A DNA stretch of 64,000 bases from assembly GCA_018333865.1 (NCBI GenBank), contig JAGXSE010000065.1, positions 48,794-112,793 on the forward strand, given 5' to 3'. This document shows, piece after piece, positions 1 through 64,000 of the stretch. This DNA comes from Syntrophomonadaceae bacterium (GTDB lineage: Bacteria; Bacillota; PH28-bin88). The translations under genes were made by a program, and so were the position numbers. The notes beneath the pieces were generated by a model. The model searched no databases. It saw only the letters and a program-made list of their open reading frames with translations, and had not been told where the DNA came from. Every line of letters begins with the position of its first letter. The stretch's first letter is position 1.

Positions 1-57
1 GCCCAGGGGCTTAAAGAATTAATTGCAGCTTACCGGGAAAAAGAGGGGAATAAATAG
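1..57 (+). CDS. 3' end of an upstream gene (partial, product unknown)
   Basis: Open frame running in from the window edge to TAG at 55-57; too short to assign. Confidence 0.2.
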   Translation, partial: AQGLKELIAAYREKEGNK

Positions 58-91
58 ATGTTCAATTTTAGGATGCAGGTGGTGAGTAATA

Positions 92-205
92 ATGGCAGTA
101 TGGAAGTGTTCTCAATGCGGCTACGAAAAGGACACCAGGTGTAAGCCCCAAAAGTGTCCGGAATGCACCGCGAAGGATTCTTTTGCCAAGAAAGAACAGA
201 AATAA
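92..205 (+). CDS. small zinc-ribbon (rubredoxin-like) protein, 37 aa
   Basis: ATG at 92 preceded by AGGTGGTGA RBS; translation MAVWKCSQCGYEKDTRCKPQKCPECTAKDSFAKKEQK has two CxxC pairs; followed by a strong terminator. Below the 60-aa cutoff of the ORF track. Confidence 0.45.
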   Translation: MAVWKCSQCGYEKDTRCKPQKCPECTAKDSFAKKEQK

Positions 206-220
206 TAGCATTTTTGTTAA

Positions 221-249
221 GGTTGTTTCTGGCGAAACAACCTTTTTTT
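221..249 (+). terminator. rho-independent terminator
   Basis: 9-bp stem GGTTGTTTC/GAAACAACC with a 4-nt loop, followed by TTTTTTT. Confidence 0.55.
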
Positions 250-280
250 CCAAAAAATTAAAAGGAGGACCAGAAATTAA

Positions 281-1237
281 TTGCATTGGGCAATTGGCAT
301 AGATCTCGGTGGTACAAATATAAAGGCAGCGGCGGTAGATGTTTTTGGCCAACCTTTTAACCAGGTGAGGGTTCCAACCCTGGTTGAACAAGGTGTGGAC
401 GGGGTTGTGGAACAGCTAGCTGCCCTGGTAGGTGAACTGTGCGGCCGGGTTCAGGTTGGAGGACCCCCGGTAGGAATCGGCTTGGGGGTGCCTGGAACCG
501 TTGATAGAGAAAATGGTTTTGTGGTCCTGGCCCCCAATCTCAAGTGGCAGGCCGTACCTCTGGGAGAGTTGTTAAACAGAAGATATGATCTGCAAGTGGT
601 TTTTGAAAACGATGCGCAAGCTGCGGCAATAGGCGAACATTGGGCTGGCGCCGGAAAAAGCGTTCGCCACCTGCTGATGGTTACCATCGGCACCGGCATT
701 GGATCTGGCCTGATTTTAAACGGGAGGCCCCACCGTGGCTACACAGGCAGGGGACCTGAATTGGGTCATACCAAACTGCTGCTTGGCCAGGACTGTTTGT
801 GTGGCTGCGGCAATACGGGTTGCATGGAGACCATGGCATCTGGCAGTGCTATGGTCAGAGCCTTGTCAGGAGTCGAGCGGGAGACAGGCGAAAAAACCCT
901 GAATAAACTGAGTAGCAGGAGCATAATTGAAAGATCGGATGCCGGTGAACCTCTGGCCGTTAAGGCAGTTGAACTTGCGATGTTAAGCCTTGGAAGCGCT
1001 ATTGCAAATTTGAGCCTGGCCCTTGACCTGGAGCTTGTCTTGATTGGCGGAGGAGTAGCCGAAGCCGGTGAATATTTGCTAACTTCACTGCGGGAAAAAA
1101 TTACCGGGGCTATGTTCCCATATGCCCCGCCCAGAGTGGAAAAAGGAGCATTGGGTAACTGGGCAGGGGCAATTGGGGCTGCTCGCCTGGCTTTTCCAGA
1201 GGATACAAAAGTTAGCGTTAGAGGAGCAGATCTATGA
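281..1237 (+). CDS. ROK family sugar kinase (glucokinase-like)
   Basis: N-terminal IGIDLGGTNIK ATP-binding motif and a Cys cluster CLCGCGNTGC typical of ROK kinases; TTG start with AAAGGAGGA RBS. Confidence 0.8.
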   Translation: MHWAIGIDLGGTNIKAAAVDVFGQPFNQVRVPTLVEQGVDGVVEQLAALVGELCGRVQVGGPPVGIGLGVPGTVDRENGFVVLAPNLKWQAVPLGELLNRRYDLQVVFENDAQAAAIGEHWAGAGKSVRHLLMVTIGTGIGSGLILNGRPHRGYTGRGPELGHTKLLLGQDCLCGCGNTGCMETMASGSAMVRALSGVERETGEKTLNKLSSRSIIERSDAGEPLAVKAVELAMLSLGSAIANLSLALDLELVLIGGGVAEAGEYLLTSLREKITGAMFPYAPPRVEKGALGNWAGAIGAARLAFPEDTKVSVRGADL

Positions 1238-1839
1238 TCGATAAAATGGTTAAATATGGCAGGGATCTCTATCTGACTGGTCTGGTCACCTCTCATGGCG
1301 GAAATATGAGTTTGCGTATAGATGATAAAATCATGATTACACGGCGGGGAGCCATGTTGGGATACCTGGAATTCCAGGACTTTGTCGAGACTCCCCTGGA
1401 CGCAGAAATTCCGCAGCATCCTCTGGCTTCCCGGGAACTTATTGTCCACCGGGCTATCTATCTTAATTCTTCTGCCCAGGCAGTATTGCATGCCCATCCT
1501 CCTTATACTGTCGCGCTTTCTTTTTCCACCGAATCCATTAAACCCTGCGATTCCGAAGGCCAGTATCTCTTGCCAATTGTTCCTGTCATTGCAGTTGCTG
1601 ATACTGTTGGTTCAAAAGAGGTGGCCGAGGCCTTAGGGCTTTTAGCAGAGCAGCATAAAATCATAGTGGTAAGAGGCCACGGAACATTTGCAGCCGGAAA
1701 GTGTATTGAAGAGGTGCTGCAGTGGACGTCTATTTTAGAGGCCTCATGCAAAATCATGCATCTGCATGAACTATTAGGAGAAACGGTAGCGAGGGGTAAC
1801 GGAAGGGCAGGTGCCGTTGTTAATGGACATCAGACCTGA
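1234..1839 (+). CDS. class II aldolase/adducin family protein
   Basis: 201 aa with GGNMS and His-rich metal-site pattern of fuculose-phosphate-aldolase-like proteins; start overlaps kinase stop (ATGA). Confidence 0.7.
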   Translation: MIDKMVKYGRDLYLTGLVTSHGGNMSLRIDDKIMITRRGAMLGYLEFQDFVETPLDAEIPQHPLASRELIVHRAIYLNSSAQAVLHAHPPYTVALSFSTESIKPCDSEGQYLLPIVPVIAVADTVGSKEVAEALGLLAEQHKIIVVRGHGTFAAGKCIEEVLQWTSILEASCKIMHLHELLGETVARGNGRAGAVVNGHQT

Positions 1840-3028
1840 TTTTTTGCAGGCTGCGTTGAACATTGCCGCAGAAATAATTGAAGTGCGGCGGAAAGTGCAT
1901 CAATACCCTGAACTCGGTTTTGAGGAAAATGAGACAGCCGGATTAATTGCCGGAAAGCTCCAAACAATTGGGCTGGATGTAGTTCAGGGAGTTGGGAAGA
2001 CAGGCGTTGTGGGGCTTCTTCGGGGAGGATTTCCTGGACCCACCCTGGCCGTCAGGGCTGATATGGATGCCTTGCCCATCATGGAAAATACGGGGCTGTC
2101 GTATGCGTCTGTTCGCCCCGGGTTGATGCATGCCTGCGGTCATGATGCCCATATAGCTGTGGTGTTAGGTGCGGCCATGATCTTAAACAGGTTTCGACCT
2201 CTCTTGAGGGGTAACCTGAAATTTATCTTTCAGCCGTGTGAAGAGACACCTCCTGGGGGGGCGCTGGAAATGATCGCCATGGGAGTATTGGGGGACCCCA
2301 AAGTAGACGGGATTCTGGGTTTGCATGTTAATCCGCTGTTGCCTGCTGGCACTATCGGGATAAAACATGGGACGGTTATGGCGGCAGCTGATATGTTTAA
2401 GATTATTATTCGGGGTAAAGGAGGGCATGGAGCAGCTCCCCACCAGGCGGCAGACGCTATAGTAGCTGCTGCGGCAGTAATTCAAGCCCTGCAAACCCTG
2501 GTCAGCAGAAGGGTGGACCCGGTACAGCCGGCGGTTATAACAGTTGGGACAATCGCAGGCGGTAATAAGTCCAATATAATTGCGGATCGGGTAGAAATGA
2601 AGGGAACGGTCCGAACTCTCTGTCCGGAATTACGGGTCCGGCTGCCTGCCCTGATGGAGGAGATTATCAAAAGCTCTGCTCAGGCATATAACACAGAAGC
2701 TGATTTAGCATATGAATTTGGCTATCCCCCGCTGGAGAATAGCCCAGGGATGGTTGAACTGGTTCGGGAAGCCGCATCTTTAGTGGTCGGTCCCGGGAGG
2801 GTTATCGAAGTTCAGCATTCTTCTATGGGCGGTGAAGACTTTGCCTACTTCTTGCGGCATTCTCCCGGCGCTTACTTTTATCTCGGAGTCGGGAAAGATA
2901 ATGCTCCCAATTATCCCTGGCATCACCCCCAATTTGATATCTCAGAAACGGCATTGACTGATGGTGCTGCAACCCTGGCCGCAGCGTCTTTCAACTTCCT
3001 AAACCCCTGTGGGGGATTAATTGGCTGA
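1811..3028 (+). CDS. M20 family amidohydrolase (N-acyl-amino-acid deacylase / hippurate hydrolase type)
   Basis: 405 aa; MHACGHDAH metal-binding motif and overall M20D pattern; overlaps aldolase 3' end. Start could be ATG 1823. Confidence 0.8.
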   Translation: MPLLMDIRPDFLQAALNIAAEIIEVRRKVHQYPELGFEENETAGLIAGKLQTIGLDVVQGVGKTGVVGLLRGGFPGPTLAVRADMDALPIMENTGLSYASVRPGLMHACGHDAHIAVVLGAAMILNRFRPLLRGNLKFIFQPCEETPPGGALEMIAMGVLGDPKVDGILGLHVNPLLPAGTIGIKHGTVMAAADMFKIIIRGKGGHGAAPHQAADAIVAAAAVIQALQTLVSRRVDPVQPAVITVGTIAGGNKSNIIADRVEMKGTVRTLCPELRVRLPALMEEIIKSSAQAYNTEADLAYEFGYPPLENSPGMVELVREAASLVVGPGRVIEVQHSSMGGEDFAYFLRHSPGAYFYLGVGKDNAPNYPWHHPQFDISETALTDGAATLAAASFNFLNPCGGLIG

Positions 3029-3053
3029 AGCTCATTAGAATTGAGGTGTAATT

Positions 3054-4133
3054 ATGAAGTGGCCTTATCCACTTGCTGCTTGTGGGATTGGAAGTCTTCC
3101 TTACCAGGAGCCTGAGCAGGCAATCGAGTTAATCGCACGGTACCTGCCGGAAATCCCTCACTGGCCTCAATTGCCAAAAAGAGGCCATCAGGAACACTTT
3201 ATAAATCAAAACCTATTTATTTTGAAAAAAATTGCTTTGCTGGCAGAGGAGAATGGATCGTCCCCGCGAATGGACCCAGAGGCTCCCGGATGGGTCGATG
3301 GAATTGTAGAGTTCTACGACATCTACCTGGCTGCATCTGAGGGGGATGAAAAGGCTTTGCAGAGCTTTGCTACCCCTGAAGAGGCGGCTGTAGGTTTTTA
3401 TAATTTTTTAGCAGCAATGGCTGACCGGGATCAACGGAAACCTTTAATGGTCAAGACTCAGATCGCCGGCCCTCTGTCGGTGGGCTTAAATATTTATGAT
3501 CCTAAGCGGATACCGGTATATTATCATCACCAATTGCGGGACATCATTTTAAAAACCCTCTCGATGCAGATCAAATGGCAGGTTTCTGAGCTGCAAAAAC
3601 TTGGGCTGCCGGTACTTATTTTTGTAGACGACCCTGCTGTTTCATCTTATGGTGCTTCTGTCTATATTGCATTATCCAAGGAACAAATTATAGAGGATTT
3701 GAAGGAAATAATTCAGGTAATTGAGGCTCTTGGCGTCATTCCTGGTGTTCATTGCTGCGCAGGAGCGGATTGGTCAATTTTTATTGAGGCAGGGTTTCGG
3801 GTAATTAGTTTTGATGCGTATAACTATTTTGATTCTCTCTTGCCGTATATCGCCGAAATTAATGCTTTTCTGGAACAAGGGGGAGTATTGGCTTGGGGCC
3901 TGGTTCCCACCACCGAAGACGCGCTCCGGGAATCCCCTCAGTCCCTGAAAGGGTTCTTCGAGGATAAAATTACACATCTGACTAAAAAAGGTGTCGACCA
4001 ATTGAGACTATACCAGCAGTCGCTGGTGACTCCTGCGTGCGGTCTGGGGACTCTGGACCCTGGGTTGGCGGAACATATTTATCAGGTTAATCTGGAGTTA
4101 TCCAATCTTCTGCGAAGGAGTTTCCCCGGGTAA
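3054..4133 (+). CDS. MetE-like / URO-D-superfamily TIM-barrel protein (putative Zn-dependent methyltransferase)
   Basis: 359 aa; N-terminal GIGSLP and C-terminal HCCAGADW / PACGLG resemble cobalamin-independent methionine synthase catalytic domain proteins; family assignment uncertain. Confidence 0.4.
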   Translation: MKWPYPLAACGIGSLPYQEPEQAIELIARYLPEIPHWPQLPKRGHQEHFINQNLFILKKIALLAEENGSSPRMDPEAPGWVDGIVEFYDIYLAASEGDEKALQSFATPEEAAVGFYNFLAAMADRDQRKPLMVKTQIAGPLSVGLNIYDPKRIPVYYHHQLRDIILKTLSMQIKWQVSELQKLGLPVLIFVDDPAVSSYGASVYIALSKEQIIEDLKEIIQVIEALGVIPGVHCCAGADWSIFIEAGFRVISFDAYNYFDSLLPYIAEINAFLEQGGVLAWGLVPTTEDALRESPQSLKGFFEDKITHLTKKGVDQLRLYQQSLVTPACGLGTLDPGLAEHIYQVNLELSNLLRRSFPG

Positions 4134-4167
4134 TACTTTTCAAAAGGATGTGCTGGAGGAAATAGCC

Positions 4168-5217
4168 ATGTGGGAATATATCGCCAACCTGCATGTTCAT
4201 ACAAATTATTCTGATGGCAGCGGGTCAGTCAGGGATATTGTTCATGCGGCAGAGAATGCCGGTATTGATGTGGTAGGGATAACAGACCATTCAACCTTGG
4301 CGGCTTGGGAAAGAGGAGAAGAGGGTTGGCACGGTGCGGTGTTTGTTCTGGTAGGGGTGGAGATAAACCAGGCTATTAACCACTATCTGGCCTTTGGCAT
4401 CGAAAACCTGGTTGCGGATGATGACGCTTTGCCCCAAAATGTCATTAATAAGGTACACCAAATGGGCGGCATTGGTTTTATAGCGCATCCATATGAAAAG
4501 GGCAGCCCGCTGATAGAATCCGGCCGGAGTTTTCCTTGGACAGACTGGCAGGTTAAGGATTATACCGGCATCTGCATTTGGAATTATACCTCCCAATGGC
4601 GAGACAGCATCAGGTCGGCCTCTGAAGCCCTGTGGAGGGTATATATTGCTCCAAACAATCCCATCAAGTCTGCCTGCCCCGGGGCACTCTGGCGCTGGGA
4701 CCAGGAGAACCTGAAGCGGCAGGTGGTAGCTATAGGCGGTTCTGATGCCCATGCAGTCCAGGTCAAATATGGCCCTTTTAAGCCGGTGATCTTTCCGTAT
4801 GAGTTTTTGTTCAGGTGCATTAATACCCACATCCTTACCGGCACCCCTCTTGCGGGTAATCACCCGAACGACAGGCAGATCCTCCTGACTGCATTAGCCC
4901 AGGGCCATTGTTTTATCGCTTTTGATTATTACTATCCAGCCAGAGGATTTCGCTTTCAGGCTGTAAATGATCACCAGTTGCTGTCTGTAATGGGGGACAC
5001 CTGCCCATTAAGTCCAGGGGTTGCTTTGGAGGTTGCCCTGCCGTATCCGGGTGAAATCAGGTTGATAAAAAACGGCCAGCTGACCGTTGTGCAAAAAGGC
5101 TCGAAAGCGGGATGGAGGATTGCTGAGCCCGGTGTTTACCGGGTTGAGGTATGGAAAAGGGTATATGGCCTTAAGTCCATGGCCTGGATTTATTCCAACC
5201 CCATTTATGTCTGCTAG
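4168..5217 (+). CDS. PHP-domain metal-dependent phosphoesterase
   Basis: NLHVHTNYSDGSG and GITDHS motifs; ATG 4168 chosen over upstream GTG because of GGAGG spacing. Confidence 0.6.
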   Translation: MWEYIANLHVHTNYSDGSGSVRDIVHAAENAGIDVVGITDHSTLAAWERGEEGWHGAVFVLVGVEINQAINHYLAFGIENLVADDDALPQNVINKVHQMGGIGFIAHPYEKGSPLIESGRSFPWTDWQVKDYTGICIWNYTSQWRDSIRSASEALWRVYIAPNNPIKSACPGALWRWDQENLKRQVVAIGGSDAHAVQVKYGPFKPVIFPYEFLFRCINTHILTGTPLAGNHPNDRQILLTALAQGHCFIAFDYYYPARGFRFQAVNDHQLLSVMGDTCPLSPGVALEVALPYPGEIRLIKNGQLTVVQKGSKAGWRIAEPGVYRVEVWKRVYGLKSMAWIYSNPIYVC

Positions 5218-5263
5218 GACAGCCGCCGGTTGATTGCAGCAGACTTGAGGAGGGAGAATATTT

Positions 5264-5683
5264 TTGTTAAATTACCGGAGTTACGCTATGGCTGTGGCAA
5301 TTGGCCTTGCTATATTGCTCTATCTGGCAGCCGGCAGCCTGACTTACCTGAGTTCACCGGAGTATAAAAGGATTTCTCCTCAAGATGCAAAACAGAGACT
5401 GGAGACGGAAAAAACAATCGTGCTTTTGGATGTAAGAACACAGGAAGAACATCAAGAAAAGCGCATTCCGGGCAGCACTTTAATCCCGGTAGATAATCTG
5501 GCGGCGAATGTCTTGAATGTTATCCCCGATAAACAGACAGTTATCATCATATACTGCCGCAGCGGACGCCGCAGCGAGATTGCCGCCAGGATGCTTTTAA
5601 AGCTGGGGTACAGGGAAGTCTTCGATTTAGGCGGCATCAATGACTGGCCTTATGAGGTACAGCAAAATAAATTGCACAAGTAA
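5264..5683 (+). CDS. rhodanese-like domain protein with N-terminal membrane anchor
   Basis: 139 aa; hydrophobic N-terminus then rhodanese active-site loop CRSGRRS. Confidence 0.75.
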   Translation: MLNYRSYAMAVAIGLAILLYLAAGSLTYLSSPEYKRISPQDAKQRLETEKTIVLLDVRTQEEHQEKRIPGSTLIPVDNLAANVLNVIPDKQTVIIIYCRSGRRSEIAARMLLKLGYREVFDLGGINDWPYEVQQNKLHK

Positions 5684-5701
5684 CTTAATGACATGACAAG
5701 C

Positions 5702-5735
5702 AAGAGGGGAGATACCCCCTCTTGAATTTTTTTTT
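5702..5735 (+). terminator. rho-independent terminator
   Basis: Stem AAGAGGGG/CCCCTCTT followed by a 9-T run; separates the rhodanese gene from the dcw cluster. Confidence 0.6.
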
Positions 5736-5830
5736 AGGAATTGCAGGAGTTTTATCGTCTGGGGCGAATACTAAGTGGGGAATAGTGGGTAAAAGTGGGT
5801 CATAAGGCTTGCTTTGTGGGGTGAATTAAC

Positions 5831-6262
5831 ATGTTTATGGGAGAATTCCATCACTCCATCGATGAAAAAGGCCGGTTAACCTTGCCGGCCAGGTTTCGTG
5901 ACGGTCTGGGCGAGCGCTTTGTGATCACCAAAGGGTTGGATAACTGCCTGTTTGTCTATCCCATGGATGAATGGGCCAATCTGGAGCAAAAGCTGCGGGT
6001 CCTGCCATTTACTAATGGCGATGCCAGGGCCTTTGTGCGTTTTTTTCTCTCTGGCGCTGCTGAATGTGAGTTGGACAGGCAGGGAAGAATACTACTCCCC
6101 GCAAACCTGAGGGAATACGGTCAATTGGAAAAAGATGCCGTCGTGATTGGAGTATCTTCCCGGGTGGAAATCTGGGCTAAAGAGGCTTGGGAGGTTTACA
6201 GTCAGAAGGCCCAAATCAACTATGAGGGGCTGGCCGAAAAAATTGTTGATCTTGGTATTTAA
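5831..6262 (+). CDS. mraZ: transcriptional regulator MraZ
   Basis: 143 aa; [16 protein letters not shown] start and duplicated SpoVT/AbrB-like halves; first gene of the dcw cluster. Confidence 0.95.
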
Positions 6263-6298
6263 TCACACCGGCTTTTTTGGTTAAGGAGGTGGCAAGGA

Positions 6299-7237
6299 TT
6301 GGAGTTTGCCCATACCCCGGTGCTGCTCAGAGAAACCATTGAGCATTTGAATATTATTCCAGATGGAGTGTATGTTGACTGCACGGTCGGAGGGGCTGGC
6401 CATAGTCATGCCATAGCAAGACGACTTAACCAGTCAGGGGTTTTAGTGGGTATCGATCAGGATCCGGCTGCCATCAGAGCGGCAGGGCAGCAGTTAGCTG
6501 CAAGCGCAGCCAGGGTCCATCTGGTCCATGCCAACTTTTCAGAGGTGTCTGAAGTGTTAAGAGCACTAAACCTAAAGAAAGCAAACGGGTTTATTTTTGA
6601 TTTAGGTGTGTCATCCCATCAGTTGGATGAATTGGAACGAGGATTTGCCTATATGCAGGAGGCCCCCCTGGACATGAGAATGGATCCGGTGCGTCAAACC
6701 AAGACAGCAAAGGATCTGGTCAATAATCTATCTGAAGAAGAAATAGCTCATCTTTTATGGCAATATGGTGAGGAGAGATGGGCTAAGCGGATAGCAGCCT
6801 TTGTTGTTGAGCATAGGGCTCTGTCTCCGGTTGAAACGACCAGTCGCCTGGTAAACATAATTAAGGCCGCTATTCCAAAAGGAGCCAGAAAAGACGGGCC
6901 CCATCCCGCAAAGCGGACTTTTCAGGCCTTACGGATTGCTGTTAACGACGAATTAGAACATCTGAGGAAAGCGTTGGACCAGGTAGCTCATTTTCTGATC
7001 CGGGGCGGCCGCTTATGTGTAATTACTTTCCACTCCCTGGAAGACAGAATAGTGAAACATAAAATCAACGAGTTGGCCAGATCCTGCTCTTGTCCTGGAG
7101 AAATACCTTTTTGTGTGTGCAATCAGGAACCACTATTAAAACCGGTTTTCAGGAAACCGATTGTCCCGTCTGCCGGAGAAATTGCTGAAAATCCCAGAGC
7201 CCGCAGCGCCAAACTGCGGGTAGCTGAGCGGGTATAA
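6299..7237 (+). CDS. rsmH: 16S rRNA (cytosine1402-N4)-methyltransferase RsmH
   Basis: 312 aa; HTPVLL start and GGAGHS SAM motif; position after mraZ. Confidence 0.95.
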   Translation: MEFAHTPVLLRETIEHLNIIPDGVYVDCTVGGAGHSHAIARRLNQSGVLVGIDQDPAAIRAAGQQLAASAARVHLVHANFSEVSEVLRALNLKKANGFIFDLGVSSHQLDELERGFAYMQEAPLDMRMDPVRQTKTAKDLVNNLSEEEIAHLLWQYGEERWAKRIAAFVVEHRALSPVETTSRLVNIIKAAIPKGARKDGPHPAKRTFQALRIAVNDELEHLRKALDQVAHFLIRGGRLCVITFHSLEDRIVKHKINELARSCSCPGEIPFCVCNQEPLLKPVFRKPIVPSAGEIAENPRARSAKLRVAERV

Positions 7238-7272
7238 TTTTTCGTTCTATTTGGTGAGGAGGCAGAATAATT

Positions 7273-7785
7273 ATGTCACTAGCTCAAGCCAAGCAAGATT
7301 ATTCATACCGCTATCAGATTTCGCCGCAAACACAGGATTTGGGACAGCAAAACAGAAAAAAAAGATGCGCTGGGTCGCGGCATGGTCATGTCATTGTATT
7401 CGGTTTCGTGCTGATCTGTTTTGCACTGGGTTTGTCCATTGTGGCCCAAACCGCCAGGCTCAATGCCAAGGGCTATTATCTGTATAAACTGCAAAATGAA
7501 GTGCAAAGTCTAGGGAGAGAGGCAGATATTATCCGGCTGGAAATCGCTCAGATGCGTACCTTAGCAAGGGTAGAAAATATTGCTGTTGCGCAGTTGGGCA
7601 TGCGAAGGCCGGGAACCGCAGACTGGGGTGTATTGCCTGAAAGTCAAAGACTGGAATTGCCAAATCAAGCTGTTGCGTCAGCCTCAGTGTTGCCACCTGG
7701 TCAGAAACCAGTAGCCGGAATGCTGAATAAATTGCTGGCCAGTTGGTTTGGACTCGGGTCGCATGCTAAGGCTTCCGAAAATTAA
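7273..7785 (+). CDS. ftsL: cell division protein FtsL (septum formation initiator family)
   Basis: 170 aa bitopic protein with one TM helix then a coiled-coil-like segment; canonical position between rsmH and the PBP gene. Confidence 0.7.
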   Translation: MSLAQAKQDYSYRYQISPQTQDLGQQNRKKRCAGSRHGHVIVFGFVLICFALGLSIVAQTARLNAKGYYLYKLQNEVQSLGREADIIRLEIAQMRTLARVENIAVAQLGMRRPGTADWGVLPESQRLELPNQAVASASVLPPGQKPVAGMLNKLLASWFGLGSHAKASEN

Positions 7786-7847
7786 AGGCCAACCAGACTA
7801 AGAGTTCTGTTAGGAGCCCGGGCCGAGAGCGGAGGTTAATTGGCGGG

Positions 7848-9998
7848 ATGCTAAGCAAAGTTAATATCAACAAAAGAGTAACCGTCCTATTTCTGCTCTT
7901 AATTGCGGTGTTGTCAGGCCTTAATTTGCGGATGGCATGGATTCAGCTCGTTAAGGGCAGTGAATACCAACAACGCGCGTTGGATAACAGATTGAGGGAG
8001 ATCCCTGTCGAGGCCAAGCGGGGTAAGATTCTTGACCGCAACGATAAAGAACTGGCAGTCAGTATTACTACTCCCTCAATTGGAGCTTTTCCACTTGAGG
8101 TCAGGCGTTCTGGCAAAGCAGAAGAAATTGCGGCAAAACTGGCTCCGCTTTTGGAGTTAACTGAGGATGAAGTATTAAAAAGTATTACCAGGAAAGAGTA
8201 CTTCTGGTGGATTAAGCGGAAAGTGCCTTTTAATGTGGGTGCCATGATTAAAGAGTTGGACCTGCCTGGCATCAGGGTAGTGGAAGAGAGCCAGCGCCAT
8301 TACCCTAACAGTTCCCTTGCCTCTCACATAATTGGGATTGCAGGGATAGACAATCAGGGTTTAGAAGGCCTGGAATGGTTTTATGACAAGGTCTTAAGGG
8401 GTACCACCGGCTACCTTGCGATTGAAAAGGATGCCGGCGGAAGAAGTATTCCCCATGCAAAACACTCTTTCATTCCGCCTACAGATGGAAATACCCTGGT
8501 TTTAACTATTGATGAAACCATTCAGTATATTGTGGAGCGGGAACTTGATAAGCTTTTTAATAGCCCAACTAACCCCAAAGCTGCTACAATTGTAGTAATG
8601 GACCCAAAAACCGGCGACGTTTTGGCCTTGGCCAACCGGCCAACTTTTAACCCAAATAACTTTGCGGCCTACCCTCAGAGAAACCGTCGCAACATAGCGG
8701 TATCCGATGTGTATGAACCAGGCTCAACATTTAAAATAATCACTGCGGCTGCTGCCCTTGAAGAAGGGGTGGTAGCGGAGCAGGAGCGCTTTTACGATCC
8801 GGGTTATATAAGGGTTGGCAGAGAAATAATAAACTGCTGGCGGCGTGGCCGGCCGCACGGCAGCCAATCCTTTGTTGAGGCGGTACTAAATTCCTGCAAC
8901 CCTGCGTTTGTTACGATAGGGTTGCGGCTGGAAGAACGCCGGAGAGGAAGCTTTTACGAATATATTCATGGTTTTGGTTTCGGAAGCCCTACTGGTCTGG
9001 ATTTGAGCGGAGAGGCAAAAGGCCTTTTGCGTCCTGCTGACAGATTGAGACAAATCAATATTGCTACCATTTCAATTGGTCAAGGTATTGCGGTGACACC
9101 TATTCAGCTGGCTACTGCTATGTCTGCCCTGATGAACGATGGTGTGTTAATGAAGCCACGTTTAGTTAAGGAAATCCGGGACAGTGAGGGGAAAGTGGCA
9201 AGAACTTTTGAGCCGAAACCAGTGCGTCAGGTAGTTTCAAAGGAAACAGCATTGCAGATGGCCAGTATTCTGGAACATGTAGTGAGCAGAGGCACCGGCC
9301 GCAGGGCTTACATACCAGGTTACCGTGCTGGTGGGAAAACAGGTACTGCCCAGAAGGTAGAGGGGGGCAAGTATGTTGAAGGCAGGTACATTGCATCTTT
9401 TTTAGGAGTTGCTCCGGTAAATGACCCCAGGCTGGTGTGCCTGGTAATAGTTGATGAACCACAGGGAGTTTATTATGGCGGTGTTGTTGCCGCTCCGATT
9501 TTTAAAAACGTTGTTGAGGATGCCCTGCGGTATTTAAATGTTCCTACTCAGTATGATCCCCGGTCAGAAAGGCCAAAAACAGAACCTCAAGCAGTTGAAG
9601 TGTCGGTGCCAGATGTTAACGGAATGTCCTTGGAAAGAGCGCAGGCTGTAATCAATGCCGCCGGTTTATTGGCTCAGGTTCAAGGCAATGGGCCCATAGT
9701 AATCAATCAGGTTCCGAAAGGTGCAGCAAGGGTAAAAGCAGGTACCAGGGTGATCATCTACGCCGGTTCAGGAGCGGCGGGCGCTGGGTCCCGCTTGGTT
9801 GTGCCAGATGTGACGGGCCGCCGGATCAGTGAATCTGTAATCCTGCTGGAGGCAATGGGACTGAAGCTTTTACCTGAGGGAACCGCGGGCGAGGCTGTTA
9901 AGCAGCACCCTATTCCAGGCACGATAGTTGAGCAGGGGTCTGCGATCAGGGTGAAGTTTCAGGAGCCCCCCCAAGTTGTTGAGAGCATTAGTCCGTAA
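7848..9998 (+). CDS. spoVD: class B penicillin-binding protein with C-terminal PASTA domains (SpoVD/FtsI type)
   Basis: 716 aa; transpeptidase motifs STFK, SCN and KTGT (SxxK/SxN/KTG); two C-terminal PASTA-like repeats; dcw position. Confidence 0.9.
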   Translation: MLSKVNINKRVTVLFLLLIAVLSGLNLRMAWIQLVKGSEYQQRALDNRLREIPVEAKRGKILDRNDKELAVSITTPSIGAFPLEVRRSGKAEEIAAKLAPLLELTEDEVLKSITRKEYFWWIKRKVPFNVGAMIKELDLPGIRVVEESQRHYPNSSLASHIIGIAGIDNQGLEGLEWFYDKVLRGTTGYLAIEKDAGGRSIPHAKHSFIPPTDGNTLVLTIDETIQYIVERELDKLFNSPTNPKAATIVVMDPKTGDVLALANRPTFNPNNFAAYPQRNRRNIAVSDVYEPGSTFKIITAAAALEEGVVAEQERFYDPGYIRVGREIINCWRRGRPHGSQSFVEAVLNSCNPAFVTIGLRLEERRRGSFYEYIHGFGFGSPTGLDLSGEAKGLLRPADRLRQINIATISIGQGIAVTPIQLATAMSALMNDGVLMKPRLVKEIRDSEGKVARTFEPKPVRQVVSKETALQMASILEHVVSRGTGRRAYIPGYRAGGKTGTAQKVEGGKYVEGRYIASFLGVAPVNDPRLVCLVIVDEPQGVYYGGVVAAPIFKNVVEDALRYLNVPTQYDPRSERPKTEPQAVEVSVPDVNGMSLERAQAVINAAGLLAQVQGNGPIVINQVPKGAARVKAGTRVIIYAGSGAAGAGSRLVVPDVTGRRISESVILLEAMGLKLLPEGTAGEAVKQHPIPGTIVEQGSAIRVKFQEPPQVVESISP

Positions 9999-10161
9999 AA
10001 GTTGATAAATGAATCTGAGGCGATGAATATCGCCTCTATTCATAATTGTAGTCTGCCTGGCATTGTATTTAAGTTGCTCAAGGATTAAAATGTGGCTGTG
10101 CAGTGTATAATTTTATTAATGGTCGTTTCTGGAATCATTTCGGGGGGTGAAGAGGTTGGGA

Positions 10162-11652
10162 ATGAAACTGCCTGAGCTGTTAAAAGGCTTGCCGGTATTG
10201 GCTTCAAAAGGGGATCTGGAAGTTTTTATTCAATCCATCACTTATGATTCCCGCAAAGTTTGCTCCGGAGCCCTTTTTGTTGCTGTGAAGGGATTCAAAG
10301 TCGATGGTCATATATTCACTTCTGCTGCCGCAAGGGCCGGGGCCGCAGCCCTGGTGGTCCAGGAACCTATAGAAAACATTGATGACAGTGTGCCTGTGAT
10401 CAGGGTTGCTGACACCCGTTTTGCTCTGGGAATTTTATCGGCAAATTTCTACCGGTATCCCAGCCGGGAATTCCGGTTGGTTGGTGTAACCGGAACCAAT
10501 GGCAAGACAACCGTCACCCATCTGATTGAGGCAATTGCAGCTTACCATGGCATGCGGACCGGGCTAATTGGTACGGTTGGCAACAGAATTGCGGGCCGAT
10601 TGCTGTCATCAACTCATACCACGCCCGAGTCCCTGGATCTTCAGGACTTATTCCGGAAAATGGCTGATGAGAAGGTTCAGTATGTATCCATGGAAGTTTC
10701 ATCCCATGCGCTGGAGCTAAATCGAGTTGTGGGCTCTGAGTTTGATGCTGCTGTCTTCACTAACCTGACCCAGGATCACCTGGACTTCCATTCTGATATG
10801 GAGGCCTATTTTGCGGCGAAGGCTAAATTATTTTCCTCTTTAGACCAGGAAGCTTTTAAGCCAGGCCATAAATACGCTGTCATAAATGCTGATAGTGACT
10901 GGGGGAGGCGGCTGGCTGCAATGTCACCGGTTCCGGTTTATTCCTATAGCATTGAATCTGCCGCAGATGTTTCGGCCAGGGATATTTCCATCAATCTCAC
11001 AGGAGCTGCCTTTGATGTGGTTTGCAAAGAAGGATCTTTCCCTGTGAAATTGAAACTAACCGGAAAGTTCAGTGTTTACAACGCCCTGGCTGCCTTCGCC
11101 TGGGGCCTTGGCGAGGGCTTTCCTCCTGAGAGCATCTGTCAGGCTTTGGCAGGAGTGGCAGGTGCGCCGGGGCGTTTTGAAATGGTGAACTGCGGGCAGC
11201 TCTTTGGGGTTATTATTGATTACGCCCATACTCCTGATGGGCTGGTGAATATTCTTCAGACAGCTAAGGATGTTGCCCAGGGGAGGATTATAACCTTATT
11301 TGGCTGTGGAGGAGACCGGGACCGTAAAAAGCGGCCTCTTATGGGGGAGGCAGCTGCCCGTCTCAGCAATATTGTCATTGTAACATCCGATAATCCTCGC
11401 AGTGAAGATCCAGTGGGGATCATTGAAGAGATCCTGCCAGGGATTAAAGCCGCCGGCAATGAGGATTATCATGTAATACCAGATCGCTATCAAGCCATTG
11501 CGGCAGCAATAGATTTGGCTCAGCCAGGGGATCTGGTGATCATAGCTGGCAAAGGACACGAGAATTATCAAATAATTGGCCAGCAGACCCTGCCCTTTGA
11601 TGATAAAGAGGTGGCCTGTCGACTGTTAAAGGAAAAGGGGTATCAGTGTTGA
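10162..11652 (+). CDS. murE: UDP-N-acetylmuramoyl-L-alanyl-D-glutamate--2,6-diaminopimelate ligase
   Basis: Mur ligase P-loop GVTGTNGKTT; DNPR motif typical of meso-DAP-adding MurE; ATG 10162 chosen for AAGAGG RBS. Confidence 0.9.
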   Translation: MKLPELLKGLPVLASKGDLEVFIQSITYDSRKVCSGALFVAVKGFKVDGHIFTSAAARAGAAALVVQEPIENIDDSVPVIRVADTRFALGILSANFYRYPSREFRLVGVTGTNGKTTVTHLIEAIAAYHGMRTGLIGTVGNRIAGRLLSSTHTTPESLDLQDLFRKMADEKVQYVSMEVSSHALELNRVVGSEFDAAVFTNLTQDHLDFHSDMEAYFAAKAKLFSSLDQEAFKPGHKYAVINADSDWGRRLAAMSPVPVYSYSIESAADVSARDISINLTGAAFDVVCKEGSFPVKLKLTGKFSVYNALAAFAWGLGEGFPPESICQALAGVAGAPGRFEMVNCGQLFGVIIDYAHTPDGLVNILQTAKDVAQGRIITLFGCGGDRDRKKRPLMGEAAARLSNIVIVTSDNPRSEDPVGIIEEILPGIKAAGNEDYHVIPDRYQAIAAAIDLAQPGDLVIIAGKGHENYQIIGQQTLPFDDKEVACRLLKEKGYQC

Positions 11653-13028
11653 ATATCAGGGAGGTAGCAGAAGCTGTTAAAGGTTGTCTGCTAGCAGGGG
11701 ATAGCACTCAGGTTTTTGGCGGTGTGAGCACTGATAGCCGGCGAGTTGTTCCTGATACCATATTTGTAGCTCTGGCAGGGCAGAAGTATGATGGTCACCG
11801 CTTTGTAATTGAAGCGTTGGATAGGGGCGCGGCTGGGGCAATAGTATCCCGGCAGGCAGACCTGCCTCCCCATTATAGAGAACGGGTGCTGATCAGAGTG
11901 GAAAATACTCTGAAAGCTCTGCAAGACCTTGCTGTTGCGTGGAGACAGCAGTTTCAAGTCCCTGTTGTGGGAGTTACGGGCTCAAACGGCAAAACCACAA
12001 CCAAGGATATGATTGCCGATGTGCTTGGTATTAAGCTGCCTACCCTGAAAACCGAAGCTAACCTCAACAATGAAATTGGTTTGCCTTTAACCCTCCTGCA
12101 ACTGCAACCGCATCATAAAGCAGTGGTGGTTGAGATGGGCATGCGCGGCCTGGGGCAGATCAGTCAGCTTTGTGAGATTGCTAGGCCGCGTATTGGTGTG
12201 ATAACCAATATCGGGGTTGCCCATCTGGAACTCCTAGGAACCGTTGAAAATATTGCCAGGGCAAAAGGGGAATTGATTGAACAGATCCCTGTTGAAGGAT
12301 ATGCCGTACTAAACGGTGATGACCCATGGTGCAGGAAAATCAGCCAAAGGTGCAGCGGGAAGACAATCTTTTACGGTTTAGAATCTCCTGTGCAGGTGAA
12401 AGCAAGAAACATCCGTTACCGGGGTGAAGCCGGGATGGAGTTTGAGGCTGATATCGAGGGAGAGAGGGCTCCTGCCTTTTTGCCGGCGATGGGTGAGCAT
12501 AATGTAAGAAATGCCATCGCTGCTATCGGTGTGGGCTATTGTTTGGGCCTCACCCTGGAGGAGGCGGTTCGGGGATTAGCCAGCCTATCTTTAAGCTCCA
12601 TGCGACTGCAGATAGTGCCTTCTTCCCATGGGGGGATGATCATAAACGATGCTTATAATGCAAATCCGGATTCTACTGTCGCATCCCTTGAAGTGCTTAG
12701 CAAGATCAGGAAAAATAGGGCGATTGCAGTGCTAGGCGATATGTATGAACTGGGGCCTTTGGTTGAAAGGGGGCATTATCAGGTGGGAGAGACTGCCGCT
12801 CATTTGGGTATTGATATTTTGGTGGCGGTGGGTCCCCTTTCCCGGCACACAGTTGCAGGAGCTATTGCTGCTGGAATGGATGCAAAGAGGGTAGCATACT
12901 GCAAAACCAAGGAAGAAGCCCTTGCATTTTTACTGGGGATATTGCTGGAAGGAGATACAGTGCTTGTTAAAGCGTCCAGAGGAATGGCCATGGAACAAAT
13001 AGTGCAGGGACTGACAAGAATGAGGTGA
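11646..13028 (+). CDS. murF: UDP-N-acetylmuramoyl-tripeptide--D-alanyl-D-alanine ligase
   Basis: Mur ligase P-loop GVTGSNGKTTTK; dcw position after murE. Confidence 0.9.
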   Translation: MLNIREVAEAVKGCLLAGDSTQVFGGVSTDSRRVVPDTIFVALAGQKYDGHRFVIEALDRGAAGAIVSRQADLPPHYRERVLIRVENTLKALQDLAVAWRQQFQVPVVGVTGSNGKTTTKDMIADVLGIKLPTLKTEANLNNEIGLPLTLLQLQPHHKAVVVEMGMRGLGQISQLCEIARPRIGVITNIGVAHLELLGTVENIARAKGELIEQIPVEGYAVLNGDDPWCRKISQRCSGKTIFYGLESPVQVKARNIRYRGEAGMEFEADIEGERAPAFLPAMGEHNVRNAIAAIGVGYCLGLTLEEAVRGLASLSLSSMRLQIVPSSHGGMIINDAYNANPDSTVASLEVLSKIRKNRAIAVLGDMYELGPLVERGHYQVGETAAHLGIDILVAVGPLSRHTVAGAIAAGMDAKRVAYCKTKEEALAFLLGILLEGDTVLVKASRGMAMEQIVQGLTRMR

Positions 13029-13987
13029 TTTATCTGCACCCGGCAATAACTGCCTTTTTACTGTCTTTAGTTTTGTGTCTCTTAAGCGGACCCATCTTGA
13101 TACCCCTACTGCGCAGGCTGAAACTCGGCCAGAGTGTGCGCAGTGATGGACCACGGAGGCATTTACTTAAAACAGGCACTCCGACCATGGGCGGCATTAT
13201 GTTTTTACTTTCTACTACCGTGGCAACCCTGAGTGTTGCTCCTGCGGCAACTCTGGCGGGGACGGCGCTCCTGGTTACTTTGGGCCATGGGCTGATTGGC
13301 TTTGCAGATGATTTTTTTAAAATTGTCTTGCGGCGCCCTTTAGGTTTAAAAGCAAGGCATAAATTACTCGGGCAGGCCCTATTAGGCATTGTTTTGGCAA
13401 TAACTGTTGCAACTTATTTGGGACGGGAAACAGAGCTAACCATACCCTTTTGGGAGACAGTAATTCCTTTAGGGACTTTTTACTATTTTTTTGTAGTACT
13501 GATGGTTATGGGTTTATCAAATGCTGTAAACTTAACTGACGGACTGGATGGTTTGGCAGCAGGGGCTGCGTTTTTCGCTGCCTTAACCTATGCCGTCTTA
13601 ATGGCCTGGCAGGGACATAATGAATTGGCTATTTTTGCTGCGGCCTTGGCCGGTGGCTGCCTGGGGTTTTTAGGTTTCAACCGTCACCCTGCCAAGGTCT
13701 TTATGGGTGATACCGGGTCCTTGGCGCTCGGCGCAGGGTTGGCTGCTCTGGCCGTCCTATCAGGTACCGAGCTTTTGATGCTGATTGTGGGCGGGGTTTT
13801 TGTCGTTGAAACCGTTTCAGTGATCATTCAGGTATTAAGTTTCCGCTTAACCGGCAGGCGAGTTTTTCGCATGAGCCCCCTGCACCACCATTTTGAACTG
13901 ACCGGTTGGCCGGAAACCAAAGTAGTCAGGGCTTTTTGGCTTTGGGGAATCGGCTTTGGCCTAGCTGGATTAGCTGCCTATATTTAG
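13025..13987 (+). CDS. mraY: phospho-N-acetylmuramoyl-pentapeptide transferase
   Basis: 320 aa polytopic membrane protein with NAVNLTDGLDGLA motif; start overlaps murF stop. Confidence 0.95.
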   Translation: MIYLHPAITAFLLSLVLCLLSGPILIPLLRRLKLGQSVRSDGPRRHLLKTGTPTMGGIMFLLSTTVATLSVAPAATLAGTALLVTLGHGLIGFADDFFKIVLRRPLGLKARHKLLGQALLGIVLAITVATYLGRETELTIPFWETVIPLGTFYYFFVVLMVMGLSNAVNLTDGLDGLAAGAAFFAALTYAVLMAWQGHNELAIFAAALAGGCLGFLGFNRHPAKVFMGDTGSLALGAGLAALAVLSGTELLMLIVGGVFVVETVSVIIQVLSFRLTGRRVFRMSPLHHHFELTGWPETKVVRAFWLWGIGFGLAGLAAYI

Positions 13988-14018
13988 CTTTTTCCTATTA
14001 GATGCGGAGGAATTCTTA

Positions 14019-15398
14019 ATGAAGTGGGAAGGAACCAGAGTTGTTATTTTCGGGATGGCCCGCAGCGGTGCTGCTGCGGCTAAAGTCTTGGCGCAATTAG
14101 GCGCAGTCGTCACTTTGTGTGACCAGAAATCAAGTGACGAATTAACTGCAGTAATCAGGGACCTGGCCGGGACTGGTATTAAAGCTGTGACCGGAGGATA
14201 TCCGACAGATATTTCGTCAGCGACCGACCTGATTATCATCAGTCCGGGGGTCCCCCTGACAATTCCTCCTCTAGTTAAGGCTGCGGAGGCAGGGGTTCCC
14301 ATTTGGGGCGAATTGGAGCTTGCTTACCGGTTGGCAAAGGCGTCTATAGTAGCAATCACCGGCACAAACGGAAAAACCACTACAACTGCCCTGATCGGGC
14401 AGATGTTTAAAGATGGGGATCGAGAAGTGAGGGTTGGGGGTAATATAGGGGTGCCTTTATGCCAACTTGCGGTGGAAGCGGCCCCGCCAGAGGTCCTGGT
14501 AGCTGAAGTTAGCAGTTTTCAGCTGGAGACCATTCACCAATTTAAGCCCCGGGTGGCCGTCATTTTAAATGTAACTCCTGACCACTTAGACCGGCATGGC
14601 ACTTTTGCCAATTACCTCAATGCCAAGAGTATGATTTTTAGCCAGCAGTCAGAAGAGGACTATACTATTCTGAATTTTGACGACCATGAGACCCGGGCGT
14701 TAGCCGAAAAAACTTCCGCCAGTGTGATTTTTTTTAGCAGACAATCGGACTTGAACGAAGGAATCTGTGTAGTCGACGGTGAGGTCAGGGTGCGGCTCAA
14801 GGGTAGAGAAACAGGGGTCATCCCTGTTAAAGACATCGCTATTCCAGGCAGCCATAATCTGGAAAATGCTCTGGCAGCAGTAGCGGCAGGGTGGGTGATG
14901 GGGCTTGAGGCACCGTCCCTTGCTCATACCCTGAAGACTTTTCCTGGTGTGCCCCACCGGTTGGAGTTTGCCGGGGAGTATCAGGGGATCAGGTTTATCA
15001 ATGATTCCAAAGGCACCAACCCTGATGCTGCCATCAAGGCGTTGATGTCCTACCGGCAGCCAATAGTGCTTATTGCAGGCGGAAGAAACAAAGGCGGAGA
15101 GTTTTCCTCCTATGCAAAACTAATCCGGCAAAAGGTTAAGGCCCTGGTGTTGGTAGGAGAAGCTGCCGGCCAAATAGAAGAGGCCATAGTCAACGAGGGG
15201 TATGCAAATTATTACAGGGCTGATACTTTTCCAGCGGCTGTCCGGAAAGCAGCTGAACTTGCTGCCGCTGGGGATATAGTGCTTCTGTCCCCTGCTTGCG
15301 CTAGCTGGGATATGTTTAACAATTTTGAGGAACGAGGAGATGTCTTTAAGAAAACTGTGAGTGAAATAATAGAGGAATGGAAAGCCCAAATCTCCTAA
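14019..15398 (+). CDS. murD: UDP-N-acetylmuramoylalanine--D-glutamate ligase
   Basis: Mur ligase P-loop ITGTNGKTTT; dcw position. Confidence 0.9.
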   Translation: MKWEGTRVVIFGMARSGAAAAKVLAQLGAVVTLCDQKSSDELTAVIRDLAGTGIKAVTGGYPTDISSATDLIIISPGVPLTIPPLVKAAEAGVPIWGELELAYRLAKASIVAITGTNGKTTTTALIGQMFKDGDREVRVGGNIGVPLCQLAVEAAPPEVLVAEVSSFQLETIHQFKPRVAVILNVTPDHLDRHGTFANYLNAKSMIFSQQSEEDYTILNFDDHETRALAEKTSASVIFFSRQSDLNEGICVVDGEVRVRLKGRETGVIPVKDIAIPGSHNLENALAAVAAGWVMGLEAPSLAHTLKTFPGVPHRLEFAGEYQGIRFINDSKGTNPDAAIKALMSYRQPIVLIAGGRNKGGEFSSYAKLIRQKVKALVLVGEAAGQIEEAIVNEGYANYYRADTFPAAVRKAAELAAAGDIVLLSPACASWDMFNNFEERGDVFKKTVSEIIEEWKAQIS

Positions 15399-15426
15399 GG
15401 TTAAGATAGGCTGGAGGTTATGCAAA

Positions 15427-16524
15427 ATGCGTTGGAAGAAGGGTTCTCCTGATTATATACTTATCTTGACTATTTTATTGTTGTTAAGTATAGGAATTAT
15501 AATGGTATTCAGCGCTAGTGCCTATTCGGCCATGCTGGACAAAGGAGACCGCTTTTTCTATTTAAAACGCCAAGTGCTGTGGACACTGATCAGTCTCCCG
15601 ATAATGGCTTTTGTAATGAACATCGATTATTTCCGACTGAAAAGATTTGCCGGTTTATTTTTGATAATTTCCTTAGTAATCCTTTTTTTGGTACCGGTAA
15701 TAGGTGTTTCCAAGTACGGGGCTACCCGCAGTATTGACCTTGGGGTCATTGCTTTTCAGCCATCTGAACTGGTAAAACCAATCGCAGCGATGTTTATGGC
15801 CAAAAGTTTAAGCGATAACCAGGCTTACCTGCACCAGTTATTCAAGGGACTTTTCCCCCAATTGCTCACCCTGGCAATTATTGTCGGCTTAATAATGGCC
15901 CAGCCCGACCTGGGGACAGCAGTCGCGGTAGCCGGTGCCTGTTTTGTGATGTTTATCGCGGCTGGAGTGCGGCTGGCCCATTTATTTCCCTTGGGTCTGA
16001 TCGGGCTTGGTGGCACTGCCATTTTGATAGCCAGCGAGGAATACCGTATGCGCCGGATTCTGGCTTTTTTAGCTCCGGAAAAAGACCCAACAGGCGCAGG
16101 GTTTCAAATCATTCAATCTTTAATGGCTTTGGGTTCAGGCGGGCTTTTTGGCATGGGTCTGGGGGAAGGAAGACAAAAGCTCCTGTATATTCCTGAAAGA
16201 CATACAGATTTTATTTTTGCTATAATCGGTGAAGAGCTGGGCTTTATAGGCATTACCGTAGTTATAATTTTGTTTGCCATTTTAGTCTGGCGGGGATTCA
16301 GGATTGCTGTCAATGCGCCAGATATTTACGGAAGCTTGCTTGCGGTTGGCTTGACAACAATGGTGGTTCTGCCGGCTGTGATCAATATGGGTGTTGTTAG
16401 CGGTTCTCTGCCTATTACAGGGATTGCACTTCCGTTTATCAGTTATGGGGGCTCTTCCCTTTTATTTACCCTGATAGGTATGGGTATGCTGCTAAACATC
16501 TCCTGTTACGGGACACAACGTTGA
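15427..16524 (+). CDS. ftsW: SEDS family peptidoglycan polymerase FtsW/SpoVE
   Basis: 365 aa, about 10 TM segments, SEDS core motifs; dcw position between murD and murG. Confidence 0.9.
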   Translation: MRWKKGSPDYILILTILLLLSIGIIMVFSASAYSAMLDKGDRFFYLKRQVLWTLISLPIMAFVMNIDYFRLKRFAGLFLIISLVILFLVPVIGVSKYGATRSIDLGVIAFQPSELVKPIAAMFMAKSLSDNQAYLHQLFKGLFPQLLTLAIIVGLIMAQPDLGTAVAVAGACFVMFIAAGVRLAHLFPLGLIGLGGTAILIASEEYRMRRILAFLAPEKDPTGAGFQIIQSLMALGSGGLFGMGLGEGRQKLLYIPERHTDFIFAIIGEELGFIGITVVIILFAILVWRGFRIAVNAPDIYGSLLAVGLTTMVVLPAVINMGVVSGSLPITGIALPFISYGGSSLLFTLIGMGMLLNISCYGTQR

Positions 16525-16543
16525 CTGTTAGGGGGAGTAACGC

Positions 16544-17695
16544 TTGCGTATTGTGATTACAGGTGGGGGAACAGGGGGACATATTTATCCCGCCATAGCT
16601 ATTGCTAAGGGCCTACTCTCCCGCTGCCGGCAGACAAAAGTGTTGTATTTAGGGACACCAAAAGGGATGGAGGCAGAACTCGTCCCCAGAGAAGGTATTG
16701 ATTTCTATCCAGTGGCTAGCGAGGGTTGGAACAGAAAGCTGTCCTTGCAGACACCCCTCTTAGGAATTCGCCTGTTCCAAGGGATAATGCAGGCATGGTC
16801 AGTTCTAGGGAAGTTCAAACCTCATGTGGTGGTAGGCACCGGCGGTTTTGTTTGCGGGCCGGTAGTGCTGGCCGCAGCCCTCAGAGGATTCCCCATCGTG
16901 TTACATGAGCAAAATGCATGGCCCGGCCTGACTAATCGATATCTTTCTGGATTAGCCCAAGCTGTTTGCCTTACTTTTCCAGAAGCTTCCCAGTATCTTA
17001 GCCGGAAGGATCATCTTCATATAACAGGGATGCCTGTTCGAGAGGAAATATGTTCCGTTTCCCGGCAAGAAAGCGCCAAAAAACCAAATCTGAACCCCGA
17101 TGTATTCTCCGTGCTGGTTGTGGGAGGGAGCCGCGGGGCAAAGAGCATTAACAAGGCCGTCGTTATGCTTGCTAAAGAAATACAGGGTCGCTCAGGAATT
17201 AAACTGCTCCATGTTACCGGACAAGCTGGATATAAGGAAGTGCTGGCATGGATGGCAGAAGCAGGAATAACCCTGTCGGAAAAAGGGAACATTACTATCG
17301 TACCCTATATTTACCAAATGGAGAATGCCCTGGCAGCTGCTGACCTGATTGTTTCCCGGGCAGGTGCAGCGTTTATTTCCGAGCTTTTAGTTTGCGGGCG
17401 GCCGTCGATCCTGGTACCCTATCCTCATGCGGCCGAGAATCACCAGGAGTACAATGCCAGGGTACTGGAAAAGGTAAAGGCGGCTGTCGTAATCCTTGAC
17501 AAGGAGCTGGATGGCAACAGACTGTGTTTCGAGGTCAGTCGTTTGATGAATAGTCCGGAACTGCTGCGAGAGATGGGGGAACAGGCCGTAGCCCTCGCCA
17601 GGCCAGATGCCCTCAATTCAATTTTGGACATCATTAAACAAGTTGAGAAGGAATACCGGCAAAGAAAGTTCCGGCAGGCCTGCAAAATGAACTAG
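16544..17695 (+). CDS. murG: undecaprenyldiphospho-muramoylpentapeptide beta-N-acetylglucosaminyltransferase
   Basis: ITGGGTGGHIYPA start, GT28 fold pattern; TTG start. Confidence 0.9.
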   Translation: MRIVITGGGTGGHIYPAIAIAKGLLSRCRQTKVLYLGTPKGMEAELVPREGIDFYPVASEGWNRKLSLQTPLLGIRLFQGIMQAWSVLGKFKPHVVVGTGGFVCGPVVLAAALRGFPIVLHEQNAWPGLTNRYLSGLAQAVCLTFPEASQYLSRKDHLHITGMPVREEICSVSRQESAKKPNLNPDVFSVLVVGGSRGAKSINKAVVMLAKEIQGRSGIKLLHVTGQAGYKEVLAWMAEAGITLSEKGNITIVPYIYQMENALAAADLIVSRAGAAFISELLVCGRPSILVPYPHAAENHQEYNARVLEKVKAAVVILDKELDGNRLCFEVSRLMNSPELLREMGEQAVALARPDALNSILDIIKQVEKEYRQRKFRQACKMN

Positions 17696-17815
17696 GCTGC
17701 AGCTTTTTTACGGACAAGCTTTAACAGGAACACTTTCAACATTGCTGCATAGTATAAAGATGTGTTTGTGCAGGATAAATAGTAATATATGCCGCTCAAA
17801 AAAGGGGTGGGTTAA

Positions 17816-19246
17816 TTGACCGAAGGTCATGAATGGACACATTTTGTTGGTATCGGGGGCGCAGGAATGAGCGGGTTAGCCAAGATACTATTAGCCTTGG
17901 GCTACCCTGTTTCTGGGTCCGATTTGAAAAAATCTAAAGTTACGGATAGGTTGGAGCGAGCAGGTGCAATTATTGTTGAGGGGCATTCAGCTGAAAACTT
18001 GCGCGGTGAAGTTAATCTGGTAGTAGTTTCCTCTGCTATTCCAAAAGATAACCCGGAAATGATGGCAGCACAGGCCAAAGGAATTCCTGTCATCCAGCGG
18101 GCCGAACTCTTGGCACGCTTGATGAAAAGACAAAGGGCGATTGCAGTGGCAGGTGCCCATGGAAAAACGACAACTACTTCAATGATTGCTATGGTACTGG
18201 ACAAAAATGGTTTAGACCCAACTGTGATTGTAGGAGGCGAGTTAAACGATATCGGAGGTAATGCCAGGCTTGGTCATGGCCGATATCTGGTCGCCGAAGC
18301 GGATGAAAGTGATAAATCTTTTCTGAAGCTATACCCTTACATAGCCGTCATCACCAACATCGAAAACGATCACTTGGACCACTACGGGACCTTTGCCAAT
18401 ATTGTCGAAAGTTTTGAGGAATTCATCGAAAAGGTGCCGGAAGAAGGTTTTGTTGTGGCCTGCACTGATGACCCCGAATTAAAACGGATTTCGAAGGAGG
18501 GACGACGGAAGTTTATTACTTACGGGTTGAGCGGCGGTCCAGATTATTCTGCGAAAAAAGTAAAAATCAGGGGAATCGGCTCTGCGGCAGAAGTATATTT
18601 TCGCAAAGAGAAATTGGGAATTTTAAAACTTACAGTTCCTGGTAAACACAATGTAAGCAATGCCCTGGCCGCTGTAGCTGTGGGTCATGAGCTTGGGTTG
18701 CCTTTTGAGGATATTGCCGCTGCCTTGACCACCTTCCGCGGAGTTGACCGGCGTTTTCAAATCCTGGGAATATCTGATGGTATTCAGGTGGTAGATGATT
18801 ATGGTCATCATCCGACAGAGGTTCGGGTAACTCTGGCTGCAGCTAAGGCCACCAATCCCCGGCGGCTGATTGTTGTTTTTCAACCCCACAGGTATTCAAG
18901 GACTAAATTTTTAGCAACAGAATTTGGCCCAGCCTTTCAGGAAGCTGACCTTGCAATTATCACCGGTATTTATGCTGCGGGCGAAGCTCCAATTGAAGGG
19001 ATCTCGGGTGAAGTAATAGCAAAAGAAGCTGCAAATTATTGCCCTCATGTTGAGTATATTCCGTGCCTGGAGGAAGTAGTACTTTATCTGTTGCGGGAGT
19101 GTAAGCCTGGTGATCTGGTGCTCACCATGGGTGCCGGAAATATTCATCAGGCAGGCGAGGCTTTGGTAGAACATCTGACTGCTAAAAACGAGGTCACAAT
19201 CACATTACCAGCCGGCAGCATGGCTGGGGGTGGCAAGATTGGTTAG
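17816..19246 (+). CDS. murC: UDP-N-acetylmuramate--L-alanine ligase
   Basis: HFVGIGGAGMSGLA and GAHGKTTTTS motifs. Confidence 0.9.
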   Translation: MTEGHEWTHFVGIGGAGMSGLAKILLALGYPVSGSDLKKSKVTDRLERAGAIIVEGHSAENLRGEVNLVVVSSAIPKDNPEMMAAQAKGIPVIQRAELLARLMKRQRAIAVAGAHGKTTTTSMIAMVLDKNGLDPTVIVGGELNDIGGNARLGHGRYLVAEADESDKSFLKLYPYIAVITNIENDHLDHYGTFANIVESFEEFIEKVPEEGFVVACTDDPELKRISKEGRRKFITYGLSGGPDYSAKKVKIRGIGSAAEVYFRKEKLGILKLTVPGKHNVSNALAAVAVGHELGLPFEDIAAALTTFRGVDRRFQILGISDGIQVVDDYGHHPTEVRVTLAAAKATNPRRLIVVFQPHRYSRTKFLATEFGPAFQEADLAIITGIYAAGEAPIEGISGEVIAKEAANYCPHVEYIPCLEEVVLYLLRECKPGDLVLTMGAGNIHQAGEALVEHLTAKNEVTITLPAGSMAGGGKIG

Positions 19247-20141
19247 GCATCAAGTACTGCAGGAATTAGCCCAACTAGAGGGTGAGATCATGGTCAATGA
19301 ACCAATGTTCCGCCATACGACTTGGCGCATCGGTGGCTCTGCAGATATCTTGGTGATGCCAAAATCCATACCGGCTTTGAAAAACTGTCTGGAACTGGCA
19401 GAAAGGCATCAATTAGCGGTTACTGTTATCGGCAATGGATCAAATGTATTGGTTAGAGACGGTGGCATCAGGGGAATGGTGATCAAGACCACCCTTTTGA
19501 CTGCTGTAGAGTTGGATGGGACCATTATTAAGGCGGAGGGGGGCTTTCCTCTCCCTGCTCTGGTACAGGTATCCGCAAAGGCAGGTCTTCAAGGACTGGA
19601 ATTTGCAGCTGGAATCCCGGGAACTCTGGGTGGTGCCCTGGCCATGAATGCCGGGGCCGGGCAAGGCAGTTTCAATGATATTTTAAGGGAAGTCACCGTG
19701 ATAAAAGAAAATGGTACCATTGAAACCCTTTCACCGCACCAGATTTCCTTTGGTTACCGAAAAAGCAGCCTGAAAAAACCTGGTCAAATTATAGTCGCTG
19801 CTGTTTTGGCCCTTGCACCTGGATCCCCGGCAGAGATCCAGCAAAAGATAAAAGAATTGTTGCAAAGCCGCCGGGCGAAACAGCCCTTAAATTGGCCAAA
19901 CGCTGGCAGTGTCTTTGCTAATCCTGCAGGTTATGCTGCCGGGTATCTGATTGAACAGACCGGAGCAAAGGGTTTGACCAGGGGCAGAGCTCAAGTATCT
20001 GAGCTTCATGCCAATTTTATCATTAATCTTGGCGGAGCAACTGCCGGGGATGTGGAGGGGCTGATTGAAGAAGTTCGCCGCAGAGTAATGGATAAATATG
20101 GCATAGAACTCTGGCTGGAAATACAGATCTTTGGTGAATAA
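19230..20141 (+). CDS. murB: UDP-N-acetylenolpyruvoylglucosamine reductase
   Basis: 303 aa FAD-binding MurB pattern (GNGSNVL etc.). Confidence 0.9.
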   Translation: MARLVRHQVLQELAQLEGEIMVNEPMFRHTTWRIGGSADILVMPKSIPALKNCLELAERHQLAVTVIGNGSNVLVRDGGIRGMVIKTTLLTAVELDGTIIKAEGGFPLPALVQVSAKAGLQGLEFAAGIPGTLGGALAMNAGAGQGSFNDILREVTVIKENGTIETLSPHQISFGYRKSSLKKPGQIIVAAVLALAPGSPAEIQQKIKELLQSRRAKQPLNWPNAGSVFANPAGYAAGYLIEQTGAKGLTRGRAQVSELHANFIINLGGATAGDVEGLIEEVRRRVMDKYGIELWLEIQIFGE

Positions 20142-20170
20142 CATGGAATGGAACCGGGGGGAGTGACAAC

Positions 20171-21430
20171 ATGGGTAAATTCATCATCTTGGGAGGATCC
20201 CGCCTGGAAGGAAAAGTGCGAATCAGTGGCTCAAAGAATGCAGTTTTGCCCATTATGGCAGCCAGTTTGCTGAGCGGGCAAGCTAGTGTCCTGTACCAGG
20301 TGCCTGAACTGGCAGATGTCCTGACTATGAAAAAGGTTTTGGAGAGCCTTGGAGCTAAAGCGAATTTTGCAGGGAACAGGGCCGAGATTGAGACCAGAGG
20401 CGTTGCCCGCATGGAGGTGCCGGAGCTTTTGACAAGGCAAATGCGAGCCTCCAACCTGGTCATGGGGCCTTTGTTGGGGCGTTTTGGATACTGCAAAGTG
20501 AGCTATCCGGGCGGATGTGAAATCGGCTCCAGGCCAATGGACCTGCATCTAAAAGGATTTAAAGCGATGGGGGCTTTGGTTCAGGAAAAATTTGGTTATG
20601 TGGAGGCTGAATGCCGTCAATTAAAAGGGGCCGACATCCACCTGGATTTTCCCAGCGTAGGGGCTACCGAAAACCTAATGATGGCAGCAGTTCTTGCTTT
20701 GGGCCAAACAGTCATCCGCAATGCGGCCAAAGAGCCTGAGATTGTTGATCTGCAAAACTATTTGAATCGCATGGGCGCGAAGGTTAAAGGGGCGGGACTT
20801 GATGTGATCAGGGTTCAGGGGGTATCGACCTTGTATCCTGTTGAACATAACATTATCCCAGATCGAATAGAGGCCGGAACATTTATGGTTGCGGCAGCTA
20901 TCACAAATGGAGATGTAACTTTAGAAAACGTGATCCCGGAGCACTTAGAGCCGGTCACGGCAAAACTTCGGGAAGCGGGCGTGGAAATAACCGTTCTTGG
21001 GGATGCCTTGCGCATAACTTGTCCTGCAAGGATAAGTGCAGTTGATGTGAAAACAATGCCTTATCCAGGCTTCCCTACCGATATGCAGCCCCAGATGGTG
21101 GCTCTCCTGACAAAGTCTCAGGGGACCAGCATTGTATCCGAAAGTATTTTTGAAAACCGTTTTAAATATGTAGACGAATTAAGGCGAATGGGTGCCCAGA
21201 TTAAACTGGAAGGGCGGGTAGCCATTGTCAGTGGAGTGCCACGGCTCACCGGGGCAATAGTGGAGACTGCTGATTTAAGGGCCGGAGCAGCTCTTGTCCT
21301 TGCGGCGTTGGCAGCCCATGAGGCAACAATTGTTGAAAATACCAATCATATTGAGCGGGGCTACGAGAAGCTGGACAATAAACTCAATTATCTCGGCGCC
21401 CGGGTAATGAAGGTTAACGGCGGGCAGTAG
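20171..21430 (+). CDS. murA: UDP-N-acetylglucosamine 1-carboxyvinyltransferase
   Basis: 419 aa EPSP-synthase-fold protein with MurA N-terminus and a catalytic Cys in the GGCEIGSRP loop. Confidence 0.9.
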   Translation: MGKFIILGGSRLEGKVRISGSKNAVLPIMAASLLSGQASVLYQVPELADVLTMKKVLESLGAKANFAGNRAEIETRGVARMEVPELLTRQMRASNLVMGPLLGRFGYCKVSYPGGCEIGSRPMDLHLKGFKAMGALVQEKFGYVEAECRQLKGADIHLDFPSVGATENLMMAAVLALGQTVIRNAAKEPEIVDLQNYLNRMGAKVKGAGLDVIRVQGVSTLYPVEHNIIPDRIEAGTFMVAAAITNGDVTLENVIPEHLEPVTAKLREAGVEITVLGDALRITCPARISAVDVKTMPYPGFPTDMQPQMVALLTKSQGTSIVSESIFENRFKYVDELRRMGAQIKLEGRVAIVSGVPRLTGAIVETADLRAGAALVLAALAAHEATIVENTNHIERGYEKLDNKLNYLGARVMKVNGGQ

Positions 21431-21461
21431 GCAGCATCAGTTAGCTGCTTTTTTTACTGTC
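21431..21461 (+). terminator. candidate terminator after murA
   Basis: Short stem GCAGC/GCTGC followed by TTTTTTT. Confidence 0.35.
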
Positions 21462-21582
21462 ATCTTGGACAACCAGTCAAATTCTGTTATAATGAGCAAG
21501 GCCACTAATTATGGATTATTTTACTGTGTTTTGAAGCGGTGATTTGACCGCATCCGGCGATTGTTATGAAACGGGTGGTGCC

Positions 21583-22329
21583 ATGACAAAGCCTGTCAGG
21601 TCTCATAACCGTAAGGGTTTAGCCATTCAAGCAGTGCTTTTTGTTTTGATGAGCACGGCTGGACTCTACGGGTTCATTCATTCAGGTTTTTTTGCCTTGA
21701 CTCACATTGAAGTGGTAGGCGCAGAACAGCTGAAGCCAAACGAAGTTAGAAAATTAGCTGCCTTGCCGATTGGGAGCAATCTTTGGCGTATTGATGAAAT
21801 CCAGGTAATCAAAAACGTTAAGGCTCATCCAAAGATTAGCTTGGTTCAGGTTGCCAGGCAGTTGCCGGGAACCCTGGTTATTTCCATTCGGGAAAGGAAG
21901 GCATCTTGTTTAATTCCCACTGATAGAGGATTTGTTGAAGTAGATTCAACCGGGGTTGCCTTGCGCATTCTTGACCAGATATCTGGCAGCCGACTCCCCA
22001 TAATTACTGGCATCACAGTAAAACAACATCCTTTGCCAGGTGAACGAGTAGTTGCAGCTAACCTGGAAATAGGTTTGAGAATGGTTGGTTATCTGCCCCA
22101 AACGCTGATCCAGTCAATTGCCGAATTAGATGTGTCAAATGAAGAAAGCATTATTCTATTTACTACCGGCGGTATCAGGGTGAAAATGGGAGCCTCTCAG
22201 CTTTTACCGGAAAAGTACCAGGCACTGAAGGATGTTTTGTCCTTTAAAGATCAGGCGGGTTCAGGGAGGGCTATCGACTACATTGATTTGACCTTTCCGG
22301 AGCGACCTGCGGTAAAATACGCCAAATAA
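21583..22329 (+). CDS. divIB: cell division protein FtsQ/DivIB (POTRA domain)
   Basis: Single TM helix then POTRA-like domain; position before ftsA. Start may lie up to 39 nt upstream (TTG 21544). Confidence 0.75.
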   Translation: MTKPVRSHNRKGLAIQAVLFVLMSTAGLYGFIHSGFFALTHIEVVGAEQLKPNEVRKLAALPIGSNLWRIDEIQVIKNVKAHPKISLVQVARQLPGTLVISIRERKASCLIPTDRGFVEVDSTGVALRILDQISGSRLPIITGITVKQHPLPGERVVAANLEIGLRMVGYLPQTLIQSIAELDVSNEESIILFTTGGIRVKMGASQLLPEKYQALKDVLSFKDQAGSGRAIDYIDLTFPERPAVKYAK

Positions 22330-22347
22330 TGGAGAGGGTGCTGGGTT

Positions 22348-22677
22348 GTGTGGTTACCTTTATTGGGTTTAGCGATCGGAATTATATTAGGATTGCAGTT
22401 CCCCTTGCACCTGCCGGTAGCATATGCCAAATATATGTCAGTGGCAGTATTGGCAGCATTGGACTCAATTTTCGGCGGTCTCCGGGCTGGTTTGGAGGAT
22501 CGGTTCGATAATGCAGTATTTGTCACCGGGTTTTTTAGTAATACCTTATTGGCAGGAATATTGGCGTATATCGGCGATCAGCTGGGGGTTGAGCTTTACC
22601 TGGCGGCTGTGTTTGCCTTTGGCGTTCGTCTATTTCAAAACCTGGCCATTATCAGGCGTTTTTTGCTGAAAAAATAA
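22348..22677 (+). CDS. sbp: small basic membrane protein (Sbp/DUF1290-like)
   Basis: 109 aa hydrophobic protein between divIB and ftsA, as for sbp in Bacillus; GTG start. Confidence 0.55.
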   Translation: MWLPLLGLAIGIILGLQFPLHLPVAYAKYMSVAVLAALDSIFGGLRAGLEDRFDNAVFVTGFFSNTLLAGILAYIGDQLGVELYLAAVFAFGVRLFQNLAIIRRFLLKK

Positions 22678-22863
22678 TGAAAAGTCCCGATACAAAAAAA
22701 AGGAAATACAATCCCGGTGTGGTATTTCTTAAACTAAGAGCCGAAGCAGCTTGTTCCTTAGGTTTAAAAAGTCAACCATAGTTCAAAAATTTGCTTGGAA
22801 TAGTATTAATTATTCACAAAATCGGTGCTTCCATTATATGACTGAATAGGGCATGGTCTGGAG

Positions 22864-24108
22864 GTGCATAAATTGCCCAGAAAGAACATTGTGGCTGGGG
22901 TAGACATAGGGAGCACCAAGGTAACAGTACTGGTGGGGGAAATTACTCCGCCAGGTTTCTTGGAAATTATAGGGATTGGGGAGAGCCAGGTTTCAGGCTT
23001 GCGCCGGGGAGTAATCGTTGATATTGAACATACAAGCAGGGCTGTTCAGGCGGCTGCTGAACAGGCTGAACGGATGAGCGGCATCCGGCTCCAAACTGTT
23101 TATGCGGGGTTAACAGGACCCCATATTGCTTCTTTTAGCAACCGGGGTGTCGTTGCCGTTTCTAGCACCGACAAGGAAATCAGCATCGAAGATGTCAACC
23201 GGGTACTGGATGCTGCGAGAGTTATAACCTTACCGGCCGACAAAAGAATAATTCATGTTCTTCCCAGGGAATTCATAGTTGATGGATATGGTGGAGTTGT
23301 GGATCCGGTAGGCATGTCCGGATCAAGGCTTGAAGTGGAAACCCATATTGTTACAGCTTCTGCAGCAGCTGTACTAAACCTATTAAAAAGTATCCAGCGG
23401 GCTGGCCTGTCGGTATTGGAACTGGTTCTAAACCCATTGGCGTCTGCTGAGGCAGTACTTTTGCCGGCAGAGAGGGAATTAGGGGTGGTATTAGCCGATA
23501 TCGGCGGCGGAACAACTGAGATTGCACTGTTCGACCGGGGGGGGATGTGTTTTACCTCAGTGCTTCCAATAGGCGGAGAGCATATTACCAGCGATCTGGC
23601 GGTTGGTTTAAGGACACCCCTTCAATATGCGGAAAAAATTAAGCGGGAAAATGGCTGTGTTCTGGCATCGTTGATGCCCGACGCTGCGGATATAGATGTC
23701 GAGACAATCGGCCAGCAACAATGGCGTAAGGTTTCCCGTAAAACGGTAGCAAATATTATAGAGCCAAGGGTGCAGGAAATATTTGCGCTAATAAAATATG
23801 AGATGAAAAAGTCAGGTGTTAAGGGTATACTGCCTGGCGGAGTTGTTATTACCGGCGGCACAGCCTTAATGGATGGGTTTGTTAATTTAGCCTCCGAGGA
23901 ACTTGGCCTGCCGGTTCGAATTGGACAACCTCTTAACCTTGGAGGGCTTTCAGACATGGTGGCAGGTCCACAATACGCTACTGCGGCTGGATTGCTTCAT
24001 TACGCCGTCAAAAAGGGAACGGGCGGGGCTGAAGCAGGAGACGGCCCTATTTGGGAAAATGCTTGGTTTCGAGTTCGGGACTGGGTTCGCAATATTTTGG
24101 GAGCTTGA
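22864..24108 (+). CDS. ftsA: cell division protein FtsA
   Basis: 414 aa actin-fold protein, VAGVDIGSTKV start. Confidence 0.95.
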   Translation: MHKLPRKNIVAGVDIGSTKVTVLVGEITPPGFLEIIGIGESQVSGLRRGVIVDIEHTSRAVQAAAEQAERMSGIRLQTVYAGLTGPHIASFSNRGVVAVSSTDKEISIEDVNRVLDAARVITLPADKRIIHVLPREFIVDGYGGVVDPVGMSGSRLEVETHIVTASAAAVLNLLKSIQRAGLSVLELVLNPLASAEAVLLPAERELGVVLADIGGGTTEIALFDRGGMCFTSVLPIGGEHITSDLAVGLRTPLQYAEKIKRENGCVLASLMPDAADIDVETIGQQQWRKVSRKTVANIIEPRVQEIFALIKYEMKKSGVKGILPGGVVITGGTALMDGFVNLASEELGLPVRIGQPLNLGGLSDMVAGPQYATAAGLLHYAVKKGTGGAEAGDGPIWENAWFRVRDWVRNILGA

Positions 24109-24133
24109 CTGCCTATAAGGGAGGGGAACGCAT

Positions 24134-25180
24134 TTGTTTGAATTGGAAGACTATGAATTAGAGCAATTTGCGGCAATTAAGGTCGTTGGTGTTGGAGGCG
24201 GAGGTAATAATGCCGTTAACCGGATGATCTCTGCCGGCCTGCAAGGGGTAGATTTTATTACAGTAAATACTGATGCGCAGGCTTTGCGTTTATCCCGGGC
24301 AGAACAGAAAATACAGATTGGAGTAAAACTTACCAAAGGGTTGGGTGCTGGCGCAAACCCTGATACCGGAAAGAAGGCTGCTGAGGAGAACAAGGAAGAC
24401 CTTGCCAGGACACTAAAGGGTGCCGATATGGTATTTGTTACTGCTGGAATGGGGGGAGGGACAGGCACAGGTGCTGCTCCGATAGTGGCCGAAGTAGCTA
24501 AGGAAATTGGTGCCTTAACCGTTGGAGTGGTAACCAGACCCTTTACCTTTGAAGGCAGAAAAAGGGCCGAACAGGCAGAAGCAGGAATCAATGAACTTCG
24601 TAGCAAAGTTGATACCCTGATTATAATACCCAATGACCGTCTGCTGCAGGTAGCAGACAATAAGACATCAATTACGGAAGCTTTCCGCATCGCGGATGAT
24701 GTTTTGCGACAAGGTGTCCAGGGTATTTCTGACCTGATTGCGGTTCCCGGGTTAATTAATTTGGATTTTGCGGATGTTAAAACTATCATGCTCAATACTG
24801 GTTCCGCCCTGATGGGAATAGGTCGCGCTTCCGGCGAAAAGCGGGCATCGGAAGCTGCAAAGATGGCTATTTCCAGTCCGCTGCTGGAAACATCTATTGA
24901 AGGCGCAAGGGGAGTATTGTTGAACATTACAGGCGGTGCCAATTTGGGGTTGTTTGAGGTGAATGAAGCGGCCGAAATAATTGCCTCAGCTGCTGATCCG
25001 GATGCCAATATTATTTTCGGCGCGGTAATAGACGAATGTCTGCAGGACGAAATAAGAGTAACGGTTATTGCCACAGGTTTTGACCTTTACCGGACTAACA
25101 GGGTGATCCAGGACAAGATCCCGGAAATGAAACCTTTTTCTGATGACCTGGACATCCCCGCTTTTTTAAGACGGAAGTAA
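24134..25180 (+). CDS. ftsZ: cell division GTPase FtsZ
   Basis: Tubulin signature GGGTGTG and [13 protein letters not shown]-terminus; TTG start with GGGAGGGG RBS. Confidence 0.95.
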
Positions 25181-25231
25181 TTTTCCTCGTCTGTTCTCCC
25201 TGCTAGGGTTCAGGGGTCCATATTAGTGAAA

Positions 25232-25268
25232 AAAGCCTATCCCTTTTTGTTTGGGGTAGGCTTTTATA
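25232..25268 (+). terminator. candidate terminator after ftsZ
   Basis: Imperfect hairpin AGCCTATCCC/GGGGTAGGCT followed by a T-rich tract. Confidence 0.4.
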
Positions 25269-25290
25269 TGTTGGGCCGCCAAACCAGGAA

Positions 25291-25323
25291 CTGACAAGTT
25301 TTACCACAAGCTTATTGTATAAT
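25291..25323 (+). promoter_or_regulatory. putative spoIIGA promoter with overlong (21-nt) spacer
   Basis: cTGACA at 25291-25296, TATAAT at 25318-25323; the long spacer resembles the Spo0A-activated spoIIG promoter of Bacillus. Confidence 0.4.
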
Positions 25324-25409
25324 ATAGGAGGTTATCCAGTCATAGTCAGGAAAATTATTCATATGTATGGTAATAATTAGTTGCATTCTCTCTTTTTGGG
25401 GGATATGGC

Positions 25410-26342
25410 ATGGGCGATAGGCCGTACGTTTATCTTGATATCCTTTTTTGCATCAACTTTTTAATGGATTATGTTATCTTGTGGGCAGCCGCTCGCTTTG
25501 GTCAATTCCGAACTACTTTTCAACGGTTAGTTCTGGCATCATCTATAGGTGCCCTTTACTCTCTAAGCATTTTGCTGCCGGGAGCCGATTACCTGTTAAC
25601 CATCTTTGTCCGAATTATTATGTCGATAATAATGGTTCTGATTGCCTATGGCAGGCTGTCCCTGAAAAAGACAGCCCAAGCCCTGGGTTACTTTTACATG
25701 GTCGCCTTCGTGACTGGTGGAGCAATGCTTGGCACTATCTATTTATTTAGCCGCGAGATACAGGCAACTCCTGTCATGAGCGGGATGTTTTCCTTTTCCG
25801 TCAATATCAGATACACCTGGCTTTTAGCCGGATTGGCAACAGCAGTTTTGTTGGGAAAATGGGGATCGGGCTATCTCAAACGCAATATTTTTCGCAGTCT
25901 TTTGCGGTTACCTGTGATCCTCTGTTTTGGTCAGGTTCGCATACCGGTTAAGGCATTGATTGATACCGGGAATAACCTTAAAGACCCTCTTACAGCCAGA
26001 CCGGTAGTAATTGTAGAGTATGAACTGCTTCGTCCTTTCTTGCCACAAACTACTAGAAATCTGTACGATAATAAGCTGGAGCCTGATGTGCAGGAGCTAA
26101 TCAAGAGCCTGGCTGAATCCAGTTGGGCGCCCCGGGTGCGCATGATCCCCTTTTCAAGCATCGGCAAGCAAAAAGGGATGCTATTAGGTTTACGACCTGA
26201 CGAAATCATTGTTGTTGCCGAAGGTAAGCCGGTGCGGGTGCGAGAGGTGGTTTTGGGAATTTACCAGAAAAGGTTAGCCTTGGATCGAACATACCAGGCC
26301 TTGTTGCATCCAGATATTTTGCAAACTGCAATTGGCAGATGA
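25410..26342 (+). CDS. spoIIGA: sigma-E processing peptidase SpoIIGA
   Basis: 310 aa; N-terminal membrane domain and C-terminal aspartic protease motif LIDTGN. Confidence 0.85.
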
Positions 26343-26386
26343 GGTCACTGTTTTTGATCTACACAGTTGAGAGGAGGCCTAGTGCA

Positions 26387-27115
26387 ATGAGGCAATTGAT
26401 ATTATCCGTCAAATGGACAATAAAACTTGCTCTGCTCCGTCTTTTTAACCATTTTGGCATTCCAGGGGAACTCTGGTATGTCGGCAGCAGCGAGGCTTTG
26501 CCTCCGCCCCTGTCCAATGACGAGGAAAACCAGCTTTTAATCCGGTTAGAAAAAGGAGACGGGGCAGTAAAAGGTGTTCTTATTGAGCGCAACCTGCGGT
26601 TAGTAGTATACATTGCCAAAAAGTTCGAAAATACTGGTGTTGGGATTGAGGACCTGGTTTCTATTGGTACCATTGGACTGATTAAAGCTGTAAACACCTT
26701 TGACCCGACAAAAAAGATAAAACTGGCAACTTATGCCTCGCGCTGCATTGAGAATGAAATACTAATGCATTTGCGGCGGAACAACAAGACCAAGGTAGAG
26801 GTCAGTTTTGATGAGCCCCTCAATATTGATTGGGATGGAAATGAACTGCTCTTATCGGATATCCTTGGCACTGATAATGATATTATTTATAAGTGCATTG
26901 AAGAGGAAGTAGATAAAAAACTCCTGTACTCTGCCATGAAAAAGCTTTCCCCCAGGGAAAAAAAAATCATGGAATGCCGCTTCGGCCTGTATGATGGTGA
27001 AGAAAAGACCCAAAAGGAAGTTGCGGATCTGTTGGGAATATCCCAGTCTTATATCTCCCGGCTGGAAAAAAGAATTATCAAAAGGCTGAGAAAAGAAATA
27101 ATCAGGATGGAATAA
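26387..27115 (+). CDS. sigE: RNA polymerase sporulation sigma factor SigE (pro-sigma-E)
   Basis: Pro-sequence followed by [13 protein letters not shown] and sigma-70 regions 2-4; ATG 26387 with GAGAGGAGG RBS. Confidence 0.9.
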
Positions 27116-27132
27116 CGGTCTTTATAATAAGT

Positions 27133-27158
27133 ACTGCTGCGCAAGCAGTTTTTTTTTG
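27133..27158 (+). terminator. rho-independent terminator between sigE and sigG
   Basis: Stem ACTGCT/AGCAGT with a 5-nt loop, followed by a 9-T run. Confidence 0.6.
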
Positions 27159-27192
27159 TTTTTTTGCCAGATTCCTGATGGCGGGATAGTGG

Positions 27193-27222
27193 GTATAAAT
27201 GAAAAAAGGGTTGGACATAATT
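27193..27222 (+). promoter_or_regulatory. putative forespore-type (sigma-F/G) promoter upstream of sigG
   Basis: GTATA at 27193-27197, 18-nt spacer, CATAATT at 27216-27222, close to GnATA-N18-CATnnTA. Confidence 0.35.
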
Positions 27223-27294
27223 TTGGGTGACAGTGTCAAAACTGCCTTTTGAGGAGGGGTTCGCCTGATAGTCAACAAAGTCGAGATTTGTGGT

Positions 27295-28041
27295 GTGAAT
27301 ACCTCCAAACTCCCGGTGTTAACCAATGAAGAAATGCGGGAGTTATTTATTGCAATGCAAAACAGAACAAATCCCGGGGCGCGGGAAAAAATAATTAACG
27401 GGAATCTGCGCCTGGTGCTAAGTGTCATTCAACGCTTTATTAACAGGGGAGAATATGTTGATGACTTGTTCCAGGTTGGTTGTATAGGACTGATGAAAGC
27501 TATTGATAATTTTGATCTGGGACATGACGTTAAGTTTTCCACTTATGCCGTACCAATGATTATTGGGGAAATCCGCCGCTATTTAAGAGACAATAACCCC
27601 ATTAGAGTTAGCCGCTCTTTAAGGGATATTGCCTACAAAGCTTTGCAAGTACGGGATGCTCTTGTGAACAAATATTCCAGAGAACCCTCAATAACTGAAA
27701 TTGCAGGCGAATTAAAACTGCCCCGGGAAGAAGTCATTTTTGCCCTTGATGCTATTCAAGAGCCCATCTCCCTGTTTGAACCGATTTATCATGACGGGGG
27801 GGATCCGATTTTTGTGATGGACCAAATCGGTGATGATAAAAACTTGGATGCAAACTGGCTGGAAGATATTGCAGTCAGAGAGGCACTTGGCAAACTGAAT
27901 GACAGAGAGAAGCTAATTTTATCCCTAAGGTTTTTTGAGGGCAAAACTCAAATGGAAGTGGCAGACGAAATTGGCATTTCCCAAGCTCAGGTATCAAGGC
28001 TGGAAAAGGCTGCCCTTAACCATATGCGCAAGCACATTTAA
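27295..28041 (+). CDS. sigG: RNA polymerase sporulation sigma factor SigG
   Basis: TSKLPVLTNEEMRELF N-terminal pattern and sigma-70 regions; conserved KVEICGV residues are encoded in-frame upstream without ATG/GTG/TTG, so the true start may be non-canonical near 27265. Confidence 0.85.
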   Translation: MNTSKLPVLTNEEMRELFIAMQNRTNPGAREKIINGNLRLVLSVIQRFINRGEYVDDLFQVGCIGLMKAIDNFDLGHDVKFSTYAVPMIIGEIRRYLRDNNPIRVSRSLRDIAYKALQVRDALVNKYSREPSITEIAGELKLPREEVIFALDAIQEPISLFEPIYHDGGDPIFVMDQIGDDKNLDANWLEDIAVREALGKLNDREKLILSLRFFEGKTQMEVADEIGISQAQVSRLEKAALNHMRKHI

Positions 28042-28101
28042 TGACACGCGTGGTGTCTTGTTTCTGAATATCTAAATAGACTGTTACCCGAGGTGATTGA
28101 A

Positions 28102-28740
28102 ATGTTGGATAAAAAAAAATACATGGCATTGTTCATCCTGTTGCTCATTCCGATAGGACTTGGTCGCTATTTATACCCGGAACCGGCAGTCGAAGCTTTT
28201 AACACCAACAATCTGATCCGCTTCCATGTCGTAGCTAATAGCGATCTCCCCTTGGACCAGAGCATTAAAGGCCAGGTGCGGAATGCGGCCCTGGCTGTTT
28301 TGGCAGGTGAGTTTAGCGGGGTTTCCAGTCATGAGGAAGCCCGGAAAGTTATCACTGATTCACTGCCAAAACTAGAACAAGCAGCAAAAGCTAAGCTATC
28401 TCAGGCCGGTCTGAATTACCGACCCCGGGCAGAATTCGGATTTTATAACTTCCCTACCCGATCTTATCTGGGACTTAACCTTCCAGCCGGCCGCTACGAG
28501 GCAGTGAGGCTAGTCTTAGGCGAGGGACAAGGCGAAAATTGGTGGTGCGTCCTCTTCCCCCCCCTTTGTTTTGTCGATATTTCCGGCACATTGGGTATGT
28601 TGAATCCCAGGAACCAGGCTCAGCCGGTAATTAAAAAAAACCGAACAGATCTTGAAGAGCGGGCCGAGGGAGTAGAAGTAAGATTTAAGATTTTAGAAGT
28701 GTGGAAACGTTCAAAAGACTTCCTGGCAAACAGCAAATAG
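28102..28740 (+). CDS. spoIIR: stage II sporulation protein R-like (SpoIIR)
   Basis: Signal/anchor sequence then motif NWWCVLFPPLCF that I recall as characteristic of SpoIIR; identification from memory only. Confidence 0.5.
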   Translation: MLDKKKYMALFILLLIPIGLGRYLYPEPAVEAFNTNNLIRFHVVANSDLPLDQSIKGQVRNAALAVLAGEFSGVSSHEEARKVITDSLPKLEQAAKAKLSQAGLNYRPRAEFGFYNFPTRSYLGLNLPAGRYEAVRLVLGEGQGENWWCVLFPPLCFVDISGTLGMLNPRNQAQPVIKKNRTDLEERAEGVEVRFKILEVWKRSKDFLANSK

Positions 28741-28765
28741 CCCCTGGAGAGCAGATCCCTGAACA

Positions 28766-28792
28766 CCCCTGATCAAGAAGGGGTTTTTTTAT
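28766..28792 (+). terminator. rho-independent terminator
   Basis: Stem CCCCT/AGGGG followed by TTTTTTT. Confidence 0.5.
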
Positions 28793-28895
28793 GGAAAGAA
28801 TCCTCCCTTCCCGTCATATATTTTAGTTAGCCCGGCCTTCTTGCTGCAATGGGTTGGACAAGGAATTACGTTTATCTTGGAGGTGTGCATAAAAA

Positions 28896-29156
28896 ATGAT
28901 AAAAATAAGTGATCTGCGGCTGCGGGAAGTAGTAAATATTGTTGATGGCAGACGCCTGGGGGTGATCAAAGACATTGAACTTGACCTGGAAGTGGGAAAG
29001 GTAAAAGCTTTAATCCTGCCCGGCACTAACAGGCTGATGAGTTTTTTCGGCCGTAACGAGGATGTGATTGTGCCGTGGGAGAAAATTAGGACCATTGGAG
29101 TTGATGTGATCCTGGTAGAAATCCACGGCTTTGCAGATGTCGGCCACCCCGCATAA
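28896..29156 (+). CDS. ylmC: YlmC/YmxH family sporulation protein (PRC-barrel)
   Basis: 86 aa; MIKISDLRLREVVNIVDGRRLG pattern typical of YlmC/YmxH. Confidence 0.85.
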   Translation: MIKISDLRLREVVNIVDGRRLGVIKDIELDLEVGKVKALILPGTNRLMSFFGRNEDVIVPWEKIRTIGVDVILVEIHGFADVGHPA

Positions 29157-29301
29157 AAATAGATTAATGCCTGGGAATTTATGGAAAGAAATAGATCTGT
29201 GGATATAAAAGGTTCGTGCTAGAATTGACGGTAGTGCTTAAGCAAGGGATCCATCAGGTCCCTTTTCCCATTTAAAAGGATGTTTCTCAGATAGTAGGAA
29301 T

Positions 29302-29310
29302 CCTGGTTTT
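29302..29310 (+). promoter_or_regulatory. extended -10 element (TGgTATAAT) upstream of pgeF
   Basis: TG at 29302-29303 and TATAAT at 29305-29310; weak -35. Confidence 0.3.
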
Positions 29311-29382
29311 GTGGTATAATTTTGTTACTTTTAACTTGTTTGGAGGCTCTGCCGCAAGGTTCACTTTGGAGGTGTAAACTTC

Positions 29383-30210
29383 TTGGGCCAGGAGTTTAAA
29401 TTAATGGAAGACCAATCAGGCATTGCTTACCTTTCAATACCTGTTTTTGACAGAACCGGTTTAACTGTCAGCGCCTTTTCGACCAGAACAGGTGGCTTTA
29501 GTTTGCCGCCATATCACGGCTTAAACCTGGCTTTTCATGTAGGCGATGACTGGGTTAATGTAACAGAGAACCGGCGACTTTTGTGCCAGGCCCTTGATCT
29601 AAGGCTGGAGAACCTGGTCTCGGGCAACCAGGTTCATGGAGATGAAATAGCCGTTGTCAAGAGGCAGCACCAGGGCCGGGGATCTGTAGATATGATTGGA
29701 GCCCTGCCCGACACGGACGGCTTAATCTGCATGGAACCGGAAATCCCGTTAGCGGCTTTTTTTGCAGACTGCGTTCCCGTTTTTTTGTTTGACCCTGTCA
29801 GGAGAGCTATTGGTCTTTCTCATGCAGGCTGGAAAGGAACAGTATTGGAAGTAGCAAAAAAGACGCTGCAAAAAATGCGGGATGAATTCGATACAAAACC
29901 CGCTGACTGTTTGGCGGCAATTGGGCCATCAATAGGTCCTTGCTGCTATGAAGTAGACAAACCGGTGCTGGATATGGTAAAACAGTATTTAACCTACGCA
30001 GAGGATATAATTTTGCCTTTATCCAACGAAAAGGGCATGCTGAACCTATGGCAAGCTAACGCCTTTGCCTTGCAAAAAGCGGGAATCGCTGCAGAATCGA
30101 TTTTTGTTAGCGGCCTTTGCACCTCCTGCCATACCCAGATGTTTTTTTCCCACCGCAAGGAGGGAGGCCGTACCGGCAGGATGGCGGCTCTGTTAATGCT
30201 GAAAAAATAA
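29383..30210 (+). CDS. pgeF: peptidoglycan editing factor PgeF (YfiH/YlmD, laccase-domain protein)
   Basis: 275 aa with His/Cys ligand pattern (HAGWKG, SGLCTSCH) of the YfiH family; TTG start with GGAGGTG RBS. Confidence 0.85.
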   Translation: MGQEFKLMEDQSGIAYLSIPVFDRTGLTVSAFSTRTGGFSLPPYHGLNLAFHVGDDWVNVTENRRLLCQALDLRLENLVSGNQVHGDEIAVVKRQHQGRGSVDMIGALPDTDGLICMEPEIPLAAFFADCVPVFLFDPVRRAIGLSHAGWKGTVLEVAKKTLQKMRDEFDTKPADCLAAIGPSIGPCCYEVDKPVLDMVKQYLTYAEDIILPLSNEKGMLNLWQANAFALQKAGIAAESIFVSGLCTSCHTQMFFSHRKEGGRTGRMAALLMLKK

Positions 30211-30233
30211 TCTTCGAGAGGACCGAGGTTAGG

Positions 30234-31232
30234 GTGGCCACGATTATAAAACATCCCAATCAACAAAAGCAACCCGGCCTGAACAGACTGGCAAAACCTT
30301 GGAAAAAAAGAAAGAGCATCATTCTATTATTAATTGCAGTTATCCTCAGCTGGGCAATATGGACCAATGTAAAAGAAGCAGTTCTAAGCCGGATGGTTCC
30401 TGCTGTAGTTGTCTCAGAGGGCACCTTGCGGCGGCAGGTGCCTGTAGAAATATTGATTATCCGCGAGGAAAAAGTGGTTACAGCTCCTGCTGCCGGGATT
30501 TGGAGCCCATCTGCCAGGGATGGAGAGCGGGTCAAGGCTGGTGGAGTTTTGGCAAGCATTTCCCCTGTGCCAGGGATCACTTCCGGTGTTTCTGGTCCAG
30601 TACCGGTAATTGCTCCTGTGGCAGGAATTGTCCGCTATACCGTCGATGGGAAAGAAGAAGTGCTTTCGCCAAAAACAATTCTAACTTACGACTGGAACGC
30701 CATCAAAGAGATAGGAGCTTCTTACAGTCCAATTCAGCGCAAACCTGGAGAAGCTGTTATGCTCGGGCAAACAGTTGCCAAAATTGTTAATAATCTAGCT
30801 CCGCCGCTCTTTTTTGTGACTGCTCAGGAAGGCAGCTCGGCAGTGCCGCTTAAAGAGGGCAGGTCTGTAAAACTGGAGTGGCATGATGGTGCCTCTGTCG
30901 AGGCAAATGTGGTAAGATTTAGGAAGAGTGGGGCGGAGATTGATTATTTGCTGCAGGCCGTATCCTGGGATGAAACCCCCTCGGAGCGTAGGGCGGCAGG
31001 GAAAATGGTTATCGAACAGTGGCCCGGGGTTATTGTGCCGGAAGAGGCCATTGTAGTCAAACAGGGGAATGACGGAGTTTTGCTTGTTCGACCCCATGGT
31101 GTCATTTGGCATCCCGTTGAAATTAAGGGTAAGGTTGAAGGACAGGCAGCAGTTGTTGGATTGGCCGCAAAAACCAGGATAATTGCTGATCCGGCTATAT
31201 TTTTACGGAGCAATCAGCTGGAAGATGAATAA
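30234..31232 (+). CDS. membrane-anchored HlyD-like (barrel-sandwich) protein
   Basis: N-terminal TM helix then beta-rich lipoyl-like segments; GTG 30234 chosen just after pgeF stop. Confidence 0.4.
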   Translation: MATIIKHPNQQKQPGLNRLAKPWKKRKSIILLLIAVILSWAIWTNVKEAVLSRMVPAVVVSEGTLRRQVPVEILIIREEKVVTAPAAGIWSPSARDGERVKAGGVLASISPVPGITSGVSGPVPVIAPVAGIVRYTVDGKEEVLSPKTILTYDWNAIKEIGASYSPIQRKPGEAVMLGQTVAKIVNNLAPPLFFVTAQEGSSAVPLKEGRSVKLEWHDGASVEANVVRFRKSGAEIDYLLQAVSWDETPSERRAAGKMVIEQWPGVIVPEEAIVVKQGNDGVLLVRPHGVIWHPVEIKGKVEGQAAVVGLAAKTRIIADPAIFLRSNQLEDE

Positions 31233-31317
31233 TCTGCTATAAAAGCTTTTTCATAGGCGGCAGAAGGAAAAACAAGGTATGCCGTAGAAAAAAACAACAG
31301 CCTGGAGTGATGTCTGA

Positions 31318-32013
31318 ATGACAGGGCATCTGTCAGCAAACCTGTCTGATGTCAGGGAGCAGGTAAAAGAGGCCGCCTGCCGGTCAGGAATAATGCCTGA
31401 AGACATTGAGATAGTGGCGGTTACTAAAAATATTGGCATTCCTATCATGCAAGAAGCTCAGCTTTTGGGCATCAATTCTTTTGGAGAAAACCGGGCGCAG
31501 GAATTTGTGCAAAAATACCCCTCATTTAATGATTCTGTCCGCTGGCATTTTATTGGCCATCTGCAAACCAATAAAGCAAAACTGTTGATTGATAAGGTTG
31601 AATTGATTCATTCCCTTGACCGGCTTGCTTTGGCCAAGGAATTAAACTTGCGGGCTGCAGAAAAAGGGTTGTTGCTCAAGGTTCTTCTGCAGGTAAACAT
31701 TTCCGGCGAGGGCACCAAGTTTGGCCTGAAAGAAAAAGAAGTCTTGCCATTATTAGAGACTTTGCTGCCGATGACTAATTTGCGGGTGATGGGTCTAATG
31801 ACCATGGCGCCTGTTTCGGACCGGCCCGAAGAAGTAAGACCTGTGTTTACAGGCTTAAGAAAAATGGCAGAAAAGATTAGCCGTGAGGGCTTTCCGTTAG
31901 TGAAAATGAAATATCTTTCCATGGGAATGAGTCAGGACTATCAAGTGGCCATAGAAGAAGGGGCTAATATTATCAGAATCGGCAGCGGCATATTTGGTGC
32001 GCGCGGGGGATAA
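31318..32013 (+). CDS. yggS: YggS family pyridoxal phosphate homeostasis protein (YlmE)
   Basis: 231 aa; VAVTKN PLP-lysine motif and HFIGHLQTNK. Confidence 0.9.
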   Translation: MTGHLSANLSDVREQVKEAACRSGIMPEDIEIVAVTKNIGIPIMQEAQLLGINSFGENRAQEFVQKYPSFNDSVRWHFIGHLQTNKAKLLIDKVELIHSLDRLALAKELNLRAAEKGLLLKVLLQVNISGEGTKFGLKEKEVLPLLETLLPMTNLRVMGLMTMAPVSDRPEEVRPVFTGLRKMAEKISREGFPLVKMKYLSMGMSQDYQVAIEEGANIIRIGSGIFGARGG

Positions 32014-32030
32014 CTAAGGGGGGCAGGAAG

Positions 32031-32468
32031 ATGGGCAAATTAATGGACAAAGTATTGGGCTTTATGGGGGTAGAGGTAAAAGAAGCAGAGGATTTTGAAG
32101 AGGAGAGCCAGTCGTGGAGCGATGGATCTGTAAAACCTAACCGCAATAATGTTGTTGCCTTGCACAATTCCAGGCCGATCAAGATGATTGTAGTCAAACC
32201 AGTTGTTTTTGAACAGGTGCAGGTGATTTCCGATCACCTGAAGGCTCGTCGCCCGGTGATTATTAACCTTGAGGGGACAGAAAAGGACATTGCAAAACGG
32301 ATTTTGGATTTTGTCAGCGGTACAGCCTATGCCTTAAACGGCAGTATGCAAAAAATATCTCAATACATTTTTTTGTTTGTCCCGACTAACGTAGAAGTAA
32401 GTGGGGAGATGGCCGAGGAGGCTCGCAGCTACGGAGCATTTCACTGGGAAAGCCTGACTCGACCCTAA
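32031..32468 (+). CDS. sepF: cell division protein SepF
   Basis: 145 aa; conserved C-terminal SepF domain pattern. Confidence 0.9.
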   Translation: MGKLMDKVLGFMGVEVKEAEDFEEESQSWSDGSVKPNRNNVVALHNSRPIKMIVVKPVVFEQVQVISDHLKARRPVIINLEGTEKDIAKRILDFVSGTAYALNGSMQKISQYIFLFVPTNVEVSGEMAEEARSYGAFHWESLTRP

Positions 32469-32490
32469 TCAGCTGAAAGGATCAGAAAAA

Positions 32491-33303
32491 ATGGATGCTA
32501 AGATAGGCTTTATCGGGGCCGGGGCAATGGCTGAAGCACTGATCAGCGGACTTCTGCAGGCAAGAACTGTAGAACCCTCAAATATAATCATCAGTGAAAT
32601 AGCAGCTTCACGGCTTAACATCATGACAAAGCGTTACGGGATTTTGGCTGCAGACTCCAATTCCGACCTGGTACAAAAGGCTAGGACTGTGATATTGGCT
32701 GTTAAGCCCCAGGATCTCCGTGGGGTTTTGCATGGTTTAAACGGCAGTTTCTCAAATTGCCAGTTGGTTATTTCTATAGTAACAGGCATTACAATTGCAG
32801 AAATGGAGAGAATGTTGCCGGAAAAAACTGGCGTAATAAGGGTGGTTCCGAATACGCCTTGCCTTGTGGGAGAAGGGGTTTCTGTGATTTCTCTGGGCAG
32901 CAAAGCATTGCCGGAGCATCAGGAGATAGCGGAAAAATTGCTCCGCTCTGTTGGTCCGGTTTTTACCTTGCCTGAGAGAGATTTGGATGCAGTGACTGGT
33001 TTGAGTGGCAGTGGTCCTGCTTACATTTACTTGGTTATTGAAGCTTTAACTGATGCCGGAGTAAGGGTTGGGCTTAGCCGTCAGGCTGCCGGTATCCTTG
33101 CATACCAAACTGTTTTAGGTGCAGCCAAGATGGTAAGGGATACAGGGAAACACCCGGCAGAATTGAAAGATATGGTAACTTCTCCAGGCGGCACCACTAT
33201 TACCGGGCTGCACGTCCTTGAAGCTCGCGGAGTACGGGCAGCTTTAATGGATGCGGTTGTAGCAGCAACAGATAAAGCACGGGAATTACGCCAAAAGACA
33301 TGA
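32491..33303 (+). CDS. proC: pyrroline-5-carboxylate reductase
   Basis: IGFIGAGAMAEAL Rossmann start and ProC dimerisation-domain pattern. Confidence 0.9.
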   Translation: MDAKIGFIGAGAMAEALISGLLQARTVEPSNIIISEIAASRLNIMTKRYGILAADSNSDLVQKARTVILAVKPQDLRGVLHGLNGSFSNCQLVISIVTGITIAEMERMLPEKTGVIRVVPNTPCLVGEGVSVISLGSKALPEHQEIAEKLLRSVGPVFTLPERDLDAVTGLSGSGPAYIYLVIEALTDAGVRVGLSRQAAGILAYQTVLGAAKMVRDTGKHPAELKDMVTSPGGTTITGLHVLEARGVRAALMDAVVAATDKARELRQKT

Positions 33304-33321
33304 GATGGGGTGTGAATTTAA

Positions 33322-33585
33322 TTGGCTGATTTTATCAGGCTTGTAATGGTAGCTTTCCAGGTACTTTATTGGCTGATTATTGCCCGGGTAATCCTTTCTT
33401 TTTTCCGTTCACCATATAACCCGGTGACACGTTTTATTTATGAAATTACTGAACCAGTACTTGCTCCTTTTCGCCGGATCCTGCCAAAGGGGGGCATGAT
33501 CGATTTTTCCCCTTTTCTGGCTATTTTGTCCTTGAACCTGTTAGAATGGCTTTTGCTAAACCTCATTAGAAATATCTCTTATTAA
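33322..33585 (+). CDS. yggT: YggT family membrane protein (YlmG)
   Basis: 87 aa, two TM helices; position after proC/sepF. Confidence 0.75.
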   Translation: MADFIRLVMVAFQVLYWLIIARVILSFFRSPYNPVTRFIYEITEPVLAPFRRILPKGGMIDFSPFLAILSLNLLEWLLLNLIRNISY

Positions 33586-33757
33586 AAAGAGATTACAATT
33601 GGATTACCGGGAAAAACTACTAAGCCATGTTTGGGATCACCGTCTAACAATAGCAGGCTCGAATTGGAATCCTGTTCAGGAGTACTCCTGATTTTCTGGA
33701 GGAATCGGTAGCGCAATGTCGAATAAGTAAATAATCCCTGGTAAGGAGGTGTTGGTT

Positions 33758-34258
33758 TTGCCGTTAACTCCTGTGGACCTTCAGAGTGTTCAGTTCAGAA
33801 AGTCTTGGCGAGGCTATTGCTGTGACCAGGTAGATAGCTTCCTGCACAAGGCTACAAGGGATTATGAACTGGTTTATAAAGAAAACCTGGAGCTCAAGGA
33901 AAACGTCAGCAATATCCATGCTCTCCTAGATACTTATCGCCAAATGGAGGATACTTTAAAAAACACCTTGATTTTGGCGCAAAAATCTGCTGATGAGATC
34001 AGGAAACTAGCTGACCAGGAAGCTGAACTTATCATCAGGGAGGCTAAATCCCAGGCTGAAAATACTAAGGCATCGGCTGCCGCGCAAGTTGAAGAAAGAA
34101 TGCGTAAATACGAGGAAATGGTTAACAGAGCCGAAGCGTTTCGTGCCAATATGCGGGGTTTCTTATTAGCCCAACTGGATCTTTGGGATCCGGGCAGGCA
34201 GTCTTGCCAGGAAGCCGCTGCGGGCCGTTCGTCATGCCTCACTGACAGCAATGGGTAG
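33758..34258 (+). CDS. divIVA: cell division/polar scaffold protein DivIVA
   Basis: TTG 33758 gives canonical N-terminus (M)PLTPVDLQSVQF; coiled-coil body; AAGGAGG RBS 8 nt upstream. Confidence 0.85.
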   Translation: MPLTPVDLQSVQFRKSWRGYCCDQVDSFLHKATRDYELVYKENLELKENVSNIHALLDTYRQMEDTLKNTLILAQKSADEIRKLADQEAELIIREAKSQAENTKASAAAQVEERMRKYEEMVNRAEAFRANMRGFLLAQLDLWDPGRQSCQEAAAGRSSCLTDSNG

Positions 34259-34281
34259 GAAGGAGAATTAATAACACCTTA

Positions 34282-34923
34282 ATGGGCAACGAAAAAAAAA
34301 TTGGAGTTATATATGGTCCTGTACCAAGCGGAGAGCTATTAATGGATTACCTTTCCAATAAACAAGAGATAGCTTCATACACAGGTGTTTGGCGCGGACG
34401 GATTCTTGGCGAAGAAACTATCCTGGTTAGCTTGCCTCAGTGCGTTATCGAGCTGGAGGAAGTACTGAGGCTATTAATTTCCGAGGGAGTTGACAGGATT
34501 ATTTTCCTCGGCACTGCTCCGGTTTGTATGGCGTCTGCTGAAGAGTCCACAGGCCGTCCGGTAGAATTTATGATCAGCAATGAAGTGGTTTTTGCAGTTC
34601 AGGGAGAACTGGTAACAGTGCCAGCAGATAAGAAACTGGTTGATTTAGGTTTAGCTGCGGCGGAAAATATAGCCGAAACATGGAATATCCGTCTTCTGGC
34701 TGGCAAGCTGATCTCACCGGATATTCCGTTTAGTGTTGCAGAGGGGCCCTACTGTACAGATCGGGAGGCTATTACGGTGCATGAATCATGCTGGCGCAAT
34801 AACCTGTCCTTTGTAACGGTTATCATTAATCAGGACTTTATTCCCGAAGAGAATCAAACCAGCACAAAAGGGTTTTTGCTTATCAAGGGAATATTTGAAG
34901 GCATTCGAGACCTGCAACAATAG
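34282..34923 (+). CDS. hypothetical protein, distant PNP/UDP-phosphorylase-like pattern
   Basis: 213 aa; KIGVIYG start and spacing reminiscent of MTA/SAH nucleosidase N-termini; weak. Confidence 0.3.
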   Translation: MGNEKKIGVIYGPVPSGELLMDYLSNKQEIASYTGVWRGRILGEETILVSLPQCVIELEEVLRLLISEGVDRIIFLGTAPVCMASAEESTGRPVEFMISNEVVFAVQGELVTVPADKKLVDLGLAAAENIAETWNIRLLAGKLISPDIPFSVAEGPYCTDREAITVHESCWRNNLSFVTVIINQDFIPEENQTSTKGFLLIKGIFEGIRDLQQ

Positions 34924-34924
34924 T

Positions 34925-34953
34925 TTGACTATTCCCTCGCAGCTTAGTATAAT
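34925..34953 (+). promoter_or_regulatory. sigma-A-type promoter of ileS
   Basis: TTGACT at 34925-34930, 17-nt spacer, TATAAT at 34948-34953. Confidence 0.5.
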
Positions 34954-34985
34954 ACCTCTTATTGTACTTAGGAGTGGGTAGAGAA

Positions 34986-37772
34986 ATGGGATATGATCAG
35001 ACGCTGAATCTGCCAAAAACAGACTTTCCCATGCGGGGAAATCTGCCGCTAAAAGAACCGGAGATATTGCAGTTCTGGGAAGAAAAGAACATCTATCAGC
35101 TCGTGCAGCAATCAACTGCCGGCAAACCTAAGTTCATCCTGCATGACGGTCCTCCCTACGCCAATGGGGATATTCACTTAGGGACAACACTTAACAAAAT
35201 ACTGAAAGACATTATTGTTAAATTCCATTCCCTGACGGGGCATGATACTCCCTATGTGCCGGGTTGGGATACCCATGGTTTGCCGATTGAACAGCAAGTG
35301 ATCAAGAAACTCGGGATTGACCGCCACCGGGTAGATGTACAGGAATTCCGCAAGAATTGCAAGGATTATGCAATGAAATATGTGGGTGTTCAGCGGGAGC
35401 AGTTTAAGCGGTTAGGAGTTAGAGGGGACTGGGATCGGCCCTACCTGACCTTGGCGCCTGAATTCGAGGCAGTTCAGGTCGGCGTTTTTGGTGAAATGGC
35501 AAAAAAAGGGTTTATTTATAAAGGACTAAAACCTGTTTACTGGTGTACAGACTGTGAAACAGCCCTGGCTGAAGCCGAGGTTGATTACAGTGACAGGCGC
35601 TCACCCTCCGTTTATGTCAGGTTCCCGGTGAAAGCGGCTAATGGCCTGTTTTCCGAACAGGATGCCTATGTGGTGATCTGGACAACCACCCCATGGACTC
35701 TGCCTGCTAATGTCGCCATCGCGGTACATCCTGATTATGATTATGTGCTGGTTGAAGCTGGCAATCAGCGGTTAGTGATGGCAAAGCTTTTATATCAAGC
35801 TGTCCTGAAACTGACGGGGCAGGAGGAGACCAAGGTTTTGGCAGAGTGGAAAGGAAGTCAATTAGAAGGCATCGTCTGCCAGAACCCCCTCATGGAGAGG
35901 GATTCTGTGGTGGTATTGGGGGAACATGTTACCCTTGATCAGGGTACCGGCTGTGTACATACTGCCCCAGGCCATGGACAGGATGACTTTGAAATTGGCA
36001 AAAAATATAACCTGCCAGTAATTTCACCCCTCGATAACCGGGGCAGATTTACACATGAAGGCAAGCAATTCCAGGGGCTTTTTGTGGAAGATGCCAACAA
36101 GGCAATAGGTAAAGAATTGCAGGAAAAGGGAATGCTGCTTCACCTCGGTTTCGTGCAGCATCAATATCCCCATTGCTGGCGATGCAAAAAGCCTGTTCTA
36201 TTCAGGGCTACAGAGCAGTGGTTTGCATCGATTGACGGCTTCAGGCAGGAAGCACTGGAAGCAATAAAAAATGTCAGGTGGATTCCTGCCTGGGGACAAG
36301 AGCGAATTCACAGCATGGTTGCCGAGCGGGGAGATTGGTGCATTTCCAGACAGCGGACCTGGGGTGTCCCGATTCCGATCTTCTATTGCGACGCATGCAA
36401 TGAGGTCATTATTAACGATCAGACAATCACTCACATCCAAAACCTGTTCCGCCAGCATGGTTCAGATATCTGGTTCAGTTCCAAGGCAGATGACCTGACA
36501 CCGTCCGGCTTAAGGTGCGGCAACTGCAGCCACACCCAATTCAGAAAAGAAACAGATATTATGGATGTCTGGTTTGATTCCGGTTCCAGCCATGCTGCTG
36601 TCCTGGAAACCCGTCCGGATCTGCAGTGGCCGGCAGACCTTTACCTGGAGGGAAGCGATCAACACAGGGGTTGGTTTAACTCATCCCTGTCCACCTCGGT
36701 AGCAACCAGAGGGCTTCCTCCCTACCATGCAGTCTTAACCCATGGATATGTGGTGGATGAGCAGGGCCGCAAAATGTCCAAGTCTCTGGGTAATGGCATC
36801 GACCCAATGGATGTCATCAAGGAAATGGGTGCTGATATTTTACGATTATGGGTAGCCTCCGCCGACTACAGGAGAGATGTGGCTGCTTCTCCCAACATCA
36901 TGAAACAGATGGTGGAAGCCTACCGGAAAATACGCAATACCTGCCGCTTTCTTTTAAGCAACCTTTATGATTTCGACCCTGTTCGCTACCAGGTTTCTTA
37001 CCACGAAATGGAAGAGCTTGACCGATGGGCTTTAATGCGCTTGCACCAGTTGATCCGCCGGGTTACCCAAGCCTACCGTGATTATGAATTCCATGTCGTT
37101 TATCATGCAATGCATAACTTTTGTGTAGTTGATATGAGCGCTGTTTACCTGGATATCATCAAAGACAGACTGTATATCATGCCACCAGGTAGCAAAGCCC
37201 GCCGGGCTGCCCAGACTGTAATCCACGAAATAATCACTTCCCTGGTCAGGATGCTAACCCCTGTACTTGCTTTTACCAGCGAGGAGATCTGGCAGCACCT
37301 GCCTGAAACCAAAGGAAAGCCGGAAAGCGTTCAACTGGCTGGCTGGCCTGAGGTTAAACAGGAGTATTTTTCGGAGGAGTTAGAGCATAAGTGGGGCCGC
37401 TTAATGGAGGTCCGCAGCGAAGTAGCCCGTTGCCTGGAAAAGGCTCGAAAGGAAAAGCTGATCGGCAGTTCATTGCAAGCTGAGGTGCTTCTCTACGCCC
37501 TGGATGAAACAGCATACGGTTTTTTGAAATCTAATGAAGGCCTGCTAAATACCCTTTTTATTACCTCCCATGTCCATGTCTACCGGCCGGGTTCCGAGGT
37601 GCCGGAAGCTCTTGAGAACTCTGAGGAAATAAGCGGCTTTAAAGTTTTAGTCCAAAAGGCCAAAGGCGAGAAATGCGAGCGCTGCTGGATGTTTAGCCAG
37701 ACCGTTGGCGGGGATGCGAAACATCCTGTCCTTTGCTCCAGGTGTGCTCAGGTAGTGCAATCCCTGGCTTAA
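34986..37772 (+). CDS. ileS: isoleucine--tRNA ligase
   Basis: Class I HIGH motif (PPYANGDIHLGT), KMSKS, C-terminal zinc knuckle CERCW...CSRC; start could be TTG 34962. Confidence 0.95.
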   Translation: MGYDQTLNLPKTDFPMRGNLPLKEPEILQFWEEKNIYQLVQQSTAGKPKFILHDGPPYANGDIHLGTTLNKILKDIIVKFHSLTGHDTPYVPGWDTHGLPIEQQVIKKLGIDRHRVDVQEFRKNCKDYAMKYVGVQREQFKRLGVRGDWDRPYLTLAPEFEAVQVGVFGEMAKKGFIYKGLKPVYWCTDCETALAEAEVDYSDRRSPSVYVRFPVKAANGLFSEQDAYVVIWTTTPWTLPANVAIAVHPDYDYVLVEAGNQRLVMAKLLYQAVLKLTGQEETKVLAEWKGSQLEGIVCQNPLMERDSVVVLGEHVTLDQGTGCVHTAPGHGQDDFEIGKKYNLPVISPLDNRGRFTHEGKQFQGLFVEDANKAIGKELQEKGMLLHLGFVQHQYPHCWRCKKPVLFRATEQWFASIDGFRQEALEAIKNVRWIPAWGQERIHSMVAERGDWCISRQRTWGVPIPIFYCDACNEVIINDQTITHIQNLFRQHGSDIWFSSKADDLTPSGLRCGNCSHTQFRKETDIMDVWFDSGSSHAAVLETRPDLQWPADLYLEGSDQHRGWFNSSLSTSVATRGLPPYHAVLTHGYVVDEQGRKMSKSLGNGIDPMDVIKEMGADILRLWVASADYRRDVAASPNIMKQMVEAYRKIRNTCRFLLSNLYDFDPVRYQVSYHEMEELDRWALMRLHQLIRRVTQAYRDYEFHVVYHAMHNFCVVDMSAVYLDIIKDRLYIMPPGSKARRAAQTVIHEIITSLVRMLTPVLAFTSEEIWQHLPETKGKPESVQLAGWPEVKQEYFSEELEHKWGRLMEVRSEVARCLEKARKEKLIGSSLQAEVLLYALDETAYGFLKSNEGLLNTLFITSHVHVYRPGSEVPEALENSEEISGFKVLVQKAKGEKCERCWMFSQTVGGDAKHPVLCSRCAQVVQSLA

Positions 37773-37786
37773 AATTTTTAAACCTT

Positions 37787-37814
37787 CTCCGGCTCTTGGC
37801 CGGAGTTTTTTTTT
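37787..37814 (+). terminator. rho-independent terminator after ileS
   Basis: Stem CTCCGGC/GCCGGAG followed by a 9-T run. Confidence 0.7.
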
Positions 37815-37911
37815 GGTGAAATAAAGCCAAATGTTTAAACGACTTAACTGAATTACTTTATTTTTGACCGAGCATACTAATTATCAGCAGCTGGCGGAAG
37901 GTGAAATCGGC

Positions 37912-38544
37912 ATGCTCAATTGCAAGGACCAGAATTTTGATAAAAGGCTCATCCCCATAGGTATCCCCGTTGGAATATCCAACAGGCATGTCCATTTGAC
38001 CCAACAGGATCTGGATGAACTGTTTGGTTCTAACCATCAATTAACTGCCTTTAAAAAGCTTTCCCAACCGGGAGAATATGCTTCCCAGGAAGTAGTCACT
38101 CTTGTTGGTCCCCGGGGAGTTTTGGAGGGCGTCAGGATCCTTGGACCTCCCCGCAGCTACAGCCAGATAGAAATTTCCATGACCGATGCCTATCGAATAG
38201 GGTTGCGTCCTCCGGTAAGGGATTCCGGAGAACTGGCAGGAACTCCCGGTATTGCCATTGTTGGGCAAAAAGGAGCCCAGGCTCTGAAAGAAGGAGTGAT
38301 CCTGGCCGCACGCCATATCCATATGAGTCCTGCCCAAGCTAAAGAACTGGGAGTACAAAAGGGTGACAAAGTTCTGGTCTACGTTAATGGGAAGCGAGGC
38401 TGCATTTTGGAAAATGTGCTGATTAGGGTCCACGAAAAATTTGTGCTGGAAATGCATATCGATACCGATGAAGCAAACTGTTCCCTGATCAAGAATGGCG
38501 ATGAAGTCCACATTGTCAGAAACGGCAATATTCTTCTGCAATGA
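37912..38544 (+). CDS. pduL: phosphate acyltransferase PduL family (paralog 1)
   Basis: Two PduL repeats with GISNRHVHL and ARHIHMS motifs; ATG 37912 with AAGGTG RBS (ORF track start 37864). Confidence 0.8.
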   Translation: MLNCKDQNFDKRLIPIGIPVGISNRHVHLTQQDLDELFGSNHQLTAFKKLSQPGEYASQEVVTLVGPRGVLEGVRILGPPRSYSQIEISMTDAYRIGLRPPVRDSGELAGTPGIAIVGQKGAQALKEGVILAARHIHMSPAQAKELGVQKGDKVLVYVNGKRGCILENVLIRVHEKFVLEMHIDTDEANCSLIKNGDEVHIVRNGNILLQ

Positions 38545-38837
38545 CACAGACGAATAGTCTATTGGATGAATTGAATAAAAAAATAGATATGGTTATGATT
38601 GAACTCCATAAAGCCGGTATAGCCGAATATGTGGAAATGATGCATAGGCCAGGAAGGGTTTTAGCAGTTAATTTTCTGGCGGGTATTGCCCGGGGAATTG
38701 GCATGGCGATAGGTTTCGCCCTTTTAGGGGCTTTGGCAATCATTATACTAAGGAAGCTGGTTGTTTTGAACTTACCTGTAATCAGTGATTTTATTGCCGA
38801 ATTAATCAAAATGGTCCAGTTCCAGATGAAACTATAA
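38541..38837 (+). CDS. hypothetical small membrane protein
   Basis: 98 aa with one hydrophobic stretch; start overlaps pduL stop. Confidence 0.4.
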   Translation: MTQTNSLLDELNKKIDMVMIELHKAGIAEYVEMMHRPGRVLAVNFLAGIARGIGMAIGFALLGALAIIILRKLVVLNLPVISDFIAELIKMVQFQMKL

Positions 38838-38858
38838 AATGGGGAGACGGGGTGTTTT

Positions 38859-39611
38859 GTGAACTACCAGAAACGTCATCGGCAGCAATTAATTATGGCG
38901 AAAAAAGAAGCCGGCAGAATTATTCAGGGTCTTGACTGGCAGGGGCTTTCCCTTCCATTGCAGGAAACTGTTTCAGAACTTTCCGGCTACGATAACCACC
39001 CGGGAGATTTAGCCAGCGAAACCTTTGAACGGAGCAAGGATTTGGCTTTGCGAGCCTTGGCCGTAAAAAGGATGGAAAAAATTGAAAAGGCACTGGATCG
39101 CATGGATGCCGGTATTTATGGCAAATGCCTTGCTTGTGGAAAAGAAATACCAGAAGCCCGGCTGGAAGCTGAACCCGAAGCCGAGTTTTGTATTCAATGC
39201 TTTGACGGGATGGATTTGCCGGACCGGCACCTAAGGCCGATCGAGGAAGATGTCATTAGCCCTCCCTATGGCGGCCTCAACCATGATCGCTCTGCCAGGG
39301 AAGAGCCCGATGGAGAAGATGAAGTAATGTTTGACGGTGAAGACACCTGGCAAATCCTGGCCCGCTGGAATGAACATGCAGAAACCGCCCAATCCGGCTC
39401 TTATTATGGCGGATCAGATCTGGATGAAGACCAGGGTAGTGTGGATAATGTGGAGGCTATTCCTTATTATAAGGGTGCGGATGGCATGTTTTATGAGAGT
39501 CTTGGCGATTATAACGATGAAGATGCCCCCGGTGAAAAAACGGTTGGAGATGAGGGGTGGGACCGGGCTCGGAAAAAACCGCAAGCTAGAAAATTCAGGG
39601 TAGAAAAATAA
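38859..39611 (+). CDS. yteA: TraR/DksA family zinc-finger protein (YteA-like)
   Basis: C4 zinc finger CLACGKEIP...CIQCF; acidic C-terminal tail. Confidence 0.7.
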   Translation: MNYQKRHRQQLIMAKKEAGRIIQGLDWQGLSLPLQETVSELSGYDNHPGDLASETFERSKDLALRALAVKRMEKIEKALDRMDAGIYGKCLACGKEIPEARLEAEPEAEFCIQCFDGMDLPDRHLRPIEEDVISPPYGGLNHDRSAREEPDGEDEVMFDGEDTWQILARWNEHAETAQSGSYYGGSDLDEDQGSVDNVEAIPYYKGADGMFYESLGDYNDEDAPGEKTVGDEGWDRARKKPQARKFRVEK

Positions 39612-39850
39612 TTAAAGAGTCTGAATGAATAGTATAAAGGATGGAATCACACTCAGGGGAGCGGCTCACGGCCCCTTTTCTTATGCATTCAACTTGGCTT
39701 TGGCTGCAGGGGGGGAAGTAGAGTGGCTAGCTACCCATGATAAATGCGTGCTATTTAATTAAGGATAGTTGGGCTTTCATCAGTTATGCTTTGTTGTTTA
39801 TCCTTTTACGGTATGGTAAAATTAACACACTGATCTTGCCGTGGGGAGAG

Positions 39851-40312
39851 ATGGAAGTGTCAGCTTTACTTATAGCTGCAGCAGTATTATTATTTGATCA
39901 GTTAAGTAAATGGATTATCCAGCATACGATGGAAATCGGCCAATCCATCCCGGTGATTACAAATATTTTTCACATCACATACTGGCGCAATCCTGGGGCT
40001 GCTTTCGGCATCCTGGCATTTCATACTAATTTTTTTATCATTGTAGGCATCCTGGTGTCTCTGGTTCTGATCGTAGTTTTGCTGAAACTGCCTCCGGGCA
40101 GAAGCCTGCTTAAAATAGCTTTATCCCTGCAGTTGGGAGGCGCAGCCGGCAATCTAATTGATAGAATGCGTACAGGTTATGTAACAGATTTTTTTGATTT
40201 CCGTGTCTGGCCTGTTTTTAATATCGCTGACAGCGCAATTGTTGTTGGCGTGATACTTCTGTCCTGGGTTCTCCTGATTGCGCCAGAAACAAACCCGAAC
40301 CCAAATGGTTGA
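39851..40312 (+). CDS. lspA: lipoprotein signal peptidase II
   Basis: N-terminus matches Bacillus LspA layout; NPGAAFGIL and FNIADSAIVVG motifs; ORF track start 39737 would add a 38-aa extension. Confidence 0.85.
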   Translation: MEVSALLIAAAVLLFDQLSKWIIQHTMEIGQSIPVITNIFHITYWRNPGAAFGILAFHTNFFIIVGILVSLVLIVVLLKLPPGRSLLKIALSLQLGGAAGNLIDRMRTGYVTDFFDFRVWPVFNIADSAIVVGVILLSWVLLIAPETNPNPNG

Positions 40313-40325
40313 GGTGAAAAAATTG

Positions 40326-41261
40326 ATGATGGATGATGCCGGTGTATTTGTATGCCAGGTATTGCCAGCGGAAGCTGGGGCGCGGTTAGATCTTTTCCTG
40401 GCGGAAAAATACCCTGATCTGTCCAGATCTCGCATCCAAGGGATTATTAGCGATAGATTGCTCACGGTGAACCAGAAAATAGAAAAGCCCAGTTATCGTA
40501 TCCGTTCTGGTGACAGAATTGAATTTAAGATGCCGGAACCTACTCCTTTGGAGGCTGAACCTGAACAGATACCTTTGGAAGTGCTGTATGAGGACCAGGA
40601 TCTGGTTGTGGTCAATAAACCTCAGGGGATGGTAGTCCACCCTGCTGAGGGTAATTACTCCGGCACCCTGGTAAATGCTTTGCTTTTTCACTGCCGGGAT
40701 CTCTCCGGCATCAATGGTCGTTTAAGGCCAGGAATTGTCCACCGCATTGATAAGGACACATCCGGGGTCCTCGTAGTGGCCAAGACAGATTTCGCCCATC
40801 AGGGGTTAGCAGAACAAATAAAGCGGCATTCGGTAGCCAGGATTTATACTGCTCTGGTCCGGGGTAATTTAGCCGATGAACGGGGGACTGTTGATGCCCC
40901 AATTGGCCGCCACCCAGTTGACAGAAAAAGAATGGCTGTTGTTCATGGCGGGCGAAGAGCTGTTACTCATTACCGAGTGCTGAAAAGATTTCGCGGTTAC
41001 GATCTGATCGAAGCCCGTTTGGAAACCGGCCGTACCCATCAAATTCGTGTTCACATGGCTTATATCGGCCACCCTCTGGTGGGTGACTTAAGGTATGGTC
41101 CAGCCGATAATAAGCTGGGCTTGCAAGGGCAGGCCCTTCATGCAACTACCCTCGGATTTGTCCATCCTCGCACTGGCGATTACATTGAATTTTCTGTTTC
41201 ATTACCAGGGAGGATGGAACTGGCATTGCGGCAGTTAGAGGAAAACAGTTTAAAAGAGTGA
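40326..41261 (+). CDS. rluD: RluA-family 23S rRNA pseudouridine synthase (RluD-like)
   Basis: S4-like N-terminus, catalytic HRIDKDTSGVLVVAK motif; ATG 40326 with GAGGTG RBS. Confidence 0.85.
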   Translation: MMDDAGVFVCQVLPAEAGARLDLFLAEKYPDLSRSRIQGIISDRLLTVNQKIEKPSYRIRSGDRIEFKMPEPTPLEAEPEQIPLEVLYEDQDLVVVNKPQGMVVHPAEGNYSGTLVNALLFHCRDLSGINGRLRPGIVHRIDKDTSGVLVVAKTDFAHQGLAEQIKRHSVARIYTALVRGNLADERGTVDAPIGRHPVDRKRMAVVHGGRRAVTHYRVLKRFRGYDLIEARLETGRTHQIRVHMAYIGHPLVGDLRYGPADNKLGLQGQALHATTLGFVHPRTGDYIEFSVSLPGRMELALRQLEENSLKE

Positions 41262-41271
41262 GGGATAGACA

Positions 41272-41517
41272 TTGGGAATAGAATTAGAAGACTGGGACCT
41301 GGTTCTTGTGGCTCCGAGCAGGCTTCAGGCGGAGTTTGTCCGGGCTTTCCTTGAATCGGCAGGATTTTTAGTTCGCCTTGAGGGGGAATCCCTGGGGGCT
41401 ATTTATGGTCTGCAGGTTGGTCCACTGGCTGAGGTTAAGGTTTTTGTTCCCAAGGATCAAGTTGTAGAGGCTAGAGAATTGCTAAATGAAGTTCCCCCGG
41501 AGCAGGAGGAACTCTGA
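41272..41517 (+). CDS. DUF2007-like small protein
   Basis: 81 aa; pattern typical of DUF2007 proteins. Confidence 0.5.
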   Translation: MGIELEDWDLVLVAPSRLQAEFVRAFLESAGFLVRLEGESLGAIYGLQVGPLAEVKVFVPKDQVVEARELLNEVPPEQEEL

Positions 41518-42197
41518 TGAGCTCCAAGGTAATTGCCTGTCCGGTTGATATTAAAGGAAGAACTGGCCTGGATATTTTGGTCCTAAACCCGGCCGCCTCT
41601 GTTGCAGATTATATTGCCGCTGTTGATGCGTTTATCCGCGAGGCTCAGATTGAGCGACCAAGAAGCCAGGGATCCCCTGACTGTTTTGGGTGTTATGCCT
41701 GCTGCCAGGAACGGATTCCCTTAACTTCCATTGATTATGCCCGGCTATATAGCCACTACCTGTTCAGATCAGAAGGCCGACACTGGCACCATTTTTTGGA
41801 CAAGATCAGTCTTATTTCAGTAGCGGGCAGACAGGTGGATATTACCATGAGACTTGAAGAGGACGGGATATGTTCTTTTTTGGAGCGGAATAAAGGGTTG
41901 TGTAGTATTTATCCCATCCGCCCTTTGGTCTGTCATTTGTATATTTGTGTTCCTCTGACAAAAAATGCCATGGATCTGAGGGAATTAGTTGTTAATTTGG
42001 GAGAGGACGATCTGGTAAGGTTATGGCTTGAAGAGGCCTCTCAAGTGGGGGAAGAACCAGCCTACCATGAAGGAGACCAACCTGATTTGCATATTGAAGA
42101 TTGGGCGGATAACCCTTTCAGCGGGAAGAAAGACTACCAGGATGTATTGCTGAAGGATCTTTGCCCTCCTGAATTGTGGTCACGATTATTATCTTAA
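41517..42197 (+). CDS. YkgJ family cysteine-cluster protein
   Basis: CFGCYACC motif (CxxCxxCC); start overlaps upstream stop. Confidence 0.6.
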   Translation: MSSKVIACPVDIKGRTGLDILVLNPAASVADYIAAVDAFIREAQIERPRSQGSPDCFGCYACCQERIPLTSIDYARLYSHYLFRSEGRHWHHFLDKISLISVAGRQVDITMRLEEDGICSFLERNKGLCSIYPIRPLVCHLYICVPLTKNAMDLRELVVNLGEDDLVRLWLEEASQVGEEPAYHEGDQPDLHIEDWADNPFSGKKDYQDVLLKDLCPPELWSRLLS

Positions 42198-42230
42198 TAA
42201 ATCCAGACATTATTTAATTGAGGGGTGTTG

Positions 42231-42953
42231 CCGATGCAAATTGGGGTAGGGGTGTCTGCCAGGCATATTCATTTATCACAGCAGGATCTGGATAGTATAT
42301 TTGGAGCTGGTTACCAGCTGCAGCCAGAACGGCCGTTATCATTCACTACGCAGTTTATTGCCCGGGAACGGTTGCTCCTGAGAGGACCTAAAGGTGAATT
42401 GCGAAATGTTGCTTTGATTGGTCCGCCAAGACCAGCTACCCAAATAGAAATAACGAAATCTGATGGTTATGCCTTGGGGATTATTCCTCCGGTTCGCTTA
42501 TCCGGTAATTTACAGGGTTCTCCAGGGGTTACTCTTGTTAGCACCGAACGGGAAATATCTATATCGGCGGGACTGATTATTGCCATGCGGCATATCCACA
42601 TGACGGAAGATGATGCCGGGGAGCTGGGATTTCAACACAGAGACTTTGCGATGGTGGTTGCAAAAGGAGACCGTTCTTTGGTCTTTGACTTTGTTGTGGT
42701 CAGGGTGGATCCAGCCAATACCCACACAGAATTTCATATTGATACCGATGAGGCTAATGCTTCTGATTTGAAAACCGGTGATATGGTGGATTTACTCCAT
42801 GTTAATGACAAGAAACTCAGGTTAGAGCAGCTTATTAATATGTTTGATGAAAGGCAGCTAAAAATCTTGGAACAATCGATTTCAGTAATTGTTCAGGATG
42901 AAAAAAGACGCCTCACCATGATGGAGGATATGTTAAAACTGCTGCAGAGGTAG
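42231..42953 (+). CDS. pduL: phosphate acyltransferase PduL family (paralog 2)
   Basis: GVSARHIHLSQ and AMRHIHMT repeats; extra ~45-aa C-terminal helical tail. Confidence 0.8.
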   Translation, partial: PMQIGVGVSARHIHLSQQDLDSIFGAGYQLQPERPLSFTTQFIARERLLLRGPKGELRNVALIGPPRPATQIEITKSDGYALGIIPPVRLSGNLQGSPGVTLVSTEREISISAGLIIAMRHIHMTEDDAGELGFQHRDFAMVVAKGDRSLVFDFVVVRVDPANTHTEFHIDTDEANASDLKTGDMVDLLHVNDKKLRLEQLINMFDERQLKILEQSISVIVQDEKRRLTMMEDMLKLLQR

Positions 42954-43094
42954 GGCCGGTTAGGTTTTCCGGCGGAGGAATTAGATCAGCTGAGAGCGGA
43001 AACGGCGGATTAATCCATTTTTGGTTTTGTTGGGATGACATTAAAACTAATCTGGAACTATGTTTTTGAGATGATAAACGGAAGGAGGAGACCG

Positions 43095-43628
43095 ATGGCG
43101 ATAGATTTATCCTGTAAAATCGCTGAGCCGACAAACCAGAAGCTGAAATACATTGCCATAGAGTGGCTGCAAGAGAGAGGGGTAAGCATTGAGGACATTG
43201 CCCGTTTGGTTTATGAGATCCAAAAATGCTATATTCCCGGCCTGAGCCTGGAAGATTGTTTTTGTAGTGTCGACAGGGTAATGGATAAGCGGGAAGTTCA
43301 GAATACAATTTTTACCGGCCTTTCCCTGGACGAGCTGGTGGAAAAAGGGCTTATCCGGGAACCACTTTTAGCCATGATCAGGAAAGATGACGGGCTGTAT
43401 GGAATTGATGAGATCCTGGCTTTAAGCATTGTAAATGTTTACGGTTCAATTGGGCTGACTAATTTTGGCTATTTGGACAAAGTAAAGCTAGGCAAAATTG
43501 CAGAGCTAAATACGCACCAAAACGGGGTTATAAACACCTTTTTAGACGATATTGTGGCCGCGCTCGCTGCGGCTGCTGCAGCAAGACTTGCCCACCAAAC
43601 CAGGGACCAATTGGAAAACTTGGCTTAA
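43095..43628 (+). CDS. PgpA-like phosphatidylglycerophosphatase A family protein
   Basis: C-terminal NTFLDDIVAALAAA resembles the PgpA DDIVAG motif; ATG 43095 with GGAAGGAGGAG RBS. Confidence 0.4.
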   Translation: MAIDLSCKIAEPTNQKLKYIAIEWLQERGVSIEDIARLVYEIQKCYIPGLSLEDCFCSVDRVMDKREVQNTIFTGLSLDELVEKGLIREPLLAMIRKDDGLYGIDEILALSIVNVYGSIGLTNFGYLDKVKLGKIAELNTHQNGVINTFLDDIVAALAAAAAARLAHQTRDQLENLA

Positions 43629-43653
43629 GTTATCTCGACAGGGGGCAGGCCTT

Positions 43654-44508
43654 GTGGGCAGAAAAAAAGAGAATAAACTGAATGATTTGAACGGGTCGCA
43701 ATGGCTGTATTGGACTGATAGCATTTACCTTACAAATATCCCCGTTGATGCTACCCATCCCTTGCGGAAAAAGCATGGGGCAATAAAGCCGCCGGAGGTA
43801 ATGGCTGAAGTAATAAAGTTTTTTACCAAAAAGGGAGAGATGGTCCTTGATCCTTTCGCTGGGGTAGGCGGGACATTGCTGGGTGCAGCCTTGGCCAGGC
43901 GACTTTCCTTTGGTTTTGAACTAAACCCCATCTGGGTAGAAGTATACAGGGAAATATGCCGGCGATTTGTAGTGCGGGGGGAGAAACTGGAACCCAGATC
44001 GTCATCCAGTACAGGTCTTGAACCCTGCGTGGAAATTGATGGAGTAATGGAACAGGGAGATTGTATAACGCTGATTAGCCGGTTACAGCCGTTATCAATT
44101 GACGCAGTAATTACAGACCCTCCCTATGGCTGCCAGCATGGGATTGCCGGTTTTAAAAACGAAACAAACTTCAACATGTTCAACGGAGACGAACCGCTAG
44201 ACTTTGCCAATGCCAGGAGCTTTGACGATTACCTGGTCATGATGTCCTTGCTGGGAAAAGAAGTATGGCGAGTCTTAAAAGATGGTCGCTATTTTGTTCT
44301 GATTATTGGCGATCGTTATCAAAAAGGGGAATATATCCCTCTTGCCGCTATGGTAGGACGGACAATGCAGGATATAGGGTTCAAGCTGAAGGGGATCAAG
44401 ATTTGGTGCAATAAGGCGACTCAGCGGCCGCTGAAGCCGTATGGCATCATGTCTGCTTTTGTTCCTAACATAAATCATCAAAACATTGTGATCTTGCGCA
44501 AACAGTAG
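43654..44508 (+). CDS. SAM-dependent DPPY-motif methyltransferase (N4/N6 DNA-methylase-like)
   Basis: HPLRKKHGAIKPPEVMAEVIKFF...VLDPFAGVGGT (motifs X/I) then ITDPPYG (motif IV); GTG 43654 just after the PgpA-like stop. Confidence 0.6.
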   Translation: MGRKKENKLNDLNGSQWLYWTDSIYLTNIPVDATHPLRKKHGAIKPPEVMAEVIKFFTKKGEMVLDPFAGVGGTLLGAALARRLSFGFELNPIWVEVYREICRRFVVRGEKLEPRSSSSTGLEPCVEIDGVMEQGDCITLISRLQPLSIDAVITDPPYGCQHGIAGFKNETNFNMFNGDEPLDFANARSFDDYLVMMSLLGKEVWRVLKDGRYFVLIIGDRYQKGEYIPLAAMVGRTMQDIGFKLKGIKIWCNKATQRPLKPYGIMSAFVPNINHQNIVILRKQ

Positions 44509-44527
44509 ATATAAAGGAGGGAATGGC

Positions 44528-45181
44528 ATGGAGATTAATCAGCTGGAGGAATTGATCAAAACCAGGCGGTCGATCCGAAAATGGCAGGATCAGGCGATTC
44601 CTGATGCTTTGCTGGAAAAGGCACTGGAGCTGGCCACATGGGCACCTAACGGCGGAAATCACCAGGCCTGGCATTTCTATGTGGTTAAAAGCCGGTCAGT
44701 CATCAACAGTATTGCAGAAGCGGTGGAGGCCAGGACAGAGCTGATGGCCGGTTGGCCCGAAGCCGGGCCTCATCATGACACTGTGGTCAGATGGAAAAAG
44801 ACATCAGGTTTTTTCCGGCATGCCCCAGTGCTCATCGCGGTGACTGTTGGACGATACCAGTCAATTACCGATGTCCTGGTCAGCGCCAGAAAAGATTTTG
44901 ATCATGTGGCTGCGGAAATTTATGCCAATCGACAATTCTGCTGCACCAAGATGCAGAATATAGCTGCAGCTATTACTAATATGCTCCTGGCATTCCACCA
45001 GCTGGGGCTGGGTGCCTGCTGGATGACCGGCCCGGCTCAGGCTAAGCAGGAGATCGAAAAGATACTGGGGATTCCGCAAGATTATGAATTTGCAGCATTA
45101 ATTCCTGTTGGATTTCCGAGAGAACAACCTGAACCGCTAAATCGGAAACCACTGTCCCAGGTTGTGACGGTAATTGGGTAA
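44528..45181 (+). CDS. nitroreductase family protein
   Basis: 217 aa; RRSIRKW start motif and nitroreductase-fold pattern. Confidence 0.8.
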   Translation: MEINQLEELIKTRRSIRKWQDQAIPDALLEKALELATWAPNGGNHQAWHFYVVKSRSVINSIAEAVEARTELMAGWPEAGPHHDTVVRWKKTSGFFRHAPVLIAVTVGRYQSITDVLVSARKDFDHVAAEIYANRQFCCTKMQNIAAAITNMLLAFHQLGLGACWMTGPAQAKQEIEKILGIPQDYEFAALIPVGFPREQPEPLNRKPLSQVVTVIG

Positions 45182-45203
45182 TATTCAATAAAAAATGGTA
45201 AAA

Positions 45204-45238
45204 AGCGGGGACCATGTCGCAAGGTCCCCGCTTTATCT
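45204..45238 (+). terminator. candidate terminator
   Basis: Stem GCGGGGACC/GGTCCCCGC with short loop, then TTTATCTT. Confidence 0.5.
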
Positions 45239-45325
45239 TCCAAAACCTTACAAAATTCCCGAAGGAAAACAGGAAGCATCTGTCAAATCATCGCCCCATG
45301 CATTTAGTATAGACAAAAGATTGGG

Positions 45326-47266
45326 GTGAAGATTTTGAAAAAGCAAAAAGTAATTCGGGTACGGGTTAATGGAAGTCTGGATGCTTTGACTGACATGCTA
45401 AAATACTATTTGTACCAGCAGCCTGGGCAAACAGCAGATAATCTTGTAGCCAGAGTCCTTGGGCGGTTAGTTACAAATCAAACTGCAGCAAAATTGGAGA
45501 AGCATGTCAGCCGGTGTCTGCATAAAAACCCAGCCTTTGAACAAACTTCCAATAACCGGTGGTTGTTGGATGCCAGGGGACAAAGGGGTAATGATCAGCT
45601 CTACCAGTGGCTGCAAACGGCGGGACAAGCTATGAATATAACGGAATTTAGACTCAAAGCTAAGGAGAGAGGAATTGACCCCGAACTGATTCAGGAAAAA
45701 GAACTGGTTACCGACAGCCGCTTTTTGCGCCTGAAAAATGGCAAATGGGCCTTGATCCACTGGGAAATCATCAGGCAGGCTTCTGCAAAGGAATTAGATA
45801 AAGCGATAGAGCAGATGCGCACTACCAGGCAGCCGATGGGTGTAGAAGAGATCGCCCGCAATATCTTAGGTCACGGTGCGGAAGGGACAGATCTTTTGGC
45901 ATGCCTGCAAAAAGATCCCAGGTTCGTATGGGTTGGTGGACATCATTGGTATTTAAGAGAAGCACTGCCAACCCCTGCAGATAGCGGTTCAGTTAGGGCC
46001 TTTGCCTTGGAACCATTCCGCAAGGCTGAAATCACGGCATTAGGTGAAGCAGAGCTGATGTTAATTTTGAACGATACCGATCCTAACTGCCGCGAATATA
46101 TCTTGTCTTCTGTAGATCTTGAGCGCGGCTCCTTAAGGATTACCAAACGGATGGACAGGTTATTTGCCGGGTTGCCGCCTGTAGCTTGGATTTCTTTCAA
46201 CACTCAGACTGGCCCTTTAGAGGCATGGTATCTCCGGATGGGCGGTTCAATACTGGGCTTTGCGCACTGGTTTCTGCAGAACGGCCTCGAGCCTGGCAGC
46301 AAGCTGCGATTAAAACGGGTAATGGGAGAAGAACGGGTATTTAACATAGAAATCACTGGAGAAAGAGAGGCCGAGGTATTTACTGAAGGGTCAAGGGTGC
46401 GTAAACTGGAGGATCTGTGGCGGAAGGCCCAAACAGAAAACTTTGCCTTGGAGCAATTGCTCTTAGAAGTCATGGAACTCTTCCCTGCCGGATTGCCGCA
46501 GGAAGAAGTTGCGCAGTTGATGGCAGCCTTTAAGACTGTTTCCCCGGAAGAGATCGGGCGGTTTATGGAAACAACACCATATTTTGAACGGACAAGTTCA
46601 GGAAATTGGCGCTTTAATCAGGCAATTTTTGAAACCTATCATAAGCTGACCAGAGAACTTTCTTTTATTAAGGATGAAATATCCCGCTCCCAGCAGGAGA
46701 TTGCCGCTACCCTGCAGGAGAACCAACAGCTGATTATGGAAAAAGAGGGCCTGTATGGTGAATTGATTTATCTTAAGAACCATCATCGGGATCAGGAATC
46801 TCAACTGCAGGAAAAAATACGCCGCTTAAAGGATCATCTGGAGGAATTGCAGCGGGAACATGCCAAGGCAAGGGCTGAACTGGAGAAACAGCTAAAACAG
46901 CGGGAAACACTGCAACAGGAACTGGAAAAGTCTAAGCAGCAGCTTCAGGTCCTCCGGGCGGATAGAGATAGCCTGAAGATAAAGACTGAGCAGCTTGAGT
47001 CAAGAATCTTGCAGCTTCAGGGCAATCTAAGCCGCTCCCGGGAAGAAATCGAGGAGCAGCATTTGCGGGTAAACCAGCGGTTAAAGGAACTGGAAGCAAA
47101 GCTCCATAACTCCGTCATATCTAACGATGACCTTGAGCGGACAGTGGTAAAGCTCCAGGAGGAGCGGCGCTTGTTAAAACGCCGGATGAACCATTGGCTG
47201 GTGCGCTGGGCCATCGCCCTCACCTCTGGGTGGCGGCAAAACGGCAATAACTTTTTGAAATCCTAA
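45326..47266 (+). CDS. hypothetical protein with tandem winged-helix (HARE-HTH-like) repeats and C-terminal coiled coil
   Basis: 646 aa; three to four repeats ending in RFLRLKNGKWALIHWE, RFVWVGGHHWYLRE, YFERTSSGNWRF; last ~200 aa heptad-rich. Confidence 0.5.
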   Translation: MKILKKQKVIRVRVNGSLDALTDMLKYYLYQQPGQTADNLVARVLGRLVTNQTAAKLEKHVSRCLHKNPAFEQTSNNRWLLDARGQRGNDQLYQWLQTAGQAMNITEFRLKAKERGIDPELIQEKELVTDSRFLRLKNGKWALIHWEIIRQASAKELDKAIEQMRTTRQPMGVEEIARNILGHGAEGTDLLACLQKDPRFVWVGGHHWYLREALPTPADSGSVRAFALEPFRKAEITALGEAELMLILNDTDPNCREYILSSVDLERGSLRITKRMDRLFAGLPPVAWISFNTQTGPLEAWYLRMGGSILGFAHWFLQNGLEPGSKLRLKRVMGEERVFNIEITGEREAEVFTEGSRVRKLEDLWRKAQTENFALEQLLLEVMELFPAGLPQEEVAQLMAAFKTVSPEEIGRFMETTPYFERTSSGNWRFNQAIFETYHKLTRELSFIKDEISRSQQEIAATLQENQQLIMEKEGLYGELIYLKNHHRDQESQLQEKIRRLKDHLEELQREHAKARAELEKQLKQRETLQQELEKSKQQLQVLRADRDSLKIKTEQLESRILQLQGNLSRSREEIEEQHLRVNQRLKELEAKLHNSVISNDDLERTVVKLQEERRLLKRRMNHWLVRWAIALTSGWRQNGNNFLKS

Positions 47267-47278
47267 CCGGGCTGAAAA

Positions 47279-49078
47279 TTAAAGTTCTCCGGTAAGGATA
47301 ATTCCTCCAAAACCCTGTACCCGGGGCAGTGCCAGCTGGTTGCCGGAAACCGGGTAGGAATAGCCCGTGCTGCAATCTGAAAAAACAATGTCCGGCGGTA
47401 CCTGAGGCAGGGTGATCACTAGACCGTGTAGTTCCTGGTGCTTATTTAAAACAACAATGGCAATCTCCTGTTCGTTGCGCCTCAGGTAGTAATATAGCCC
47501 CCTGTGATCATCAGCAAATAATGTTTCAAAAGTACCGGTTTTTAGAACCGGGTGCTTGTGCCGTATAGTGATGAGGGTTTTGTATAGTGAGAAGAGCTCT
47601 TGATCATGGCAGTCCTTTACCCAGCCCATGGTGCTGCGGCAGCCTGGGTCCGGGCCCCCGGTCATTCCTACCTCATCGCCATAATAAACCATTGGCGCTC
47701 CTAGATAAGTCATTTGAAATATCAGGGCAGGCCGCAGACGGTCCTTTGCAGTCTGATATGCTTCTTTTTCAGTCAGCCCATGGGGCAGATGGCTGATGAA
47801 CTCTGTGATAATTCTGGCTGTGTCGTGGCTTCCAAGCAAGTTTAGCAGGCAACCATGCACCTGCTCCGGGTAGCGCAGGCGAATCAGGCCCAAAAGATAG
47901 TCAAAGGTCTTGAGCCCAATTCTGTCTTTGGCAAAGCAATCGATGACAAGATCGCGGAAAAGGTAATTCATCACCCCGTCGAACTGGTCGCCCTGCAGCC
48001 AAGGCCTGCCATCCCGCCATATTTCGCCAACAATGTAGGTTTCCGGGTCAATCCCTTTTACCACCTGGCGAAACTCCTGCCAAAACTTGTGCTCCACTTC
48101 ATTAGGCACATCCAGGCGCCAGCCGTCCGCGCCTCTTTTTGTCCATAAGGCGGCAGTCTCTAATAAATATTTTCTCACTTCGGGGTTTTTTACATTTAAT
48201 TTGGGCAGGTCGGCAAAATCCCACCAACAGGCGTAGTTGGGCGGGTGTTTGCAGATGGGGCAATCGTAAATATAATACCAGTCTATATAGCGGGAGGCAT
48301 ATCCATGCTGCACAATATCCTCAAAGGCCCAGAACTCGTCACCGGTATGATTAAATACACAATCCAGAACCAATTTAATTTGATGCTGCCGAAAGATATC
48401 TACCAGATGATCAAAAGTAGCCAGATCCCCGAAATGAGGATCTACTTTCCTGAAATCCATGGTATCATACTTGTGATTAGAAACCGAGGCAAAAATAGGA
48501 TTTAACCAAACAGCATTAACACCGAGTTCAGCCAGGTAGCGGATTTTAGCAGCAATTCCTTGCAGGTCCCCGCCAAAGAAATTTGTTCTGGTTGGTATCC
48601 CGCCCCAGGGTTCAGTATTTGGCGGGTCGTTGCTGGGATCTCCGTTATAAAACCTTTCCGGAAATATCTGATAGAAGACAGCTGACTGAACCCAGTCCGG
48701 TACAACAAAAACCTGTTCAGGCTGCCAGGAGCCGCAAAACGGTTGCAGGTCCTCGGGGAAGTCAATTCCTGCCTCTACCCCGCTTGATCCAACCCAGTAA
48801 CTGAAACCATTACAAACAAGTTGAAAAAAATATTTCAGCTGAGGTTTGCTGGTTGTAACAAAGGTTTGATAATATACGGACTTGGGGGTATATGCAAAGG
48901 GATACATAATTTTGGGCTGCCAATCTTCCTCCAAGTACCAGACCTGGCAGGTTGCCTCGGATTTCGGTCTGACCCGCAATTTAAGGGATACCATATTTGG
49001 TTTAACCGGGTTAAAGTATCGTGTGACTTGGCGGTGGTAAAACCGGAAGGGTAACATACCGTTCTCTTTTCTGTTCAA
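47279..49078 (-). CDS. GH13 alpha-amylase family glycosidase (cyclomaltodextrinase/neopullulanase-like)
   Basis: 599 aa on the reverse strand with GH13 motifs WLNPIF, DGWRLDVPNEV, GEIW, LLGSHD. Confidence 0.85.
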   Translation of the reverse strand: MNRKENGMLPFRFYHRQVTRYFNPVKPNMVSLKLRVRPKSEATCQVWYLEEDWQPKIMYPFAYTPKSVYYQTFVTTSKPQLKYFFQLVCNGFSYWVGSSGVEAGIDFPEDLQPFCGSWQPEQVFVVPDWVQSAVFYQIFPERFYNGDPSNDPPNTEPWGGIPTRTNFFGGDLQGIAAKIRYLAELGVNAVWLNPIFASVSNHKYDTMDFRKVDPHFGDLATFDHLVDIFRQHQIKLVLDCVFNHTGDEFWAFEDIVQHGYASRYIDWYYIYDCPICKHPPNYACWWDFADLPKLNVKNPEVRKYLLETAALWTKRGADGWRLDVPNEVEHKFWQEFRQVVKGIDPETYIVGEIWRDGRPWLQGDQFDGVMNYLFRDLVIDCFAKDRIGLKTFDYLLGLIRLRYPEQVHGCLLNLLGSHDTARIITEFISHLPHGLTEKEAYQTAKDRLRPALIFQMTYLGAPMVYYGDEVGMTGGPDPGCRSTMGWVKDCHDQELFSLYKTLITIRHKHPVLKTGTFETLFADDHRGLYYYLRRNEQEIAIVVLNKHQELHGLVITLPQVPPDIVFSDCSTGYSYPVSGNQLALPRVQGFGGIILTGEL

Positions 49079-49201
49079 CCTTAGCTCACTCCATTCAACT
49101 TTAGATCAGGGAGGGTTTTGTTTTAAGCCTTATTTATGGTATTATTTGATAGACAGGTAAAAAATATGTTCTTCCAGGATAAGTGATGAGGGATGAATTG
49201 G

Positions 49202-50269
49202 ATGGTTAAGGTACGGGCCAGAATACTCAAAACAGGGATTGCTATAGCTTTAGCGCTAACTTTCGCCTCATGGATGGAGCTAAAGCCTGGTACTCTGGCA
49301 GCTGTTGCTGCTGTAATTGCCATGCAGCCCTCGATCGGCAAATCATATGATAACACCAAGATCCAACTGGTGGCCAATATTTTTGGCGCGGCAGTAGGAA
49401 TGGTCTTTGCCCTTTATATCGGGTATCATCCTGTGCTAATTGGTATCGCCGCCGTTTTAGTGATGACAGTTGTGATCAGGTTGGGGTTTGCTGATGCGGT
49501 AATCATGGCAGCCATTACCGTAATTGCGATCATGGACAACCCGGATCCTAATATGCTTCAATTTGCACTAAACAGGCTGGCCTTAGTAACATTGGGGTTA
49601 GCGACAGCTTTCGCCGTTAATATAGTAATCATGCCGCCTGATTATAGATCCCGATTGTTGGAGGAAATCGACCATGCCCGCAAAAAACTGGAGGGACTGA
49701 TGGAGGCTGTCAATGCTGAGGCTGCCGGTTCTAACCTTGATAATAAGTACCTTGTTAAACAAATGGCTGACAATATAAGATCAGAAATCAATAAGTGCCG
49801 GGAATTATCTAGCCTGGCAACAGAAAACAGGCTGCCTTTTTTGCAGCCTGGAAAACAGCTGGAAGATGCTGACCGCTGGATCAATGCCATGTATACCAAC
49901 CTGGAGCGACTGTTAGAAGTCCACCACAGCGGGGTTCTGATCGCTGCCGAAGATAAAATGGCGGAACAAAGACAGGAACTGGCAGAACTTGGCCGGCTTG
50001 CCCTGGAAATCCACCGCCAAGTATACAACCATCTGATTTTTGACCAGGATCTGGATTCTAATCTAGCAAACGAATATAGCATAAAACAAATGCAAATCAA
50101 AAGGAGTATTATGCAGGTCTACCGCACTAAAGATATGTTTGAATACCACAATATTCTAATGGAGTATAACCGGCTGGTGCGAAAAACCTGCAAATTGACC
50201 CCAGTCTTAGCCCTAGAACTCGATAATTTGAGTGTTGCGCCGGTCCAACAGGAGCCGGCTTCCCTTTAA
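49202..50269 (+). CDS. FUSC / aromatic-acid-exporter family membrane protein
   Basis: N-terminal multi-TM domain then long helical cytoplasmic domain, as in YgaE-type FUSC proteins. Confidence 0.7.
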   Translation: MVKVRARILKTGIAIALALTFASWMELKPGTLAAVAAVIAMQPSIGKSYDNTKIQLVANIFGAAVGMVFALYIGYHPVLIGIAAVLVMTVVIRLGFADAVIMAAITVIAIMDNPDPNMLQFALNRLALVTLGLATAFAVNIVIMPPDYRSRLLEEIDHARKKLEGLMEAVNAEAAGSNLDNKYLVKQMADNIRSEINKCRELSSLATENRLPFLQPGKQLEDADRWINAMYTNLERLLEVHHSGVLIAAEDKMAEQRQELAELGRLALEIHRQVYNHLIFDQDLDSNLANEYSIKQMQIKRSIMQVYRTKDMFEYHNILMEYNRLVRKTCKLTPVLALELDNLSVAPVQQEPASL

Positions 50270-50292
50270 TATTCTTAACAAATGGTTTGGTG

Positions 50293-51453
50293 CTAAAAAA
50301 TACTGGTCTCCTTAGGTTTATCGTTTCCACTACAGGAAAATCTGGCTGGGGACAGGCTCTTGATTTCCATGGAACGTACCTTTCTATCAACCAGCAGTTC
50401 AGCCAGTAGCAAGCCAATAGCTGGCGCATGCATGAAACCATGGCCGGTAAAGCCGTTAGCACAATAAAAACCTTCTGCCTCCTGCGCCTCCCCCAGGACA
50501 GGCTGGAAGTCGGGGGTAACTGACCTGAGCCCGGCATAGGCCTTGCTGATCTTTGCTTCGTTCAGGAGAGGTATTCGCTTAATTGCGGCTTGGGCGACCG
50601 TTTCCAAGCCGCTCCAATCGACAGAAATATCCATGCCCGGGGCTGTTGTTTTATCAGTACCCCCCATTAAAAGCTGCCCGTTTAGTTCTTGATGCAGGTA
50701 AAATCCGCTGTCCATATCAACTGTTAGGGGTATATTCCTGGGCAAGCTAGGGATGGGCTCGGCTACAAAAACCTGCCGCCGGTAGGGTGTTACCGGCAGG
50801 TTTACCCCTGCTAAACCGGCCACACTGGCGGCATAGGGGCCACCGGCATTGATGATCCTTGTTGTCGAGACAGTTTGTTTGCTGGTAATCACACGCCGGA
50901 CCTTCCCTTTTTCAACGCCAATGCCAATAACTGGTTCTTCAAAAAAATATTTGACACCAAGCCTTTTCCCGCTATTCAAATAGCCTTTAACCATTTCCGA
51001 TGGATCTGCAGATCCGTCAATAGAGCAAAAACTGCCCCCCTGAAGGTCAGTGGTGATCAGGTATGGAAACCGCCGGGCGATTTCATCCCTGTATAAAAGT
51101 TCAGAGGGTACGCCCAATTCTTGCTGTAGCAGAATATCCTTGGCAAACAATTCCATTTGCGCAGGGCAAGCAGTAACAAATAGGTAGCCGTTTTGCCGGT
51201 AGTTGATGTGATAGCCCATTTCTTCTGCAAAGGATTGAAAAAATGGGACACTCAGGAGAGAAAGCTGAATGTTTTCCCTGGCGGAAAATTGGTAGCGGAT
51301 GCCGCCGGTGCAGGCCGCCGTGGAACCGGTTCCTTCAAACTTTTCTTTTTCCAAAACAATGACCTTTAAGCCAGGGTCTTTTTTCTTCAAGTTATAGGCA
51401 ACGCTTAACCCAATGATTCCGGCTCCAATCACGACTACATCGGCCATATGCAC
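50293..51453 (-). CDS. FAD-dependent oxidoreductase (DAO family)
   Basis: N-terminal VVVIGAGIIGLSVAY dinucleotide fold, about 386 aa. Confidence 0.8.
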   Translation of the reverse strand: MHMADVVVIGAGIIGLSVAYNLKKKDPGLKVIVLEKEKFEGTGSTAACTGGIRYQFSARENIQLSLLSVPFFQSFAEEMGYHINYRQNGYLFVTACPAQMELFAKDILLQQELGVPSELLYRDEIARRFPYLITTDLQGGSFCSIDGSADPSEMVKGYLNSGKRLGVKYFFEEPVIGIGVEKGKVRRVITSKQTVSTTRIINAGGPYAASVAGLAGVNLPVTPYRRQVFVAEPIPSLPRNIPLTVDMDSGFYLHQELNGQLLMGGTDKTTAPGMDISVDWSGLETVAQAAIKRIPLLNEAKISKAYAGLRSVTPDFQPVLGEAQEAEGFYCANGFTGHGFMHAPAIGLLLAELLVDRKVRSMEIKSLSPARFSCSGNDKPKETSIF

Positions 51454-51650
51454 TGTGCGTCACTCCTAATCGACATGATATCCTCATCTTATACTTTACA
51501 ATGCTTTCCCGTCAACCCAATGTAATTCAGCATGATTAGATCAAACTCGCCTGGATCAGTCCGGACATTGGCTTGAGGCATGAAAGGATTTCGATTGCCG
51601 GATGCAGAAGTAACTATTAACGTCATTATTCTGGAGGGTGCAGATAAAAT

Positions 51651-52694
51651 ATGCAGTTTGATAAACCAGTACTGGCCATAGACGTGGGCGGAGGGACCCA
51701 GGATATTTTTTTATTTCAACCCGGTCAATCCGTGGAAAACTCTGTGCAGATGGTCCTGCCTTCCCAGACCCAGGTAATTGCCCGTCAGATCAGGGAAATC
51801 ACCGACAGACGAGAAGACCTGTTCCTGACGGGGAGTTTAATGGGCGGGGGGGCTTCCAGTTCAGCCATCCGAAAACACCTTGCCGCCGGGTGCCGGGTTT
51901 ATGCTAACCCTGAGGCCGCCAAAACCCTGGACGATGACCTGCATAAGGTGCGGGCAACGGGAGTTATAATTACTGAAAGCCAACCCAGAAACACTGTCTC
52001 AGTTACAATGGGCGATATCAACCTGCCGGCCCTGGCAGCGGCTCTAAAGACTTTTGCCGTTGAACTGCCGGAACAGATTGTGGTTGCTGTGCAGGACCAT
52101 GGGGAAAGCCCGGGCTTCAGCAACAGGTTATTCCGCTTCCAGCACTGGCAGCGTTTTGTAGCTGAAGGTGGTGATATCAGACGGCTTTTATACAGTGAGG
52201 TTCCCTCATACCTGACCAGGATGCTGGCAGTTAAAGCTTTGCTACCCCAGGCTTATCTGGCCGATACGGGTACCGCTGCCATTTGGGGGGCATTGGAAGA
52301 CCCGCAGGTGGCCGTAAAACAGGCTGAAGGGGTAATCCTGCTCAATGTGGGAAATCAGCATACGGTGGGAGTGCTGCTGAAAAAATGGCAAGTCTATGGG
52401 CTGTTTGAACACCATACCGGCTTGCTGAATTCTGGAAAGTTGATTGACTATATCGAAAGGCTCCGCATGGGAGCATTAACCCATGCCGAAGTATACCAGG
52501 ATGGCGGTCATGGCTGTTATATCAGCCCAGACTATAATCCGGCGTCAGGGTTTAATCTGGTAGCCGTCACCGGGCCAAGACGAGCCATGACATGGGGAGC
52601 TGGGTATTATTTGGCTGTGCCCCACGGCAACATGATGCTGGCCGGCGCCTTCGGACTGGTAGCAGCATTGGCTGCCCGACAAATAGAGCAATAA
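51651..52694 (+). CDS. ASKHA-fold protein (possibly DUF1786-like)
   Basis: N-terminal LAIDVGGGTQDIF phosphate-1-like motif; no Fe-S Cys motifs; assignment from memory. Confidence 0.4.
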   Translation: MQFDKPVLAIDVGGGTQDIFLFQPGQSVENSVQMVLPSQTQVIARQIREITDRREDLFLTGSLMGGGASSSAIRKHLAAGCRVYANPEAAKTLDDDLHKVRATGVIITESQPRNTVSVTMGDINLPALAAALKTFAVELPEQIVVAVQDHGESPGFSNRLFRFQHWQRFVAEGGDIRRLLYSEVPSYLTRMLAVKALLPQAYLADTGTAAIWGALEDPQVAVKQAEGVILLNVGNQHTVGVLLKKWQVYGLFEHHTGLLNSGKLIDYIERLRMGALTHAEVYQDGGHGCYISPDYNPASGFNLVAVTGPRRAMTWGAGYYLAVPHGNMMLAGAFGLVAALAARQIEQ

Positions 52695-53415
52695 AGCATA
52701 CAAATCGCAATATTTTATACTTGTCTGGGAAAAACATAAATAATAAGCTTAAAATTAAGAAGGATACAAGGAGGTTTTCACTATGTCTGTATTGGAGGAT
52801 ATCAAACAAGCAGTGATTGACGGGAACGCTCCCAAGGTGAAAGCTATAACTGAAAGAGCTCTGGTCGAAGGAATCAGTATTAACGACATCATCAACGAAG
52901 GCTTAATCGGTGGGATGAGCTATATCGGCGTCAGGTTTAAAAACAACGAAGTCTATGTGCCCGAGGTCTTGATTGCCGCCAGGGCGATGCATGCGGGCAT
53001 GGGTGTGATGAAACCTTTGTTAACGGGTGAAAATTTTCAATCTAAAGGCACCTTTGTAATCGGCACCGTAAAAGGTGATCTCCACGACATCGGCAAGAAC
53101 CTGGTGATCATGATGATGGAAGGAGCTGGCTTTAAGGTTGTTGACCTGGGGATAGATGTGCCAACGGAAAAGTTCATTAAAGCCATTGAGGAGCATAAAC
53201 CCCAGATTGTCGGGCTTTCAGCCTTGTTGACTACAACCATGGTCCAGATGAAAAACACCATTCAAGAACTTAAGCCTTACCGCAATGAAATCAAAGTGAT
53301 GATCGGCGGAGCGCCGCTAACCCAAAAGTTTGCCGATGAAATCGGCGCCGATGCCTATGCTCCGGATGCGGCTACTGCTGTCGAACTGGCGACAGAACTT
53401 CTGGCTTCATAGCTG
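52695..53415 (+). repeat. direct repeat copy 1 (corrinoid-protein gene plus upstream element)
   Basis: About 95% nucleotide identity by eye to 56480-57193 across the coding region; upstream shares ACAAATCGCAATAT...ACTTGTCT. Confidence 0.8.
52783..53412 (+). CDS. cobalamin-binding corrinoid protein
   Basis: 209 aa; B12-binding motif GDLHDIGKNLV (DxHxxG) and Rossmann-like domain; AAGGAGG RBS. Confidence 0.85.
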   Translation: MSVLEDIKQAVIDGNAPKVKAITERALVEGISINDIINEGLIGGMSYIGVRFKNNEVYVPEVLIAARAMHAGMGVMKPLLTGENFQSKGTFVIGTVKGDLHDIGKNLVIMMMEGAGFKVVDLGIDVPTEKFIKAIEEHKPQIVGLSALLTTTMVQMKNTIQELKPYRNEIKVMIGGAPLTQKFADEIGADAYAPDAATAVELATELLAS

Positions 53416-53432
53416 AAAGGAGGCCGACCTCA

Positions 53433-54227
53433 GTGCTGGTTGTCGGCGAATTAATCAATTCTACCCGTAAAGCCATTGCCCAGGCCCTGGAGCAAAGAGA
53501 CCAGGCTTACCTGCAGGATTTGGCCCGGCGCCAGGTAGAGGCTGGCGCTTTGATCATCGATGTCAATGCGGCAATCGGTGGTAATGAAGCTGATCGCATG
53601 AAGTGGCTGGTAGAAATCGTGCAGGAAGCGGTGGGGGTGCCTCTTTGTATTGACAGTCCAAGTGCTGCTGCTATTGAGGCCGGTCTGGCCGTCTGCCGGG
53701 AAAAAGCCATGCTGAACTCCATTACGGCAGAAGACTACCGTTGGAACGAACTCTTGCCAGTTGTGCAAAAGTACAAGCCCCGCGTAATCGCCCTTTGTAT
53801 GGGTGACGGACCAATGCCTGAAACTACCCTTGACCGCCTGCGGGAAGCAGAAAAACTGGTGCCAGGCCTGGTGGCTGCGGGCATCCCGATTGAGGACATT
53901 TACCTTGATCCATTAATTAAACCCCTGGGGGTTAATACTAAACATGCTATGGAAGCCTTAGAAAGCACCCGTGCCTTACGCCTGGAATATCCCGGTGTAC
54001 ATATTATCTGTGGTTTATCCAATGTTTCTTTTGGCCTGCCAGAGCGTCGCCTGTTAAACAGAGCCTTTATGGTGATGGCAATTTCCTCTGGCATGGATGC
54101 CCTTATTATGGATCCCCTGGATCACCCTACCATGTCCTTCTTAGCGGCTGCCAGGGCTTTAGTTGGGCAGGACGAATACTGCCTGGAATACATTGCCGGT
54201 GTCAGGTCAGGAAGGGTTAAGGCTTAG
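53433..54227 (+). CDS. pterin-binding methyltransferase (methylcorrinoid:tetrahydrofolate type, MtrH/AcsE-like)
   Basis: 264 aa DHPS-like barrel; GELINS start, IDVNAA and HIICGLSNVSFGLP segments. Confidence 0.7.
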   Translation: MLVVGELINSTRKAIAQALEQRDQAYLQDLARRQVEAGALIIDVNAAIGGNEADRMKWLVEIVQEAVGVPLCIDSPSAAAIEAGLAVCREKAMLNSITAEDYRWNELLPVVQKYKPRVIALCMGDGPMPETTLDRLREAEKLVPGLVAAGIPIEDIYLDPLIKPLGVNTKHAMEALESTRALRLEYPGVHIICGLSNVSFGLPERRLLNRAFMVMAISSGMDALIMDPLDHPTMSFLAAARALVGQDEYCLEYIAGVRSGRVKA

Positions 54228-54259
54228 AGAAAGGTAATAAAAAATGGGGGTGGCTAAAA

Positions 54260-55405
54260 ATGGGAGCACTAACCCCGCGGGAACGGGTCCGGCGGGCACT
54301 AAGTTTCCAGGAGCCTGACCGGGTTCCCACCGATGTGGGAACCAGTGCAGCGACAGGGATCACCCTGGGGGCTTATGAGCAATTAAAGCAGTATCTAAAG
54401 ATGCCTGATGCTACTGGGAGCGTAAATCACTTGATGTTTCAGACGGTAACGGCAGATCACCGGGTGCTGGAAAGGCTGGGAGTGGATTTCCGTCCGGTAT
54501 ACTATCGCCCGCCTGCCGAAAACAAGGGTATTTGGGGGCCTGATGACACTTTTGTCACAGAATGGGGGTTTACTGTCAAACGGCCTGAAGGCGGCCTGTA
54601 TTATGACATTATTAAAAGCCCATTGCTAGAGGCAGAAATAGAAGACCTGGACAGGTATCCCTGGCCGGATCCCCATGACCCAGGCCGGATCGCCGGAGTG
54701 GCTAAAGAGGCCAAGGAACTCTACGAGCAGACAGATTATGCAATATTTGGCCCGGGCATGGAAGGCGGATTTTTCGAGCTTTCCTGGTATTTAAGAGGAA
54801 TAGAGCGCTTTTTTATGGACCTAATCGAAAACAAAGAGTTTGTCCACGCCCTGTTCCGGAAGCTTTTGGATTATCGCAAGGCTTTATTGGGACGTTATCT
54901 TGATGCAGCAGGAAAATACCTGGATGTAGTGTATTACGGGGACGACATCGCCATGCAGACCGGCCCTTTGATGTCTTTAGGGCTCTACCGGGAGCTGGTC
55001 AAGCCCTATCAAAAAGAGCTGTTCAGTTTTATTAAAGAAAAGACCGAGGCCAAGCTCTTCTACCACACCTGTGGCAGCGTGGTAAAGTACTTGGACGATC
55101 TGATCGAGATCGGGGTTGATATCATTAACCCCGTTCAGGTCAGCGCCAAGGATATGGATACTGCCAGGTTAAAGCAAAGCTATGGCCATCGGCTGGTATT
55201 CTGGGGCGGGATCGATACCCAGCATGTCTTGCCTTTTGGTACAGAAGAAGAAGTAGAGGAAGAGGTAAAAAGGCGGATTAAAGACCTGGCTCCGGGCGGC
55301 GGCTATGTCTTGGGGCCTGTGCATAACGTCCAGCCTGACGTGCCTCCCCAGAACCTGGTGCGAGTTTTCCAGGCCGCCAGCCAGTACGGTGTTTATCATA
55401 GATAG
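54260..55405 (+). CDS. URO-D/MtaA-family methyltransferase (substrate:corrinoid type), copy 1
   Basis: 381 aa with PDRVP near N-terminus and HTCGS, GGGYVLGPVHNV segments. Confidence 0.8.
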   Translation: MGALTPRERVRRALSFQEPDRVPTDVGTSAATGITLGAYEQLKQYLKMPDATGSVNHLMFQTVTADHRVLERLGVDFRPVYYRPPAENKGIWGPDDTFVTEWGFTVKRPEGGLYYDIIKSPLLEAEIEDLDRYPWPDPHDPGRIAGVAKEAKELYEQTDYAIFGPGMEGGFFELSWYLRGIERFFMDLIENKEFVHALFRKLLDYRKALLGRYLDAAGKYLDVVYYGDDIAMQTGPLMSLGLYRELVKPYQKELFSFIKEKTEAKLFYHTCGSVVKYLDDLIEIGVDIINPVQVSAKDMDTARLKQSYGHRLVFWGGIDTQHVLPFGTEEEVEEEVKRRIKDLAPGGGYVLGPVHNVQPDVPPQNLVRVFQAASQYGVYHR

Positions 55406-55659
55406 CTACCCGCTCTAATCCCCCCACTAGTTGGGACATTCCTTTAAAGCGGCGGGATAAGAGCGGTTACGCTACACAAAGTTGGGGACATTCCTGTCCC
55501 AAAAAAATGGCCTGAGCTTCAGCAGGTGTGTCCCCGTTCCTTTTATCTGGCTCTAAGCTTCAGTGGGGGTAGTAATCCCCCCTCTGAAGCCAAGACCCAG
55601 TTGAACCAATCAGATTATAGCCCCTTCGATAGCTTAAAATAACCCAAGTATAAAACAGG

Positions 55660-55695
55660 CTGGAAGTGCCTTCGCCTAGGCGAAGGCACTTCCAG
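55660..55695 (+). repeat. 36-nt perfect inverted repeat (hairpin)
   Basis: CTGGAAGTGCCTTCGCC-TA-GGCGAAGGCACTTCCAG; no T-run on the plus side, T-rich on the minus side. Confidence 0.7.
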
Positions 55696-55723
55696 CAATT
55701 CTCATGGCCTCTAGCAACGCAGA

Positions 55724-55751
55724 TTGCATTTTTCGCCATTTCCTTTATAAT
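55724..55751 (+). promoter_or_regulatory. sigma-A-type promoter for the small two-gene cassette
   Basis: TTGCAT at 55724-55729, 16-nt spacer, TATAAT at 55746-55751. Confidence 0.45.
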
Positions 55752-55809
55752 CTAAGATAGCAGTGGTATGATGTCAAGCAACTAAATAGTATACCAAGGG
55801 GGTGTTTTT

Positions 55810-56067
55810 ATGGTTCCGTCACCCAAAGTTAAGAAACATCTCAGTGAGATCAAAAGAGAGCAGTGGACAGAGGCGGAATTGAGAGAGCTGCTCAAAGCCA
55901 TTGCCCGGGATTTCCAATTGCAAATCGAGATATCCGGCGAATCTGCAGATGATGATTTTTGGGCACTCACCCCGGATGAGGATCAGCATTTCAATGACCT
56001 GCTGGTCAAATCAGCGAGAGACACCAAAAATAAGTGTTTTACCGAATACAGTAGGCCGCAGCTCTAA
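55810..56067 (+). CDS. small acidic protein (antitoxin-like)
   Basis: 85 aa; acidic C-terminal half; ATG with AAGGGGG RBS; 2 nt from the next ORF. Confidence 0.3.
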   Translation: MVPSPKVKKHLSEIKREQWTEAELRELLKAIARDFQLQIEISGESADDDFWALTPDEDQHFNDLLVKSARDTKNKCFTEYSRPQL

Positions 56068-56069
56068 TC

Positions 56070-56396
56070 ATGCGCAGAAAGATCAGATTTCGCAGAACTC
56101 ATACCTATAATGAGGAATTGTTAAACATCCGGGAATTCAACCGGGAATTGGCCGAACAGATTGAAGAAAAGCGAGAGTATTTTGAGCGTTGCCTGACCAA
56201 TCCCCCTTACCTTCCGTCACCAGGCCTCAACATGGAGACACTGGAGGGTAAAATTACCCGGCCCGATTGGCTGAGAGGGTACCCTAAACTATACAGCTTC
56301 AGGGTGAATAAATATGCCCGAGTAATTTTCTGGTGGGCTGAAGACGGAACATGCGAGTATTTATTTCCTTTTGCCAAGCATTACAGAAGAAGTTGA
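56070..56396 (+). CDS. small basic protein with RelE/YoeB-like C-terminal pattern (toxin-like)
   Basis: 108 aa; C-terminus YSFRVNKYARVIFWWAEDGTCEYLFPFAKHYRR fits the RelE/ParE/YoeB core pattern. Confidence 0.3.
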   Translation: MRRKIRFRRTHTYNEELLNIREFNRELAEQIEEKREYFERCLTNPPYLPSPGLNMETLEGKITRPDWLRGYPKLYSFRVNKYARVIFWWAEDGTCEYLFPFAKHYRRS

Positions 56397-56423
56397 AGCT
56401 TCCTGCGAGGGAGGCTTTTTTTT
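56397..56423 (+). terminator. rho-independent terminator
   Basis: Stem AGCTTCC/GGAGGCT (one G-U) followed by TTTTTTTT. Confidence 0.6.
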
Positions 56424-56479
56424 CAGTTCTTCAAAATGCTGGCTAACATTAAACACCAAAAAAGCAAAATAACAAACAA

Positions 56480-57193
56480 ATCGCAATATATTGAACTTGT
56501 CTTATGGAAGGCAAAGGCAGTAGTATTAGATTAAGGAAAGGACTACAAAGGAGGTATTTGATACCAGTGTTGGAAGATATCAAGCAAGCAGTGATTGACG
56601 GGAACGCTCCCAAGATGAAAGCTATTACTGAAAGAGCACTGGCCGAAGGAATCAGTATTAATGACATCATCAACGAAGGCTTAATCGGCGGGATGAGCTA
56701 TATCGGTGTCAAGTTTAAAAACAACGAAGTATATGTGCCCGAGGTCTTGATTGCCGCCAGGGCAATGCATGCAGGCATGGGTGTGATTAAGCCCTTGTTA
56801 ACTGGTGAAAATTTTCAATCTAAAGGCACCTTCGTAATCGGCACCGTAAAAGGTGATCTCCACGACATCGGCAAGAACCTGGTGATCATGATGATGGAAG
56901 GCGCCGGCTTTAAGGTAGTTGACCTGGGGATAGATGTACCAACGGAAAAGTTTATTCAAGCGATCGAGGAGCACAAACCCCAAATTGTCGGGCTTTCAGC
57001 CTTGTTGACCACAACCATGGTCCAGATGAAAAACACCATTCAAGAACTGAAGCCTTACCGCAATGAAATCAAGGTGATGATCGGCGGAGCGCCGGTTACC
57101 CAAAAGTTTGCCGATGAAATCGGAGCCGATGCCTATGCCCCCGATGCGGCCACAGCTGTAGAACTGGCGACAGATCTACTGGCTTCATAGCTA
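56480..57193 (+). repeat. direct repeat copy 2 (corrinoid-protein gene plus upstream element)
   Basis: Near-identical to 52695-53415; see copy 1. Confidence 0.8.
56567..57190 (+). CDS. cobalamin-binding corrinoid protein, copy 2
   Basis: GTG 56567 aligns with copy 1 N-terminus (VLEDIKQAVIDG); same GDLHDIGKNLV motif; AAGGAGG RBS. Confidence 0.85.
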   Translation: MLEDIKQAVIDGNAPKMKAITERALAEGISINDIINEGLIGGMSYIGVKFKNNEVYVPEVLIAARAMHAGMGVIKPLLTGENFQSKGTFVIGTVKGDLHDIGKNLVIMMMEGAGFKVVDLGIDVPTEKFIQAIEEHKPQIVGLSALLTTTMVQMKNTIQELKPYRNEIKVMIGGAPVTQKFADEIGADAYAPDAATAVELATDLLAS

Positions 57194-57337
57194 TTGTTGA
57201 CATTAATCTGACTGCGCCATCCATCGTTAAGCACCAAAATTTCTTGTGTTGCCAATGTCTGATTATAAAGGATTTCTTAAAAGAGAAATTTGTGCGCCAG
57301 GATCTAACTTGTGATCGTGATAGTGTTTAAGTTGAAA

Positions 57338-57360
57338 GAAGTATTTGCACAGAATACTTC
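57338..57360 (+). promoter_or_regulatory. 8-bp-stem hairpin between corrinoid gene 2 and the methyltransferase
   Basis: GAAGTATT-tgcacag-AATACTTC; not followed by a T-run. Confidence 0.3.
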
Positions 57361-57415
57361 TATGCAATAAAAAGTTTGAATATTATGAGATTTTAAGAAC
57401 GGAGGCTTGCTAGGC

Positions 57416-58513
57416 ATGACCGAAATGAAACCTAGGCAACGTGTCTTAACAGCATTAAACTTAGGAGTTCCAGATAGGGTTCCATTTATGGAAAGTGCTA
57501 TAGATGAGATTTTACAGGTTCAATTAATGGGCAGAGATAATTTTACCCCAGATGAGCTATGTGAAAAATTGGGATTGGATGCTTTTGGTTATGACTATCC
57601 TGCTACCGGTGGAGAGCTAGGAACAGGGGAAGTTGCAAGGGGTATAACCACCCATGATGTATATTACTTTCCTAAAAGAATAACTTTTGATTTCCTGCCT
57701 CCGTGGATCGCTGATAAAGGAGAGGGGGTGGCGGGGCGTAGTTTTATAAAAAAAGGATTGCTAACCGATAATGATTCCATTGCACTATTTGATAAATTTC
57801 TTCCCGATCCCCATCACCTAGCCCGATACGACATTGTTTCTGATTGGATATCAAAATACAAAAAAGACTATGCGGTTTTTGCCCGCATTCGGCTGGGTGC
57901 AGCTCCCACGATTAATAGCATGGGCTTTGAGGAGTTGTGTTACAAAATTTTCGACAACCCCAATTTAGTTAAGGAAGTACACAGGAGGTTTTCTGAATGG
58001 ACGGCTCAGGTTATTCAGCACCTAAATAAAATGGACTTTGATTTTATTTGGGCGGCTGACGATATAGCCGATAATAAAGGTCCTTGGTTTTCACCAGCGA
58101 TTTTTCAAGAATTCTTTTTACCGTATATGAAGATTGCAGCCGATGAAATTAAGAAACCATGGGTCTTTCACAGTGACGGTAATTTGTTCCCTATTATGGA
58201 TGATTTGTTATCCTTGGGGATGCAAGGCATCCACCCATTGCAGCCTGCTGCAATGGACATTGTAAAAATGAAGGAAGATTACGGCCACAGGGTATGCCTT
58301 GTTGGTAATATCGATCTTGATTATACATTGACCCGGGGAACACCTGAAGAAGTGGAAGAGGAGGTTAAACAGCGGATTGAAACGATTGGCCAGAAAGGAG
58401 GTTATATTGTTAGCAGTGCTAATAGTCTAGCTTCATATGTAAAACCGGAGAATGCCTTAGCTTTGGGGCAAGCAGTCAAAAAGTACGGAAAGTATCCCTT
58501 AATTATTGATTGA
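57416..58513 (+). CDS. URO-D/MtaA-family methyltransferase, copy 2 (divergent paralog)
   Basis: PDRVP N-terminal motif, HSDGN and GGYIVSSANS segments; distant from copy 1. Confidence 0.8.
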   Translation: MTEMKPRQRVLTALNLGVPDRVPFMESAIDEILQVQLMGRDNFTPDELCEKLGLDAFGYDYPATGGELGTGEVARGITTHDVYYFPKRITFDFLPPWIADKGEGVAGRSFIKKGLLTDNDSIALFDKFLPDPHHLARYDIVSDWISKYKKDYAVFARIRLGAAPTINSMGFEELCYKIFDNPNLVKEVHRRFSEWTAQVIQHLNKMDFDFIWAADDIADNKGPWFSPAIFQEFFLPYMKIAADEIKKPWVFHSDGNLFPIMDDLLSLGMQGIHPLQPAAMDIVKMKEDYGHRVCLVGNIDLDYTLTRGTPEEVEEEVKQRIETIGQKGGYIVSSANSLASYVKPENALALGQAVKKYGKYPLIID

Positions 58514-58614
58514 TTAAAACGAGGGGGGGGAGATTTTATATAAGTGTTCGGTGTAGTAACTTTTGTGTTGTGGAATAACAGCTAAAACATGATATTTGAA
58601 AGGGGGAGGGTTAG

Positions 58615-59712
58615 ATGAGTAAACCTGAAAAAAGAAAATATATGTTAGCTTTATTGTTAATGGTTTTGTTAACAGTAGTGTTTTTTAGTGCAGGCTGTGC
58701 ACCCAGAGATCAGAAAGCTGCGGAAGGACCACCAGCACCAGCTCAAAAAGAGAAACATACCTGGGAAATGCAGTCTTGGACTTGGCCTGGCTTGGAACCT
58801 AAGCATAGTATAGTCCATGATTTTGCCAAAAGAGTGTACGAGGCATCTGGTGGTCGCCTTGAAATCATCATGCATCCACGGGAAGCGGTTGTGCCGGGTT
58901 GGGAGGCTACTGAAGCAGTAGGAAGGGGCATATTAGACATGTCCTTTGAGTGGCCAGGAGTTATGGCAGGGAGATGGGGGGATGTAGGCTTTAATCTTTT
59001 TTCGCCTCCTCCCATGTCCCTCCGAGAAGGTTGGCAGGTAACTTCCTGGTTTTACGACTGGGGTGTGCTAGATATAATGCGGGAAGCATTCGCTAAACAC
59101 AATGTTTATGTTGCTGGTATAACCTTTTGGCAACAAGAGAGCTTACATTCCAAAAAGCCAATTCGAGGAATCGCAGATCTACGAGGAGTAAAAGTCAGAA
59201 CCCCTCCAGGCATAACTTCGGACTTTTTTAGAGCGTTGGGAGCCTCTCCAGTTGTTTTGCCTCCGCCTGAAATTTATTCATCATTGGATAGAGGGGTAAT
59301 TGACGCTGCTGAGTGGGTAACTCCAGTCGGAAACTTTGCCTCAGGTTTCCAAGAAGTGACTGAATACGTGCTTTGGCCATCACCACATCAAGAATTTGCT
59401 ACTGTATATGTAGCAGTAAACATGGATTCCTGGAATGCATTATCTCCTGAACTCAAAGCTATATTTAAGGGAGCTTTAGCGGAGTTTTCCTGGAGGCATG
59501 CATACGAACCTTATTTAGCGGATTATCAAACAATTAAGAAATATATTGCAGCAGGAAATGAACATATTCAGTGGTCTGATGCAGAATTAAAAAAGGCACG
59601 AATAATTGCCAGAGATTTATGGCGTTCTTATGGTAAACAAAGCCCACTTGCAGCAAAATTGGTAGAAAAGCTTGAGTCATATCTGAAAACGATCGGAGAA
59701 ATGCCTGAATAG
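58615..59712 (+). CDS. TRAP transporter substrate-binding lipoprotein
   Basis: Signal peptide with lipobox FSAGC; about 340-aa mature domain; directly upstream of DctQ/DctM-type permease genes. Confidence 0.65.
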   Translation: MSKPEKRKYMLALLLMVLLTVVFFSAGCAPRDQKAAEGPPAPAQKEKHTWEMQSWTWPGLEPKHSIVHDFAKRVYEASGGRLEIIMHPREAVVPGWEATEAVGRGILDMSFEWPGVMAGRWGDVGFNLFSPPPMSLREGWQVTSWFYDWGVLDIMREAFAKHNVYVAGITFWQQESLHSKKPIRGIADLRGVKVRTPPGITSDFFRALGASPVVLPPPEIYSSLDRGVIDAAEWVTPVGNFASGFQEVTEYVLWPSPHQEFATVYVAVNMDSWNALSPELKAIFKGALAEFSWRHAYEPYLADYQTIKKYIAAGNEHIQWSDAELKKARIIARDLWRSYGKQSPLAAKLVEKLESYLKTIGEMPE

Positions 59713-59747
59713 CAACTTGTTTTTAGCTCAAATCAAGTAGAACTATT

Positions 59748-59788
59748 GGAGGAGGGAAGGGATGCCTTGTCATTTTTATCCCTCCTCC
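59748..59788 (+). other. intercistronic stem-loop
   Basis: 10-bp perfect stem GGAGGAGGGA/TCCCTCCTCC with a 21-nt loop. Confidence 0.5.
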
Positions 59789-59885
59789 AAACTCTAAGTT
59801 TAGCGGTTGAAAGGAAGTCCTGCTAAAAATATTTTCAAAGCACCCGATGGGCATCTTTGAGTAAAACAGAGGAGGGATGAATAAC

Positions 59886-60383
59886 ATGGGGTATTTTTTT
59901 CGCCTCGTAGATATGACAAACGAATTGGTCGGCAAATTGATGAGCATCATCGTTGTTGCAACAGTGTTGATTATTACTTTTGGAGTGATCATGCGGTATA
60001 TTTTTAAGTCACCTATTCCGGTAGTTTTTGAGTTAACCATATATCCTCTTGCAGCAGTATATGCACTTTCGACTGGTTACGCACTTCTCCACAACGCCCA
60101 TGTAAATGTCGACGCAATAATCCACAGATTATCGCCTAGACACAGACTTATACTGGCCTTTGCGACCTTTCCGGTTTTTTTGGTTTTTTGTGCTGCGCTG
60201 ATTTGGAGCGGATTCCCGTGGGCATGGCATTCGTTTTTAATAAATGAAACAAGCGGGTCGTCGTGGAGCCTAAAATTATACCCATATAAGTTTGCACTGC
60301 CAATTGGAGCAGTATTGTTGCTCCTTCAAGGTACGGTTAACTTGATCCGTCAGATGGATCTAACTAAGAAAGCTTCAAAATAA
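59886..60383 (+). CDS. TRAP transporter small permease (DctQ-like)
   Basis: About 165 aa, four TM helices; ATG 59886 chosen for GGAGGG spacing. Confidence 0.65.
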   Translation: MGYFFRLVDMTNELVGKLMSIIVVATVLIITFGVIMRYIFKSPIPVVFELTIYPLAAVYALSTGYALLHNAHVNVDAIIHRLSPRHRLILAFATFPVFLVFCAALIWSGFPWAWHSFLINETSGSSWSLKLYPYKFALPIGAVLLLLQGTVNLIRQMDLTKKASK

Positions 60384-60457
60384 TGGCAGTGTCGAGTATG
60401 GTGTATGTTTGGGATCCGGGTAAGGTTGCAGTGTTAGAAAGGTAGGCATCGGATGAA

Positions 60458-61777
60458 ATGAATATTGAATTGATTACATTAGTTGTTATTATATCTTTCC
60501 TAGGTCTATTAATGGCGGGAGTGCCCATGGCCTTTACTATGGGTGGGAGTGCGATAGTTTTAACCCTTATTTTGTGGGGGCCAGACTTTATTCCCCTGAT
60601 TCTTATGCGCATTTTTGAACAGATGGCAAGTTATACTTTTGTGGCAGCACCAATGTTTATTTTTATGGCTTCGGTCTTAGAGCGAATTGGTGTCGCAGAG
60701 GAATTGTTTGAAGGGATATACTCCTGGATCGGCTCTATCCGCGGAGGTTTAGCGATAACTGTTGTGATCGCATGTACTATTCTAGCTGCTATGGTGGGCA
60801 TTATTGGGGCGGGTATTGTATTAATGGGGTTAATTGCCCTACCTCAGATGCTGAAACGTGGGTACGATAAAAACCTAGCAACGGGAACCATCATGGCCTC
60901 AGGTTGTCTAGGAATTCTAATTCCCCCCAGTATATTATTCGTCGTCTATTCTATGGTTGCTGGCGTATCTGTAGGGAAGCTGTTTGCAGGAGCTATAATC
61001 CCTGGGCTCATGCTTTCTTTCGCGTACGTATTATATATTACTATCAGATGTTATTTAAATCCAAAAATAGGTCCTGCTGCCAATGAGAAAAACTTGGAAC
61101 CTATTTCTATAAAAAAGAAGTTAATGCTTTTGAAAAATCTTATTGCCCCCATGCTTTTAATAGTAACTGTTATGGGCAGCATTTTTTTTGGGATTGCAAC
61201 CCCTACAGAAGCAGCCGGCGTAGGAAGTTTTTGCGCGCTTTTAATCGCGGTTGCCCGGGGTAAGCTTAGTTTTCTTATGCTGAAAGAAACTGCGATGCAA
61301 ACAGTCAAGGTATCAGCGATGATCATGTGGATAATTTTTGGTGCAACAGCCCTAATTTCTGTGTATACCCGCGCCGGTGGAGCTAGATTTATGGAAGAGG
61401 TTATCCATGCATTGCCTCTAGGACCATGGGAACTTTTTATTGCGGTACAAATGCTATTTTTTATTATGGGATTTTTTCTCGATTGGATTGGCATTCTTAT
61501 GTTAACAGGCCCACTTTTAATACCGATAATGGCTGAGATAGGATTTGATCCTCTATGGTTTGGTATCGTGTTTGCGCTTAATATGCAAATGGCTTTTTTA
61601 ACACCGCCATTTGGCCCAGCGATGTTTTATATGAAAGGTGTAGTGCCTGCCGAGATTAAAATTACAGATTTGTATCGGGCTGTCATTCCTTTTATTTGTC
61701 TGCAGTTGCTAGTTCTGATTATCGTCATTTTATATCCATCACTTGCCCTATGGCTGCCAGCGAAGTTATTCCCTTAA
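60458..61777 (+). CDS. TRAP transporter large permease (DctM family)
   Basis: 439 aa, about 12 TM helices, typical DctM pattern. Confidence 0.9.
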   Translation: MNIELITLVVIISFLGLLMAGVPMAFTMGGSAIVLTLILWGPDFIPLILMRIFEQMASYTFVAAPMFIFMASVLERIGVAEELFEGIYSWIGSIRGGLAITVVIACTILAAMVGIIGAGIVLMGLIALPQMLKRGYDKNLATGTIMASGCLGILIPPSILFVVYSMVAGVSVGKLFAGAIIPGLMLSFAYVLYITIRCYLNPKIGPAANEKNLEPISIKKKLMLLKNLIAPMLLIVTVMGSIFFGIATPTEAAGVGSFCALLIAVARGKLSFLMLKETAMQTVKVSAMIMWIIFGATALISVYTRAGGARFMEEVIHALPLGPWELFIAVQMLFFIMGFFLDWIGILMLTGPLLIPIMAEIGFDPLWFGIVFALNMQMAFLTPPFGPAMFYMKGVVPAEIKITDLYRAVIPFICLQLLVLIIVILYPSLALWLPAKLFP

Positions 61778-61942
61778 TTCTAGTTATGGCCCGAAGTGGA
61801 ACCAAGATCGTGGTATGTGAACATAAATTTTTTTACAGCAGAATCATATATTTTAATTAACAAGGCTAGCAAATATTATTGTTAGAATTTATGCTGATAC
61901 TTAGTAAAATATAGTTAACAGGAGCCAGGAGGGGTTATCGCG

Positions 61943-62899
61943 GTGAAATTGCATGTGGTGATTGCAGATTTTCGTTGGGAAGATTTATCCTGCGAACAAA
62001 ACATCTTTTCCCCTAACGGTATCGAGATAGCTGGTTTCCAATGTGACACAGAAGAAGAAGTGCTATCTGCCTGTAAGGAGGCGGACGGAATTATTACTAC
62101 TGCTAGCCCAATTTCGGCGCGAGTCATCCAGGGAATGAAAAAATGCAAGGTTATTTCCAGATACGGGATCGGTTATGATAATGTGGATATTAAGGCTGCT
62201 TCGGCCCAAGGTATTATTGTGTGCAATGTCCCAGATTATTGCATTGACGAAGTAGCCGATCATGCCTTCACTTTAATAATGGCCTTGGTAAGAAAACTAA
62301 ACCCATATGCTCAAAGTGTTAGGGATGGTTTATGGGATTACCCCTTGTATAAACCAATCTTTAGGTTGAAAGGCAAGGTCTTAGGCCTTGTTGGTTTTGG
62401 AAATATTGCTCGTAACCTTGCGCGAAAAGCTCAGTGTTTCGGCCTGGAAATTATTGCTTTTGATCCCCATGTCTCCGGTGCGGAAATGGAACAATTAGGA
62501 GTTTCCCCTGTGAGTTTAGATCAACTATGTCGTGTTTCTGATATTATTTCTGTACATGTACCATTGGCAGATTCAACCAGGGGCATCATTGGTCAGCAAC
62601 AGCTCGAAAAAATGAAGCCCACTGCGATCTTGATCAATACCGCCCGCGGGCCGGTGGTGAATGAAGATGCCTTAATAAGTGCTTTGGAAGCAAAAACAAT
62701 TGCAGGTGCAGGTTTGGATGTAGTCACGAAAGAACCTATTGATATTAATAATCCCTTGCTAATGATGCCGAATGTTATTGTGACCCCTCATATGAGTTGG
62801 TATTCCAAAGAGGCAGAAGAAGAACTACGAATAAAAGCCGCAAATAATGTTCTTTCCGTTTTGAAAGGTGAAAACCCTAAGTACAGGGTCAACAGCTGA
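61943..62899 (+). CDS. D-isomer-specific 2-hydroxyacid dehydrogenase (NAD-binding)
   Basis: GLVGFGNIARNLARKA NAD-binding motif and catalytic Arg/Glu/His arrangement; GTG start with GGAGGGG RBS. Confidence 0.9.
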   Translation: MKLHVVIADFRWEDLSCEQNIFSPNGIEIAGFQCDTEEEVLSACKEADGIITTASPISARVIQGMKKCKVISRYGIGYDNVDIKAASAQGIIVCNVPDYCIDEVADHAFTLIMALVRKLNPYAQSVRDGLWDYPLYKPIFRLKGKVLGLVGFGNIARNLARKAQCFGLEIIAFDPHVSGAEMEQLGVSPVSLDQLCRVSDIISVHVPLADSTRGIIGQQQLEKMKPTAILINTARGPVVNEDALISALEAKTIAGAGLDVVTKEPIDINNPLLMMPNVIVTPHMSWYSKEAEEELRIKAANNVLSVLKGENPKYRVNS

Positions 62900-63088
62900 A
62901 TAAAACACAAATGTTTTGTGCCTGAGCGCCATGAAAGGATAGCTGATTACTATCGTGTCAAGCAGTAGGAACGCCTTGGAATTCTTTCCTCCAACAATGG
63001 ATTTGAGAATATAGGCAATAATTGCATTGGCTACACTTCCTACCTTCCACCGGCCACTGAGAGCGGTATCGGCGCCAAAATCGCTGAC

Positions 63089-63541
63089 ATGTGGGGGGAA
63101 AACAGTGATCAGATCCTGACCAGTGTTTCACCGGAAATGACTGAGGAGTTTGCCTTTGTATATGAGAAGAAATGGGCAGATATGTTCGGACTTCACTCCT
63201 ATGGCTGTTGTGAGCGGCTGGATCACAAGCTGGGGATCCTGACAAAAAGTTTTCCCAACCTGCGAAAGGTATCGTGCTCTCCTTTCAGTAATCTGGAGTT
63301 TACCATGGAGCAATTAGGTGACAGGTATATTATCAGCTTTAAGCCAAATTCTAACTATCTTGCGGGCAGCACTCCTGATATGGAGTATCTAAAGCGGGAA
63401 ATTATTTGCGCATTAAACCTGGCTCGAAAGTATAAGGCCAACCTTGTATTAAATATGAAGACAATGATTTCTCTCAACGGTGATCCCACCCGGCTGTGGA
63501 AATGGTGTGACATGGCTAGTGACATATTAACAAATTATTGA
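63089..63541 (+). CDS. hypothetical protein, possible gene remnant
   Basis: 150 aa from the only canonical start; frame stays open upstream to an in-frame TAG at 62966-62968; no convincing RBS. Confidence 0.3.
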   Translation: MWGENSDQILTSVSPEMTEEFAFVYEKKWADMFGLHSYGCCERLDHKLGILTKSFPNLRKVSCSPFSNLEFTMEQLGDRYIISFKPNSNYLAGSTPDMEYLKREIICALNLARKYKANLVLNMKTMISLNGDPTRLWKWCDMASDILTNY

Positions 63542-63624
63542 TTCCAATGAATTTATAGACCCTTTAATTCTGCAATCGCAATAGCAATAGGAAAAACTAA
63601 TTGACAAAGAGAGGTGCTTGGTTA

Positions 63625-64000
63625 GTGAGACCAGATAAGCCTGATTTTGAAAGAATAAAAACAGCTCTATATTGCAAAGAGCCTGACAGGGTACCATTGG
63701 CCGAGTTAATTATAGATCCTAAAGTAAGAGCTGGATTTATGGGCAAACCGGTTGACGACATCAAGACGAATGTGGAATTTTGGGCCGCAGCTGGATATGA
63801 TTATATTATACTATCGAAAGGATTGCTTGAACCTGGGCATGTGTTGGAAGGTACAGCAGTCCAAAAAACAAGAAGTGAAACAAGCCTTTATGGAAATGGA
63901 GTTGAAGAGAGAGATTGGGCTAATTTGCATGAAGGTGTCATAAAAACCGAAGCAGATTTTGAAAAATTTAATTGGCCTGATCCTGATTCATTGGATTACT
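63625..64000 (+). CDS. URO-D/MtaA-family methyltransferase, copy 3 (5' partial, runs off window)
   Basis: GTG 63625 with AGAGAGGTG RBS; N-terminus VRPDKPDFERIKTALYCKEPDRVP parallels the other URO-D paralogs. Confidence 0.6.
   Translation, partial: MRPDKPDFERIKTALYCKEPDRVPLAELIIDPKVRAGFMGKPVDDIKTNVEFWAAAGYDYIILSKGLLEPGHVLEGTAVQKTRSETSLYGNGVEERDWANLHEGVIKTEADFEKFNWPDPDSLDY

Follow-up and report, generated by a model that had tools for sequence, protein, structure and literature searches.

A probable type II toxin-antitoxin pair of the RelE superfamily, with an orphan putative antitoxin, in a corrinoid methyl-transfer cluster of a Syntrophomonadaceae bacterium

Canonical higBA operons have the toxin gene in the first position and code for an antitoxin of the HTH-XRE type. 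RelB and DinJ, the antitoxins of RelE and YafQ, carry an N-terminal ribbon-helix-helix (RHH) domain, and the catalytic set of RelE comprises K52, K54, R61, R81, and Y87. In ParDE systems, DNA gyrase is the target of the toxin, and the partner is either ParD, an RHH protein, or of the PaaA2 type. In YoeB, the catalytic residues are Glu46, Arg59, Arg65, His83, and Tyr84, and the structure of YoeB on the ribosome revealed that these residues bind and cleave the mRNA at the A site (PMC3814384). It is also documented that RelE/ParE toxins commonly have partners from many unrelated antitoxin families, novel ones included (PMC3141249). In this study, we analyzed a stretch of 64,000 nucleotides from a Syntrophomonadaceae bacterium (contig JAGXSE010000065.1, positions 48,794 to 112,793), hereafter the window, which contains a cassette of two small genes, ORF1 and ORF2. 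Our results indicate that this cassette is probably a chromosomal type II toxin-antitoxin (TA) module. The most fitting description of the pair is that of a new, sequence-isolated family among the type II TA systems of the RelE superfamily, with an orphan putative antitoxin.

Anatomy of the cassette

Both genes lie on the forward strand. ORF1, the putative antitoxin gene, spans positions 55810-56067 and codes for a protein of 85 residues with a pI of 5.12. ORF2, the putative toxin gene (56070-56396), codes for a protein of 108 residues with a pI of 9.51 and a predicted RelE/ParE fold. The junction reads TAA-TC-ATG and leaves a gap of 2 nt, which bears out the two closely spaced ORFs, one acidic and one basic, of the first-pass annotation. 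When the genes are compared with those of locus L014, third codon positions take most of the substitutions (10, 8, and 34 at the three positions of ORF1; 11, 11, and 35 in ORF2). Because the substitutions with respect to the homologues fall mainly at these positions, the alignments indicate that ORF1 and ORF2 are real genes under purifying selection.

Direct reading of the sequence places a promoter at positions 55724-55751 of the forward strand, with a -35 box TTGCAT (55724-55729), a 16-nt spacer, and a -10 box TATAAT (55746-55751). This promoter was missing from a consensus promoter scan because its -35 box matches only three of the six consensus bases. It aligns with a TTGTAA-N17-TATAAT promoter (TTGTAAGTTTCCACCAGTTTCGATATAAT) that precedes the pair at 9-10 independent loci and whose TATAAT box is invariant; the promoter of the sister strain L023 has this same TTGTAA-N17-TATAAT form. 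The TTGCAT-N16-TATAAT promoter proposed at first pass is thus present and homologous to a promoter conserved throughout these loci. The 17-nt spacer of the family promoter (GTTTCCACCAGTTTCGA) is well conserved (alignment A3; for example, L013, 1237-1309, and L005, 4716-4788), and the motif GTTTC occurs in it twice, 10 nt apart. This conserved spacer with its GTTTC repeat could represent an operator, or it could merely reflect shared ancestry. With regard to autoregulation, the promoter is conserved across the loci together with its spacer, and a search for operators detected no inverted repeat or conserved palindrome common to them.

The same alignment revealed an insertion of 37 nt in the 5' leader (55760-55796, forward strand), between the -10 box and the ribosome binding site (RBS), which, among the aligned loci, is restricted to the window and its sister strains. 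The insertion carries a 6-bp inverted repeat (TGGTAT/ATACCA) that is broken in the sister strain L023; therefore, an operator role for this repeat is improbable. The RBS (AAGGGGGTG, 55796-55804, forward strand), whose core ends 7 nt before the ATG of ORF1, is present in all aligned loci. At the other end, the unit is closed by an intrinsic terminator (56395-56423, forward strand) made of a 10-bp stem with a 4-nt loop (56395-56418) and a run of eight T (56416-56423), with a folding energy of -13.5 kcal/mol (z = -2.1). A similar hairpin and T-run follow the stop codon of the toxin gene in most homologous loci, in agreement with the strong terminator predicted previously. No RNA family of Rfam was found in the window at the gathering threshold, and the region 55350-56600 returned only noise.

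As in other type II TA loci, two small, co-directional, and tightly spaced genes form one operon. In every locus where the two genes can be recognized on the same strand, the toxin gene is immediately preceded by the 85-aa gene. In intact pairs the spacing ranges from -4 to +8 nt, and a 4-nt overlap (ATGA or GTGA) occurs in several relatives. A single promoter would thus drive a bicistronic mRNA ending at the terminator of the cassette itself. ORF1 would be translated from its strong RBS, and the start codon of ORF2 would be reached 2 nt after the ORF1 stop codon. In this scheme, the close spacing or overlap of the two genes, together with the RBS of ORF1, would couple translation of the toxin to that of the antitoxin and keep it below.

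The two proteins

Sequence searches with ORF2 gave signals below the thresholds in use. The sole Pfam signal was HigB-like_toxin, at 16.3 bits for a cut-off of 27, NCBIfam gave no match, the PDB sequence-profile search returned nothing significant, and the PADLOC scan yielded at most a sub-threshold RelE/HigB-like signal. Hence, none of the curated models of the superfamily matches the ORF2 sequence significantly. Within the ORF2 family, 14 of the 16 members match HigB-like_toxin below threshold (best E 5.5e-05) and one matches the YoeB_toxin model of Pfam (E 0.12). In addition, RelE-like toxin families of PHROG match ORF2 weakly, and one JGI record labels a homologue as "plasmid maintenance system killer protein".

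AlphaFold, supplied with the alignment of the 16 family sequences, yielded a confident model of ORF2 (pLDDT 82, pTM 0.76). The elements of this model follow the order strand-helix-helix-strand-(short helix)-strand-strand-strand over residues 7-102 and include the N-terminal strand, the two helices, and the antiparallel sheet of three or four strands that characterize the RelE/ParE superfamily. A Foldseek search of the PDB with this model retrieved YoeB, an archaeal RelE, RelK, YafQ, and ParE2, with ~100-104 columns aligned. ORF2 is therefore predicted to adopt the RelE/ParE fold. This prediction, along with the sub-threshold matches of the family, agrees with the RelE/YoeB-like character assigned to the protein at first pass, for which a structure prediction had been recommended. 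The same annotation described an N-terminal extension of ~45 residues, a view that did not hold. Since the elements of the model span residues 7-102 and the Foldseek alignment covers ~100-104 columns, these residues belong to the canonical fold, as its strand 1 and helices 1-2. The ~20 residues that ORF2 has beyond YoeB are accounted for in the model by longer helices and by a Pro-rich loop that connects helix 2 to strand 2.

As for the mechanism, the fold by itself cannot separate the RNase branch of the superfamily from the gyrase-poison branch, and it is the residues that favor the RNase branch. Alignments of the ORF2 family to YoeB with hhalign are weak (E 0.12 with one sequence; E 0.024 and a probability of 2% with a four-sequence profile) and return the same register every time, RP(E/D)WL..YSFRVNKxARVIF of the family on KPEPLK..WSRRITEEHRLVY of YoeB. 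This weak register pairs the invariant R78 and R84 with R59 and R65 of YoeB, and D/E66 with E46; position 66 is a Gly in two of the 16 family sequences. Moreover, a near-invariant K103-H104-Y105 directly follows the last strand of ORF2, as the counterpart of the C-terminal Y82-H83-Y84 of YoeB, where the mapping of H104 and Y105 relies on their secondary-structure position after the last strand and not on the alignment. Given the weakness of this profile-profile alignment, the assignment of catalytic residues is tentative, and D66, R78, R84, H104, and Y105 are put forward as a candidate active site. In this sense, ORF2 would most likely act as a ribosome-dependent mRNA endonuclease of the YoeB/RelE/YafQ type. 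The acidic residue 66 would serve as the general base, R78 and R84 would stabilize the transition state, and the C-terminal H104-Y105 would supply the general acid and the residue that orients the RNA.

The alternative that survives best is a type II pair of the same kind whose toxin is a ParE-type DNA gyrase poison instead of an RNase. We consider this alternative improbable. The structural matches do include ParE2, but the top ones by both methods are the RNases YafQ, YoeB, RelE, and RelK, and the only Pfam and PHROG signals for the ORF2 family are HigB/RelE-like. In addition, the invariant R78 and R84 and the near-invariant H104-Y105 stand at the catalytic positions of YoeB; to our knowledge, ParE toxins lack these YoeB-type catalytic residues. 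In our judgment, a ribosome-dependent mRNA endonuclease is several times more probable than a gyrase poison, and the RNase mechanism is the less certain part of the TA assignment.

On the side of the putative antitoxin, ORF1 divides into a basic half (residues 1-40, pI 8.2) and an acidic one (residues 41-85, pI 4.4). The basic half is the most conserved part of the protein (S4, K6, V7, K8, L11, I14, K15, and E23-A32) and contains the motif SPKVKKHL..IK...ELRELLKAIA, and the acidic half carries the conserved motifs FW..S.EE..RFNDLL and YTEY. The AlphaFold model is all helical and of low confidence (pLDDT 61), with three helices joined by disordered linkers, and a fold search with it returned nothing below an E of 5, as expected at that pLDDT. 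No credible match to ORF1 was obtained in Pfam, NCBIfam, PDB profiles, PHROG, or PADLOC. In particular, PF02604 (Phd/YefM) did not match ORF1 or any of its 10 homologues at E values up to 10, HTH_3/XRE models gave no match, and no DNA-binding domain was recognizable. Several candidates were discarded. The weak matches to Gp44-like, Macscav_rec, Myb, and DUF6225 are noise-like, and a PDB-profile hit to a "nuclear elongation and deformation protein" (E 0.004) consists of two sub-significant fragments only. An RHH fold of the N-terminus was also rejected, given that this region has a first helix of insufficient length and no predicted strand, and matches no RHH model.

From these searches, ORF1 appears to belong to no described antitoxin family, in keeping with the earlier remark that the acidic partner is atypical of known antitoxins. 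Its bipartite basic/acidic charge and its low-confidence helical model fit the usual antitoxin layout. The strict co-occurrence of the two genes and the complementary charges of their products, acidic in ORF1 and basic in ORF2, are at most suggestive of a neutralization of ORF2 by ORF1. According to the mechanism that we propose, the basic N-terminal half of ORF1 would dimerize, bind DNA, and repress the promoter, and the acidic, disordered half (~residues 48-85) would wrap the basic toxin as it folds and so inhibit it. We infer toxicity and RNase activity of ORF2, neutralization by ORF1, and autoregulation of the operon. A broader proposal is clearly more doubtful: that ORF1 founds a new antitoxin family devoid of a known DNA-binding fold, that it represses its operon through the conserved spacer between the -35 and -10 boxes (GTTTCC-ACCA-GTTTCG), and that the cassette marks a hot spot of recombination, with gain and loss of TA modules and of corrinoid-methyltransferase genes.

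Distribution, decay, and chromosomal context

The family is rare. Among 5.8 billion proteins, we found 15 clusters of ORF2 and 11 of ORF1, and an exhaustive profile search of 1.84 billion representatives with ORF2 recovered its own family only, in three clusters. Five loci came from a set of 185,579 species genomes, and 11 from a metagenome collection. The named hosts are all uncultured Syntrophomonadaceae, Peptococcaceae, Clostridiales, or Bacillota, and no homologue of the pair was detected in PLSDB plasmids, INPHARED phages, or IMG/VR viral contigs. The pair occurs as a unit at ~13 unrelated genomic sites. It lies between sigma-70/DUF4367 genes, beside RepA, TraG, Replic_Relax, and SNF2/DUF1156 genes, after glmS (GlmS), after a VWA_CoxE gene, or adjoining either a Phd/ParE pair or an RHH and RelE-like pair (L021). 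As is typical of type II modules, it thus behaves as a mobile unit found in varied contexts and TA islands, with Replic_Relax/TraG, Phd/ParE, RHH/RelE-like, and VapBC genes as neighbors. Nucleotide homology between the loci is limited to ~55792-56422, from the RBS to the terminator, plus the conserved promoter. Because the homology comprises nothing else, the term "self-contained cassette" used at first pass is literally correct, and the autonomy of the unit is substantiated by its conservation from promoter to terminator in many unrelated contexts.

Two of the arrangements deserve a separate description. In L021 (1257-2597), an intact antitoxin homologue, a toxin fragment, and a separate RHH and RelE/ParE-like pair make up a small TA island. 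In L002 (5515-5745), and also in L016 and L017, a third ORF of 76 aa overlaps the antitoxin start by 4 nt and replaces the family promoter. This ORF has no Pfam, PHROG, or PADLOC match, and the three-gene layout recalls paaR-paaA-parE.

Damaged copies show a bias towards the toxin gene. The toxin diverges after codon 87 in L009 and carries at least two frameshifts in L018, and in both loci the antitoxin frame is open. The toxin gene of L010 has a frameshift at about codon 50, and the antitoxin frame of this locus is open but without its normal stop (91 aa). The toxin of L021 and L022 is an inverted fragment of 24 codons, next to an antitoxin homologue that is intact in L021. Both genes are degraded in L019, and L004 is one possible converse, with an intact toxin and an antitoxin whose start codon and promoter were lost to an adjacent rearrangement. 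Some of these frameshifts may be assembly errors, because the apparent pseudogenes sit in metagenome assemblies. Such a toxin-biased decay is what would be expected of a toxic gene whose effect is restrained by its neighbor. The decay in L009, L010, L018, and L021 and the predicted RelE/ParE fold are indirect indications that ORF2 would be toxic.

In the window, the cassette lies within a corrinoid-dependent methyl-transfer cluster (51651-58513) composed of DUF1786, a pterin-binding methyltransferase, two URO-D-type methyltransferases, and corrinoid proteins. This cluster is followed by the TRAP transporter genes DctP/Q/M (58615-61777) and, in the sister strains, by a B12-binding PocR histidine kinase and an AraC-type response regulator. 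The first-pass annotation placed the cassette between duplicated methyltransferase modules. The gene for the corrinoid (B12-binding) protein is indeed duplicated (52679-53414 and 56455-57190; 96% amino acid identity), in a recent event that took in the gene and ~100 nt upstream, but the duplication does not extend to whole modules, since the two URO-D-type methyltransferases are only 27% identical.

At least 18 contigs, obtained from different samples, code for an identical ORF1 protein, and three arrangements exist among strains with the identical antitoxin sequence. The window-type strains (L026, L027, and L029) have the order DUF1786, corrinoid protein, pterin-binding methyltransferase, URO-D methyltransferase, pair, corrinoid protein, URO-D, and DctP. 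In the sister strains (L023, L028, L030, and L031), whose flanks show ~94% nucleotide identity, the pair occupies the same site, the first corrinoid-protein gene is absent so that a single copy is present, and a VapBC module (RHH_3 + PIN) lies immediately upstream of the cassette. This module is contained in a segment of 1006 nt that stands in place of 332 non-coding nt of the window (55398-55729). The 332-nt segment, which separates the cassette from the URO-D methyltransferase gene, includes a perfect 17-bp GC-rich hairpin (55659-55696), and nothing similar to this segment was found in the rest of the window or in any of the loci retrieved. In L032, DctP comes directly after the pair, and the downstream corrinoid-protein gene and the following URO-D gene are absent. 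Homology between strains resumes at ~55722-55730, that is, at the -35 box of the cassette. Distant homologues of the methyltransferase (72% and 65% identity) reside in different contexts in loci that lack the pair, and no close strain with this locus and without the pair was found. In view of the strain variation, the edges of homology, and the distant methyltransferase loci without the pair, the cassette is an acquired element at a variable spot that accumulates TA modules, and not a part of the methyltransferase operon.

These data bear on a second alternative, in which the two genes would be a non-toxic, domesticated pair of small regulators or accessory proteins serving the flanking corrinoid methyltransferase genes. 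Every close relative found does have the pair between URO-D-type methyltransferase and corrinoid-protein genes, and six of the 11 ORF1 members show weak Myb/SANT-like matches (E 0.036). However, the same pair is found without methyltransferase neighbors in other genomes, which contradicts a small regulator pair, the alternative of the first-pass annotation, in a form tied to the methyltransferase operon. It also has its own conserved promoter and terminator, distant homologues of the neighboring methyltransferase gene occur in loci without it, and a decay of the toxin only, with the antitoxin kept, is hard to explain for a harmless regulator. Altogether, we regard this alternative as very unlikely. 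Finally, it is barely conceivable that ORF1 and ORF2 are chance or decaying reading frames devoid of function, as might be argued from the lack of a curated family match above threshold and from the tiny size of the family (three representative clusters among 1.84 billion), given the strong third-codon-position bias of both ORFs among loci at 60-82% amino acid identity, the confident ORF2 fold model, the conserved promoter, RBS, and terminator, and the presence of identical proteins in different samples, on 18 contigs or more.

Relation to known toxin-antitoxin systems

As a type II TA module, the pair represents a new, sequence-isolated lineage of the RelE/ParE superfamily that curated models miss and that databases list as "hypothetical protein". 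It adds a putative antitoxin without detectable relatives and one more RelE-fold toxin that would have recruited an unrelated antitoxin, and it helps to annotate TA and defense genes in uncultured subsurface Bacillota. The locus also provides a concrete, TA-marked variable spot inside a metabolic cluster, where VapBC is present or absent and the corrinoid-protein gene is duplicated or lost. Our understanding of type II systems is unchanged by these findings, which should not surprise specialists.

The pair fails to fit any named family, as no curated model matches at threshold and the partner is not of the Phd/YefM, RHH, or HTH-XRE type. With respect to HigBA, the antitoxin gene comes first and lacks an HTH in every locus with both genes on one strand, and the match of ORF2 to HigB-like_toxin (PF05015) is below the Pfam cut-off. 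Compared with PaaA2-ParE2, which has the regulator PaaR2, no sequence similarity of ORF1 to PaaA2 was found, the third gene is absent from the window and from most loci with the pair, and ORF2 carries candidate residues of the RNase type. The differences from RelBE and DinJ-YafQ lie in ORF1, which has no RHH match and a first helix too short for this domain. Unlike YefM-YoeB, in which the partner is of the Phd/YefM type, the pair has an ORF1 that shows no Phd/YefM signal and is predicted to be all helical. ORF2 itself is ~13-19% identical to YoeB and, with 108 aa as opposed to 84 aa, is predicted to differ from it by longer helices 1-2 and by the Pro-rich loop between helix 2 and strand 2. In their working, YefM-YoeB, RelBE, and DinJ-YafQ are nonetheless the closest systems, which likewise place the antitoxin gene in front, couple the translation of the two genes, and use a RelE-fold mRNA interferase, the activity proposed here for ORF2. 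The cassette is, in this respect, an ordinary kind of selfish or defense element in a rare, unannotated version.
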